Source of the DNA: an uncultured Bacilli bacterium
GTDB taxonomy: Bacteria; Bacillota_I; Bacilli_A; RF39; UBA660
Length of the DNA stretch: 64,000 bases
Direction: 5' to 3'
NCBI GenBank assembly: GCA_944350345.1
Contig: CALVOP010000002.1
Location: 68,134-132,133 of the forward strand
This document shows positions 1-64,000 of the stretch, piece by piece (the first letter of the stretch is position 1; each line of letters begins with the position of its first letter). The position numbers were made by a program, and so were the translations under genes. The notes under the pieces are model-generated. The model was not told where the DNA came from and made no database searches. It worked only from the letters and a program-made list of their open reading frames with translations.

Positions 1-173
1 AATCAAGGTGCATATTAGAAAACGAAAAATTAAAAAGTGACAAATGTGTAGTTTGTGGAAAACAAGCAAAAGAACTTGTTGTTTGGGGAATACAATATTA
101 AAATGTCAAGTAATTGGCATTTTTATTTTAAAAAACATTTAAAAGTCATATAATGAATATAAGGAGTGAAAAA

Positions 174-1484
174 ATGTATCATTTTATAGGAATAAAAGGA
201 TCTGGTATGAGTTCGTTAGCTCAAATAATGGATTCACTTGGAATAGAAGTACAAGGAAGTGACGTTAGTAAGCACTTTTTTACAGAAGAAGGCTTAATCA
301 AACGAGGAATAAAAATACTTGAATTTAGCAAAAACAATATAAAAGAAGGACTAACTATAGTTCAAGGAAATGCATATAACGAAGAAAACAATGAAGAAGT
401 TAAAAAAGCAAAAGAATTAAATTTAAAAATATTATCATACCAAGAAGCAGTCGGAGAAATAAGTAAAATGTTTAGCACAATTTGTATTGCAGGATGTCAC
501 GGAAAAACAACAACAACAGCATTGATAAGCCATGTTTTAAATGACATAGTAGGTTGCAACTATTTAATAGGAGATGGAACGGGATATGCTAGTAAAGAGA
601 ATAAGTACTTTGCGTTAGAAAGTTGTGAATATAAAAGACACTTTCTATCATACGAACCAGTTTATAGCATCATTACTAATATTGAACTAGATCATGTAGA
701 CTATTATAAAAATATAGATGATGTGATGGATGCATATCAAAGTTTCATAAACAATACACATAAATGTGCAATAGTTAATGGCGATGATGAAAACACAAGA
801 AAACTAAAATTTGATAAAAAAATTATGTACTATGGCCTAAAAGAAAATAATAACGTAATTGCTAAAAACATAGAGTATAAAGAAAATGGAACAGAATTTG
901 ATGTATACATAGATAACAAATTTATTGATAGATTTAAATTAAAATTATTTGGAGAACATATGCTTTCAAACAGTTTAGCAGTAATAACACTATGTTATTT
1001 AGAAAACATTGATCTAACAAAAGTAAAAGAAAGTTTACAAACATTTAAAGGCGCAAAAAGAAGATTTACAGAAACTATAGTTAAAGATAACGTAATAGTT
1101 GACGACTACGCACACCATCCAACAGAGGTTTTAGCAACAATCAATTCAGCAAAGCAAAAGTATCCGAACAAAAAAATTATTGCAGTTTTTGAGCCACACA
1201 CATTTTCAAGAACGATAAGATTTCATAATGAACTAATTGAAGTTTTAAAAAAATGCGATAAAGTTTACATAATGGACATATATGGTGCCAGAGAAAAACC
1301 AGAAAACTATCCAGGAATAACATATCACATAATTGCTGACAAAATTAAAAATTCAGAGAATATTAATAGGAATGAAGCATACAAATTAAAAGATTACAAA
1401 AATTCAGTAATACTATTTATGTCTCCAAACGACTTGAGCACTTTAGAAAATGAATACATAAAAATCAAAGAAAATGAACTATAA
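174..1484 (+). CDS. murC: UDP-N-acetylmuramate--L-alanine ligase
   Basis: N-terminal MYHFIGIKGSGMS Mur-ligase ATP motif and an AGCHGKTTTT P-loop. Start moved to the ATG at 174, which has an AAGGAG RBS 7 nt upstream and is in frame with the track ORF. Confidence 0.85.
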   Translation: MYHFIGIKGSGMSSLAQIMDSLGIEVQGSDVSKHFFTEEGLIKRGIKILEFSKNNIKEGLTIVQGNAYNEENNEEVKKAKELNLKILSYQEAVGEISKMFSTICIAGCHGKTTTTALISHVLNDIVGCNYLIGDGTGYASKENKYFALESCEYKRHFLSYEPVYSIITNIELDHVDYYKNIDDVMDAYQSFINNTHKCAIVNGDDENTRKLKFDKKIMYYGLKENNNVIAKNIEYKENGTEFDVYIDNKFIDRFKLKLFGEHMLSNSLAVITLCYLENIDLTKVKESLQTFKGAKRRFTETIVKDNVIVDDYAHHPTEVLATINSAKQKYPNKKIIAVFEPHTFSRTIRFHNELIEVLKKCDKVYIMDIYGAREKPENYPGITYHIIADKIKNSENINRNEAYKLKDYKNSVILFMSPNDLSTLENEYIKIKENEL

Positions 1485-1535
1485 CTAATAGTTTTTTTCT
1501 TTGTATTTAAAAATAATAGTGATAAAATAATAACT

Positions 1536-3692
1536 ATGAAATACATAAAAGGAAACGTAAGAAAAATTTTATATGAAAACGATAACGGTTATAGAGTAGG
1601 ATTATTCAAAGTAAAAGAAACAAACGATGAAAACTTAACAGAATATCTAAACAAAACAATAACATTTAATGGGGTCTTTTTACCACTTAGTAACGACATA
1701 ATTTATACATTTTATGGAAGACTAATAAACCACTCAAGATACGGGCTACAGTACCAAGTAGAAAACTATGAAATAAACGAAATCGATGACAACGAAGGAA
1801 TAATAATGTACTTGTCCAGTGGATTATTCAAAGGAATCGGGCCAAAAATCGCAAAAGGTATAGTAGACATTTTTGGAATGGACACAATTGAAGCAATAAA
1901 GAGAAAAGATAGAAAAATTTTAACAGTATCAGGTATGACTTTAAAAAAATTTGATAATTTAGTAGTTGCAATAAGTAAAAGTTCAAAAGACGAAGAAAAC
2001 ATACTAGAACTAACAAAAATAGGGTTAACTACAAAGGAAAGTTTTTTATTACTAAAAAAATACAGTGATAATATAAAAAAAATATTAGAAGAAAATATAT
2101 ATTTATTACAAAACGATATAGATTTCAAAAAACTAGACAGCATATTTTTAAAGACTGAAAGCGAATTTGATAAAAGAAGAGTAAAAGCACTAATAAAACA
2201 TTTAATAAAAATAATTTGTTATGAAACAGGAGATACAATAGTAAGTAAAGAAGATTTATACGTTAACATAAATGGATTTTTTAATGAAACATTAGACGTA
2301 AATGACTACAATTTATACTTACAAGAATTAGAAAAAGAGAACGAAATAATAACAATAAACGATGATATTGCATTGTACTACTTTTATGAAACAGAAAACA
2401 TAATAGCAAATAAAATAAAAAGTTTATCAAGTACAAAATCACATATATCAGATAAAACAATTAATGGATATATAGAAAACTACGAAGAAATAAACAACAT
2501 AAAATTAAATGACGATCAAAAAGAAGCCATAAAAGGAAGTTTAAAAAATAACTTTTACATAATCACTGGTGGACCAGGGACAGGAAAAACTACAATTATC
2601 AAAGCAGTAGTAGACATATATAACACCATAAACGAATGCAAAGAAGGGGATATCACCTTGCTCGCGCCTACCGGAAGAAGTGCTAAAAGAATGATGGAAA
2701 GCATAGGTAAAAAAGCAAGCACAATACATAAATTTTTAAAATGGAATGGAGAAACAGAAACATTTCAAGTAAATATATATAATCCAAGCATGACAAAATT
2801 CGTGATAATAGATGAAGTAAGTATGGTAGACATATTTTTAATGAAAAACCTATTTGACGGGCTATTAAATAACATCAAACTTATATTTGTGGGAGATGCA
2901 AATCAATTACCAAGCATTAGTCCAGGGAATGTATTGTACGATTTATTACAAATACCAGAAATAAAAAGAACTGAGTTAACAATGATATATAGAACAAAAA
3001 AAGATTCATACATAAATGATTTTGCAAGCGATATAAAAAATAAAATAACTAAAGAAAAATACGAGAGTTATAGTGACTTTTCATTTATAGAGTGTGATGA
3101 AATACACATAAAACAAATTATAAAAGAAATATCACTAAAAGCAATAGAAAAAGGAATAAATAAAGAAAGTTTTCAAGTTTTAGCCCCTATGTACAAAGGA
3201 GAAAATGGCATAGAATTATTAAACAAAGTAATGCAATCAATATTTAATCCAGAAAGTATAGACAAAAAAGAAATAATAATAAGAGGAGTTACATACAGAG
3301 AAGGAGACAAAGTAATACAACTAATAAACGATGTAGACAACAACATTTACAATGGAGACATAGGAATAATAGAAACAATAATTACAAACACAAAAACCAT
3401 AATGATAGTAAACTATAACGGAATAAAAGTAAAATATGACAACAAAAAATTTGAAGAAATAACACATGCTTTTGCCATTAGCATACATAAAAGTCAAGGA
3501 AGCGAATATGAAAATGTAATAATGGTAATTTCAAAAAGTTTTAAAAGAATGCTTTATAATAAACTAATATATACAGGAGTTACCAGGGCAAAAAAAAGTT
3601 TAGTAATAATTGGAAGTAAAGAATATCTAAATTATGGAATAACTAGAGATTATGCAGAAAATAGAAAGACACTTTTTACCAGATTATTTTAG
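1536..3692 (+). CDS. recD2: RecD2-like ATP-dependent DNA helicase (RecD/TraA family, YrrC-like)
   Basis: 718 aa with a GGPGTGKTT Walker A motif, a DEVSMVD Walker B motif, and a C-terminal helicase domain. Its position next to the alaS cluster matches Bacillus yrrC. Confidence 0.8.
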   Translation: MKYIKGNVRKILYENDNGYRVGLFKVKETNDENLTEYLNKTITFNGVFLPLSNDIIYTFYGRLINHSRYGLQYQVENYEINEIDDNEGIIMYLSSGLFKGIGPKIAKGIVDIFGMDTIEAIKRKDRKILTVSGMTLKKFDNLVVAISKSSKDEENILELTKIGLTTKESFLLLKKYSDNIKKILEENIYLLQNDIDFKKLDSIFLKTESEFDKRRVKALIKHLIKIICYETGDTIVSKEDLYVNINGFFNETLDVNDYNLYLQELEKENEIITINDDIALYYFYETENIIANKIKSLSSTKSHISDKTINGYIENYEEINNIKLNDDQKEAIKGSLKNNFYIITGGPGTGKTTIIKAVVDIYNTINECKEGDITLLAPTGRSAKRMMESIGKKASTIHKFLKWNGETETFQVNIYNPSMTKFVIIDEVSMVDIFLMKNLFDGLLNNIKLIFVGDANQLPSISPGNVLYDLLQIPEIKRTELTMIYRTKKDSYINDFASDIKNKITKEKYESYSDFSFIECDEIHIKQIIKEISLKAIEKGINKESFQVLAPMYKGENGIELLNKVMQSIFNPESIDKKEIIIRGVTYREGDKVIQLINDVDNNIYNGDIGIIETIITNTKTIMIVNYNGIKVKYDNKKFEEITHAFAISIHKSQGSEYENVIMVISKSFKRMLYNKLIYTGVTRAKKSLVIIGSKEYLNYGITRDYAENRKTLFTRLF

Positions 3693-3749
3693 TATAATAA
3701 AAACATTATAGTAAAAAATAATATTAGAAGTGAGGTGTTTACTATAAAA

Positions 3750-3911
3750 ATGTTAGATAGAATGCTTTGGATGGGCGCTGGACTAGGTGCAGGTATGCTC
3801 ATAAAAAAGCATGAAAAAGACATAACATCTTTTATGAAAAAAGAAAGAAATAAAATGATGAAAGTCGGAAGTGCGATGACAAGTTCATCAAAAAGTCCTT
3901 CTAAAAAATAG
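3750..3911 (+). CDS. small hypothetical protein (53 aa, Gly-rich hydrophobic N-terminus)
   Basis: Short ORF (MLDRMLWMGAGLGAGML...) absent from the 60-aa ORF track. A GAAGTGAGGTG RBS lies upstream, the region is intergenic, and the orientation matches its neighbours. Confidence 0.3.
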   Translation: MLDRMLWMGAGLGAGMLIKKHEKDITSFMKKERNKMMKVGSAMTSSSKSPSKK

Positions 3912-3991
3912 AAGGATTTTTATTTACATATTTTTGTAAAAAAGTAAGTATAATATAAAAATGTATGATAAAATATATTTAGGTGAATAAA

Positions 3992-5176
3992 ATGAAAAAC
4001 AAAATATTTGAAAAGATAAACGTAGACAAACTAAATGAAGTTTTCAAATTAAGCGGAAAAGTATTAAAAGTATTATATTTATTACTAATGATAGGCTTCT
4101 TATATATTTTAACACTAGTGGTAAAAGAATGGAGTTTAATTCCAATACTTTTAACGATTTTAAAAATAATGAGCCCATTTTTCATAGGATTTGTAATAGC
4201 ATGGTTACTTAATCCATTTTGCTGTAAACTTACTGAAAGAGGAGTACCAAGAGGAGTATCTGTAATATTAGTATTTGGATTACTAGTTATATTCTTATAT
4301 TTATTTTTACTAGCTTTAATACCAGTATTAGGGCAACAAATAAATGACATAGTTTCAGCAATACCAGGAATACTTACAGACGTAAAAGTTCATATAGATT
4401 CATTTTTTGAAAGATTAAGTGATACATCATTACTAGATTTAAATAGTATAAAAAACGAAATATATTTAACAGTAGAAACTTTTGCTAAAAATTTAACTAC
4501 TTCACTACCTACAGTAGTTATGAATTTTGTAAGTGGCTTATTCAGTGGACTTGGAACAATACTAATTGGATTTGTGATAGGATTCTATTTATTATTTAAC
4601 TTTAATAATGTAACTGATCATTTACTAAATCTTCTACCTAGAAAAGGAAGAAAAGAAGGCGCATATATAATAAATGAAGTTTCAATTGTAATGCACAAAT
4701 TTGTAAATGGAACATTATTAATAAGCTTAATACTATTTATTGTTTCAATAATAGGATTCTCAATAATAGGTTTAAATGCACCAGTATTATTTGCCTTTTT
4801 CTGTGCAATTACTAACTTAATTCCTTATATTGGGCCTTACATAGGTGGTGCACCAGCGGTATTAGTCGGATTAAGTCAAAGTCCACTTATTGGAATTTTA
4901 GTTTTAATTTTTATAGTTATTGTACAAGGCCTTGAGTCAACGTTCTTACATCCTATAGTAATAGGAAAGAAAATGGATTTGCACCCAGTTACGATAGTAA
5001 TCTCATTGTTGATATTTGGATATTTCTTTGGTATAATTGGAATGATTGTTGCAACACCAATAGTCGCAATATTAAAAATAATATATATATTCTTAGATAC
5101 AAAATATGATTTCTTTGGATATACAAAAAATAAAAGCGTTAAAAAGGAAATAAGTAAAATTGAGAATACTATATAG
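3992..5176 (+). CDS. AI-2E family transporter (UPF0118/PerM-like, YrrI-like)
   Basis: Multi-TM protein with the C-terminal conserved block typical of the family (GKKMDLHPVTIVISLL...ATPIVAILK). Start moved to the ATG at 3992 after an AGGTGA RBS; the track used an upstream GTG. Confidence 0.75.
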   Translation: MKNKIFEKINVDKLNEVFKLSGKVLKVLYLLLMIGFLYILTLVVKEWSLIPILLTILKIMSPFFIGFVIAWLLNPFCCKLTERGVPRGVSVILVFGLLVIFLYLFLLALIPVLGQQINDIVSAIPGILTDVKVHIDSFFERLSDTSLLDLNSIKNEIYLTVETFAKNLTTSLPTVVMNFVSGLFSGLGTILIGFVIGFYLLFNFNNVTDHLLNLLPRKGRKEGAYIINEVSIVMHKFVNGTLLISLILFIVSIIGFSIIGLNAPVLFAFFCAITNLIPYIGPYIGGAPAVLVGLSQSPLIGILVLIFIVIVQGLESTFLHPIVIGKKMDLHPVTIVISLLIFGYFFGIIGMIVATPIVAILKIIYIFLDTKYDFFGYTKNKSVKKEISKIENTI

Positions 5177-5338
5177 AGAGAACTTGGCTGGTGAAAAAGT
5201 TTTAGTACAGATTTGAAAGCTATTCCTTTAAGCAGGAAATATTTCCCGGTTAAAAGCCGTTATAAAAATTAAGTAAAACTAAGGATGGTACCGTGCTAAC
5301 GCACTCCTTGTACTGTCCTTTTATTTTTGGAGGAAAAA
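5177..5338 (+). promoter_or_regulatory. T-box riboswitch leader, predicted Ala (GCU) specifier, with terminator/antiterminator
   Basis: Conserved T-box sequence AAGGATGGTACCGTG at 5281-5295. A terminator helix (AAGGAtgGTAC / GTACtgTCCTT) is followed by a U-run, and GCT-A at 5219-5222 is the specifier candidate. The element lies directly upstream of the operon ending in alaS. Confidence 0.7.
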
Positions 5339-5905
5339 ATGGAATTAAAAGAAACAAAACCAATAATTTATTTAATAAGTGGAAAAGCTAGATATGGCAA
5401 AGACACAACAGCTAGTTTCATAAAAGAATATTACGAAAATAATGGAAAAAAAGTAATTAATTTACAATTTTCAAGTTACATAAAAGAGTATGCTAAAAAA
5501 ATAACTGGATGGGACGGAAGTGAAGAAACAAAGCCTAGAGAACTTTTACAAATATTAGGTACAGAAGTAATAAGAAATAAAATAGATGACGAGTTTTTTA
5601 TAAAAAAGATAATTGATGACATAAAAGTATACAGTTATTTCTTTGATATTATTACAATTAGTGATGTAAGAGCAAAAAAAGAAATTATTAACGTAACAAA
5701 TGCATTTGATAAAGCATTTAGCATAAACATAAATAGGCCTAATTTTGATAATGGATTATCAGAAGAACAAAAAAATCATTTTACTGAGATAGATTTAGAT
5801 GATTATGACAAATTTGATTACAAAATATCAAATGATGGAGACTTGAATGATTTAAAAAATAAAATATATGAAATGATTGGTGAGATAGATGAAAAATTTA
5901 ACTAG
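5339..5905 (+). CDS. P-loop kinase, deoxynucleoside-monophosphate-kinase-like
   Basis: The LISGKARYGKDTTASFI motif resembles the T4 gp1 dNMP kinase N-terminus (FLSGVKRSGKDTTADFI). The ATG at 5339 follows a GGAGG RBS. The gene overlaps the alaS start by 17 nt, so it is co-transcribed. Confidence 0.5.
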   Translation: MELKETKPIIYLISGKARYGKDTTASFIKEYYENNGKKVINLQFSSYIKEYAKKITGWDGSEETKPRELLQILGTEVIRNKIDDEFFIKKIIDDIKVYSYFFDIITISDVRAKKEIINVTNAFDKAFSININRPNFDNGLSEEQKNHFTEIDLDDYDKFDYKISNDGDLNDLKNKIYEMIGEIDEKFN

Positions 5906-7664
5906 AAGAGAATTAATAGACAAATACTTAAAATTTTTTGAAGAAAAAGGGCACAAAATAATTCCAAGTGCCAGTCTAATACCAGAAAATGACCCAACAG
6001 TTTTATTTACAACTGCCGGCATGCACCCATTAGTTCCATACCTTTTAGGAACACCGCATCCAATGGGAAAAAGATTAGTTGACGTTCAAAAATGCATGAG
6101 AACAAGTGACATTGATAGTGTAGGAGACGACACACACTGCACATTCTTTGAAATGTTAGGAAACTGGTCTTTAGGAGATTACTTTAAAGATGAAGCGATT
6201 AAGTGGTCATTTGAATTTTTAACTAATGATAAGTATTTGGCAATTCCATTAGACAAACTTGCATTTAGTGTATTTGAAGGAAATGAAAACGCACCTAGAG
6301 ATAATTATAGTGCAGAAGTATGGAGTAAATTAGGTGTCAAAAAAGAAAACATATACTTTTTAAGCAAGGAACACAACTGGTGGGAACTTGGAAGTGGGGA
6401 AGGACCATGCGGACCAGATACAGAAATGTTTATTAAAATAAAAGAATGCAATAACCCTAATTGTAATCCATCAGATAACTGTGGATGTATGGTTGAAATT
6501 TGGAATGACGTATTTATGGAATATTTAGCAAAAGATGGAAAATATTTGCCACTTGAACACAAAAATGTGGACACCGGGTTAGGTGTTGAAAGAGTCTTAA
6601 TGACACTAAACAATTTATCAAGTGTATATGACATAGAAGTATATAAACTAGCTAGAGAAAAAATAGAAGAACTTACAAATACATTATATGAAGACTATAA
6701 AAAAGAATACAGAATAGTATTAGACCACATAAGAACTGCCACATTTGTACTTGCAGATGACATAAAACTAACGCCATCAAACACAGGTAGAGGTTATGTA
6801 CTTAGAAGACTTCTTAGACGCGCAATAAGATACATCAAAAAAATAACTGATAAAGAAGATATACTAAAAGCAGTTAGTAAGGTATACATTGATTATTATA
6901 AAAACGACTATGAAGAGTTAGGAAGAAATAGTGATTATATTCTAAATGAAATAGATAAAGAGACTAATAGATTTAACAAAACAATAGCTTCTGGAATGAA
7001 AATGTTTCAAAAAACAGAACAAAACTCAAATGGAACAATAGATGGAGAACATGCATTCAAATTATTTGATACATTTGGTTTTCCACTAGAATTCACACTA
7101 GAATTAGCAAAAGAAAAAGGTTTAGAAGTAGACGTAAAAGGTTTTGAAGAAAAAATGAAAGAACACCAAGAATTATCTAGAACAGCATCAAAAGGAGAAT
7201 TCAAAGGTGGACTAGCAGATACATCATATGAAAGCACAAAATATCACACATTAGCTCACATAATGTTAGCAGAATTAAAGAAAATGTTTGGCGAAGAAGT
7301 AATACAAAAAGGACAAAACATAACGCCAGAAAGACTAAGATTTGATTTTCCATTAGATCATAAAATGACAGAAGAAGAAAAAGAAGAATTAACTAACAGA
7401 GTAAATAACGTAATTGCAAAAGGAATAGATGTAACTAGAGAAGAAATGACTTATGACGAAGCAAAGAAAGCTGGAGCTGAAGGAATATTTACAGACAAAT
7501 ATGGAAACACAGTAAGTGTCTATACAATTGGTGATGTTTCAAAAGAGATATGTGGTGGGCCACATGTAAAAAACACAAAAGAATTAGGAACATTCAAAAT
7601 CATAAAAGAAGAAAGTAGTGCAGCAGGAATTAGAAGACTTAAGGTAATATTAGAAGATAAATAA
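5889..7664 (+). CDS. alaS: alanine--tRNA ligase (short form, catalytic plus editing domains, no C-Ala domain)
   Basis: Class II AlaRS N-terminus (FTTAGMHPLVPYLLG), editing-domain motifs (HTLAHIM and CGGPHV) and a T-box upstream. It is 591 aa, versus about 870 aa for typical bacterial AlaRS. Confidence 0.85.
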   Translation: MKNLTRRELIDKYLKFFEEKGHKIIPSASLIPENDPTVLFTTAGMHPLVPYLLGTPHPMGKRLVDVQKCMRTSDIDSVGDDTHCTFFEMLGNWSLGDYFKDEAIKWSFEFLTNDKYLAIPLDKLAFSVFEGNENAPRDNYSAEVWSKLGVKKENIYFLSKEHNWWELGSGEGPCGPDTEMFIKIKECNNPNCNPSDNCGCMVEIWNDVFMEYLAKDGKYLPLEHKNVDTGLGVERVLMTLNNLSSVYDIEVYKLAREKIEELTNTLYEDYKKEYRIVLDHIRTATFVLADDIKLTPSNTGRGYVLRRLLRRAIRYIKKITDKEDILKAVSKVYIDYYKNDYEELGRNSDYILNEIDKETNRFNKTIASGMKMFQKTEQNSNGTIDGEHAFKLFDTFGFPLEFTLELAKEKGLEVDVKGFEEKMKEHQELSRTASKGEFKGGLADTSYESTKYHTLAHIMLAELKKMFGEEVIQKGQNITPERLRFDFPLDHKMTEEEKEELTNRVNNVIAKGIDVTREEMTYDEAKKAGAEGIFTDKYGNTVSVYTIGDVSKEICGGPHVKNTKELGTFKIIKEESSAAGIRRLKVILEDK

Positions 7665-7667
7665 AAA

Positions 7668-7697
7668 GCACATCAATCATGATGTGTTTTATCTTGC
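7668..7697. terminator. putative bidirectional terminator hairpin between convergent alaS and srtB
   Basis: CACATCA-atca-TGATGTG stem-loop followed by TTTTAT. It overlaps the last codons of the minus-strand sortase gene. Confidence 0.35.
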
Positions 7698-8551
7698 CTT
7701 GCTTCTCTTTTGATTAACTTAGCATGTACAACTAGCTTTTCATTATTGGCATAACAAGTAGATAAAGTAAGTATTTTATCATTAGTGCTAACAGAAGTTC
7801 CAAAGTTATGTGCAGTTCTATTATAAATCAATTTAAGAAAATCACTGTATTCACTATCGCTACTAAAATTTACTTTTAAGTAATCACTTGTAGTAGGTAA
7901 ATGGTAAACACTAAAAACTTGCCACATTGTATTTTCATAAGGAGTAGAGAGTTTAATTACATAATTACTTGTATCATCAAGCCATCCACTTTTTAAAATA
8001 TTTTTTAAACTACCAAACATGGTTCTGTCTAGCCTACTATGGCCATATAAAATAGTGTTTTTATCAAAAGTCTCAGAATCATTTCTATAATCCATAAATA
8101 CCCATCCAGCCGAATTCCAACTTTTATCAAAGGCATGAGTTAAATAATAATCATTATCACTAGTTTGAACAATCGGGTAATTGATATTAGTTCCATTTAC
8201 TTGAATCCAACCAACAGAATCCTTGTTTTTTGATAAGAGTTCATTAAAGTCTACATTAATTAAGTTCATTTTAATATAATCCCAGTATGGATCAAATTCA
8301 TCTACTTCATTTTGATTAATAATCTCAGTATTTAAATTATCTGGAACAACAGTTATATTGGTTTTATCGATTAAATCATCAACTTGACTACTTATTTTTT
8401 TATTATCTCTATACCAAGAAATTCCTTCATTTATAGAAATAATTAATAGTGAAATACACAAAAACATGAAAGAAATCAAAAGAACATTCTTCCATTTTAT
8501 TTTAGTTAAACTAATTGATTTTTTAGATTTTTTTTTCTTAACTTTCTCCAT
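7673..8551 (-). CDS. srtB: class B sortase
   Basis: N-terminal TM anchor; GWIQVNGTNINYPIVQ, FMDYRN, ILYGHS and TLSTCY motifs with a downstream Arg, matching the SrtB family pattern. Confidence 0.7.
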   Translation of the reverse strand: MEKVKKKKSKKSISLTKIKWKNVLLISFMFLCISLLIISINEGISWYRDNKKISSQVDDLIDKTNITVVPDNLNTEIINQNEVDEFDPYWDYIKMNLINVDFNELLSKNKDSVGWIQVNGTNINYPIVQTSDNDYYLTHAFDKSWNSAGWVFMDYRNDSETFDKNTILYGHSRLDRTMFGSLKNILKSGWLDDTSNYVIKLSTPYENTMWQVFSVYHLPTTSDYLKVNFSSDSEYSDFLKLIYNRTAHNFGTSVSTNDKILTLSTCYANNEKLVVHAKLIKREARQDKTHHD

Positions 8552-8627
8552 TATTTAATTATAATATAAAATGTTTTTTTTGTACACAGCGAACTAAAAA
8601 AATCTAGATTAACTAGATTTTTAAATA

Positions 8628-9329
8628 TCATTTATATAAAATTTCTCGTATGGGTTTATCTTTATGATTTAAATAAAATTTATGATCAAACAAATAAAAT
8701 TTTAATTCTTTCGCACTCACAAATTCTTTTCCTCTTAATTCCTTAATATACTCTTTACTAAAAGCCTTTTTTGAGTAATCGCTAAGAACAAGTAACTGCA
8801 TACCTATTATTATTCCTGCAAGAACATATAAAGTTATAGAATCGTAAGTTACAAATATACCTCGTAAAGTCACTGGTAATAAATCTATGTAAAGCGGAGA
8901 AGCAAGTAAAACAAAACTCAATATAATAGTTGCTGCGAGCAAAACAGTTTTTCTCTTACCAAGTTTACTAGATTGAACGTTTTTATTATCCCTATAAGCA
9001 ATAGTGTTAACAACAATAATTGCAAGTTCAAGAAGTAATGGCACAATCATTATTACTCTTATATAAGAAAGAATGCTCAAACTTACAATGCTAAATAATT
9101 TATCACACATTCCATCTAATAAACTTCCAAAAAATGTTTCAACTTTCCAATGCCTAGCAAGTCTTCCGTCAATCGCATCCGTTGAAAAAATAACTAAAAC
9201 CCATATTGAAACAACAACTGGTCCTTTGTAATAATAAATAAAAGGCAAAATTACTGAACCAATCAACCTTACAGAAGTCAAAAGATTGACTATAATTAGT
9301 TTTAAATAATAAATTTTACTATCTTTCAT
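8628..9329 (-). CDS. CDP-alcohol phosphatidyltransferase family protein
   Basis: DG-x2-AR-x8-G-x3-D-x3-D motif (DGRLARHWKVETFFGSLLDGMCDKL) in a multi-TM protein. Confidence 0.65.
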   Translation of the reverse strand: MKDSKIYYLKLIIVNLLTSVRLIGSVILPFIYYYKGPVVVSIWVLVIFSTDAIDGRLARHWKVETFFGSLLDGMCDKLFSIVSLSILSYIRVIMIVPLLLELAIIVVNTIAYRDNKNVQSSKLGKRKTVLLAATIILSFVLLASPLYIDLLPVTLRGIFVTYDSITLYVLAGIIIGMQLLVLSDYSKKAFSKEYIKELRGKEFVSAKELKFYLFDHKFYLNHKDKPIREILYK

Positions 9330-9363
9330 ATAAAGCCCTCACTAGTATTATATTAAAAACAAT

Positions 9364-10620
9364 TTAAAAAGGCAAATTATAATTATTAAAAGACCTATAA
9401 ATATTTCCTGGTACCATTTCGATTTTTTTACTTTCAGCTAACTCACTTACACTGACAACATCATATCCCATTTCTTGAAGGGCAGGTATACTCATCTTTA
9501 CGGCTTCCAAGGTTTCCTTATAGATATCATGCATTAAAACAATACATCCATCACAAGCATGTGAGATAATATGATTATAAGTATGTTCAACATTTCTATA
9601 AAGCCAATCTTCAGTATCAATATTCCATTTAATTATTATAAAAGGAATTTTTCCCTTAGTAGAAGAACTAATATTCCCATAAGGAGGTCTAAAAAGTTCA
9701 ATATTTTTACCAGTTATTTCATTAAAAATAATAGTGGTAGAATTTATTTCCTCCTGTAATTCCGCTTCAGTTATTTTTTCTAAATTCTTATGACTATACG
9801 AATGACTACCGACTTCCATACCATTATTTATAACATATAATACAGTTTCTTGATTATATTTCATTCTATTACCTAACATAAAAAACGTAGCGGTTGAATC
9901 ATTTAACTTTAAAGTGTCTACTAAATCTTTAGTATAATTTCCTGGACCATCATCAAATGTAAAAGCAATTTTGTATTTTCTCTTAGTAGATGTATCAATC
10001 AAAGCATCATTATCATAATTTAAATACAACTCTGGAACATAAGGAGTATCAAATAAATCAGAATTAAAATAAATATGAATGCCGTTTTCAGTAAATTTGA
10101 AATTATAATCTTCATAAGAAAGAGATTTAATAATGTCAACAACATTCTTACTATATTTTTTAGAAAGCAGAGTAATTATATTACCATAATCTAACTCATA
10201 TTCACTCATTGCCGCCGCATCATCATTTACCAAATTATAATTAAAACTTTTATAATACAAAGTATCATTTAAAGAATTATCAATAGTAAAAAAAATATTA
10301 AGAATCTCATCATTAAAATACACTTCATAATTAATATTTAAGCTCTTATGTTCATCATCCTTTATAAAATCATTAATATAGTCATATACAAAATCTTTCA
10401 TTTCTTTTGTAATGCTGTTACTATTAAATTTAGGATAATATGCTTCAACAACATAATCATTTTTATTTATATTTATACTACGTTTCTCAATATCATGCAA
10501 GTTGAGAACAAAAGGCTCATCATTAACATTTGATTTTTCCATGTTAGATATTAAAAAAAGTGAAATATATAATAAACATAAACAAATAATATATTTAATA
10601 ATATAACTATAATTATTCAT
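9364..10620 (-). CDS. polysaccharide deacetylase (NodB homology domain) with N-terminal uncharacterized domain
   Basis: NodB motifs FTFDDGP, HSYSH and LMHD; N-terminal signal/TM segment. Confidence 0.7.
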   Translation of the reverse strand: MNNYSYIIKYIICLCLLYISLFLISNMEKSNVNDEPFVLNLHDIEKRSININKNDYVVEAYYPKFNSNSITKEMKDFVYDYINDFIKDDEHKSLNINYEVYFNDEILNIFFTIDNSLNDTLYYKSFNYNLVNDDAAAMSEYELDYGNIITLLSKKYSKNVVDIIKSLSYEDYNFKFTENGIHIYFNSDLFDTPYVPELYLNYDNDALIDTSTKRKYKIAFTFDDGPGNYTKDLVDTLKLNDSTATFFMLGNRMKYNQETVLYVINNGMEVGSHSYSHKNLEKITEAELQEEINSTTIIFNEITGKNIELFRPPYGNISSSTKGKIPFIIIKWNIDTEDWLYRNVEHTYNHIISHACDGCIVLMHDIYKETLEAVKMSIPALQEMGYDVVSVSELAESKKIEMVPGNIYRSFNNYNLPF

Positions 10621-10733
10621 ATTTTCACCATACTCATTATATCACATAAGTTTACATTTAAACGCACTTTTAAAACAATTATATTACAAATGTCAAATAA
10701 ATATGTTATTATTAATCTAAGAGGAATACGGAT

Positions 10734-11219
10734 ATGAATATAGAAAAAAATAATAACTCATCACTAAACATTAGCGAAAACATAGTTGCAATAATACCAT
10801 ATTTAGGAATAATACTAGCGTACTTTGAAGTTACAAGATGGTTTTGTTGGGTAATACCATTAATAATATTTTTTGCTGAGAAGAAAAGTGTTCTAGTAAA
10901 AAAACACTCCGTAATTGCATTTTTAATTTATGTTATACAACTAATATTATTTGGAATAATATATCTATTATTTTCAAGTAACGAAGTATGCGCATGGGGA
11001 AGTTGTCAAGAAATACCAAGATATTTGACAACAAATGGAAATAATATGATAATAACTATTTCAATTCTAATCAGTATATTCAATATATTTTCAATTTATA
11101 AAGCATACAAAGGAGAAACATTAGATATACCTGGATTAAACGAAGTATTAAATCAATTAACTGGAAATTTAAATACTTTAAAAGGAAGTGCAGTTGAAGA
11201 AAAAAGTCTAGAAAAATAA
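10734..11219 (+). CDS. hypothetical integral membrane protein
   Basis: 161 aa with several hydrophobic segments and no recognisable motif. Confidence 0.45.
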   Translation: MNIEKNNNSSLNISENIVAIIPYLGIILAYFEVTRWFCWVIPLIIFFAEKKSVLVKKHSVIAFLIYVIQLILFGIIYLLFSSNEVCAWGSCQEIPRYLTTNGNNMIITISILISIFNIFSIYKAYKGETLDIPGLNEVLNQLTGNLNTLKGSAVEEKSLEK

Positions 11220-11245
11220 AACTCTAGACTTTTTAAAATACTTTT

Positions 11246-11321
11246 TGGTGATTCCTCAGGGGCTCGAACCCTGGACCCACAGATTAAGAGTCTGTTGCTC
11301 TACCAACTGAGCTAAGGAACC
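11246..11321 (-). tRNA. tRNA-Lys (anticodon CTT)
   Basis: Minus-strand cloverleaf. Acceptor ggttcct/aggaatc, D-arm gctc-agttggta-gagc, anticodon stem acaga/tctgt with loop CT-CTT-AA, T-arm caggg-ttcgagc-ccctg, and an encoded CCA. Confidence 0.8.
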
Positions 11322-11411
11322 AAACTAATAGTTATTTTAACACAGATTTATAGATTAAACAAGTTGAAAGTAATATGAAATTTTGATAAAATTATCAAAG
11401 GAAGTGATTAA

Positions 11412-11651
11412 ATGAACGATACTACTGTTTTTAATAGCGAAGTTGTACTAAATGAACACACAAAAGAAACATTAAGAGAAATATGTGATGACTTAGAAGA
11501 AAGAGGTTACAATGCTATTAAACAAATAGTTGGATATCTAATAAGTGGGGATCCAGGATACATTTCTAGTTATAAAGAGTGCAGAAGTAAAATTCAAAAA
11601 TTAGATAGAAATAGTTTAATAGAATTAATGCTAAAAGAGTATATAAAATGA
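11412..11651 (+). CDS. IreB/YrzL family (UPF0297) protein
   Basis: 79 aa with a conserved GYNAIKQIVGYLISGDP core. It sits at the yrzL position ahead of ruvX. Confidence 0.6.
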   Translation: MNDTTVFNSEVVLNEHTKETLREICDDLEERGYNAIKQIVGYLISGDPGYISSYKECRSKIQKLDRNSLIELMLKEYIK

Positions 11652-12052
11652 GATATTTAGGAATAGATTATGGTTTACACATGGGGATAAGTATCAGCGA
11701 CGAAAAAAATACGTTCGCTTATCCTGTTTGCATTTTAAACAAAAAAGAAAATATAATAGAAGAACTAAAAAAAATAATAGATGAGTATAAAATAACCCAC
11801 ATTGTGATGGGAAATCCTTTAAATTTAAATGGAAGTTTAAGCGATAAAAGCCAGGAAGTATTAAATTTTGCGGAAATTTTAAAGAAAAATTTTGGCTGTG
11901 AAATAATACTTATAGACGAAAGACTAACAACTGTAGAGGCAAACAAGATGTTAGTAAATACCAAAGGAAAAAAGAGAAAAAAAGTAATAGATGCAGTAAG
12001 TGCAACAATTATTTTAGACTCATACTTAGATAAAATAAATAAAAGCAGTTAG
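11648..12052 (+). CDS. ruvX: putative pre-16S rRNA nuclease / Holliday-junction-resolvase-like YqgF/RuvX
   Basis: MRYLGIDYG N-terminus (RNase H-like YqgF family), 134 aa; synteny with yrrK. Confidence 0.75.
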   Translation: MRYLGIDYGLHMGISISDEKNTFAYPVCILNKKENIIEELKKIIDEYKITHIVMGNPLNLNGSLSDKSQEVLNFAEILKKNFGCEIILIDERLTTVEANKMLVNTKGKKRKKVIDAVSATIILDSYLDKINKSS

Positions 12053-12113
12053 TTATAATAAATATGGTAATGAGACTAGTAATATAAATAAATGAAAAAT
12101 ATGGGAGTAAATA

Positions 12114-12353
12114 ATGGAAAACAATACGATAACTTTAAAAAGTAAAAATGGTAAAAAGAAAACATATAGAGTTATTTTAGCTGCTCAATGCAGTGAAATT
12201 GGAAAAAATATAATAGTTTATACAGATGATATAGAAAAAAATGAAGAAAAAAAAGCATATGCAATAAAAATTGATATTGACGGCAAGTATACAAATGTAG
12301 ACAAGAAGGAATTTCAATTTTTAATGTGTATGTTAAACAATTTCCAAAAGTGA
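12114..12353 (+). CDS. DUF1292 family protein (YrzB-like)
   Basis: 79 aa; position between ruvX and mltG as in the Bacillus yrzB cluster. Confidence 0.5.
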   Translation: MENNTITLKSKNGKKKTYRVILAAQCSEIGKNIIVYTDDIEKNEEKKAYAIKIDIDGKYTNVDKKEFQFLMCMLNNFQK

Positions 12354-12363
12354 GGGGTATTGA

Positions 12364-13431
12364 ATGGTAAGAAGAAAATTAAATGTGAAAAGATTAGTAA
12401 TTTCATTAATTATGCTAATTATCATTTTCATATTATTCGTAATATCATTATTCTTTTTTATGTTAAGCCCAGTTGGGAAATCTAAAAGTGATATAGAGTA
12501 CACAATAGAAAGTGGAATGACACCTTATGAAGTATTTAAAGATTTAGAAGAAAAAAACATAATCCGTAGCGAATTATTTACAAAACTTTATGTGAAATTA
12601 TCTGGAAACAATGTTGAATTCAAAGCTGGAACATATACAATTAATGATTCAATGGGAAGTATAGAAATAATAAAAGTACTAAGTGGAACAAATTATAGGA
12701 GTGGTGAAGAAGTAAGTTTAACTTTCCCTGAAGGTTTTGAAATAATTGACTTCATAGAAATAGTATCAAGCAACACAAACATAACAGAAGATGAAATAAA
12801 AGAAAAGTTAAAAAATGAAGAATACACTAAAAGTTTAATAGAAAAATACTGGTTCATAACGGAGGATGTTTTAGATGAAGACGTATATTACAGTTTAGAA
12901 GGCTACTTATTTCCAAATACTTATTTTGTAAACCCTGATGGAACAATCGAAGACATAATAAACACAATGTTAAAAGAAACTGAAAGAGTCCTAAACAAAT
13001 ACAAAGAAGATATTGAAAAAAGCGAATATACTGTACATGAACTACTTACAATGGCAAGTATTATTGAAAAAGAAGCAACACTAGATGAAGATAGGCCACT
13101 AGTTGCAAGTGTATTTTATAATAGACTAGAAGCAAACATGAAGTTTGAAAGCTGTGCGACATTAGGATATGCAATAGGAGAATGGAAATTAACATATACA
13201 CAAGCGGATAAAGACACTGATTCACCATATAACACATACATGTATGCGGGTTTTCCACCAGGGCCAGGCAATAACCCAGGAGAAGAAAGTATAAAAGCAG
13301 CAATATATCCTGCAGAAAGTGATTACTATTATTTCATGGCTGATGTTTGTAGTGAAAATCCAAAAACATATTTTTCTAAAAATTATTCTGAACATGTTAG
13401 TTATGTAAACAAATACTTAACTTGCTTTTAA
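12364..13431 (+). CDS. mltG: endolytic murein transglycosylase MltG (YceG-like)
   Basis: N-terminal TM plus YceG-like domain; the conserved CATLGYA and PGPG motifs lie near the C-terminus. Confidence 0.8.
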   Translation: MVRRKLNVKRLVISLIMLIIIFILFVISLFFFMLSPVGKSKSDIEYTIESGMTPYEVFKDLEEKNIIRSELFTKLYVKLSGNNVEFKAGTYTINDSMGSIEIIKVLSGTNYRSGEEVSLTFPEGFEIIDFIEIVSSNTNITEDEIKEKLKNEEYTKSLIEKYWFITEDVLDEDVYYSLEGYLFPNTYFVNPDGTIEDIINTMLKETERVLNKYKEDIEKSEYTVHELLTMASIIEKEATLDEDRPLVASVFYNRLEANMKFESCATLGYAIGEWKLTYTQADKDTDSPYNTYMYAGFPPGPGNNPGEESIKAAIYPAESDYYYFMADVCSENPKTYFSKNYSEHVSYVNKYLTCF

Positions 13432-13440
13432 GGAGGAAAA

Positions 13441-14019
13441 ATGACAATAAATGAGTTAAAGAAAAATGCAATAGAAAACAACATACCGATTATGCAAGAT
13501 GGCGCAATAGAATATATAAAAAGAAGAATAAAACTATTCAACTTAAACAAAATATTAGAAATAGGCACGGCAGTAGGCTATAGTGCAGCACAAATGGCAA
13601 GTGTAAGTGATAAAGTACACGTTACAACAATAGAAAAAGATGCAGAAAGATTTATGATGGCTACAAAAAACATAAACGCATTAGAAATGCACGAACAAAT
13701 AGATTTAATATTTAACGATGCATTAACACTTGATATAGTTGAGAAATATAACCTAATAGTTATAGATGCCGCAAAAGGAAAAAACACACACTTTTTTGAA
13801 AAATATAAAAAGAATTTACTTAATAATGGTTTTATAATAATAGATAACATAAATTTTCATGGATTAGTTGGTAAAAGTGAGACAATTTCAAGTAAAAATT
13901 TAAGACAATTAGTAGAAAAGATAGAAGACTTTTTAGAATACTTAAAAACACAAGAAGGCGAATTTTACATAGAAATTGTTGATGAGGGAGACGGATTAGC
14001 TGTTTGTCAAAGGAAGTGA
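13441..14019 (+). CDS. class I SAM-dependent O-methyltransferase (YrrM/TrmR-like)
   Basis: Methyltransferase motif I (ILEIGTAVGYSA) and a VIDAAK motif; synteny downstream of mltG. Confidence 0.7.
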   Translation: MTINELKKNAIENNIPIMQDGAIEYIKRRIKLFNLNKILEIGTAVGYSAAQMASVSDKVHVTTIEKDAERFMMATKNINALEMHEQIDLIFNDALTLDIVEKYNLIVIDAAKGKNTHFFEKYKKNLLNNGFIIIDNINFHGLVGKSETISSKNLRQLVEKIEDFLEYLKTQEGEFYIEIVDEGDGLAVCQRK

Positions 14020-14023
14020 AATA

Positions 14024-14821
14024 ATGAAATATTTATTAATACCCAAAAGTAATTATGAAAATTACTTTTTTGATTTTTTTGGAATAATTTTACCATTAAA
14101 AAATTACTCAATTGGCTTTGATTACTATTTTAGCGTTGACGAGATAAATGAATTAGCAAAAAAGACAAATGTTTATGTAATAATTAACAAATTTTTACAT
14201 AGTAAAGAAATAAAAGAGATTAAAAAAGTCATAAATCAAATAAAGAACATAAAAGCATACTTTATAGAAGATATGGGTTTAACAAACATAATTTCAAAAG
14301 AACAAACAATCATATATCAAAACCACATATTAAATAACTATGAAAGCGTAAACTATCTAAACACATTAGGATACAAAAAATGTGTTATAAGTAACGAGTT
14401 AACAATAAATGAGTTAAAAGAAATAAAAGATAAAACTGAATCAGAACTATATTATTTTTTAATAAATAGAAACATGTTATTATATTCAAAAAGAAAACTA
14501 ATTACAAATTACATACTAAATTTCAACATAAAAGAAGAAACAAAAAAACTAAACATAAAAGAAAAAGTAAGCAATCATGAACTCATAATAAAAGAAGAAA
14601 ATGGCTCATCAGTCATATTTAATAAAAAAATATTTAGTGCTTCTTCATATCAAAAAGAGATAAATTATGACTATTTTATTATAAACATTAATAATATGAA
14701 AGATGAAGAAATAAAAGAAATATTGAAAAACTACAAAAGTGGAAATATAAATTTAGATACAGATAATTATTTTTTACTTAATGAAATAGGATACAAGGTG
14801 AAAAAAGATGAAAAAATGTGA
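14024..14821 (+). CDS. peptidase U32 family protein (YrrN-like)
   Basis: Position and weak U32-like N-terminal region; paired with the downstream U32 gene as in yrrN-yrrO. Confidence 0.5.
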   Translation: MKYLLIPKSNYENYFFDFFGIILPLKNYSIGFDYYFSVDEINELAKKTNVYVIINKFLHSKEIKEIKKVINQIKNIKAYFIEDMGLTNIISKEQTIIYQNHILNNYESVNYLNTLGYKKCVISNELTINELKEIKDKTESELYYFLINRNMLLYSKRKLITNYILNFNIKEETKKLNIKEKVSNHELIIKEENGSSVIFNKKIFSASSYQKEINYDYFIININNMKDEEIKEILKNYKSGNINLDTDNYFLLNEIGYKVKKDEKM

Positions 14822-15986
14822 GATATTAAGCCCGGCTGGAGACTTAGAAAGACTTAAATGGGCAATAAGATATGGAGCAGATGCTGTATACATAGGCGGA
14901 TATGACTACAGTTTAAGAGCAAATGCAAATAATTTTAGTTTAAGTGATATAAAAGAAGCAATTTCTTTTGCACATTCATATAATAAAAAAGTGTATATAA
15001 CAGTAAACATGTTATTTCACAACGAAGATTTAAAAAATTTAGATGACTACTTAAAAGAGTTAGATAATATAGGAGTAGATGCATTTATAGTAAGTGACTA
15101 TGCAGTTATAAAAAGAATTAAAGAATTAAAGTTAAAACCCGAAATACATATTTCAACACAAGAAAGTTCTACAAATGTAGAAACAGTAAAATTTTGGAAA
15201 AATCTAGGGGCAACAAGAGTAGTATTAGCAAGAGAATGTAGCAGAGAAGACATAATAGATATAAAGAAAAATTGCAATATAGAACTAGAAATATTTATAC
15301 ATGGAGCGATGTGTACAAGTTACAGTGGAAGATGTGTACTATCAAACTATGTCACATTAAGAGACTCAAATCGAGGGGGATGTAGTCAAGTATGTAGATT
15401 TAGTTTTGATGCAGGATATAACAATGAATTTTCAATATGTAGTAAAGACTTAAACATGTCTGATTATATACCAGATATGGTTAACATAGGGATAGACTCA
15501 TTTAAGATTGAAGGAAGAATGAGAAGCGTATACTACATAGCTACAGTTGTAAATGCATATAAAATGATAGTAAAACATACACTAGATAATACACTAACTG
15601 AAGAAATACTAAACTATTATAAAAAAGTATTAAATAGATGCGCTAATAGAGAAAGTGCTGTTCATTTTTACGATAAAACGCCGGGAGTAAATGAACAATA
15701 CTTTACAGGAAGAGAAGAAGTAAGTAATCAAGACTTTTTAGCGTATATAAAAGACTATAATGAAGATACTAATATAATGACTATTGAACAAAGAAACAAT
15801 TTCAAAGTTGGTGATGAAGTAGAGGTGTTTGGCCCAAATACAGAAGTATTTAGTTTTGTAGTAGAAGAAATAATAAATGAAGAAGGCGAAAGTGTAGAAT
15901 CAGCAAAACATCCACAAGAAACATTATTTATTAAAACACCGAAAAAAGTACAAAGGTTTGATATTATGAGGATTAAATTATCTTGA
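14808..15986 (+). CDS. peptidase U32 family protein (YrrO/RlhA-like)
   Basis: N-terminal EILSPAGD...AVYIGG U32 signature and the conserved E..H.AMCTSYSGRC region. Confidence 0.75.
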   Translation: MKKCEILSPAGDLERLKWAIRYGADAVYIGGYDYSLRANANNFSLSDIKEAISFAHSYNKKVYITVNMLFHNEDLKNLDDYLKELDNIGVDAFIVSDYAVIKRIKELKLKPEIHISTQESSTNVETVKFWKNLGATRVVLARECSREDIIDIKKNCNIELEIFIHGAMCTSYSGRCVLSNYVTLRDSNRGGCSQVCRFSFDAGYNNEFSICSKDLNMSDYIPDMVNIGIDSFKIEGRMRSVYYIATVVNAYKMIVKHTLDNTLTEEILNYYKKVLNRCANRESAVHFYDKTPGVNEQYFTGREEVSNQDFLAYIKDYNEDTNIMTIEQRNNFKVGDEVEVFGPNTEVFSFVVEEIINEEGESVESAKHPQETLFIKTPKKVQRFDIMRIKLS

Positions 15987-16040
15987 CTTTCATATTAAAA
16001 AGTAGTATCATTATGACTCAGTGAGGAAGGGATTGAAGAC

Positions 16041-16514
16041 ATGAAAAAGAAAGAAATATTCTTAACAAGCCAAGGATATTTAGATTTAGAGAATGAATTA
16101 AATTATTTAAAAATAGATAAAAGACAAGAAGTTATGCAAACTTTGAAAGATGCTCGTGCTTTAGGGGATTTATCTGAAAATTCAGAGTATGATCAAGCTC
16201 GTAGCGATCAAGAAGCCTTAGAGGCAAGAATAAGAGAACTAGAATACACATTAGAAAATGCAACAATAATCAACGAAGAAAATATTGATAAAAATGTTGT
16301 AAATGTCGGTAGTACAGTTCAATTGCAATATGATGGAGAAAATGACGTTGAAGAATATAAAATAGTGGGAAGTCAAGAAGCAGATCCATTTAATAACAAA
16401 ATATCTAATGAAAGTCCTATTGCAGCTGCAATATTAAATCAAAAAGTAGGGAGCACTGTGGAAGTTTCATCTCCTGATGGCATTTATAAAGTGAAGATAG
16501 TTAAAGTTGCATAA
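16041..16514 (+). CDS. greA: transcription elongation factor GreA
   Basis: 157 aa; the N-terminal coiled coil carries the conserved DLSENSEYD acidic-tip motif, followed by a C-terminal FKBP-like domain. Confidence 0.85.
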   Translation: MKKKEIFLTSQGYLDLENELNYLKIDKRQEVMQTLKDARALGDLSENSEYDQARSDQEALEARIRELEYTLENATIINEENIDKNVVNVGSTVQLQYDGENDVEEYKIVGSQEADPFNNKISNESPIAAAILNQKVGSTVEVSSPDGIYKVKIVKVA

Positions 16515-16537
16515 ACTACCTTAGGGTAGTTTTTTTA
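16515..16537 (+). terminator. rho-independent terminator after greA
   Basis: ACTACC-ttag-GGTAGT hairpin followed by TTTTTT. Confidence 0.6.
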
Positions 16538-16622
16538 TTCAAATTTAAATGACTTTTTATTTAGAACACTTTTTATTTCTATTTTTATATGATAAAATAT
16601 AAAAAGAATAGAAGGGATGTAA

Positions 16623-17522
16623 ATGAAAGTATTATGTATTGGGCATTCAAGCTATGACATTACGTTACCTGTTAGCGAATATCCAAAAGAAAACACAAAA
16701 TACAGAGTTGACAAAAAATATGAATGTGGAGGTGGCCCAGCAGGAAACGCTGCCTATCTTTTAGGAAAATGGGGAGTAACCACATATTATCAAGGAATGG
16801 TTGGAAAAGATACATTCGGAGAAAAAATATTAGAAGAATACAAAAATGTAAATGTAGATACAAGTTTAGTAGAAGTTAGTGGAGAAGAAGATACAACGAT
16901 AAGTTTTATATTAGTAAATGAAAAAAATGGTAGTAGAACATTATTCAATTATGCAAAAAAAAGACCTGAATTAAAACCAGTTGAATATAACATCGAACCT
17001 GATATAATACATGTCGACGGACACTTTTATGAAGCAAGCAAAAAAGCGTTTGAAAAGTTTCCTAATGCAATTAAAGTAATAGATGCAGGAAGAATAACAG
17101 ACGAATTACTTGAATTATGTAAAATGGTTGACTACTTAATATGTTCAAAAGGTTTTGCTGAAACAGTTGCTAAAGAAAGATTTAATTATAATGATAATAA
17201 CAGTTTAAAAAGCATTTTTGAAACATTAGAAAACAAATTCAAATGCAATATAGTAGTAACTTTAGAAGAAAAAGGATGTTTATACAAAATAGACGGAAAA
17301 ATAAAAGTAATGACAGGTCTCAAAGTAGAAGCAAAAGACACTACTGGAGCTGGAGACATATTTCATGGAGCATTTATATACGGATTAAGCAAACAACTAC
17401 CATTAGAAAAATGCTTAAAAATAGCTAATATAACGGCTGGTTTATCAGTTAAAAAGATAGGCTCTAGATTAAGCATACCGAATGTGGAAGAAGTGTACAA
17501 AGTATATGACAAAAATAGATGA
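16623..17522 (+). CDS. PfkB family carbohydrate kinase (ribokinase-like)
   Basis: N-terminal GG motif (CGGGPAGNAA) and the C-terminal DTTGAGD anion-hole motif. Confidence 0.7.
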   Translation: MKVLCIGHSSYDITLPVSEYPKENTKYRVDKKYECGGGPAGNAAYLLGKWGVTTYYQGMVGKDTFGEKILEEYKNVNVDTSLVEVSGEEDTTISFILVNEKNGSRTLFNYAKKRPELKPVEYNIEPDIIHVDGHFYEASKKAFEKFPNAIKVIDAGRITDELLELCKMVDYLICSKGFAETVAKERFNYNDNNSLKSIFETLENKFKCNIVVTLEEKGCLYKIDGKIKVMTGLKVEAKDTTGAGDIFHGAFIYGLSKQLPLEKCLKIANITAGLSVKKIGSRLSIPNVEEVYKVYDKNR

Positions 17523-17772
17523 TCCATTTATAAAAATATTACCACAAATAGATTTACATGGAGAAGACTCGATGACTTCTCTTGTTTTAGTTAACGAATT
17601 TATTAACGATAATATCAAATTAAAAAACAAAAAAATAGTATTAATTCATGGAAAAGGCACGGGAATACTAAAAAAAGTAATACATGAGTATTTAAAAAAT
17701 GACAAAAGAGTGTTAGAATATAAAATTGACAACTTAAATGACGGGATTACTATAGTTACATTAAGGGGGTAA
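17506..17772 (+). CDS. Smr domain protein
   Basis: The LHGE...IHGKGTGIL pattern fits a Smr domain. Start moved to the ATG at 17506, which overlaps the kinase gene end by 17 nt. Confidence 0.5.
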   Translation: MTKIDDPFIKILPQIDLHGEDSMTSLVLVNEFINDNIKLKNKKIVLIHGKGTGILKKVIHEYLKNDKRVLEYKIDNLNDGITIVTLRG

Positions 17773-17774
17773 GA

Positions 17775-18476
17775 ATGCAACAATATTTTGCTGTAGATAA
17801 AAAATATGACGAATTAATACTAAATAAAACTGATGAAAATCACATAAAAAATGTAATGAGATTTAAACCAAAAGATGAAGTGTTAGTTGTTTATAACAAT
17901 ACGATGTATAACTGTGAATTTACTGATAATTTATTAATTACAAAAATAAAAAATATAATTAAAGAAAAAAATAACAGCAGAAAAATAACGGCATATATTC
18001 CAATACTACAAGAAGAAAAAATGAGTTTCATAATAGAAAAAGGAACAGAAATGGGAGTAACCGATTTTATTCCAGTACAATTTCTAAGATGTAAATACAA
18101 ATTAAAAAGTGAAATGGAAGATAAAAAAATAACTAGATGGTCAAGAATAGCAAAAGAAGCCGCAGAACAAAGTAGACAACTACAAATACCAATCGTTCAC
18201 AAAGTACAAGCAGTTGACACGATAGAGTTGTTAAGTAATGTAAATATTTTGTGTTCACTTGACAAAAACAATGTAAAGCCAATAAAACAAACATTAAATA
18301 CAGATAATGTATATGATACAATAAATTTGTTATTCGGACCAGAAGGTGGAATAACTGAAGAAGAAGAAAATAAATTAGTTGAAAAAGGATTTGTAAAAAC
18401 AAGTTTAGGAAGTATGGTTTTAAGAACTGAAACCGTAATAATTTATTTAATGTCCATTATCAATTATTTAAGTTAG
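17775..18476 (+). CDS. rsmE: 16S rRNA (uracil1498-N3)-methyltransferase RsmE
   Basis: About 233 aa; C-terminal LLFGPEGGITEEE SPOUT motif; synteny with yqeU next to mtaB. Confidence 0.75.
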   Translation: MQQYFAVDKKYDELILNKTDENHIKNVMRFKPKDEVLVVYNNTMYNCEFTDNLLITKIKNIIKEKNNSRKITAYIPILQEEKMSFIIEKGTEMGVTDFIPVQFLRCKYKLKSEMEDKKITRWSRIAKEAAEQSRQLQIPIVHKVQAVDTIELLSNVNILCSLDKNNVKPIKQTLNTDNVYDTINLLFGPEGGITEEEENKLVEKGFVKTSLGSMVLRTETVIIYLMSIINYLS

Positions 18477-18488
18477 TGAGGTAATAAA

Positions 18489-19172
18489 ATGAGTAATTGG
18501 AATGATTTTGTTGAAATAGTTTTACACGGAGAATACTTTATCATTTTTATAGCAGTATTAATGATAATAATCGCTTCAATAATAATATACTTAATTAAAT
18601 TACAAATAACGAGTTCATTTAATGAATATGAAGAAGAACAAGAAGAGATAAAAGAAGTTAAAGAAAAAAAAGAAATAGAAAAGCCAATTTTAGTACAATC
18701 ACAATTTAACTTTAACAATGAAGAACTTGATAATAATGAATTTGTTGTATCAGACGACGTTTTAGAAAAAACTCAGGAACTTAAAGAAATTGTAGATGAC
18801 TTAAGTAAAGTAAAAGACAAAGAATACGAACATATAGAAGAATATGAGAAAGAACAAGAAGAAAAAGCCATAATAAGTTATGATGAATTATCGAAGAGGA
18901 AAAGTGATATAGAGACTGGGAAAATAGTATTAGATGATGAAATAACAAAAAATTATGAAGAAGAGCAAGAAGAAAAGGCAATAATAAGCTATGAAGAATT
19001 ACTAGAAAAAGCAAGCGGAACAGTTCTTGCATCAAAAGATGAAAGCATTCCGGGAATAAAAATAACTAGAGTATCTCCAGTAAATAAAGGAGAAAGTTCA
19101 GAAATAACAAGACCATACTATAAAGAAGAAGAATTTTTAAGAATATTGAAAGAATTTCGGGCAAATTTATGA
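18489..19172 (+). CDS. hypothetical Glu/Lys-rich membrane-anchored protein with internal repeat
   Basis: N-terminal TM segment; acidic region with a duplicated EEEQEEKAIISY[D/E]EL unit. Confidence 0.5.
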   Translation: MSNWNDFVEIVLHGEYFIIFIAVLMIIIASIIIYLIKLQITSSFNEYEEEQEEIKEVKEKKEIEKPILVQSQFNFNNEELDNNEFVVSDDVLEKTQELKEIVDDLSKVKDKEYEHIEEYEKEQEEKAIISYDELSKRKSDIETGKIVLDDEITKNYEEEQEEKAIISYEELLEKASGTVLASKDESIPGIKITRVSPVNKGESSEITRPYYKEEEFLRILKEFRANL

Positions 19173-20458
19173 GATACTATATTTATACATTAGGATGCAA
19201 AGTTAATAACTATGAAAGCGAATATATAAAAAGTCTTTTAGATAAAGAAGGCTTTATTTTTAATGAGGAAAAACCTGACATAATTATAATAAATACATGC
19301 ACTGTAACAAATACAAGCGATAAAAAAAGCAAAAAAATGATAAAAAGATATAGAAGACTTTTTCCAAATGCAATTATTGTTGTGATGGGTTGTTACGTAC
19401 AATACGTAAATGGAATCGTAGAATACGCTGATATTATAATTGGAAACAAAGATAAAAGTAAAATAATAAATTATATTAAAGAGTACATTAAAAATAGACA
19501 AAAAATAATAAAAATATACGACATGAACAACGTCGAGTTTGAAGATATGGAAATAAAAAAATACACTTCACACACACGAGCATTTGTAAAAATAGAAGAC
19601 GGGTGTAATAACTTTTGTTCATATTGCATAATTCCATACGTAAGAGGAAGAGTGAGAAGCAAAGATTTTGACAAAATAATAGAAGAAGTAAATTACTTAG
19701 TAGATAATGGACATAAAGAAATAGTATTAACCGGAATACATACAGGACAATATAACTGTAATGGAAAAACACTATATGATTTATTAAAAGAACTTGTAAA
19801 AATAAAAAAATTAGAAAGAATAAGAATATCTTCAATAGAAGTAGTAGAAATAAACGATGATATAATAGATTTAATAAAAAAAGAAAGTAAACTTGTAAGT
19901 CACTTACACATACCACTACAAAGTGGAAGTGATAAAGTTCTAAAACTAATGAATAGGAGATATGATAAAAAATATTTTAAAGAAAAAATAGAAAAAATAC
20001 GCGATGCACGAAAAGACATTTCAATTACAACAGATTTAATAGTTGGATTTAACGGAGAAAGTGAAAAAGAATTTATAGAAAGCTATGAATTTTGCAAAGA
20101 AATAGGTTTTTCAAAAATACATGTATTTCCATATTCAAAAAGAGATGGAACAAAAGCATGTGAACTTAATGAAGAAATTGATGAAAAAACAAAAAAAATA
20201 AGAGTTGATAAATTTTTGACTCTTTCTAATGTATTAGAAAATGAATATAAAGAAAAATTTATAGGAAAAACATTAAAAGTATTAGTGGAAGAAGCAAAAA
20301 ACAATTATTCGTATGGTTATACAACCAACTATATAAGAGTTATACTAAAAGGAAATTATGTACCTAATAATATGTATGAAATTAAGTTAAGTGAAAAAAA
20401 TATTATTATGTCAGTAGCTTTTGAAAATACCTTAAAAAAAATTAAATATAAGAGTTAA
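19169..20458 (+). CDS. mtaB: radical SAM methylthiotransferase MtaB (YqeV-like)
   Basis: MTTase N-terminal domain (YIYTLGCKVNNYESE), a radical SAM CNNFCSYC cluster and a C-terminal TRAM-like region. Confidence 0.75.
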   Translation: MRYYIYTLGCKVNNYESEYIKSLLDKEGFIFNEEKPDIIIINTCTVTNTSDKKSKKMIKRYRRLFPNAIIVVMGCYVQYVNGIVEYADIIIGNKDKSKIINYIKEYIKNRQKIIKIYDMNNVEFEDMEIKKYTSHTRAFVKIEDGCNNFCSYCIIPYVRGRVRSKDFDKIIEEVNYLVDNGHKEIVLTGIHTGQYNCNGKTLYDLLKELVKIKKLERIRISSIEVVEINDDIIDLIKKESKLVSHLHIPLQSGSDKVLKLMNRRYDKKYFKEKIEKIRDARKDISITTDLIVGFNGESEKEFIESYEFCKEIGFSKIHVFPYSKRDGTKACELNEEIDEKTKKIRVDKFLTLSNVLENEYKEKFIGKTLKVLVEEAKNNYSYGYTTNYIRVILKGNYVPNNMYEIKLSEKNIIMSVAFENTLKKIKYKS

Positions 20459-20487
20459 GCATATACTTGATTAGTATGTGCTTTTTC
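20459..20487 (+). terminator. rho-independent terminator after mtaB
   Basis: GCATATAC-ttgatta-GTATGTGC hairpin followed by TTTTTC. Confidence 0.5.
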
Positions 20488-20599
20488 AATTTGTTTTTAA
20501 AAAAAGCAGCTTTCTAAGGGTGCGATATGGAAAGTATAAAAACATTTGTTTCTTTAAAAATTTTAGTTATAATTTGATCTAATTCAAGTGATATTTTTT

Positions 20600-21830
20600 A
20601 CGTATATTTACTTCTTTTAAAGTATATACATTTTCAACAATGGTGCTAATATAGTTTCATAAAAAGCTTTAATAACTAGACATTCAGTACAAGGGTTAAA
20701 ACATTGTAATTTAGTTTTTTTTATTATATAGTTGATGGTGGCTATTTTTAAATTTAATAGAATTGCCATTGTCAATTTTTTAGTACTTAAAATAGCTAAA
20801 TTATAATTAATTTTTTTCTTTAGAAGGAGATTTTTCGTAAGCATTAGAATATTGCTTATAATTTAAAGCAAAACGATTATTAAAATTTGGAATAAAAGTA
20901 TTTGTTAAATATCCATTATACATTCAAATTTTAATTTTTGAATTTCCCTTCCTTGAAAAGTTTAATTAGTTCTTTCGATAGTACCTTTAGATTGTGAAAC
21001 ACTAGTAGTTTTTAAATCAGTGTTTAAAATCGAACAAGCATATCCATATTGAGTTAAAACATCTTTATCACTAGTTCTTTTATTTGGGTTTAAGGATATA
21101 TAATTAAATACAGTACGATTGTTAGCTAAAAACTTACAAGGAATACCATGATTAGTAAGTATTTGATATAAAACATTATAATAACCATTTAATGTTTCTG
21201 CTTTATCAAAATATGCTCCAACAATAGTAGAAGTAGCTTTGTCTATTGCAAGATGTAAACAAGTTTTAAAATTACCAAACCATTGATGAATAGAACCGTC
21301 TTGTTCAATAATTTCACCAAAGTATTTAAATTTTTCCCACGTGGATGAGAATCTTCTAAAACAATTTCATGATTAACTATAATTTCAATTTCATCGTTAG
21401 ACATACCATTATTAATTTTCTTTTCTTTTAAAAGCTTTTGCTTAGCATATTTTCGTTTTGTTTTCTTTCTGGCTTTAGGATATAAAATACCTTCTTTGGT
21501 TAGAGTTTTATAAATGAAATCATATGATACATTTATATTTTCATTCATCTTTAAAATAATTAAATTTAAAATCATAGTATTTTGTCTTATAAAGTAGTAT
21601 AATATCTTCGGAAATAAATTTATCTAATATATTCATAAGCTTTTTTAAGCGGTTGCCATGAATAAAAGCATATTTTCCATTTTCCTTATATTTAATTATT
21701 AGACAATTAATTTGTCTTCTAGATAAATTAAGTTTAATAGCAGCGTTATTTTTATTACTGTTATGATCTACTAGTTCTTTGATAACATCATATTTTTTTT
21801 ATTCATTCTTAATTCAGCCCTTCTCATTAA
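20600..21830. mobile_element. degenerate IS element remnant (rve-type DDE transposase family, possibly IS481/ISNCY-like)
   Basis: Minus-strand transposase reading frames are broken into at least three frames. An N-terminal HTH segment is followed by a catalytic fragment (DGSIHQWF...SKGTIERTN). The remnant lies directly upstream of the surface-protein gene. Confidence 0.6.
20950..21815 (-). pseudogene. transposase pseudogene (frameshift in an A8 tract after codon 5, plus at least one further frameshift)
   Basis: MNKKN then a stop in frame A. Inserting one A into the A8 run gives a continuous ...YDVIKELVDHNSNKNNAAIKLNLSRRQINCLIIKYKENGKYAFIHGNRLKK reading. The downstream rve core is in a third frame. 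Confidence 0.55.
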
Positions 21831-21937
21831 GTCACCTCGGCGACTTATTATATCTTAAATTGAGACATTTTCAAAAGATAACACTTAAGACATTATCATA
21901 AGATAATCATATTTACTCTATCATTTTTTAATTTCAA

Positions 21938-21966
21938 TTGACAATGTTTCACACTAAAAGTATAAT
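21938..21966 (+). promoter_or_regulatory. consensus sigma-A type promoter (TTGACA-17-TATAAT) for the surface-protein gene
   Basis: Exact TTGACA at 21938-21943, a 17-nt spacer, exact TATAAT at 21961-21966. A GTAGGTG RBS and the ATG at 21988 follow. Confidence 0.55.
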
Positions 21967-21987
21967 TTATCTTAGAGTAGGTGTCAT

Positions 21988-24675
21988 ATGAAAAATAGAG
22001 TAAAAATAATAATAACGGTTACAACATTGTTAGTAATAATGATAATAAGTGGTACGTATGCGTGGTTTAGTACAAGAGTAGAAGGAAATGGAGCTCAAGT
22101 AGTAGTAACAACAGGAGAATTAAAATTAATATACACTGATACATTAACAATAAATGAGCCAAATATAGAACCAGGATGGAAATTGACAAAAACATTTACA
22201 GTAGAAAATACATCAAATGAAGAAAGATATTATAAAATAGTATGGAAAGATTTAATAAATACATTTGTAAATACAGAAGATTTAACAATAACAATAACAA
22301 GTACAAATGGTGGAGGGAATTTAGAAAAGACACCAATACAAAGTAGTAGCACCCCAGGAAATTATGATATAATTCCAGGAGTTACAATAGCAGGTAAGAC
22401 AGTACAAGAATATACTGTAACTTTTGAATATGCATATAGAGAAGAAGATCAAAGTGCAGATATGGGTAAAACATTTAGTGGAAGCATAGAAATAGAAGCA
22501 TTAGAAAGCGAATACACGGAAGCATATTTGTATGCACAGATACTAGAAGACAATCCAAATGTAAGTGAAAGAACAGATTTTAGCATAGTATTTACAGAAA
22601 GTAACAATGGAAACACAATATATAAAGCAAGTGGCCAAGACGGAAAAGATACATATTATTTTGCAGGGACTGTTACGAACAATTATGTTAGTTTTGGAGG
22701 ATACTACTGGAGGATAGTAAGAATAAACGAAGATAATAGTGTAAGACTCATATATGCAGGAACAAGTGCAACAGATACAGCGGCATTTATAAATATTTAT
22801 CAAGCATATAACTCAAGTTATGATAATAGTTCATATATAGGGTATATGTATACAGCAAGCGAGCAATATGGAACGGGAACAAATAGTAGTATAAAAACAA
22901 CAATAGATAATTGGTACAGTAGTAACTTGAATAGTTACTCAGGATATATAAGTAAGACAGCAATATACTGTAACGATAGAACAGTGGCAAGTGGAACATG
23001 GAGTGCAACAGGAAGTAGTTTTGACTATGCGGCAAGAGAAAGACTATATACAAATAAAACACCAACGTTTGTATGTAGTAATGCAAATGATAGGTTTACA
23101 GCAAGTACAACAACAGGAAACGGAAAACTAACATATCCAATAGGACTGATCACAGCAGACGAAATAAGTTATGCAGGAGGATTATGGGAAACAAATAACT
23201 CAAACTATTATATAGCCCAGAACGCATCGAGTGGAGCAGGTTACTGGTGGACAATGAGTCCGTACAACTGGCTTGGCCGGAACTCTTTCGTGTTCAGCGT
23301 GGGTGGGTCTGTTGACACTGGTAACTTGGACCGCTGGTACGTCGACGACGCGCTCGGCGTGCGTCCCGTAATTTCTCTGAAATCTTGTGTGCTATACTCT
23401 GGAGGAAGTGGAACGGCAAGTGATCCATATACAGTAAGCTTGACGGATGAATGTGCTAATGTAGAAGATGAGATACTAGAAGAAAATACAGTAAGAGTGA
23501 GCGCAACAACAAATGATGCAAGTATGGCAACAGTAAATGCGCCAAGTTCAGTAATAATAAATAGTGGAAGCAGTCATACATTTACATTTACAGTAAAAGA
23601 TGGGTATGAATATGAAAGTGTAACAGGATGTAATGGAACATATGATACAAGCACAAATAAATTAACAGTAAGCAATGTAACAAGTAGTACAACATGTCAA
23701 GTTAATTTCAAAGAATATATTCCATATTTATATAGTACTATTTTGAAAGATAACCCGAATGTAAGTGAAAGAACAGATTTTAGCATGGCATTTACAACAA
23801 GTAATAATGGAAATACAATATATAGAGCGACAGGTCAAGATAATAAAACAACATATTACTTTGCAGGGACTGTTACGAACAATTATGTTAGTTTTGGAGG
23901 ATACTACTGGAGGATAGTAAGAATAAACGAGGATAATAGTGTAAGGCTTATATATGCAGGGACAAGCGCAACAGATACTGCAGCATTTATAAGTACAAGC
24001 CAAGCATATAACTCAAGCTCTAATAATAGTGCATATGTAGGATATATGTACACAGCAAGTCAACAATATGGAACTAATACAAATAGTCCAATAAAAACAG
24101 TAGTAGATAACTGGTATGTAAGTAACTTAAATAGTTACTCAGGATATATAAGTAAGACAGCGATATACTGTAACGATAGGAGAGTAGGAAGTGGAACATG
24201 GAGTGCAACAGGAAACACATTCTACTATAGAGCATATACAAGACTACAAACAAATAAAACACCAACATTTGTATGTGGTAATTCTAATGATAGATTTACA
24301 GCAAGTACAAGTACAGGAAATGGTAAATTAACATATCCAATAGGAATGATCACAGCAGATGAAATAAGTTATGCAGGAGGATTATGGGCAACAAATAACT
24401 CAAACTATTATATAGCCCAGAACGCATCAAGTGGAGCATCGTGGTGGTGGACAATGAGTCCGATCAACTGGAATAGCAGCGGCTACGCTAGCGTGTTCGT
24501 CGTGGGTGGGTCTTCTAACACTGGCTACTTGAGCAACGGCGGCGTCATCAACGCGTACGGCGTGCGTCCCGTAATTTCTCTGAAATCTTGTGTTCTTGCC
24601 TCTGGAGGAAGTGGAACGGCAAGTGATCCATATACAGTAGAGTTACCTAGTGCGTGCTCAAGTGCAGAAAACTAA
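21988..24675 (+). CDS. large secreted/surface protein with SipW-cognate-type signal peptide and two copies of a ~300-aa repeated domain joined by an Ig-like linker
   Basis: The N-terminal ...SGTYAWFST motif is characteristic of SipW-dependent signal peptides. An internal duplication (YYWRIVRINEDNSVRLIYAGTSATDTAAF ... GVRPVISLKSCV...GGSGTASDPYTV) occurs twice. The linker ECANVE...TCQVNFK is shared with the paralog at 44976. Confidence 0.75.
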   Translation: MKNRVKIIITVTTLLVIMIISGTYAWFSTRVEGNGAQVVVTTGELKLIYTDTLTINEPNIEPGWKLTKTFTVENTSNEERYYKIVWKDLINTFVNTEDLTITITSTNGGGNLEKTPIQSSSTPGNYDIIPGVTIAGKTVQEYTVTFEYAYREEDQSADMGKTFSGSIEIEALESEYTEAYLYAQILEDNPNVSERTDFSIVFTESNNGNTIYKASGQDGKDTYYFAGTVTNNYVSFGGYYWRIVRINEDNSVRLIYAGTSATDTAAFINIYQAYNSSYDNSSYIGYMYTASEQYGTGTNSSIKTTIDNWYSSNLNSYSGYISKTAIYCNDRTVASGTWSATGSSFDYAARERLYTNKTPTFVCSNANDRFTASTTTGNGKLTYPIGLITADEISYAGGLWETNNSNYYIAQNASSGAGYWWTMSPYNWLGRNSFVFSVGGSVDTGNLDRWYVDDALGVRPVISLKSCVLYSGGSGTASDPYTVSLTDECANVEDEILEENTVRVSATTNDASMATVNAPSSVIINSGSSHTFTFTVKDGYEYESVTGCNGTYDTSTNKLTVSNVTSSTTCQVNFKEYIPYLYSTILKDNPNVSERTDFSMAFTTSNNGNTIYRATGQDNKTTYYFAGTVTNNYVSFGGYYWRIVRINEDNSVRLIYAGTSATDTAAFISTSQAYNSSSNNSAYVGYMYTASQQYGTNTNSPIKTVVDNWYVSNLNSYSGYISKTAIYCNDRRVGSGTWSATGNTFYYRAYTRLQTNKTPTFVCGNSNDRFTASTSTGNGKLTYPIGMITADEISYAGGLWATNNSNYYIAQNASSGASWWWTMSPINWNSSGYASVFVVGGSSNTGYLSNGGVINAYGVRPVISLKSCVLASGGSGTASDPYTVELPSACSSAEN

Positions 24676-24728
24676 AATTATAATTGATTATAATGTTTGT
24701 AAATTGTATAATTAAAGTGGTGATAAAC

Positions 24729-27700
24729 ATGGATAGTAAACTTGAAAGATTTTTAAAACTTATTGAATTAAATGAAGAAAACTATTCATGTTTTTTTGAT
24801 GCAAAAATTACTAATGTAAAAGTATCAAATGAAAACAAAAGTTGGACGATTTACATTAGAATAAAAAAAATGATACCTTTAAAAATATATAAAGAATTAA
24901 TTTTAAAGAGTAAAAAAATTAAAAATGTAAAAAAAGTATATTTTTATTTTTCATTTGAAGAAGAAAATAATACATTTAATGAATATTTTAATTATTACTT
25001 TGATATATTAAAAGAAAAATATCCAATGTTAAATGGCATGAAAGAAGAGGACATCGTAATAGATAATAATAAAATAATAATAAAAGTATTAAATAAAATA
25101 GAAGAAGATAAGATAAATAACTTAAAAGAAGAACTAAAAAAATTTTTACAAAGTCTAGGATTTTTTAACATAGAAATTGAACCTATAATCAGTGAAGAAG
25201 TACAAAAAGAAGTAAAAGAATTATTCAAGAGTAATGAAGTTATAAAAATAGAAGAAAAAAAGTCTAACGAAGTAATATTTGGAAACCCAATCAAAAGCAA
25301 ACCCGTTACATTAAAGAGCATAATTGCAGAAGTAAACGATGTAACATTAGAAGTGTTTGTTTTTGGCATGGAAGAAAAAGAAACTAATAGTGGTTTTACT
25401 ATTTTTACTTTTAAAATAAGTGATTATAGTGATTCAATTTACGCAAAAATATTTACTAAAGAGAAAGATGTTATTGATAAGATAAGAGCAAACATTAAAA
25501 TTAGTTCTTGGTATAAAATGCGTGGGTATGTAAAACACGATACATATACAAATGATTTGGTGTTTAATGTAAGAGATATAATGAGTGTGGATAGAAAAAG
25601 TGAAAAGAGAACAGATGATGCTAAAGAAAAAAGAGTTGAATTACATGTCCATACCGTTATGAGCCAAATGGATGGACTCATTAGATGGGATAAGCTTCTT
25701 AAAAAAATTGGCGATTTTAATCATCGCGCAGTAGGCGTTACTGATAAAAACAGTGTACAAGCATTTCCTAAATTATATAAAAATAAAGGCGATATAAAAG
25801 TTTTATTTGGTGCTGAAATATATTTAGTAGACGATGAATTTAAAATTATAAATAAAGAAACTGAAGAAGATCTAAAAAATAGTCCATATGTAGTTTTTGA
25901 CTTTGAAACAACTGGATTTAATGCTGAATTTGACACAATAATTGAAATAGGCGCAGTAAAAATGCAAAATGGTGAAATAATTGATAGATTTGATGAACTA
26001 ATAAATCCTAACGTTAAATTGAGAAATGAAATAATTGAACTCACTCATATAACTGATGATATGTTAATAGATAAAAGAAGCGAAAAAGAAGTTGTTAGTG
26101 ATTTTATCAAATGGTTTGGAAATTGTCCAATGGTTGCTCAAAATGCTAGATTTGATGTTTCGTTCCTTAACAGTGCTTATAGAAAATACAATTTAGGGAC
26201 TTTTGAAAACACGGTATTAGACACTATGGAATTAAGTAAAGTCTTGAGCCCAGATATGCATAGGCATAGTTTAAGTGCGCTTGTGAAAAGATGGAATATC
26301 GAATTTGATGAAGAAGGACATCACCGTGCTGACTACGATGCGGAAGCAACTGCAAAAGTACTATATAAAATGATATCTTCACTAGATTCAAGTTTTAAAT
26401 TAATAAAAGATTTAAACAATTTGGTCGATAAAACAACTGCAATAAAAAATAACAAACCATATCACATAACAATTTTTGCAAAAAATAATGATGGTCTTAA
26501 AAACTTATTTAGAATAATAAGTTATGCAAACACAGATTACTTCTATAAAACGCCAAGGATGCCAAAGAGTAAACTAATTGAATTAAAAGAAGGGATACTA
26601 GTTGGAAGTGGATGTGTAAACGGAGAAATATTCAATCTTGCAAAAACTCAAGGAGAAGATGAATTAATTAATGCCATGGAACTTTATGATTTTATCGAAT
26701 TAAATCCACCAAGTATATGTGACTTTTTAATTGAAAGTGGCGAATTTACTAATCCATTTGAATTAAAGGAAACGATGAAAAAGATTATAAAAGCTGCGGA
26801 TAAAATTGGTAAACCTGTTGTTGCTACTGGAGATGTACATACACTTGATCCAGAAGATAATATATATAGAGAAATACTAGTAGCACAAAAACAATCTGGC
26901 GGAGGATTTCACCCGCTTAATAAACCAAGTATAAAGCACATTCCAAATGCTTATTTGATGACAACAAATGAAATGTTAAAAGAATTTGAATTTTTAGGTA
27001 AAGAAAAAGCATATGAAATCGTCGTTAAAAATAGTAATATGATAGCTGATATACCAGAAGAAATAGAAGTTATTAAAAAAGACTTATATCCGCCAAAAAT
27101 GGAAAACAGTGCTAATATAGTTAGAGATATGGTATATGGAAACGCAAGAAAAACATATGGAGAAAATTTACCTGAAATCATAGAAACTCGCCTTGATAAA
27201 GAGGTTGGTGGAATTATAAGTGGTGGATATGATGTAATGTATTTAATTGCGCAAAAATTAGTACAAAACAGTAACGAGCACGGTTATATGGTTGGTAGTC
27301 GTGGTAGTGTAGGAAGTAGTCTTGTTGCAACATTTATGAATATAACAGAAGTTAATCCATTACCTCCTCATTACGTATGTCCAAATTGTAAAAAAAGTAT
27401 TTTTGAATTAGATGGAGAAAGCCTATCAATAAAATATGGGAGTGGCTTTGATATGCCAGATAGAATCTGTGAATGTGGAACTAAGATGAAAAAAGATGGA
27501 CAAGACATACCATTTGAAACATTCTTAGGATTTAATGCAGACAAAACGCCAGATATTGATCTTAATTTTAGTGGTGAGTATCAAGCAAGGGCTCATGAAT
27601 ACACAAAAGTATTATTTGGAGAACAGAACGTTTACAGAGCAGGTACAGTAAGCACGATAGCTGAAAAAACAGCATATGGTTTTGTTAAAGCATATATGGA

Positions 27701-29006
27701 AGAAAAAGGAATAACAATGAGAAGGCCGGAAATCGAAAGACTTGCTGGAGGAATAACAAAAATTAAAAGGACAAGTGGGCAGCATCCTGGGGGAATAATA
27801 GTAATTCCGGCATGCAAAGACGTTTTTGACTTTACACCATACCAGTATCCTGCGGAAAACCCAGAAGCAAACTGGTATACAACTCACTTTGAATTCCATG
27901 ACATAGAAGAAAATGTATTAAAACTTGATATATTAGGACACGATGATCCAACAGTATTAAAATATTTATGTGATGATGTTAAAATTAATATAGATGATAT
28001 CCCTCTTGATGATAGAGATGTGTTGTCGTTATTTACAAGTCCTAAAGCTTTGGGTGTAACTGCAGAAGAATTAGGTTGTCCAACTGGAACATGGGGAGTT
28101 CCAGAATTTGGGACTAACTTTGCAATAAAAATGCTTACCGAAATCAAACCAACAAAATTTGCAGATTTAATCAAAATTGCCGGGTTAGCTCATGGAACAG
28201 ATGTATGGGCAGGAAACGCAAGAGATTTACTTTTAAGTGGAACATGTACATTTGACGAAGTAATAGGATGTCGTGATGACATAATGATTTATTTAATAAA
28301 ATGTGGGATTGACAAAGGTAAAGCATTTAAAATAAGTGAATTTATACGTAAAGGTAAAACTGCTAAAGAGCCAGACACGTGGGAAGAACATAAAAAGATA
28401 TTAAAAGGTGCAAATGTACCAGATTGGTACATAAATAGTTGCGAAAAAATCAAATATATGTTTCCCAAAGCGCATGCTGCAGCATATGTAACTAATAGTT
28501 TTAGAGTTGCTTGGTTTAAAGTACATCATCCAATCAATTACTATCGAGTATTTTTATCAATCAGAAAAAGTGATTTTGATATCGAAGCTATGCTTGGTGG
28601 AATTAGTAAATTAGACTCTAGAATAAAAGAAATTGAAGAAAAAGGATTTGATGCATCAGTTAAAGAAGAAGCAGTAAAAAGTACACTTGAAGTATCAAAA
28701 GAAATGGTACTTAGAGGATTTAAATTTGAAAATATATCACTAACTAAAAGTGATGCTACGATGTTTGTACTAAATGAAAACAAAGATGGTCTTTATCCAC
28801 CATTTACTGTATTAGATGGAATGGGTGATACTGCTGCTAAAAAGTTAGTTGAAGAAAGAAATATAAAACCATTTGTTAGTATCGAAGATGTGCAGTATAG
28901 AGGTAAAGTTTCTCAAACTTTAATTGATAAAATGCGCGGATTAGGTGTATTTGCTGAATTACCTGAAAGTTCACAATTAAGTTTGGATTTGTTTAGTAAT
29001 ATTTGA
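24729..29006 (+). CDS. polC: DNA polymerase III PolC-type
   Basis: Over 1400 aa with PHP, a DEDDh 3'-5' exonuclease (FDFETTG...HRADYDA) and a polymerase core. Start moved to the ATG at 24729 (MDSKLERF). Confidence 0.9.
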   Translation: MDSKLERFLKLIELNEENYSCFFDAKITNVKVSNENKSWTIYIRIKKMIPLKIYKELILKSKKIKNVKKVYFYFSFEEENNTFNEYFNYYFDILKEKYPMLNGMKEEDIVIDNNKIIIKVLNKIEEDKINNLKEELKKFLQSLGFFNIEIEPIISEEVQKEVKELFKSNEVIKIEEKKSNEVIFGNPIKSKPVTLKSIIAEVNDVTLEVFVFGMEEKETNSGFTIFTFKISDYSDSIYAKIFTKEKDVIDKIRANIKISSWYKMRGYVKHDTYTNDLVFNVRDIMSVDRKSEKRTDDAKEKRVELHVHTVMSQMDGLIRWDKLLKKIGDFNHRAVGVTDKNSVQAFPKLYKNKGDIKVLFGAEIYLVDDEFKIINKETEEDLKNSPYVVFDFETTGFNAEFDTIIEIGAVKMQNGEIIDRFDELINPNVKLRNEIIELTHITDDMLIDKRSEKEVVSDFIKWFGNCPMVAQNARFDVSFLNSAYRKYNLGTFENTVLDTMELSKVLSPDMHRHSLSALVKRWNIEFDEEGHHRADYDAEATAKVLYKMISSLDSSFKLIKDLNNLVDKTTAIKNNKPYHITIFAKNNDGLKNLFRIISYANTDYFYKTPRMPKSKLIELKEGILVGSGCVNGEIFNLAKTQGEDELINAMELYDFIELNPPSICDFLIESGEFTNPFELKETMKKIIKAADKIGKPVVATGDVHTLDPEDNIYREILVAQKQSGGGFHPLNKPSIKHIPNAYLMTTNEMLKEFEFLGKEKAYEIVVKNSNMIADIPEEIEVIKKDLYPPKMENSANIVRDMVYGNARKTYGENLPEIIETRLDKEVGGIISGGYDVMYLIAQKLVQNSNEHGYMVGSRGSVGSSLVATFMNITEVNPLPPHYVCPNCKKSIFELDGESLSIKYGSGFDMPDRICECGTKMKKDGQDIPFETFLGFNADKTPDIDLNFSGEYQARAHEYTKVLFGEQNVYRAGTVSTIAEKTAYGFVKAYMEEKGITMRRPEIERLAGGITKIKRTSGQHPGGIIVIPACKDVFDFTPYQYPAENPEANWYTTHFEFHDIEENVLKLDILGHDDPTVLKYLCDDVKINIDDIPLDDRDVLSLFTSPKALGVTAEELGCPTGTWGVPEFGTNFAIKMLTEIKPTKFADLIKIAGLAHGTDVWAGNARDLLLSGTCTFDEVIGCRDDIMIYLIKCGIDKGKAFKISEFIRKGKTAKEPDTWEEHKKILKGANVPDWYINSCEKIKYMFPKAHAAAYVTNSFRVAWFKVHHPINYYRVFLSIRKSDFDIEAMLGGISKLDSRIKEIEEKGFDASVKEEAVKSTLEVSKEMVLRGFKFENISLTKSDATMFVLNENKDGLYPPFTVLDGMGDTAAKKLVEERNIKPFVSIEDVQYRGKVSQTLIDKMRGLGVFAELPESSQLSLDLFSNI

Positions 29007-29014
29007 GGTGAAAA

Positions 29015-29791
29015 ATGCAATTAATAATATTAGCTGCAGGAAAGTCTAAAAGATTCGGCAGACCAAAACAACTAGAAGAAATATATAATAATAATACAAT
29101 AATTGATTACAATATGAAAAACGCAGCAAAGTGTCAAATAAACGACGTAATTATAGTGACTAATAAAGAATTAGAAGACAAAATGAAAGAAAAATATTCA
29201 AAGAAGGCAAAATTATATACGAGTAATTTTAAAAACAAAACGATAGGAAATTTGTATACTTTATATTCTGTTTTAGATAAAATTAACGGTGACTTTATTG
29301 TAATAAATGCCGATGATTATTATGAAAAAAGTGTATTTGAAAAAGCTAAAAAGTTCCTAGAAAAAAGAAATGAAAATATAGCAGTAGTTGCTTATAAATT
29401 GAAAAATGTTTTAAGTACTAATGGCCCGGTTAACCGTGGGATAATAATTAAAAATAATAAGTGTTCTATAAATATAAAAGAAACAATTGGTATAGTAAAT
29501 TCTAATAATATTATAAAAGACAATAATGAAAATATTTTAGATAAAAACACACTAGTTAATATGGGATTTTACATATTCAAAGAACCAATAAAAAAAGAAA
29601 TAAAAGAATATGTAGAAAAAGCAATAAAAAATAAAGAATATCTAAAAGACGAATTACGATTAACAGAATTTATATCAAGTGTAAAAAACGAATATAAAGT
29701 TAGAGTAATAAAAACTAGTGCAAAATGGACTGGAATAACTTTTGAAGAAGACAAGAAAGATGCATACAATTTTTTTAAAAACAAGTGCTAA
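29015..29791 (+). CDS. nucleotidyltransferase family protein (MobA-like NTP transferase domain)
   Basis: N-terminal ILAAGKSKRFG nucleotide-binding motif. Confidence 0.55.
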   Translation: MQLIILAAGKSKRFGRPKQLEEIYNNNTIIDYNMKNAAKCQINDVIIVTNKELEDKMKEKYSKKAKLYTSNFKNKTIGNLYTLYSVLDKINGDFIVINADDYYEKSVFEKAKKFLEKRNENIAVVAYKLKNVLSTNGPVNRGIIIKNNKCSINIKETIGIVNSNNIIKDNNENILDKNTLVNMGFYIFKEPIKKEIKEYVEKAIKNKEYLKDELRLTEFISSVKNEYKVRVIKTSAKWTGITFEEDKKDAYNFFKNKC

Positions 29792-29843
29792 CAGGCACTT
29801 TTAATTTGGAAACATAAATGGTATACTTTTAGAAGGTGATAAT

Positions 29844-32405
29844 GTGAAACGAGCAATACTTGTAGACGGAAACAATCTTTTATTTAGAAGTTATTATGCA
29901 ACAGCATATAATGGAAATTTAATGAAAAATAGTAATGGGTTTCCAACTAATGCTATATTTGGTTTTGTAAATATGATAAATAAAATAATCTTAGAAGAAA
30001 AACCAGAATATATGTTAGTTGCTTTTGATAAAGGAAAAAACTTTCGTCATGAAAAATATAAAGAATATAAGGATGGAAGAATTAAAACGCCTGAAGATTT
30101 ATTACTTCAATTTCCATATGCAAAAATGGTATTAGAAAATATGGGAATAAAATATTTAGAAGTAGATAATTATGAAGCAGATGACATAATCGGAACATAC
30201 GCACGACTTGCAGATGAAGATAGAAATTACGATGCAACAATTATTAGTAGTGATAAAGATTTACTACAACTCATCAGTGATGATGTAAACGTTAAATTGC
30301 TCAAACAAAAAGACTACATTTTAATGAATACAGATACATTTAAAGAATACTATGGAGTCGAACCAATCAAAATGATAGACTTAAAAGCATTAATGGGAGA
30401 TGCAAGCGATAACATACCTGGGGTAAAAGGAATTGGTGAAAAAACCGCAATAAATTTAATAAAAGAATACGAGTCATTAGAAAATTTATACGATAAAATT
30501 GATACAGTTAAAGGAAAGACGAAAGACAAACTAATTGAAGACAAAGACAATGCTTTTTTTTCAAAAGAACTTGCAACAATATATAGAGAAGTTCCCGTTC
30601 CATACACATTTGAGGACTTAAAAATAGATAGCTATAATACGCTAGATTTAATAAAAATATATGAAGAACTAGAATTTAACTCACTAATAAAAAAACTTAA
30701 AGAATCTACATCTTCTGTTCAAAAAGAAAGCAATGATGAAATTCAATATAGTGACGTTCTAAAAATTGATAAACCATTTGCATTTTATCTAGAACTTACT
30801 AATGACAACTACCATATAGGAGAAATAATAGGCTTATCCATTTATGACGGAACAAAAAATTATTATTTAACTAAAGAAGAAATTATAAAAAACAAAGACA
30901 TCTTTAAATATGCAGCTTATACATATGACCTTAAAAAAAGTATGGTAGCATTAAAAAAACTTGATATAGATTTAACACATGTTAAATTTGACACCATGAT
31001 AGCTCTTTACCTACTAAACAAAAACGTAAATGATGATATAAGCTACGTATCAAATACATACGGATATAATATAAATTATTTAAGTGACATTAGAAAAAAC
31101 AATTTAGTAAAAGACATAGTTTTAAAAAGCAAATTTATTTATGAAATAGTCGAAGATTTAAAAACTGAATTAAAAAAATTTGAATTAGAAAAACTTTTTG
31201 ATGAAATAGAAATGCCATTAATTGAAGTATTAGCAAATATTGAAGAAAATGGTGTGAGAGTAAGTAAAAAAATACTAGATGAAATGAAAGAAGAAATATC
31301 TATAAAAATAAATATAGTAAAAGATAAAATATACAACTATGCAGGAACCGAGTTCAATATAAGTTCACCTAAACAATTGGGAGAAATACTTTTTGAAAAA
31401 TTAAACTTACCTTATAATAAGAAAAAAGGTAAAACAGGCTACTCCACAAGCCATGATGTACTTGTAAAACTAGCGGATATACATCCAATTATAAATTTAA
31501 TACTAGAATATAGGGAGATGACAAAACTTTATAGTACATATTTAGAAGGACTTAGTAATTACATATTAGAAGATGGAAAGATACACACAATATTCAAACA
31601 AACAATTGCAAGAACTGGCCGATTAAGTTCAACTGAACCAAATTTGCAAAACATACCAGTAAGAACAGAAGAAGGAAAATTAATAAGAAAAGCTTTTTTA
31701 CCTGAAGGTGGTTCATTAATAATGACTAGTGACTATTCTCAAATAGAACTTAGAGTTCTAGCACATATATCAAAATGTGAAAACCTTAAAAATGCTTTTT
31801 TAAACCACGAAGACATTCATACAAAAGTTGCAAGTGATATATATGGAGTACCGATTGAATCAGTAAGCAAAAGTATGAGAAGAACAGCAAAGGCAGTAAT
31901 TTTTGGAATAGTTTATGGAATAAGTGGATATGGATTAGGAGAAAACCTAGAAATAAATCCAAATGAAGCAAAAAAATTTATTGAAAAATATTTAAAGATG
32001 TATCCAGGTGTAAAAGAGTATATGGATAACATAAAAAAAGAAGCATATGAAAAATATTATGTAAAGACAATGTTTGGTAGAATTAGATATTTAGACGAAT
32101 TAAGAAATACAAACTATATGATTAGAAGTATGGGAGAAAGAATGGCATTAAATACACCAATACAAGGCAGTAGTGCAGATATAATAAAAAAAGCAATGAT
32201 TGATGTATATAAATATTTTAAAGAAAACAAATTAAAAAGCACGATGATATTACAAATACACGATGAATTAGTATTCAATGTAGTAAAAGAAGAAAAAGAA
32301 AAAGTAGAAAAAATAGTAACTGAACTTATGGAAAACGCATATAATTTAGATGTACCATTAAAAGTAGAAGTAGAATTTGGAGATAACTGGTACAACGCAA
32401 AGTAG
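29844..32405 (+). CDS. polA: DNA polymerase I
   Basis: 5'-3' exonuclease N-terminus (ILVDGNNLLFRSYYA), a Klenow-like polymerase domain (RRTAKAVIFGIVYGIS, ILQIHDELVF) and a GTG start after an AGAAGGTGA RBS. Confidence 0.85.
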   Translation: MKRAILVDGNNLLFRSYYATAYNGNLMKNSNGFPTNAIFGFVNMINKIILEEKPEYMLVAFDKGKNFRHEKYKEYKDGRIKTPEDLLLQFPYAKMVLENMGIKYLEVDNYEADDIIGTYARLADEDRNYDATIISSDKDLLQLISDDVNVKLLKQKDYILMNTDTFKEYYGVEPIKMIDLKALMGDASDNIPGVKGIGEKTAINLIKEYESLENLYDKIDTVKGKTKDKLIEDKDNAFFSKELATIYREVPVPYTFEDLKIDSYNTLDLIKIYEELEFNSLIKKLKESTSSVQKESNDEIQYSDVLKIDKPFAFYLELTNDNYHIGEIIGLSIYDGTKNYYLTKEEIIKNKDIFKYAAYTYDLKKSMVALKKLDIDLTHVKFDTMIALYLLNKNVNDDISYVSNTYGYNINYLSDIRKNNLVKDIVLKSKFIYEIVEDLKTELKKFELEKLFDEIEMPLIEVLANIEENGVRVSKKILDEMKEEISIKINIVKDKIYNYAGTEFNISSPKQLGEILFEKLNLPYNKKKGKTGYSTSHDVLVKLADIHPIINLILEYREMTKLYSTYLEGLSNYILEDGKIHTIFKQTIARTGRLSSTEPNLQNIPVRTEEGKLIRKAFLPEGGSLIMTSDYSQIELRVLAHISKCENLKNAFLNHEDIHTKVASDIYGVPIESVSKSMRRTAKAVIFGIVYGISGYGLGENLEINPNEAKKFIEKYLKMYPGVKEYMDNIKKEAYEKYYVKTMFGRIRYLDELRNTNYMIRSMGERMALNTPIQGSSADIIKKAMIDVYKYFKENKLKSTMILQIHDELVFNVVKEEKEKVEKIVTELMENAYNLDVPLKVEVEFGDNWYNAK

Positions 32406-32412
32406 GTGTAAT

Positions 32413-33264
32413 ATGACAAGCAAAGAACTTCTTGTAAGTTTAATAACTAACTTATCACTAGGAATTATAAAAGTGATAGGTGGTTTTTTTACGAATTCAA
32501 AAACATTAATAAGTGATGGAATACACTGTTTATCTGACATGTGTACAGATATAATTGGAATAATAGGCACAAAGTTAGCAAAGAAGAAACCTGACAAAGA
32601 ACACCCTTTTGGGCACGGAAAAATTGAATATGTAGCTAGTATGCTTATGAGTGTTTTTATAGTATTGTTAGGAATTACATGTGTAATAAATTCATTTAAA
32701 ACCACGAATAATGATACAAATGCAATTGCTTTAATAATATTATTCTTCTGTATACTTGTGAAACTTATATTAAGTAATTACTTATTAAAAAAAGGAAAGA
32801 AATTGAATAACTCTATATTAATAACAAACGGAACAGAAAGCAGATACGATGCATACAGTTCAATGTTTGCATTAGTATTTATTGCATTAAGTTTAATAAA
32901 TCCAAACAATAAAATAATAAATTATGATATTATTGGAAGTGTAATCATAGGCATTTTAACAATAAAAATTGGTATACAATTATTTATAAGAAACATACAA
33001 AGTGTAATAGGAGAAATAGATACAAATACAAATAGACAAGAAATACTAAAAAATATTATTTTAAAAGATAAAAAAATAAGTATAAAAAGACTAACAATAC
33101 TAAAATACGGACACTATGAAAACGTAATTATAGATTTATTTGTTAGTCCTAAAATGACTATAAAAGAATCATATAGAATTGAGAATAAAATAAAAACAGA
33201 ATTAAAAAAAGATGAAAGAATAAAGTATGTTACGGTAAGTTATGCTCCAAAAGACACTATTTAA
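32413..33264 (+). CDS. cation diffusion facilitator (CDF) family transporter
   Basis: TM domain with HCLSD, the HPFGHGKIEYVAS signature, and a C-terminal cytoplasmic domain. Start moved to the ATG at 32413 after an AGGTG RBS. Confidence 0.75.
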   Translation: MTSKELLVSLITNLSLGIIKVIGGFFTNSKTLISDGIHCLSDMCTDIIGIIGTKLAKKKPDKEHPFGHGKIEYVASMLMSVFIVLLGITCVINSFKTTNNDTNAIALIILFFCILVKLILSNYLLKKGKKLNNSILITNGTESRYDAYSSMFALVFIALSLINPNNKIINYDIIGSVIIGILTIKIGIQLFIRNIQSVIGEIDTNTNRQEILKNIILKDKKISIKRLTILKYGHYENVIIDLFVSPKMTIKESYRIENKIKTELKKDERIKYVTVSYAPKDTI

Positions 33265-34390
33265 TAATAACTTTACTTTTATACTCATCTCTAATAAGTT
33301 CAGGATTGTTTAAAATCATAGAATAGATTGTTGTTATCTTAAGTTCATAATTAAGCAATTTATAACCATTTTTAAATTTTGTTAATATAGGTAAAGAAGA
33401 AAGTTTTTTAGCACTTTTTAATATCTCTTTACCTTTTTTATTCATACCCAAAACACGAATATATTCTAGTTTAAAATTATTAGCTTCTGTCTTAGTTACA
33501 TTAAACAAAATAAATAACAAAATTCTACTAATTCTATTATAAGTATATCTTTTAGTTTTAACATTTAAAATGAGTTCGTTTAAATTACTACTAGTCAAAG
33601 CAGAATTGTATAAACGACTACAAATAGATTCATCTACTAAATGAAATTTAGATAGATCATCCTTGTTAATCAAAATATTATATTTTATTAAATTAAATAA
33701 CAAATTAAAATCAAAATTATTTTGTTTCAAATAATTATATGTTTCAGTAGGCACAGAATTTTTAAAATCCAAATTATTTAAATATTTATTCCTAATATTT
33801 GATGCACTTACAATATCAGAATCGCTTACTAAATCATTATAATCATTAGAGCGTTTTATAGATTTAATAATTATTTTATCATTTATTTCTAATACACTTT
33901 TTATATAAGAAACTGCCAAAATGTCATTAGGAGTATTTACATTTAAACCAGTCAAATTATAAATTGCATTTGAAAGACTAGTAGGATAATTAAGACCCTT
34001 ATTCATATTTGTTTTTACTAAGTTATCAAACTTTTTATTATTAAGTTGAACTTTAGCTACTTCAATCAATTTTGAAATATTATCAGATTCACTGCCAAAA
34101 ACTATTATATCTATACCAATTTCATTTAACAATTTTACTGCGTTAAAAGCGAAAGTATCAGCGCTTTGACAAAAAACTGAAGGTAGTTCAATAACTAAGT
34201 CAACGCCATTATTAAGAGCAACATTGGTTTTCTGCCACTTGTTTAACAAACTAATTTCTCCACGCATAGTAATAGTAGAACTCATTACTACTACAATAGA
34301 ACAGTCTTTATATATTTTTTTAATTTCATTAATTTGATAAATATGTCCATTATGAAATGGATTATATTCAACAATTATTCCAATTTTCAT
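33257..34390 (-). CDS. tmcAL: tRNA(Met) cytidine acetate ligase TmcAL-like nucleotidyltransferase (YlbM family)
   Basis: N-terminal GIIVEYNPFHNGHIYQ (HxGH nucleotidyltransferase motif), about 377 aa. Confidence 0.6.
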   Translation of the reverse strand: MKIGIIVEYNPFHNGHIYQINEIKKIYKDCSIVVVMSSTITMRGEISLLNKWQKTNVALNNGVDLVIELPSVFCQSADTFAFNAVKLLNEIGIDIIVFGSESDNISKLIEVAKVQLNNKKFDNLVKTNMNKGLNYPTSLSNAIYNLTGLNVNTPNDILAVSYIKSVLEINDKIIIKSIKRSNDYNDLVSDSDIVSASNIRNKYLNNLDFKNSVPTETYNYLKQNNFDFNLLFNLIKYNILINKDDLSKFHLVDESICSRLYNSALTSSNLNELILNVKTKRYTYNRISRILLFILFNVTKTEANNFKLEYIRVLGMNKKGKEILKSAKKLSSLPILTKFKNGYKLLNYELKITTIYSMILNNPELIRDEYKSKVIIK

Positions 34391-34532
34391 ATTATTTCTC
34401 CCAAAATAATTTTAACACATTTTAATAATTATTGTATTTTTTATTAAAAAAGTTTAAAATTTAATTAAAAAATAAAAATTGATTTTGAAAACAATTTAAT
34501 GTATAATATGGAAACAAGAAAGTGAAGATAGC

Positions 34533-35510
34533 ATGAAAAAAGATAAATTTTTATTATTGTTACAAGGTCTTGAACAAATTGGGGTTGCAGAAGAAGAATT
34601 ATTAAAAGTATTAAATTTGGATGAAAATATATTAGATTTATTAGCTAGTGTAAATTTAATGGAATTAAATGAATATGTTAATATAATTGAACTGTATCCA
34701 TTAGCAAATTATAATCTTCGCGAAATAATTATGATTTTAAGAAATGCTAAGCATTTTTGTGTAACTGCAGATGTTTTGTTAAGTAAAAGATTAATTGAAG
34801 CAGGGATTGTATTAGAAGGTGCTAGAATAGTAAATGAGTCAAAAGAATATTTTAATGCCAAATATGCGAGCCAAGTTTTAATGGATGAGGGTGCAGTAAG
34901 GTCTGGTATAGCTCTAGAAGGGGCAAAAATAATAAATGAGTCAAAAAAATATTTTAATGCTAAATATGCGAGCCAAGTTTTAACGGATGAAAGTGCGGTA
35001 AGATCTGGTATTTCTTTAGAAGGGGCAAAAATAATAAATGAGTCAAAAGAATATTTTAATGCCAAATATGCAAGCCAAGTTTTAACAAATGAAGATGCAA
35101 TAAAATCCGGCATAGCATTAGATGGTGCAAAAACAATAAATGAATCCGATAACGAATTTAATTCCCAATATGCGAGCCAAGTTTTAATGGATGAGGGTGC
35201 AATAAAATCCGGCATAGCATTAGAAGGAGCTAGAATAATAAATGAGTCAAAAAAATATTTTAATGCTAAATGTGCCAGTGAATTTTTATTAAATGAAAGG
35301 GCATTAGAATTAGGCAATGCTGTCACATTGGCTACAAAAGCAAATGAACTTAAACATCCTTTTGAACGTCAATATTTAATTAATTACTCTGGTATTTATG
35401 AGCAAAAAAAAGATTACAATTTTGGTGATTTTATTTCAAGTGTAGAATGTGCGAACACTGATGACATTGATGTTGATGAATTTGTTAAAAGATTGATTCC
35501 AAGAAAGTAA
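34533..35510 (+). CDS. hypothetical protein with five tandem 34-aa repeats
   Basis: Repeat unit SGIALEGAKIINESKKYFNAKYASQVLxDExAVR occurs five times (102-bp period). No recognisable family. Confidence 0.6.
   Translation: MKKDKFLLLLQGLEQIGVAEEELLKVLNLDENILDLLASVNLMELNEYVNIIELYPLANYNLREIIMILRNAKHFCVTADVLLSKRLIEAGIVLEGARIVNESKEYFNAKYASQVLMDEGAVRSGIALEGAKIINESKKYFNAKYASQVLTDESAVRSGISLEGAKIINESKEYFNAKYASQVLTNEDAIKSGIALDGAKTINESDNEFNSQYASQVLMDEGAIKSGIALEGARIINESKKYFNAKCASEFLLNERALELGNAVTLATKANELKHPFERQYLINYSGIYEQKKDYNFGDFISSVECANTDDIDVDEFVKRLIPRK
34803..35310 (+). repeat. 102-bp coding tandem repeat, about 5 copies
   Basis: Direct nucleotide repeats visible in the sequence (gaaggtgctagaatagtaaatgagtcaaaagaatattttaatgccaaatatgcgagccaagtttta...). 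Confidence 0.7.
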
Positions 35511-35576
35511 ATATAATTTACATTAAAAAGTTTAATTTAAAAAAATGAAATTATTAATAAATAACTATATTTATAG

Positions 35577-36272
35577 TTATTTATTATAATGTTGTAGTTT
35601 TTTAGTTAATGTATATACGCTATCTACCATGGGTATATGGCGATAAAATAATAAATAAGGATTAGAGTATGGAACTTTGTATCCATTAAATTCTTTTAAC
35701 ATTTCAATGTCATTTATAGAGTTACCAATAGAATAAATATTAAGATTTTTAACTGACAATTTTAGTTTTTTTAATAGCGCTAGCAAGCCAGCTCTTTTAT
35801 TAGACTGATGAAAAAAACTTATTTTTTTTAAAAATATACTTATTTTCATTCCAAATTCTAAATCTTTTAAACTACTTGATTTTATAAATTTATTTGTATC
35901 TACTCTAACACTATAAGGTGTATCAAAAGTTAAATTTCCTTCAAAATCGTAATACCCAATATTTTTAATTCCATATAAAAACTCAATAATATCTAAATAT
36001 AAAAAAATTTCAGATTCTGTTAAACCATTTATATAAACGGCATAACCATTATTATCTAATATTATATTGCCATTACTACAAATGAGATAATCATATGGAA
36101 TAGAATAATTATGAATCTCATTTAAAATGTGCTTAGGTTTTCTCGCTGTTGAAATTACAAACAAGTTTCCGTTTGCCTTAAATTCTTTAATTCCATCTAT
36201 ATTTTTATTGAAAAGTGGTTTAAAATAAAAGGGATTCAAAGTTCCATCATAATCGCTTACTAAAATTTGCAT
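35577..36272 (-). CDS. HAD-superfamily hydrolase (Cof-like, subfamily IIB)
   Basis: N-terminal DYDGTL motif I and a C-terminal GNSINDIEML motif IV. Confidence 0.7.
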   Translation of the reverse strand: MQILVSDYDGTLNPFYFKPLFNKNIDGIKEFKANGNLFVISTARKPKHILNEIHNYSIPYDYLICSNGNIILDNNGYAVYINGLTESEIFLYLDIIEFLYGIKNIGYYDFEGNLTFDTPYSVRVDTNKFIKSSSLKDLEFGMKISIFLKKISFFHQSNKRAGLLALLKKLKLSVKNLNIYSIGNSINDIEMLKEFNGYKVPYSNPYLLFYRHIPMVDSVYTLTKKLQHYNK

Positions 36273-36362
36273 GAATATCCTCCATAAAAAAATATTTTAT
36301 CATAAAATATTTTTTACAACAATATATGAAAAAATATAAAAATATAGTATAATGTAATCGAG

Positions 36363-36854
36363 GTGAAAAAGTTGATAATTGATTTAAATCCTTTATTTAA
36401 CGGAATAAAATCTACTATTTATTTTGACAAAATTTTTAATTTTTCTTTAGAAAAATTAAAAAATACAAGTATCAAAAAGTTATCTAGTGTTAAAGTAAAC
36501 GGAAAGATTACAAAAATAAGTGATTATAGCATAGATTTAACTATGGAAATAAAAACAAATATGACATTAGAAGATTCCGTAACTTTAGAAGAAATTGAAT
36601 ATCCAGTAAATATACAATTTAACAGTATAATAGATAGTGATGAAGATGATGAGGAATCTTGCAAAATCTTGCAAAATACACTTGATATTCTTCCAATTGT
36701 GTGGGAAAATATAGTATTAGAGGTTCCCCTTCGTGTAGTAAAAGAAGAAAAGGAAACTATTATTGAAGGTGATGGTTGGTCATTAAATAAAATAGAAAAT
36801 GATTCACCATTGAGTAATTTAAAAGAACTATTAGATATGGAGGAAAGAAGATGA
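36363..36854 (+). CDS. YceD/DUF177 family protein
   Basis: Conserved position immediately upstream of rpmF; acidic protein of the expected size. The start is uncertain: GTG at 36363 or TTG at 36372. Confidence 0.6.
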
Positions 36855-37057
36855 AATTGAATTTACAAATGTTTGCTGTTCCTTTTAGAAGAGTAAGTAA
36901 GACAGCAAAACGTCAACGTAGAACTCATTTAAAAAAGGACGCGCCAACTGTTGTTACATGTAAACAATGCGGTGCACCAATCGCTTCTCATAGAGCTTGT
37001 ACTAAATGCGGTTACTATAAAGGAAAAGAAGTTATAAAAATTAAAGAAGAAAATTAA
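36851..37057 (+). CDS. rpmF: 50S ribosomal protein L32
   Basis: [18 protein letters not shown] matches bL32, and a CxxC...CxxC zinc ribbon is present. The true start may be the internal ATG at 36872 (MFAVPFRR). Confidence 0.8.
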
Positions 37058-37080
37058 TTCACATGATTGTGAATTTTTTT
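37058..37080 (+). terminator. rho-independent terminator after rpmF
   Basis: TTCACA-tgat-TGTGAA perfect hairpin followed by TTTTTTT. Confidence 0.65.
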
Positions 37081-37193
37081 ATATATTTTTTTACGTATTT
37101 TTGTGAATTATGATGTTTTAATGTTTTCTAATAATACAAGAAAAAATAATATTTTTTTATAATGAAAATATAATTAATACAAAGGGGGATAGT

Positions 37194-38411
37194 ATGAAAA
37201 TAATTTTAAAAAAATATTTGTTTCCAATCACAGTACTTATAGCAATTGTAATTGGTACATTTATTGGAATATATGCACCTAATTTTGCAAAAGCAATAAA
37301 ACCGTTTGGAGACATTTTTTTAAATTTAATGTTTACAATAGTTGTCCCATTAGTTTTTGTAACAATTGCCAGTTCAATTGCTAACATGGTTAATATAAGA
37401 AGATTGGGAAAAATAATGGGAAGAATGTTTTCAGTGTTTTTTGTTACATGTGCTATTTCAGCTGTAGTTATGCTTATTGCAACTATAATTTATGATCCGG
37501 CTGTAGGTACAAATATTACTGTTGAAGCGGGAGAGGCTGTAGAGGCTACTAATATTGGTGAAAAAATTGTCGCAGCATTGACTGTAACAGACTTCAGCGA
37601 GTTATTAAGCAGAAGTAATATGCTACCATTAATTGTATTCACTATATTGGTTGGAATTGGAATAAGTACATTAGGGGAGAAAGGAAAAAAATTAGCAGAA
37701 ATGCTAAGTATTGCAAGTCAAGCCATGATGAAAGTTGTAAAGTACATTATGTATTACGCACCATTTGGCCTTTGTGCTTACTTTGCATCATTAGTTAGTG
37801 TGTTTGGGGCAGCGTTACTAGAGGGTTACATAAAAGCATTTATTTTATATACCGTTGTTGGAATTATATATTTTTTAGTTTTTTACACTATATACGCTTA
37901 TGTAGCGGGTGGAATAAAAGGGATTAAATTGTTTTACAAAAATGTGTTAACACCAACTGCGACAGCTCTTGCAACTCAGTCGAGTTTAGCTAGTTTACCT
38001 AGCAATCTAGAAGCAGCAAAAAACATTGGTGTTAGAGAAGATGTAAGAGAGGTCTGTTTACCGATAGGAACCACTATGAATATGCATGGTAGTGTAATGG
38101 GAGCAATTTTAAAAATAGCATTTTTGTTTACTGTATTTGGCGAGTCATTTGGTGGTATTGGAACATTTGCAATAGCAATTTTAATAGCAATCTTGAGCGG
38201 GATGGTAATGTCGGGTATTCCTGGTGGCGGTTTGATTGGCGAGATGCTAATAGTTAGTTTATACAATTTTCCGGTTGGAGCGTTTGCAATAATTGCAACG
38301 ATTGGGATAGTTATTGATGCACCGGCAACTGCCGTTAATGTTGTAGGAAACACAGCAACATCAATGTTAATCAATAGGTTTACTGAAGGAAAAAATTGGG
38401 TAAAAAAATAA
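37194..38411 (+). CDS. dicarboxylate/amino acid:cation symporter (DAACS/SDF family)
   Basis: Multi-TM protein with the conserved SSLASLPSNLEAAKNIGVRE reentrant-loop region typical of GltP/SstT-type transporters. Confidence 0.75.
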   Translation: MKIILKKYLFPITVLIAIVIGTFIGIYAPNFAKAIKPFGDIFLNLMFTIVVPLVFVTIASSIANMVNIRRLGKIMGRMFSVFFVTCAISAVVMLIATIIYDPAVGTNITVEAGEAVEATNIGEKIVAALTVTDFSELLSRSNMLPLIVFTILVGIGISTLGEKGKKLAEMLSIASQAMMKVVKYIMYYAPFGLCAYFASLVSVFGAALLEGYIKAFILYTVVGIIYFLVFYTIYAYVAGGIKGIKLFYKNVLTPTATALATQSSLASLPSNLEAAKNIGVREDVREVCLPIGTTMNMHGSVMGAILKIAFLFTVFGESFGGIGTFAIAILIAILSGMVMSGIPGGGLIGEMLIVSLYNFPVGAFAIIATIGIVIDAPATAVNVVGNTATSMLINRFTEGKNWVKK

Positions 38412-38426
38412 AATAGTAAGTAAAAG

Positions 38427-38449
38427 CGACTTTGTTTAAAGTCGTTTTT
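38427..38449 (+). terminator. rho-independent terminator
   Basis: CGACTTT-gttt-AAAGTCG hairpin followed by TTTTTA. Confidence 0.6.
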
Positions 38450-38745
38450 ATGTGGATAATATACAATTATTATATAAATAATTTGTAAATACTTGCTCAA
38501 AAATATAATATTAACTATTTAGATTTTTTATTTGCAGTTATCAAGATTATTTTTTTGAACAAACATATTTAGCTTTTTAAAACTTTTAAAACGTAATATT
38601 TATAAGGAGTATTTCCTATTTTTTGGTTTTATTTTAGCAAATTAGATATAAAATTCTTCTCATTATTTTTTAAAAGTTCACATTATTTTTGACAAATAAT
38701 AGGGTAAATGTTAAAATATTAGTAATTTTTACGGAGGAATATATT

Positions 38746-40539
38746 ATGTCTAAAAAACCATCTGAAGAAAAAGTTTGGGAAAAATTTTATTCAAAAAAAC
38801 AACTTAATATAAATATACCTAATCAGACTATATTATCATCAGTAATGCAGTTTAATAAAAACAGGTTAAATTTGGTTGCTAGGAATTATTATGGAAGGAA
38901 ATTAACTTATAATGATTATTTTGCTGAGATTTTTAAATGCATTTACGCTTTGATGGCGCAGGGAATAGAAAAAGGAGATGTTATTACTTTTTTAACTCCG
39001 ACATTACTTGAAAGTGAGTATTTATTTTATGCGGCTACAGAACTTGGTGCTGTAGCTAATTTAGTAGATCCTAGAGTTGATTTAAATAGTATTAAAAAGT
39101 ATATAACTAGTACAAATACTAAATTAATTGCGTCTATTGATGTTGCTTATCCTAAATTAAAACCGTTATTTGAAGAATTAGATATACCTGTTTTAAGACT
39201 TTCTGCTAATGATTCATTACCTTTTGGTTTAAATATTGCAAAAGAAGCAAAGGATGTTATTGATTTGCTTAAAAGTCCTAAACCTGTCATGCCTAAAAAT
39301 GGAAAATTCATGACTTATAAATCTTTTATAGAAAAAGGCAAAGCACAAGAGCTTAAAATTATAAATAGAGATTACGATCCAAATAGGCTTGCTGTTTTAG
39401 AATATACTGGCGGAACTACTGGTGTTCAAAAAGCAGCTATGATGAGTGCGGGCGCTATTAATGCACAGATATTTTTGCAGGGTAATTGTTTAGAAAGGCT
39501 TAGAGTGGGGGATACTTTTTTAAATATTATGCCAATGTTTTTAAGTTATGGACTTGTTTGCGGGACTATTACGTCTATGTCTAGAGGTATGGAAGTGATT
39601 TTGGTTCCTGGATTTAAAGAAGATATGTTAGATGATTTGCTTTTAAAATATAGGCCTAATCATATGTGCGGTGTACCTAAATTTTATGAGCGCTTACCTG
39701 AAAGTGAAAAATTAAAGATGGCAGATTTATCTCACCTTCATAGTGCAATTGCTGGTGGGGCACCTATGACTTTGAGTAGTGAAAGAAAGGTAAACAGATT
39801 TTTAAAGAGTCATGCCAGTAGTGCTAGAATACAGCTTGGGTACGGTATGACTGAATTAGCTAGTGCTTTTGCTTATAATTGGTTTGATAGGTGTCATGAA
39901 GAAGGCTATGTAGGGATTCCATTACCTAAATGTAATATGAAAGTAGTAGATGAAAACGGTAATGAGCTTTCATATAATGAACAAGGTAGTTTGTATTGTT
40001 CTGGGCCTATTATAATGAACGGCTATTCTAATGAAGAAGTTAATGCAATAAAAACTGATAATAATGGTTTGAAATGGGTTAATACCGGTGACTATGCTAT
40101 TATAAATGAGGAAGGGCTGTTAAAAATAGTTGGGAGAAAGAAAAGAAGTATTATAAGGCCCGATGGACATAATGTTTTTCCTAGTAATATCGAAGAAGTT
40201 ATAGCAAGTCATGATTCAGTAAGTGAAGTAATGGTAATTGGTTTATCAGATAATGGTTATGAAAATGGCGAAATTCCTTCGGCATTTGTTAAATTAAATG
40301 ATGATAATACTAAAAATTTGACTCTTATAGAAGAAGAATTGAAAAAAATGAATTTAGAAAATTTGCCTGAAAGAGATGTGGCATTGCAATACTTTTTTGT
40401 AAAAGAGTTGCCTTATACAAAAGGAGTAAAACCTGATTTTGTTGGATTAAAAAAAATGTTTGAAGAGGGAACACTTGAATATTTTTTATCTACTGATGAG
40501 ATAACTTTAAAACATAGACAAAAAAGAAGATTTATTTAG
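38746..40539 (+). CDS. AMP-dependent synthetase/ligase (acyl-CoA synthetase-like)
   Basis: AMP-binding motif LEYTGGTTGVQKAAMMS and a C-terminal domain. Start moved to the ATG at 38746 after a GGAGGAA RBS. Confidence 0.75.
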   Translation: MSKKPSEEKVWEKFYSKKQLNINIPNQTILSSVMQFNKNRLNLVARNYYGRKLTYNDYFAEIFKCIYALMAQGIEKGDVITFLTPTLLESEYLFYAATELGAVANLVDPRVDLNSIKKYITSTNTKLIASIDVAYPKLKPLFEELDIPVLRLSANDSLPFGLNIAKEAKDVIDLLKSPKPVMPKNGKFMTYKSFIEKGKAQELKIINRDYDPNRLAVLEYTGGTTGVQKAAMMSAGAINAQIFLQGNCLERLRVGDTFLNIMPMFLSYGLVCGTITSMSRGMEVILVPGFKEDMLDDLLLKYRPNHMCGVPKFYERLPESEKLKMADLSHLHSAIAGGAPMTLSSERKVNRFLKSHASSARIQLGYGMTELASAFAYNWFDRCHEEGYVGIPLPKCNMKVVDENGNELSYNEQGSLYCSGPIIMNGYSNEEVNAIKTDNNGLKWVNTGDYAIINEEGLLKIVGRKKRSIIRPDGHNVFPSNIEEVIASHDSVSEVMVIGLSDNGYENGEIPSAFVKLNDDNTKNLTLIEEELKKMNLENLPERDVALQYFFVKELPYTKGVKPDFVGLKKMFEEGTLEYFLSTDEITLKHRQKRRFI

Positions 40540-40799
40540 TCTTCTTTTTATTATTAGTTTGTACTAATTTTTACAGTGTTATTGAATTTTAAATAAATTT
40601 TTATGGATTTTTTCTTTTTTTATGTTAAAATTAATGTATAGATAATAGTTAATTGTATATGTTATGCAAAAATAGTTTTATATAGTATATGTAAGCTAAC
40701 TGTGTAATTGTGCCATTAAGAGAAAGGTGGTGTATTCGAGATTGTTTTCTCGATAATAGTATGTTTTTTTTAGATTTTGTTTGTAATTCTTCAGGATTA

Positions 40800-41792
40800 A
40801 TGAAATTAGTTTATTTTATTAAGTTACTTTTACAGATAATATGTATAGTTACTCCAATAATAATTATTGTTTCATCTATGATACATTTAGTTAGTCAGTT
40901 AATGAAAAGTGAAATAACTTCTGTAACATGGAGTGCTTTGGTGCAGAAGATTGTTTTGGGGGTAGCTGTTTTTTTAGTGTTACCATTAGTTAATTCAATT
41001 ATGATATTGTTAGATCAAGATGATTTAGAAAATACTTCGTGTTGGAAAAATGCAAATTTAGAAAATATTGCAAGTTTAGAGGCTGCTGAGAAAGACAAAT
41101 TATTAGCTGAAATTGAGGCAGAAAAGAACAAAGAAGAGCAAGATAAATTTGAAGATCAAGTAAGTGACAATATAAATGGATCTACAAGTAATGGAAGCAG
41201 TAGTGGAAGCAGTAGTGGAAGCAGCAGTGGAAGCAGTAGTGGAAGCAGCAGTGGAAGCAGCAGTGGAAGCAGCAGTGGAAGCAGCAGTGGAAGCAGCAGT
41301 GGAAGTAGTTCATCTTTGTCTTATGGTTCACCTTGTACAGGTTACGTGTCATCTAGTTCATACAATCAAGCAACTGTTAATAATTTAATTAATAAAGCTA
41401 AAACGTACATAGGTACTCCTTATAAAAAAATGGATTGTTCTGATTTTGTTGGTAATGTTTATTCGGATTATTTAGAAAGTTCATATGCTGCTGGTCAGGC
41501 TAATGAAACTAAAAATAAATGTGTTGCACGAGATGATATTAGGCCAGGAGATGTGTTTTTTACTAGTTGCTATGATACTAGAGGCGTTTGCAATCATTGT
41601 GGAGATAGATGTAAAAGGTGGAAATGTATTCTGCATGTTGGCATAGTACTTACAGTTAGAGGCGATAAAATTGTGTCAATAATTCACTCTGCTTCTAAGG
41701 GAGTACATATTCAAACAAGTCCATCATATAGGTATAGCCCAAATTCTAATGGAAATTCTTGGTATATTATGGTAACTAGGCCGTACGCATAA
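40800..41792 (+). CDS. NlpC/P60 family peptidoglycan peptidase with signal anchor and Ser/Gly repeat linker (copy 1)
   Basis: C-terminal NlpC/P60 domain (DCSDFVGNVY Cys, ILHVGIV His), N-terminal TM (MKLVYFIKLLLQIICIV...) and (SSG)n low-complexity linker. The track ORF extends upstream to a GTG at 40710. Confidence 0.7.
   Translation: MKLVYFIKLLLQIICIVTPIIIIVSSMIHLVSQLMKSEITSVTWSALVQKIVLGVAVFLVLPLVNSIMILLDQDDLENTSCWKNANLENIASLEAAEKDKLLAEIEAEKNKEEQDKFEDQVSDNINGSTSNGSSSGSSSGSSSGSSSGSSSGSSSGSSSGSSSGSSSGSSSSLSYGSPCTGYVSSSSYNQATVNNLINKAKTYIGTPYKKMDCSDFVGNVYSDYLESSYAAGQANETKNKCVARDDIRPGDVFFTSCYDTRGVCNHCGDRCKRWKCILHVGIVLTVRGDKIVSIIHSASKGVHIQTSPSYRYSPNSNGNSWYIMVTRPYA
41193..41305 (+). repeat. coding simple-sequence repeat (ggaagcagy)n, about 11 units, encoding (GSS)n
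   Basis: Tandem 9-bp units are visible in the sequence; copy 2 has only about 2 units. Confidence 0.8.
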
Positions 41793-41844
41793 ATTTGTAA
41801 AATTATAAGAAAGGAAATTAGTTTTTACTAATAATTTATATTAT

Positions 41845-42495
41845 ATGAAAAAAATTATAATTTTTGTAATATCCATCTTTTTGATTTCTGGTTGTCAAGC
41901 TGAATATACTTTGCTAATTAATGATGAGGAATATTCTGATAGTTTGTTTTTGTTTAATTCACAAAGTTATTTATTAGATAAACTTAAATATGAAGATAAT
42001 TCTATGGACGTTGTTGTGGCAGAAATTCGTAGTAAAAAATCAAATTATGAAGAAGAGTTTGTTACAGAAAGTGTTGATAGAACTGGTTATCTTTATTCTA
42101 GCCAAGGGGATATAAGTGATTTGGCTAAAAATTCGATTGTTACTCTATTTTATGATAATGTTGATGTAAATATTGAAGATGAAATTTTAACTTTAAAGAC
42201 ATCAAGCTTTATTGATTTTGATCAATATGGAGCGCCACTTGATGATGTTTCAATTGTTATAAAAAGTAATCGTGAATTAATTGACACTAATGCCCATGAG
42301 GTAAATGATAATACATATAAATGGCATTTTATGTCAGGAGATTTAGAAGAAGCTACTGATCATACAATTTATTTACAACTAGGTGGTATTAAAAAAAATT
42401 ATAGTTTAATTGTACTATTTATTATTTTAATTGTCGGGGTTGTTCTTGCTTTTATATATTATATACATGTTGTTATTCAAAGAAGGAAGATTTAA
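41845..42495 (+). CDS. lipoprotein (copy 1)
   Basis: Signal peptide with LISGC lipobox and a C-terminal TM segment. Confidence 0.6.
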   Translation: MKKIIIFVISIFLISGCQAEYTLLINDEEYSDSLFLFNSQSYLLDKLKYEDNSMDVVVAEIRSKKSNYEEEFVTESVDRTGYLYSSQGDISDLAKNSIVTLFYDNVDVNIEDEILTLKTSSFIDFDQYGAPLDDVSIVIKSNRELIDTNAHEVNDNTYKWHFMSGDLEEATDHTIYLQLGGIKKNYSLIVLFIILIVGVVLAFIYYIHVVIQRRKI

Positions 42496-42886
42496 AATAA
42501 GAATGTGTAAGTATAAGTCAAAGGTTGATTTTTTCTGATAACAAAAAGTTTTTATATAAATATATTTAGATTTTTGTTTTAAAAGATAGATTATTTTCTT
42601 TAGTTAAGTTGTTACCAATAAGATCATAAAAATAATAAAAATATAGGCAAGAATTACAATTTCACTAATTTTTGTGTCTATATGTTTTTTAATTGATTCA
42701 TTCTTAATAAAGTTTTTTAACTTTTTTGCTTAAGTGAGCCAATGTATAATTTTGAGATAATTTCACAAATTAATATACATGATATTATTGGATAATTAGG
42801 CTAAAAAATTATAATATTAATTATATTTTTTGACATTTTTATCAATTTATGTTATAATTACCATAGTAATTAGGGGGAAGGTAAAA

Positions 42887-43309
42887 ATGAAAGGTAGATA
42901 TTTATTAGATTATTTAGATGAAAATTATTATAAGAAATTAGAGAGAAGTTTAAAAAAATATAACATGGTTGCTTATAAGAAATTGATTTTTGATTTTTAT
43001 CCTAAATTGAGAAGTGGAGAATTTGTGGGAGAATTGGTTAGTATAAATAAGCATGAACAAACTGAGACTTATGAGTTAAAACTCCCAACCGATAATTTAT
43101 TTGTTAAAGTTTATGGTGAAGTTAAATTAAATTATACTGTTTATTATTCACAAAATACTGTAATGTTAAATTTACTTGAACCAAAGGATATTTTGATGGA
43201 TGGTCATAAATCTGAATTGACTGCATATAAAGGTATAATGATTTCTAAAGCTAATGCTCAAAAAGAAATGTTTAAAATTGATTTATTAAGCAGATTAGAA
43301 AACAAATAA
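42887..43309 (+). CDS. hypothetical protein
   Basis: ORF with an AGGGGGAAGG RBS before the ATG at 42887 and no recognisable motifs. It is flanked by long AT-rich non-coding DNA. Confidence 0.45.
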   Translation: MKGRYLLDYLDENYYKKLERSLKKYNMVAYKKLIFDFYPKLRSGEFVGELVSINKHEQTETYELKLPTDNLFVKVYGEVKLNYTVYYSQNTVMLNLLEPKDILMDGHKSELTAYKGIMISKANAQKEMFKIDLLSRLENK

Positions 43310-43780
43310 TTTCTATGCCTGTTTTAACGTATTTATTGGAATTTATTTTCGATAGTTTTATGTTAATTTTTAAAGAATGAACTAATTAGGCATTTCGTAT
43401 TATTATTATAATTGTATAAAGTTTTATTGTTTATTATAAATTAACTATGTCTTTAAATAATACAGGCTTTATATTTAATTTATAGTTAAAGGATTGTAAA
43501 TTGTAATTTTATAAAAGCAATCCTTTTAATTTTATTTATAATTTTTTTCTTGACTTTAAAACATTGTAATATTTATTCATTAAAGACAGTTCTAATTAAG
43601 AATTCGTTTTCTTTTATATTATTTATAATGTTTTATTTATTTTTAAACATTTAAAAATCTCGTTTTTATTTTGATTATAAACGAGAAACATATTAATAAA
43701 GGTGTCTGCTTTTACTTTCTTTTCGCATTAAATATTTGTTTTTTAATCTTACTAGTTTTGATTTTATTTATTAATAAATT

Positions 43781-43865
43781 TGGTGCAGGTGACAGGAGTT
43801 GAACCTGCACGCCGTAAGGCGCTAGATCCTAAGTCTAGTGCGTCTGCCAATTTCGCCACACCTGC
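43781..43865 (-). tRNA. tRNA-Leu (anticodon TAG), long variable arm
   Basis: 85-nt minus-strand cloverleaf gcaggtg...cacctgcacca. Anticodon stem ctaga/tctag, loop CT-TAG-GA, long variable arm, encoded CCA. Confidence 0.8.
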
Positions 43866-43904
43866 GTTAAAAAGGTAGTTTTAACAACTACTTAAATTAC
43901 ATAG

Positions 43905-43981
43905 TGGTGGATCTTGCAGGACTCGAACCTGCGACCGCCCGGTTATGAGCCGGATGCTCTAACCAACTGAGCTAAAGATCC
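43905..43981 (-). tRNA. tRNA-Met (anticodon CAT; elongator Met or Ile2-lysidine type not distinguishable)
   Basis: 77-nt cloverleaf ggatctt...aagatcc-a-cca with G1-C72 paired, anticodon loop CT-CAT-AA, and three G-C pairs at the base of the anticodon stem. Confidence 0.8.
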
Positions 43982-44039
43982 GTGACTATATATTACCACA
44001 ACACTTAATATATTACAATATAAAAATTAAAAAAGCAAA

Positions 44040-44850
44040 CATTTTATAAATTGAAAAGTTAAGTGTCCGAAAAGGAAATAAAAAAAGACACATATTGTTA
44101 CCTATGATACAATGTAAGTGATGGACAAACATTGGAGGTAATAAATATGTGTCATTTAAATTATAGCAAAAATAAATCAAATATATAAACATTTAACTTT
44201 CACAGAAAGAACAATGATTGAAACTTGGTATAACTGTGACAAAAGAAGTAAAAAAGAAATCACTGAGTTATTACATAAAAGTGAAAGAACAATAAGAAGG
44301 GAAATAAAACGAGGAAAAGTAATTGTAAAGGGCTATTTGTGGGAAGATTTAGAAGAATATAGTGCAAGGATAGCACAAGGAAAGTATGAATACAAAATGA
44401 CTGGAAAAGGACCTTCGTTAAAATTAGATCAAGACATAAATTTAGTTAAACAAATTGAAAAGGAAATAGTTGAAAATAAAAAATCTCCTAAAATTATAGT
44501 TGTTGAGCTAAATGAAAATATGGAAAAAGATTTTATGATAAATTTAAAACAATAACATTTGATAATGGCATGGAATTTATGGATTATAAAGGTATGGAAA
44601 AATCTTGCTTAAGAAAAAGAAATAGAACTGAAATATATTATGCTCATCCATATTGTTCTGGAGAACGAGGAAGTAATGAAAATAATAATAGATTAATACG
44701 AAGATGGATACCGAAGGGAACGTCAATAGATAATATATCAAAAGATTTTATAAACAAAATAGAAAATTGGATAAATAATTATCCAAGAGCTATGTTTTAC
44801 TATAAAAGTTCAAATATGATAATATCAAATATATAAAAACTTATATTTTA
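44040..44850 (+). mobile_element. IS30-family insertion sequence remnant with internal deletion
   Basis: Left-end region gtgtccgaaaagg...gacacata. An N-terminal HTH fragment and a C-terminal fragment (HPYCSGERGSNENNNRLIRRWIPKGT, matching the IS30 [24 protein letters not shown] block) are separated by a stop, and the DDE middle is missing. Confidence 0.65.
44214..44836 (+). pseudogene. IS30-family transposase pseudogene (two fragments: 44214-44555 and 44570-44836)
   Basis: As above; together the fragments are about 200 aa, versus about 340-380 aa for an intact IS30 transposase. Confidence 0.6.
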
Positions 44851-44912
44851 GGTAATAAAATGTGCGGGTGCTTAATATTTCAATTTATATTTTTTATTTT
44901 TTTATGGGATTA

Positions 44913-44942
44913 TTGACAGCATTAATAAAAATGGTTTATAAT
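44913..44942 (+). promoter_or_regulatory. sigma-A-like promoter (TTGACA-18-TATAAT) for the second surface-protein gene
   Basis: TTGACA at 44913-44918 and TATAAT at 44937-44942, immediately downstream of the IS30 remnant. Confidence 0.45.
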
Positions 44943-44975
44943 ATTATTAATATAAATATAGTAGGAGTAATTATT

Positions 44976-47708
44976 ATGAAAAAAGGAAAATTTTATTTAT
45001 TTGTTGTAACTTTATTAGTAATAATTAGTTTTGCTTCTTTCATTTTGGTTTTGTTTAAAAATGATGATAGGGAAAAAATAAATGAAAAAAAAGTAGATGA
45101 AAGTAAAAATCAAATGATAGCATTTACTGTTGAGGGCGAAAATATAAATATAAATTTTCCTCAAAAAGGGGAAGGGTATAAGGGAGAAAGTGTAACATGT
45201 ACAAATGGAATAACAGGAGTATGGAATAATGATACGTGGAAATTAGAATTAAGTAATGTTTCTGCAGTTACAAATTGTACAATAAATTTTATAGAATATA
45301 CACCATATTTATATGAAAAAATATTGGAGGACAACCCGAATGTAAGTACAAGGACAGACTTTAGTACAATATTTACAGAAAGTAATAATGGAAACACAAT
45401 ATATAGTGCAACAGGACAAGATAACAAGACAACATACTACTTCGCTGGACAAGTAACAAATAACTATGTAAAATTTGCAAATAAGTACTGGAGAATAGTA
45501 AGAATAAACGAAGATAATAGTGTACGCTTAATATATGCAGGAACAAGTGCAGATGATACTGCAGCATTTATAAGTACAAGTCAAGTATATAACTCAAGCT
45601 ATAATAATAGTGCATATGTAGGATATATGTATACGGCAAGCGAACAATATGGAACAGGAACAAATAGCTCAATAAAAACAACAGTAGATAACTGGTACAC
45701 AAGTAACTTGAATAGTTACTCAGGATATATAAATAAGACAGCAATATACTGTAACGATAGAACAGTGGCAAGTGGAACATGGAGTGCAACAGGAAGTACA
45801 TTCTACTATGCTGCATATGCAAGATTATATATAAATAAAACACCAACGTTTGTATGTAGTAATGCAAATGACAAATTCACAGCAAGTACAAGTACGGGAA
45901 ACGGAAAACTAACATATCCAATAGGACTAATAACAGCAGACGAAATAAGCTACGCAGGTGGATTGTGGGCAACAACTAACTTAAACTATTATATAGCCCA
46001 GAACGTATCGAGTGGAGCATCGTGGTGGTGGACAATGAGTCCGAGCTACTGGAATGGCAACTACGCTCGCGTGTTCATCGTGGGTGGGTCTTCTTACACT
46101 GGCTACTTGAGCTACGACTGGACCAACAACACATACGGCGTGCGCCCTGTAATTTCATTGAAAGCTTGTGTTATTGCCTCTGGAGGAAGTGGAACGGCGA
46201 GTGATCCGTATATAGTAAGCTTGGCTGAGGGATGCGCTAATGTAGAAAATGAGATACTAGAAGAGAATACAGTAAGAGTAAGCGCAACAACAAATGATGC
46301 AAGTATGGCGACAGTGAATGCGCCAAGTTCAGTAACGATAAATAGTGGGAGCTCTCATACATTTACACTTACAGTAAATAGTGGATACGAGTATGAAAGT
46401 GTAAGTGGATGTAATGGGGTATTTGATACAAACACAAATCAGTTAACAGTAAGTAATGTAACGAGTAATACAACATGTCAAGTAAACTTTAAATCAAACA
46501 ACCATACAGTAAATATGAATGTAAGTGGCGGAACAATAAGTCCAACGAGCGCAACAGTGAGTCATGGCTCAAGTAAAACATTTACTGTAACCGCAAGTAC
46601 AGGGTATACAACAACAGTAAGTTGTACAAACGGAGTAAGTGGAGGTATAAGTGGAAGCACAGTAACAGTAAGTAATGTAACAAGCAACACAACATGTACA
46701 GTAACATTACCATCAAAGACATATACAGTAAGTGCAGCACCAAATAGTACAACATATGCAACAGTAAGTGCCCCAAGTTCAGTATCGGTAAGTCATGGAG
46801 GAAGTCATACATTTACATTTAGTGTAAAAACAGGATATGAATATAGTAGTTTAAGTAATTGTACAGGAGGAAGTTACAATAAAAGTACAAACAAATTAAC
46901 AGTAAGTAATGTAACAAGCAACAGGTCATGTACTGTAAACTTTAAAGCAAAAACATATACAATAACTTTTAATGCTAGAGGAGGAACAGGGGGACCAACA
47001 ACTGTATCAAAGACACATGGAGTGACTTTAACGTTACCTACAACAAAACCGACAAGAAGTGGATACACATTTGCAGAGTGGAATACAAAATCAGATGGAA
47101 CAGGTACAGCATATGCCCCAGGAGCATCATATACAGGTAATGCAAATGCGACACTATATGCAAGGTGGTTAGGGTCAAATACTTATACAATACAAGCAAC
47201 AAGTACAAATTCAGGGCAGTATAGTAGTTGGACAAGTAACTGGTATAATAATTATTACGAAATGAGCCATGAACGAGTAGGAAGAACTGCATCAGGAATA
47301 CCAGGAGGGACATCATATGCAATAAATATATTATTTAACCTTGAACCATACAGGGATAAAGAGGTAACAAAAATACTATTATATATAAATGTATTAAATG
47401 AAGCATCATGGCAATTTAGTATAGATCATAAATATAATAACACGGCAACAGGAGCTTCAGCAGCACAAGCGTGGGCAACAGTAGGATATAATAGTAGTGG
47501 AGTAGGATACACAAAGAGAGTAGATGTACATAGGAATGATACAGTGGTAGGATGGAATGCGATAGATTTAACGGAGTATGGATTACCAGATTATGGATAT
47601 GTATTAGGGCCAAAGAGCTCGAGTGTTACAAATTATTGGAGAATAAGTAGAACAGTAGGTAGTGGAGGGAAACCATACTTAGTTATAACAGTAAAAGAAG
47701 AAGTATAA
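44976..47708 (+). CDS. large surface protein: signal anchor, one copy of the ~300-aa repeated domain, Ig-like repeats, Listeria-Bacteroides-type repeat and a C-terminal domain
   Basis: Start moved to the ATG at 44976 (MKKGKFYLFVVTLLVIISFA...) after an AGGAG RBS. It shares the YYWRIVRINEDNSVRLIYAGTS...GVRPVISLKACV domain and the GCANVENEILEENTVRVSATT linker with the 21988 gene. YTITFNARGG...GYTFAEWNTKSDGTG...LYARW matches a Flg_new/Listeria-Bacteroides repeat. Confidence 0.75.
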   Translation: MKKGKFYLFVVTLLVIISFASFILVLFKNDDREKINEKKVDESKNQMIAFTVEGENININFPQKGEGYKGESVTCTNGITGVWNNDTWKLELSNVSAVTNCTINFIEYTPYLYEKILEDNPNVSTRTDFSTIFTESNNGNTIYSATGQDNKTTYYFAGQVTNNYVKFANKYWRIVRINEDNSVRLIYAGTSADDTAAFISTSQVYNSSYNNSAYVGYMYTASEQYGTGTNSSIKTTVDNWYTSNLNSYSGYINKTAIYCNDRTVASGTWSATGSTFYYAAYARLYINKTPTFVCSNANDKFTASTSTGNGKLTYPIGLITADEISYAGGLWATTNLNYYIAQNVSSGASWWWTMSPSYWNGNYARVFIVGGSSYTGYLSYDWTNNTYGVRPVISLKACVIASGGSGTASDPYIVSLAEGCANVENEILEENTVRVSATTNDASMATVNAPSSVTINSGSSHTFTLTVNSGYEYESVSGCNGVFDTNTNQLTVSNVTSNTTCQVNFKSNNHTVNMNVSGGTISPTSATVSHGSSKTFTVTASTGYTTTVSCTNGVSGGISGSTVTVSNVTSNTTCTVTLPSKTYTVSAAPNSTTYATVSAPSSVSVSHGGSHTFTFSVKTGYEYSSLSNCTGGSYNKSTNKLTVSNVTSNRSCTVNFKAKTYTITFNARGGTGGPTTVSKTHGVTLTLPTTKPTRSGYTFAEWNTKSDGTGTAYAPGASYTGNANATLYARWLGSNTYTIQATSTNSGQYSSWTSNWYNNYYEMSHERVGRTASGIPGGTSYAINILFNLEPYRDKEVTKILLYINVLNEASWQFSIDHKYNNTATGASAAQAWATVGYNSSGVGYTKRVDVHRNDTVVGWNAIDLTEYGLPDYGYVLGPKSSSVTNYWRISRTVGSGGKPYLVITVKEEV

Positions 47709-47838
47709 AATATTAATTCTTATTACTTAAATTAAAAAAATCTAATAATATTTAGATTTTTTTTGATGAAAAAAAATTTTATTGTAGACATAATTTTAAA
47801 TATAATTTATAATAAAAAATCAAGTGAGGAGGAGAGTT

Positions 47839-50157
47839 ATGATTAAAAGTAATTTGCCTGTTATTCTTTTAAAAGGATTAGTTTTACTTCCTCATCAAGA
47901 AGCTAGAATCGAACTGAATAATGATATTAGTAAGAAAGTTATTGATATTGCTAGGGAATATCATAATAATGAAATTTTAATTGTAACTCCTTTAAATGTT
48001 CTCGAAGAGAATCCTTGTATTGATGATTTACCTAAAATTGGTGTAGTTGGAATAATAAAAAGCAAAATAGTCTTACCAAATGGTGCTACACGCGTAGTGA
48101 TTATAGGTAAAAAACGCGTAAAAGTATATAGTTATGTAAATTATTCAAATCAAAAAGATGTACTTGAAAGTATAGTTGCAAGCATACCAGTTTTAGAAGT
48201 AGATGAAATAGAAGAAACTGCATTATTAAGAACATTGATAAATGAGCTTGATAAATATATAAGTATAAACCCCTACATATCTAATTCAATTTTGAGCCAA
48301 ATTAAAGGGATAACTAATTTAGATAAATTAACTGATATGATTACTAGTTTTTTACCATTAAGTTTTGAAAAAAAATTGATGTTTATGTTAAATACTGATT
48401 ATATATCGAGAGCAAAACAGTTAATTAAAGAAATAAGTATTGAAAAAGCAGTTGTAGAATTAGAAAATAAAATTGAACTAGAACTAAAGCAAAAACTTGA
48501 AGATAGTCAAAAAGAATTTGTTTTAAAAGAAAAAATCAAATTAATTAAAAATGAACTTGGTGAGAAAGATAGTAAAACTGAAACGATAGAAAGCATTCAA
48601 GAAAAGATGAACTTATTAAAACTACCTACTCATATTAAAAATAAATTAGATAATGAAGTATTAAAATATGAAAGAACACCAGAGGTAAGCCCAGAATTAG
48701 CGGTTATTAAAAATTATATAGACACCTTGCTAAGTTTGCCTTGGAACAATAGAAGTAAAGATGAAAAAGACTTAAATAAAATATTAAAAAGTTTAGATAA
48801 AAGTCATTATGGCCTTGTTGATATTAAAAATAGAATTATTGAATATATTGCGGTTAAAGAAAACAACAAAAATGCTGTTAGTCCAATAATTTGTTTAGTT
48901 GGACCTCCAGGAGTTGGAAAAACAACATTTGCTGAAAGTATTGCTAATAGTTTGAATAGAAGTTTTAGTAAAATTAGTTTGGGAGGTATAAGTGATCCAG
49001 CTGAATTAATTGGCCACAGGAAAACATATATAGGAAGTAGTCCTGGTAAAATAATTAATTCATTTGTAAAATGTGGTACTAAAAATCCAGTTATATTGCT
49101 TGACGAAATAGACAAACTTACCAAAGACTATCGCGGGGACCCAGCGAGTACTTTACTTGATGTATTAGATAGTAAACAAAATAAGTCATTTGTAGATAAT
49201 TACATAGAAGAAGGAATTGATTTAAGTGAAGTATTTTTTATATGTACAGCAAATGATTTGACTAGTATTCCACCCGTACTAAGAGACAGGCTTGAAATAA
49301 TAGAAATAGCCGGATACACAGATAATGAAAAATTAAACATTGCCACAAATTATTTAATACCTAACGCACTTATAAATTCAGGACTTAAAAAAGATGAAAT
49401 AACATTTGATGAAAAAAGCATAAACGAAATAATAAATTCTTATACCAAAGAAAGTGGAGTAAGAGAATTAGATAAATTAATAAATAAAATAATTAGAAAA
49501 ATTATTACAGATTCTAAAATGAATAATAAAGAATTAGTTAAAAATGTTACAATTAAAAATATATATACATATCTAAAAAGTCCAAAATATAGTAATAATT
49601 TAAAACATAAAACAATGCCTAAAGGTTTTATAACAGGAATAGCATACACACCTTATGGAGGGGCAACAATAGAAGTTGAAGTATCTAGTTATCCTGGTAA
49701 AGAAGAGTTTGTGTATACTGGTTCATTAGGAAAAGTAATGGAAGAAAGTATAAAAGTGGCAACAGGATATATTAAAAGCAATTTAGTTTATTTTAATTTA
49801 AAAAATGATGTATTTAAAAATAAAACTTACCACATCAATTTTAGGGAAACAGCCGTTCCTAAAGAAGGACCTTCTGCGGGCAGCTTGATAGTTACTGCAT
49901 TACTTAGTTATATTAAAAACAAAAGTATTAGTAGTAATATAAGTATGACAGGTGAAATAACATTAAATGGAGATATTTTGCCCATTGGTGGATTAAAAGA
50001 AAAAAGTCTTGCAGCGATTAGAAATGGAATAGAGACTATATTTATACCTAAGGAAAATGAAAAAGATTCTTTAGAATTAGATGAAGATATAAAAAGTAAA
50101 ATAAGGTTTATTCCTGTGAAGAATTACAAAGAAATATATAAATGCATATTCAAATAA
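47839..50157 (+). CDS. lon: ATP-dependent protease Lon (LonA-type)
   Basis: LON N-terminal domain, AAA+ motifs GPPGVGKT and LLDEIDK, and an S16 protease PKEGPSAGS catalytic Ser. Start moved to the ATG at 47839 after a GAGGAGGA RBS. Confidence 0.85.
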   Translation: MIKSNLPVILLKGLVLLPHQEARIELNNDISKKVIDIAREYHNNEILIVTPLNVLEENPCIDDLPKIGVVGIIKSKIVLPNGATRVVIIGKKRVKVYSYVNYSNQKDVLESIVASIPVLEVDEIEETALLRTLINELDKYISINPYISNSILSQIKGITNLDKLTDMITSFLPLSFEKKLMFMLNTDYISRAKQLIKEISIEKAVVELENKIELELKQKLEDSQKEFVLKEKIKLIKNELGEKDSKTETIESIQEKMNLLKLPTHIKNKLDNEVLKYERTPEVSPELAVIKNYIDTLLSLPWNNRSKDEKDLNKILKSLDKSHYGLVDIKNRIIEYIAVKENNKNAVSPIICLVGPPGVGKTTFAESIANSLNRSFSKISLGGISDPAELIGHRKTYIGSSPGKIINSFVKCGTKNPVILLDEIDKLTKDYRGDPASTLLDVLDSKQNKSFVDNYIEEGIDLSEVFFICTANDLTSIPPVLRDRLEIIEIAGYTDNEKLNIATNYLIPNALINSGLKKDEITFDEKSINEIINSYTKESGVRELDKLINKIIRKIITDSKMNNKELVKNVTIKNIYTYLKSPKYSNNLKHKTMPKGFITGIAYTPYGGATIEVEVSSYPGKEEFVYTGSLGKVMEESIKVATGYIKSNLVYFNLKNDVFKNKTYHINFRETAVPKEGPSAGSLIVTALLSYIKNKSISSNISMTGEITLNGDILPIGGLKEKSLAAIRNGIETIFIPKENEKDSLELDEDIKSKIRFIPVKNYKEIYKCIFK

Positions 50158-50210
50158 TAGTTATAAAAAATAAAACACTTCATATATTTAACTGAAAGGA
50201 GTGTTTTATT

Positions 50211-64000: not shown

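Follow-up and report, generated by a model that had tools for sequence, protein, structure and literature searches.

The window, by which we mean the whole 64-kb stretch of DNA analysed, comes from an uncultured, low-GC gut Bacilli lineage and contains two genes for probable surface or secreted proteins, referred to here as target genes 1 and 2 (Table 1). The product of target gene 1 has an N-terminal hydrophobic segment and a camelysin/TasA-like region, followed by two tandem DUF6273-type domains of ~300 aa with an Ig-like spacer between them; Pfam gives a Peptidase_M73 match (29.4 bits) and a match to DUF6273 (PF19789) in two stretches (40.4 bits; cut-off 23.5). Both domain copies end in a putative variable region (VR). 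The DUF6273 match spans positions 114-172 of the 172 in the profile, and the VR falls in the last third. Target gene 2, for which the methionine of MKKGKF near 44976 is the likely start, encodes one DUF6273-type domain with a VR, Ig-like repeats, a Listeria-Bacteroides repeat and a further C-terminal domain. Its Pfam match is to Flg_new (62.6 bits); the DUF6273 profile finds no match in it at E <= 0.01, and its DUF6273-type domain is 78-85% identical to the two copies in target gene 1. An AlphaFold2 model of 23716-24672 (pLDDT 92.9, pTM 0.92) matches phage DUF6273 proteins in BFVD with E-values of 1e-4 to 4e-3 and probabilities of 0.97-1.0, the TM-scores being modest (0.3-0.56). When the model was compared with the PDB using Foldseek, the matches to C-type lectins were weak and non-significant.

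Table 1. Features of the two target genes and of the other GC-rich sites in the window.
Feature	Position	Strand	Basis or remark
Target gene 1, 895 aa	21988..24675	+	Translation, Pfam
Domain copy 1 (NPNVS...SGGSGTASDPY)	22552..23430	+	Codon alignment of the three copies
Putative VR core 1, 31 codons, YNWLGRNSFVFSVGGSVDTGNLDRWYVDDAL	23263..23355	+	NNC codons, A-free constant positions
Conserved 35-nt tail, copy 1, GGCGTGCGTCCCGTAATTTCTCTGAAATCTTGTGT	23356..23390	+	Sequence comparison; candidate IMH-like 3' boundary
Domain copy 2	23752..24633	+	Codon alignment, AlphaFold2 model
Putative VR core 2, 32 codons (INWNSSGYASVFVVGGSSNTGYLSNGGVINAY), one codon more than in the other two cores	24463..24558	+	NNC pattern
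Conserved 35-nt tail, copy 2, same as tail of copy 1	24559..24593	+	
12-nt Ser/Gly-codon repeat	41163-41361		Non-island GC peak
tRNA-Leu and tRNA-Met	43781-43981	-	Non-island GC peak
Target gene 2, ORF as listed 948 aa	44862..47708	+	Translation, Pfam
Putative VR core 3, 31 codons, SYWNGNYARVFIVGGSSYTGYLSYDWTNNTY	46044..46136	+	NNC pattern
Tail of copy 3, departing from the consensus tail by five substitutions (CGC CCT ... TCA TTG AAA GCT)	46137..46171	+	

A preliminary description of this DNA had drawn attention to three GC-rich islands within AT-rich genes, and a sliding-window check of GC bears this out (54-60% GC, against 27.8% for the window). Their GC is 0.596 (23215-23370), 0.571 (24420-24575) and 0.536 (46010-46160), and the respective peaks of 0.61, 0.59 and 0.56 lie ~4.5 sd over the window mean (0.278; sd 0.066 for 120-nt windows); core 1 together with the GC-rich start of its tail has a GC of 0.61. 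As had also been described, the islands are in frame within copies of the repeated domain, two of them in the ORF at 21988-24675 and one in that at 44862-47708. Each is a patch of ~100-150 nt embedded in an otherwise AT-rich domain, at the edges of which GC steps sharply from ~0.33 to ~0.58 and back. The AT skew is about +0.3 outside the islands and negative within them, that is, adenine is depleted. Only two other sites in the window reach a GC of at least 0.48 per 120 nt, at 41163-41361 and 43781-43981; the latter was considered as a candidate template and rejected, being a pair of tRNA genes.

Each island contains a core of 93-96 nt in which NNC codons are interspersed with constant codons that avoid adenine. 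In the three window copies, C occupies 57% and A 1% of the third positions of the core; for the flank, the corresponding figures are 12% and 47%. Single cores have C at 52-67% and A at 0-3% of their third positions. Asn is encoded by AAC ten times and AAT twice in the core (35 and 45 times in the flank), and Tyr by TAC 11 times and never by TAT (20 and 51 times in the flank). The unusual GC-rich codons reported earlier at constant residues are indeed present, Val being GTG and not GTA, and Gly being GGC, GGT or GGG and not GGA; likewise, Ala is GCT or GCG and not GCA, Arg is CGN and not AGA, and Pro is CCC or CCT and not CCA. By contrast, the statement that the islands differ from one another at many synonymous sites does not hold: in the core, the 31 aligned codons of the three copies give one synonymous-only column and 21 amino-acid-changing columns (58 and 48, respectively, in the flank). 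Variable sites at codon positions 1, 2 and 3 number 21, 13 and 5 in the core and 31, 37 and 81 in the flank (Fisher p = 1.7e-6), and in variable codons of the AAC/AAY type the variation is mainly at positions 1-2, the third-position pyrimidine being fixed. As to the earlier proposal that the nucleotide sequence itself appears to be held GC-rich, a nucleotide-level constraint stands, but GC as such is not what is kept: judged from these alignments, the maintained feature is the absence of adenine at constant positions and the fixed third-position C of the variable codons.

A diversity-generating retroelement (DGR) is a reverse-transcriptase system that rewrites the ligand-binding tip of a protein. 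The pattern described above makes it highly probable (we would say about 85%) that the three islands are VRs of such an element. They would form the C-terminal end, the one that binds ligands, of DUF6273 (C-type-lectin-like) domains in proteins that are secreted or exposed on the surface. The preliminary description had listed several options without choosing among them, and a diversification target is the one that the evidence backs. DGR variable regions are known at the C-terminus of DUF6273, in a C-type-lectin-like fold (PMC11792537, PMC10743442). The steps of the mechanism are established for DGRs generally, and we infer them for the islands. At another place in the genome, a template repeat (TR) would be transcribed and turned into cDNA by the DGR reverse transcriptase, which would misincorporate opposite template adenines; the cDNA would then take the place of the VR, with the conserved, GC-rich sequence GGCGTGCGTCCC at the 3' boundary serving as the anchor. 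As variation would arise at template adenines only, constant positions would be held in adenine-free codons (GTG, GGC/GGT/GGG, GCT/GCG, CGN, CCC, TCT, TTG, TTC), and the positions meant to vary would be AAC or AAT codons, which can never be converted to stop codons. At most adenine sites of these AAC/AAT codons, mutagenesis would turn A into G, C or T. In a 28% GC genome, in which coding sequence is normally ~43% A, the outcome would be an A-poor patch of ~100 nt with 55-60% GC and a fixed third-position C; the rise in GC would thus come about because adenine is avoided at some positions and randomised at the others. With ~16 fully variable codons per VR, we infer some 10^18-10^20 possible variants.

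The cognate TR of a DGR is ~90% identical to its VR, with the mismatches at adenines. Adenine specificity was read here from VR to VR, and hence indirectly: eight different 93-nt cores, taken from the window and from related gut Bacilli, have 42 invariant columns, not one of which is A, and 51 variable columns, of which 38 include A and 13 never do. Four 96-nt cores include A in 30 of 33 variable columns, and among the three window copies A accounts for 11% of invariant sites in the core against 46% in the flank (p = 2e-7). The template deduced from these comparisons would read aaC aaC TGG aaT ... aaC GTG TTC aaC GTG GGY GGG TCT ...; a longer rendering of it is CCG AAC AAC TGG AAT RGC (AAC/AGC 0-2x) AAC AAC GCT AAC GTG TTC AAC GTG GGY GGG TCT TCT AAC ACT GGC AAC TTG AAC AAC AAC AAC GTC AAC AAC ACG AAC GGC GTG CGT CCC. 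The VR cores fall into three length classes (93, 96 and 99 nt), and this, together with the 13 of 51 variable columns that lack A, implies that one template is insufficient and that there are either several templates or some ordinary mutation. Directly 5' of the core lies ACA ATG AGT, the four adenines of which never vary, so that the 5' boundary of the VR is uncertain.

At the 3' end of the VR, DGRs have a GC-rich element, the IMH, and then a short stretch that differs from the TR. The 35-nt tail found here, which opens with the A-free, GC-rich 12-mer GGCGTGCGTCCC and continues with 23 conserved nt, is present after every GC-type core. Copies 1 and 2 have exactly the same tail, as do most of the GC-type copies from other strains; on sequence grounds it is a candidate for an IMH-like 3' boundary. 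The substitutions in the tail of copy 3 may mean that this copy belongs to another subfamily or is a target in decay. A GC-rich hairpin or cruciform with a 7-10 bp stem and a 4-nt GRNA loop, located 4-34 bp 3' of the VR, has been defined on phage DGRs and is conserved, although not universal (PMC3240598). Downstream of the VRs in the window there is no GC-rich hairpin with a 4-nt loop, and the DNA folds no better than shuffled sequence; apart from a 6-bp stem with a 17-nt loop in copy 2 alone, the only stem is a 5-bp AT stem (ATTTC/GAAAT, 3-nt loop) that is also plain coding sequence.

A DGR-clade reverse transcriptase (RVT_1) is usually accompanied by an Avd-type accessory gene. The preliminary description had recommended looking in the rest of the genome for a copy resembling a template and for a reverse transcriptase; within the 64-kb window, neither was found. 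Using nhmmer and blastn with the islands, only the three copies were detected and no TR-like fourth; Pfam revealed no RVT_1 or Avd-like gene in 44 of the 46 listed ORFs of at least 150 aa (the two left out being antisense overlap ORFs inside 34533-35510 and 37194-38411), and none was found among the small ORFs near both target genes. The targets would therefore be non-adjacent. Non-adjacent and remote targets are documented for 45 of 372 DGRs, some of them more than 100 kb away (PMC5758913), and for this reason the absence of a reverse transcriptase from the window is not decisive. In ~310 kb of fetched related loci, neither the cognate TR nor a reverse transcriptase was found, the latter by tblastn with the enzyme of the Saccharibacteria locus described below. 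Scaffold-pattern matches in representative genomes (L001-L003) and metagenome contigs (L004) were examined as templates and rejected, as they are further VRs in homologous genes. A scan of viral contigs with two scaffold patterns gave no match, and neither did blastn of the deduced template against phage genomes.

The template peptide deduced from the VRs alone (WWTMSPNNWNSNNANVFNVGGSSNTGNLNNNNVNNTNGVRPVISLK) was more productive as a protein query and retrieved small ORFs containing ...GNLNNNNVNNTNGVRP...; these are true template ORFs, and they belong to the same family of DGRs but not to the cognate element. These real TR-encoded ORFs have the same N-rich motif (...NLNNNNVNNTNGVRP) as the template deduced for the window. 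In Candidatus Saccharibacteria (L014, GCA_017404685.1), the order is target gene, TR, 152-aa ORF and RVT_1 reverse transcriptase, and upstream of the GC-rich boundary all 24 of the 24 TR/VR mismatches are at TR adenines. This canonical cassette served as a control. The peptide ...GNLNNNNVNNTNGVRP encoded by its TR, and its boundary GGGGTGCGTCCG, resemble the window scaffold ...GNL....V..[TA].GVRP and GGCGTGCGTCCC; however, all four components lie within 5 kb there, and the window is without the last three.

Other known systems are similar in part. The phage DUF6273 DGR targets (the 'tentaclins' of gut phages, target2 of phages nd4 and nd12, and those of the Faecalibacterium prophages Lelie, CP11, Roos and Pioen) have the same Pfam domain with a C-terminal VR, and the fold-level matches of the window domain model are to phage DUF6273 proteins. 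Unlike them, the window genes are chromosomal, are flanked by housekeeping genes (a miaB-like gene and polC; tRNAs and lon) and are members of a scattered family of paralogues. They have no TR, Avd or reverse transcriptase next to them, and one of them carries two complete variable domains in tandem. The Treponema denticola TvpA family and Legionella LdtA are cellular DGR targets that are surface or secreted proteins and are remote or non-adjacent. The window resembles these and the Lineage-4 DGRs (Wu et al. 2018; PMC5758913) in its scattered VR-bearing surface or secreted genes far from any reverse transcriptase. It differs in that its VRs are of three length classes and not from one template, in that its host belongs to an uncultured lineage of low-GC gut Bacilli and in that the sequence searched yielded neither the cognate TR nor the reverse transcriptase. 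With the prototype, the Mtd DGR of Bordetella phage BPP-1, the window has in common adenine-specific variation, the AAC codon logic and a binding domain whose 3' end holds the VR, as well as a GC-rich stretch at the 3' boundary of the VR (PMC3240598). The domain family is different, however, the 12-mer holds two Ts in place of a pure GC run of the (GC)14 type, and the 7-10-bp GC hairpin with GRNA loop downstream is missing.

Three explanations that do without a retroelement can be considered against the same data. In related-strain paralogues (P0014 and the L006 copies at 6597 and 9008), which act as an internal control for the DGR reading, the same segment has 29-43% GC and 3-11% third-position C with no NNC pattern. 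This speaks against an imported module and also against any general constraint at the protein level. Import from a high-GC donor, one of the earlier suggestions, or a gene-conversion patch not yet shifted in composition towards the AT-rich host, would agree with the abrupt change in GC at the island edges. It is nevertheless extremely improbable: the patch is short, in frame and within a domain that is otherwise AT-rich, the three copies have a common scaffold and differ mainly at codon positions 1-2, and third-position C with avoidance of A is a specific pattern, unlike generic GC enrichment; related strains have AT-rich versions of the same residues, and a high-GC homologue is not needed. 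Diversifying selection is common on adhesins, and the segment is the surface loop region of a lectin-like domain, both of which would suit protein-level selection on a Gly/Ser/Asn/Tyr-rich binding loop combined with a local codon bias and no templating. Such selection does not, however, hold third positions at C where the genome's own preference is for NNT and NNA, it does not strip A from constant codons, and the paralogues encode the same residues in AT-rich codons, so that we give it almost no credence. The third explanation is that the nucleotides are under constraint from a structure embedded in the RNA or DNA or from an antisense element; the preliminary description had raised an RNA structure and an antisense element. 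GC-rich RNA folds stably (z = -1.86 for the + strand of copy 1) and the segment is open in its antisense frames, but the other five strand/copy combinations have z of 0.0 to +1.1 (folding z-scores as a whole span -1.9 to +1.3), the predicted folds differ between copies and none is common to them, no Rfam family matches at the islands, the DNA downstream folds no more stably than shuffled sequence, and the positions to be paired would be the hypervariable ones. This explanation is hardly tenable.

A further alternative accepts a DGR origin but places it in the past: the retroelement would have been lost from the lineage or strain, and the VRs would be static relics reshuffled among paralogues by ordinary recombination. 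It is favoured by the failure to find a TR or reverse transcriptase in the window, the related loci or the pattern scans, by the three VR length classes, and by scaffold changes that are not at adenines (GGC/GGT, TCT to GTT, GTC to ACC, and five in the tail of copy 3); the AT-type paralogues, moreover, resemble decayed ex-VRs. It also draws on VRs that are identical across independent samples and on the mosaic nature of the whole gene. At the same locus in another strain, divergence is 1.2% in 6 kb of flank, 11% in the gene and ~32% in VR1, which counts in favour of the DGR reading, but because the target gene is mosaic between strains along its whole length, beyond the VR, same-locus comparisons do not single out what a DGR has done. 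Three independent metagenomes carry identical VRs, but their flanks are identical too, so that this comparison is uninformative; near-identical VRs occur at one locus in two samples and, taken with the identical ones, mean that fast turnover is not demonstrable. On the other side, unmaintained GC-rich third positions would be expected to decay in a 28% GC genome, whereas 14 distinct GC-type cores hold 52-67% third-position C with almost no third-position A, and their A-free scaffold and tail are near-identical while the flanks differ by 15-25%. The absence of the element, furthermore, rests on a small part of the genome. We consider that the VRs are unlikely to be relics of this kind; the preserved GC-type cores suggest repeated re-copying from a template, or else very recent loss.

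If the islands are VRs of a functioning DGR, one arrangement, put forward tentatively as it is possible but far from probable, is that one or a few trans-acting DGRs serve a large, dispersed and recombining family of surface proteins (or that a phage- or element-borne DGR keeps the VRs fresh), while unlinked paralogues decay towards AT-rich sequence. The family would then include a protein with two independently diversifiable binding domains, a detail that is as tentative as the arrangement itself, and the 93-, 96- and 99-nt classes would possibly reflect several template variants. Were this so, the decay of unlinked paralogues would provide a built-in clock for the gain and loss of targets; the apparently decayed ex-targets of the family are in any case useful for studying the turnover of a DGR target repertoire. 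A striking compositional anomaly is here explained by a known mechanism, and the current understanding of DGRs is unchanged. There is, however, a practical rule to be drawn, namely that DGR VRs in AT-rich genomes should be detectable from composition alone, even far from any reverse transcriptase, as A-poor, GC-rich islands of ~100 nt in which third-position C is fixed and which lie where the coding sequence of a lectin-like domain has its 3' end. The findings also suggest that an uncultured lineage of human-gut Bacilli invests in hypervariable adhesin-like surface proteins. Close homologues, with no reverse transcriptase nearby, sit at other housekeeping loci (murC-recD2; rpmF-hrcA). PF19789 is carried by many homologues, and the exact protein of target gene 1 is recorded on one contig.

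The GC-rich islands in the two target genes were probably written by a diversity-generating retroelement (DGR), including the case in which the element is no longer present; we put this at about 0.85. Windowed GC bears out the three islands of the preliminary description: against 27.8% GC for the window (120-nt windows: mean 0.278, sd 0.066), they have 59.6%, 57.1% and 53.6%, with peaks of 0.61, 0.59 and 0.56. Their in-frame placement also holds: each sits towards the end of a ~300-aa domain, of which target gene 1 has two copies and target gene 2 one. Inside the islands the AT skew turns from about +0.3 to negative, which indicates that adenine specifically is depleted. Only two further places reach at least 0.48 GC, a pair of tRNA genes and a Ser/Gly repeat. 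The latter comprises about 10 copies of the 12-nt unit AGY AGT GGA AGC, forms a poly(Ser-Ser-Gly-Ser) linker in an NlpC/P60-type protein, and is the sole non-tRNA region besides the islands at about 0.54 GC.

Positions in the window of the islands, their cores and neighbouring features
Feature	Position	Strand
Target gene 1	21988-24675	
Island 1; core 1	23215-23370; 23263-23355	
Island 2; core 2	24420-24575; 24463-24558	
Target gene 2	44862-47708	
Island 3; core 3	46010-46160; 46044-46136	
Target protein 1 N-terminus	21988-22200	
Sortase gene	7673-8551	
AT-rich spacer	20459-21987	
110-aa ORF in spacer	21243-21575	minus
325-aa repeat ORF; its repeats	34533-35510; 34691-35347	plus
ORF with Ser/Gly linker	40710-41792	plus
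GC-rich Ser/Gly place; 12-nt repeat	41163-41361; 41163-41330	
GC-rich tRNA place	43781-43981	
tRNA-Leu(TAG), tRNA-Met(CAT)	within 43781-44836	minus
113- and 88-aa ORF fragments	within 43781-44836	
Recombinase region	52146-58339	
Large serine recombinase	55264-57333	
T-box leader	58150-58339	

The three domain copies were codon-aligned, with the core taken from right after WWTMSP to right before GVRP. By codon position (1, 2, 3), the core has 21, 13 and 5 variable sites and the flank 31, 37 and 81 (Fisher p = 1.7e-6). The earlier claim that the islands differ at many synonymous sites while staying GC-rich fails here: 21 codon columns of the core change the amino acid and one is synonymous only, as against 48 and 58 in the flank. 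C occupies 57% of third positions in the core and 12% in the flank, A 1% and 47%. The constant residues of the core stand in adenine-free codons (Val GTG, not GTA; Gly GGC, GGT or GGG, not GGA; Ala GCT or GCG, not GCA; Arg CGN, not AGA; Pro CCC or CCT, not CCA), whereas the flank has A-containing synonyms. The window copies vary at amino-acid-changing positions of NNC codons within an A-free scaffold.

DGRs restrict randomisation to template adenines (PMC3240598). A template that preserves a folded scaffold yet varies chosen residues has to write the constant ones without A, and the variable ones as AAC or AAT, codons that cannot mutate to stops. On a coding strand of ~43% A, such a template would deplete A locally and fix C at third positions; mutagenesis would leave G, C or T at most former A sites, so that an island of ~100 nt would result, with 55-60% GC and a negative AT skew. 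This logic, we infer, accounts quantitatively for the codon usage of core and flank.

The C-terminal part of the domain matches Pfam DUF6273 (40.4 bits, cut-off 23.5; profile positions 114-172 of 172). Two papers place this C-type-lectin-like domain in the targets of DGRs and the variable region (VR) at its C-terminus (PMC10743442, PMC11792537). For domain copy 2, an AlphaFold2 model (pLDDT 92.9) matched DUF6273 proteins of phages in BFVD at probability 0.97-1.0; a Foldseek search of the PDB gave weak, non-significant matches only, several of them C-type lectins. The N-terminus of target protein 1 has a hydrophobic segment and a Peptidase_M73/camelysin-like (TasA-type) region (29.4 bits), and a sortase is encoded 14 kb upstream of its gene.

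Related copies were collected from MAGs of uncultured gut Bacilli and from human-gut metagenomes by a scaffold-pattern scan and protein homology. There are 14 distinct GC-type cores in total, and after each comes GGCGTGCGTCCCGTAATTTCTCTGAAATCTTGTGT or a sequence close to it. Among the eight 93-nt cores, A is absent from all 42 invariant columns and present in 38 of the 51 variable ones; in the four of 96 nt, A is present in 30 of 33 variable columns. Across the 14, the A-free scaffold and tail are almost identical while the flanks differ by 15-25%, which is evidence for maintenance of the VR. Between strains the whole gene diverges by 11%, its flanks by 1.2% and VR1 by about 32%. The whole gene is mosaic, so that recombination among paralogues contributes variation of a second kind. 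The VRs fall into three length classes and 13 of the variable columns never show A, which implies more than one template or a measure of ordinary mutation.

Four AT-type paralogues in related strains, including P0014 at a murC-recD2 locus and two in locus L006, have 29-43% GC, third-position C of 3-11%, third-position A of 19-31% and no NNC pattern. They show the segment as it looks without templating, which also counts as evidence for maintenance, and GC-rich coding is thus not required by the domain itself; hypervariability and the GC-rich state occur together. Import from a high-GC donor, selection purely at the protein level, and constraint from a conserved RNA fold or an antisense element are each contradicted by the codon-level data, this paralogue control, folding z-scores and Rfam.

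The sole serious rival, which we regard as unlikely, is that these are fossil VRs, made by the same mechanism in an element since lost. The window yielded no fourth, template-like copy and no canonical GC-rich hairpin downstream of the VRs. No reverse transcriptase or Avd-like gene was found among 44 of the 46 listed window ORFs of at least 150 aa or the small ORFs beside both targets. Scaffold scans of genome, metagenome and viral collections returned further VR-type copies or nothing, and no template. Non-adjacent or remote targets are documented in 45 of 372 DGRs, some more than 100 kb away (PMC5758913), and the missing template and reverse transcriptase are therefore compatible with a DGR, though they leave the assignment formally incomplete. 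In three metagenomes the VRs are identical, as are 4.6-kb flanks, and the hrcA locus has a near-identical VR in two samples; such sharing, like the mosaic gene and the several length classes, speaks against fast turnover or is neutral.

A template was also deduced from the VRs alone, by placing AAC wherever codon positions 1-2 vary, and its translation, WWTMSPNNWNSNNANVFNVGGSSNTGNLNNNNVNNTNGVRPVISLK, served as a protein query. The matches were ORFs of 38-80 aa containing GNLNNNNVNNTNGVRP. One locus, from Candidatus Saccharibacteria (GCA_017404685.1), has in order a 928-aa target, a template ORF, a 152-aa ORF and an RVT_1 reverse transcriptase; all 24 mismatches between template ORF and target C-terminal region upstream of the GGGGTGCGTCCG boundary are template adenines. 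In gene order and mismatch pattern it is a textbook DGR, and its template shares its architecture with the one predicted blind from the window. Its reverse transcriptase had no tblastn match in the window and the other fetched loci (375 kb in all).

The DGR mechanism, the DUF6273 target family and remote targeting are already published. Specific here are an uncultured gut Bacilli host at 28% GC, one protein with two complete variable domains, a dispersed family mixing maintained and decayed targets, and how large the compositional contrast is; the case would gain somewhat in interest if the family proved to be serviced by a multi-template or extrachromosomal DGR. Family copy number differs among strains, with members at other housekeeping intergenic sites (murC/recD2 and rpmF (L32)/hrcA; loci L005, L006, L018, L010-L013) that are empty or otherwise filled in the window. 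A 1225-aa member in L006 has three domain copies, just one GC-type. Of eight other assemblies that extend into the target gene 1 homologue (L019-L026), seven have a contig end 490-1470 nt into it (equivalent to ~22500-23460 in the window), which makes the gene a systematic assembly breakpoint. Paralogous repeats, population heterogeneity or both would fit this, and the pattern does not discriminate between them or for activity.

Upstream of target gene 1 is a 1.5-kb, very AT-rich, gene-poor spacer, whose 110-aa ORF has counterparts called in six related strains but matches nothing in Pfam. Immediately before target gene 2, after the tRNA genes, two ORF fragments with a weak HTH_38 match look like a degraded IS30-like transposase; rve-type IS genes also flank homologous target genes in related strains (L003, L004, L007-L009). 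In the 325-aa ORF a 102-nt unit occurs five times in tandem, at 62-82% identity to the reference copy. Pfam gave this ORF no solid match, just one below threshold to choline-binding repeats; it probably encodes a wall or surface protein that contains repeats. The large serine recombinase (Resolvase, Recombinase and Zn-ribbon domains) has on one side two unassigned minus-strand genes (738 aa, weak HopA1 match; 191 aa) and on the other the T-box leader ahead of pheS/pheT; the region may be left over from an integrated element or lie at the edge of one.
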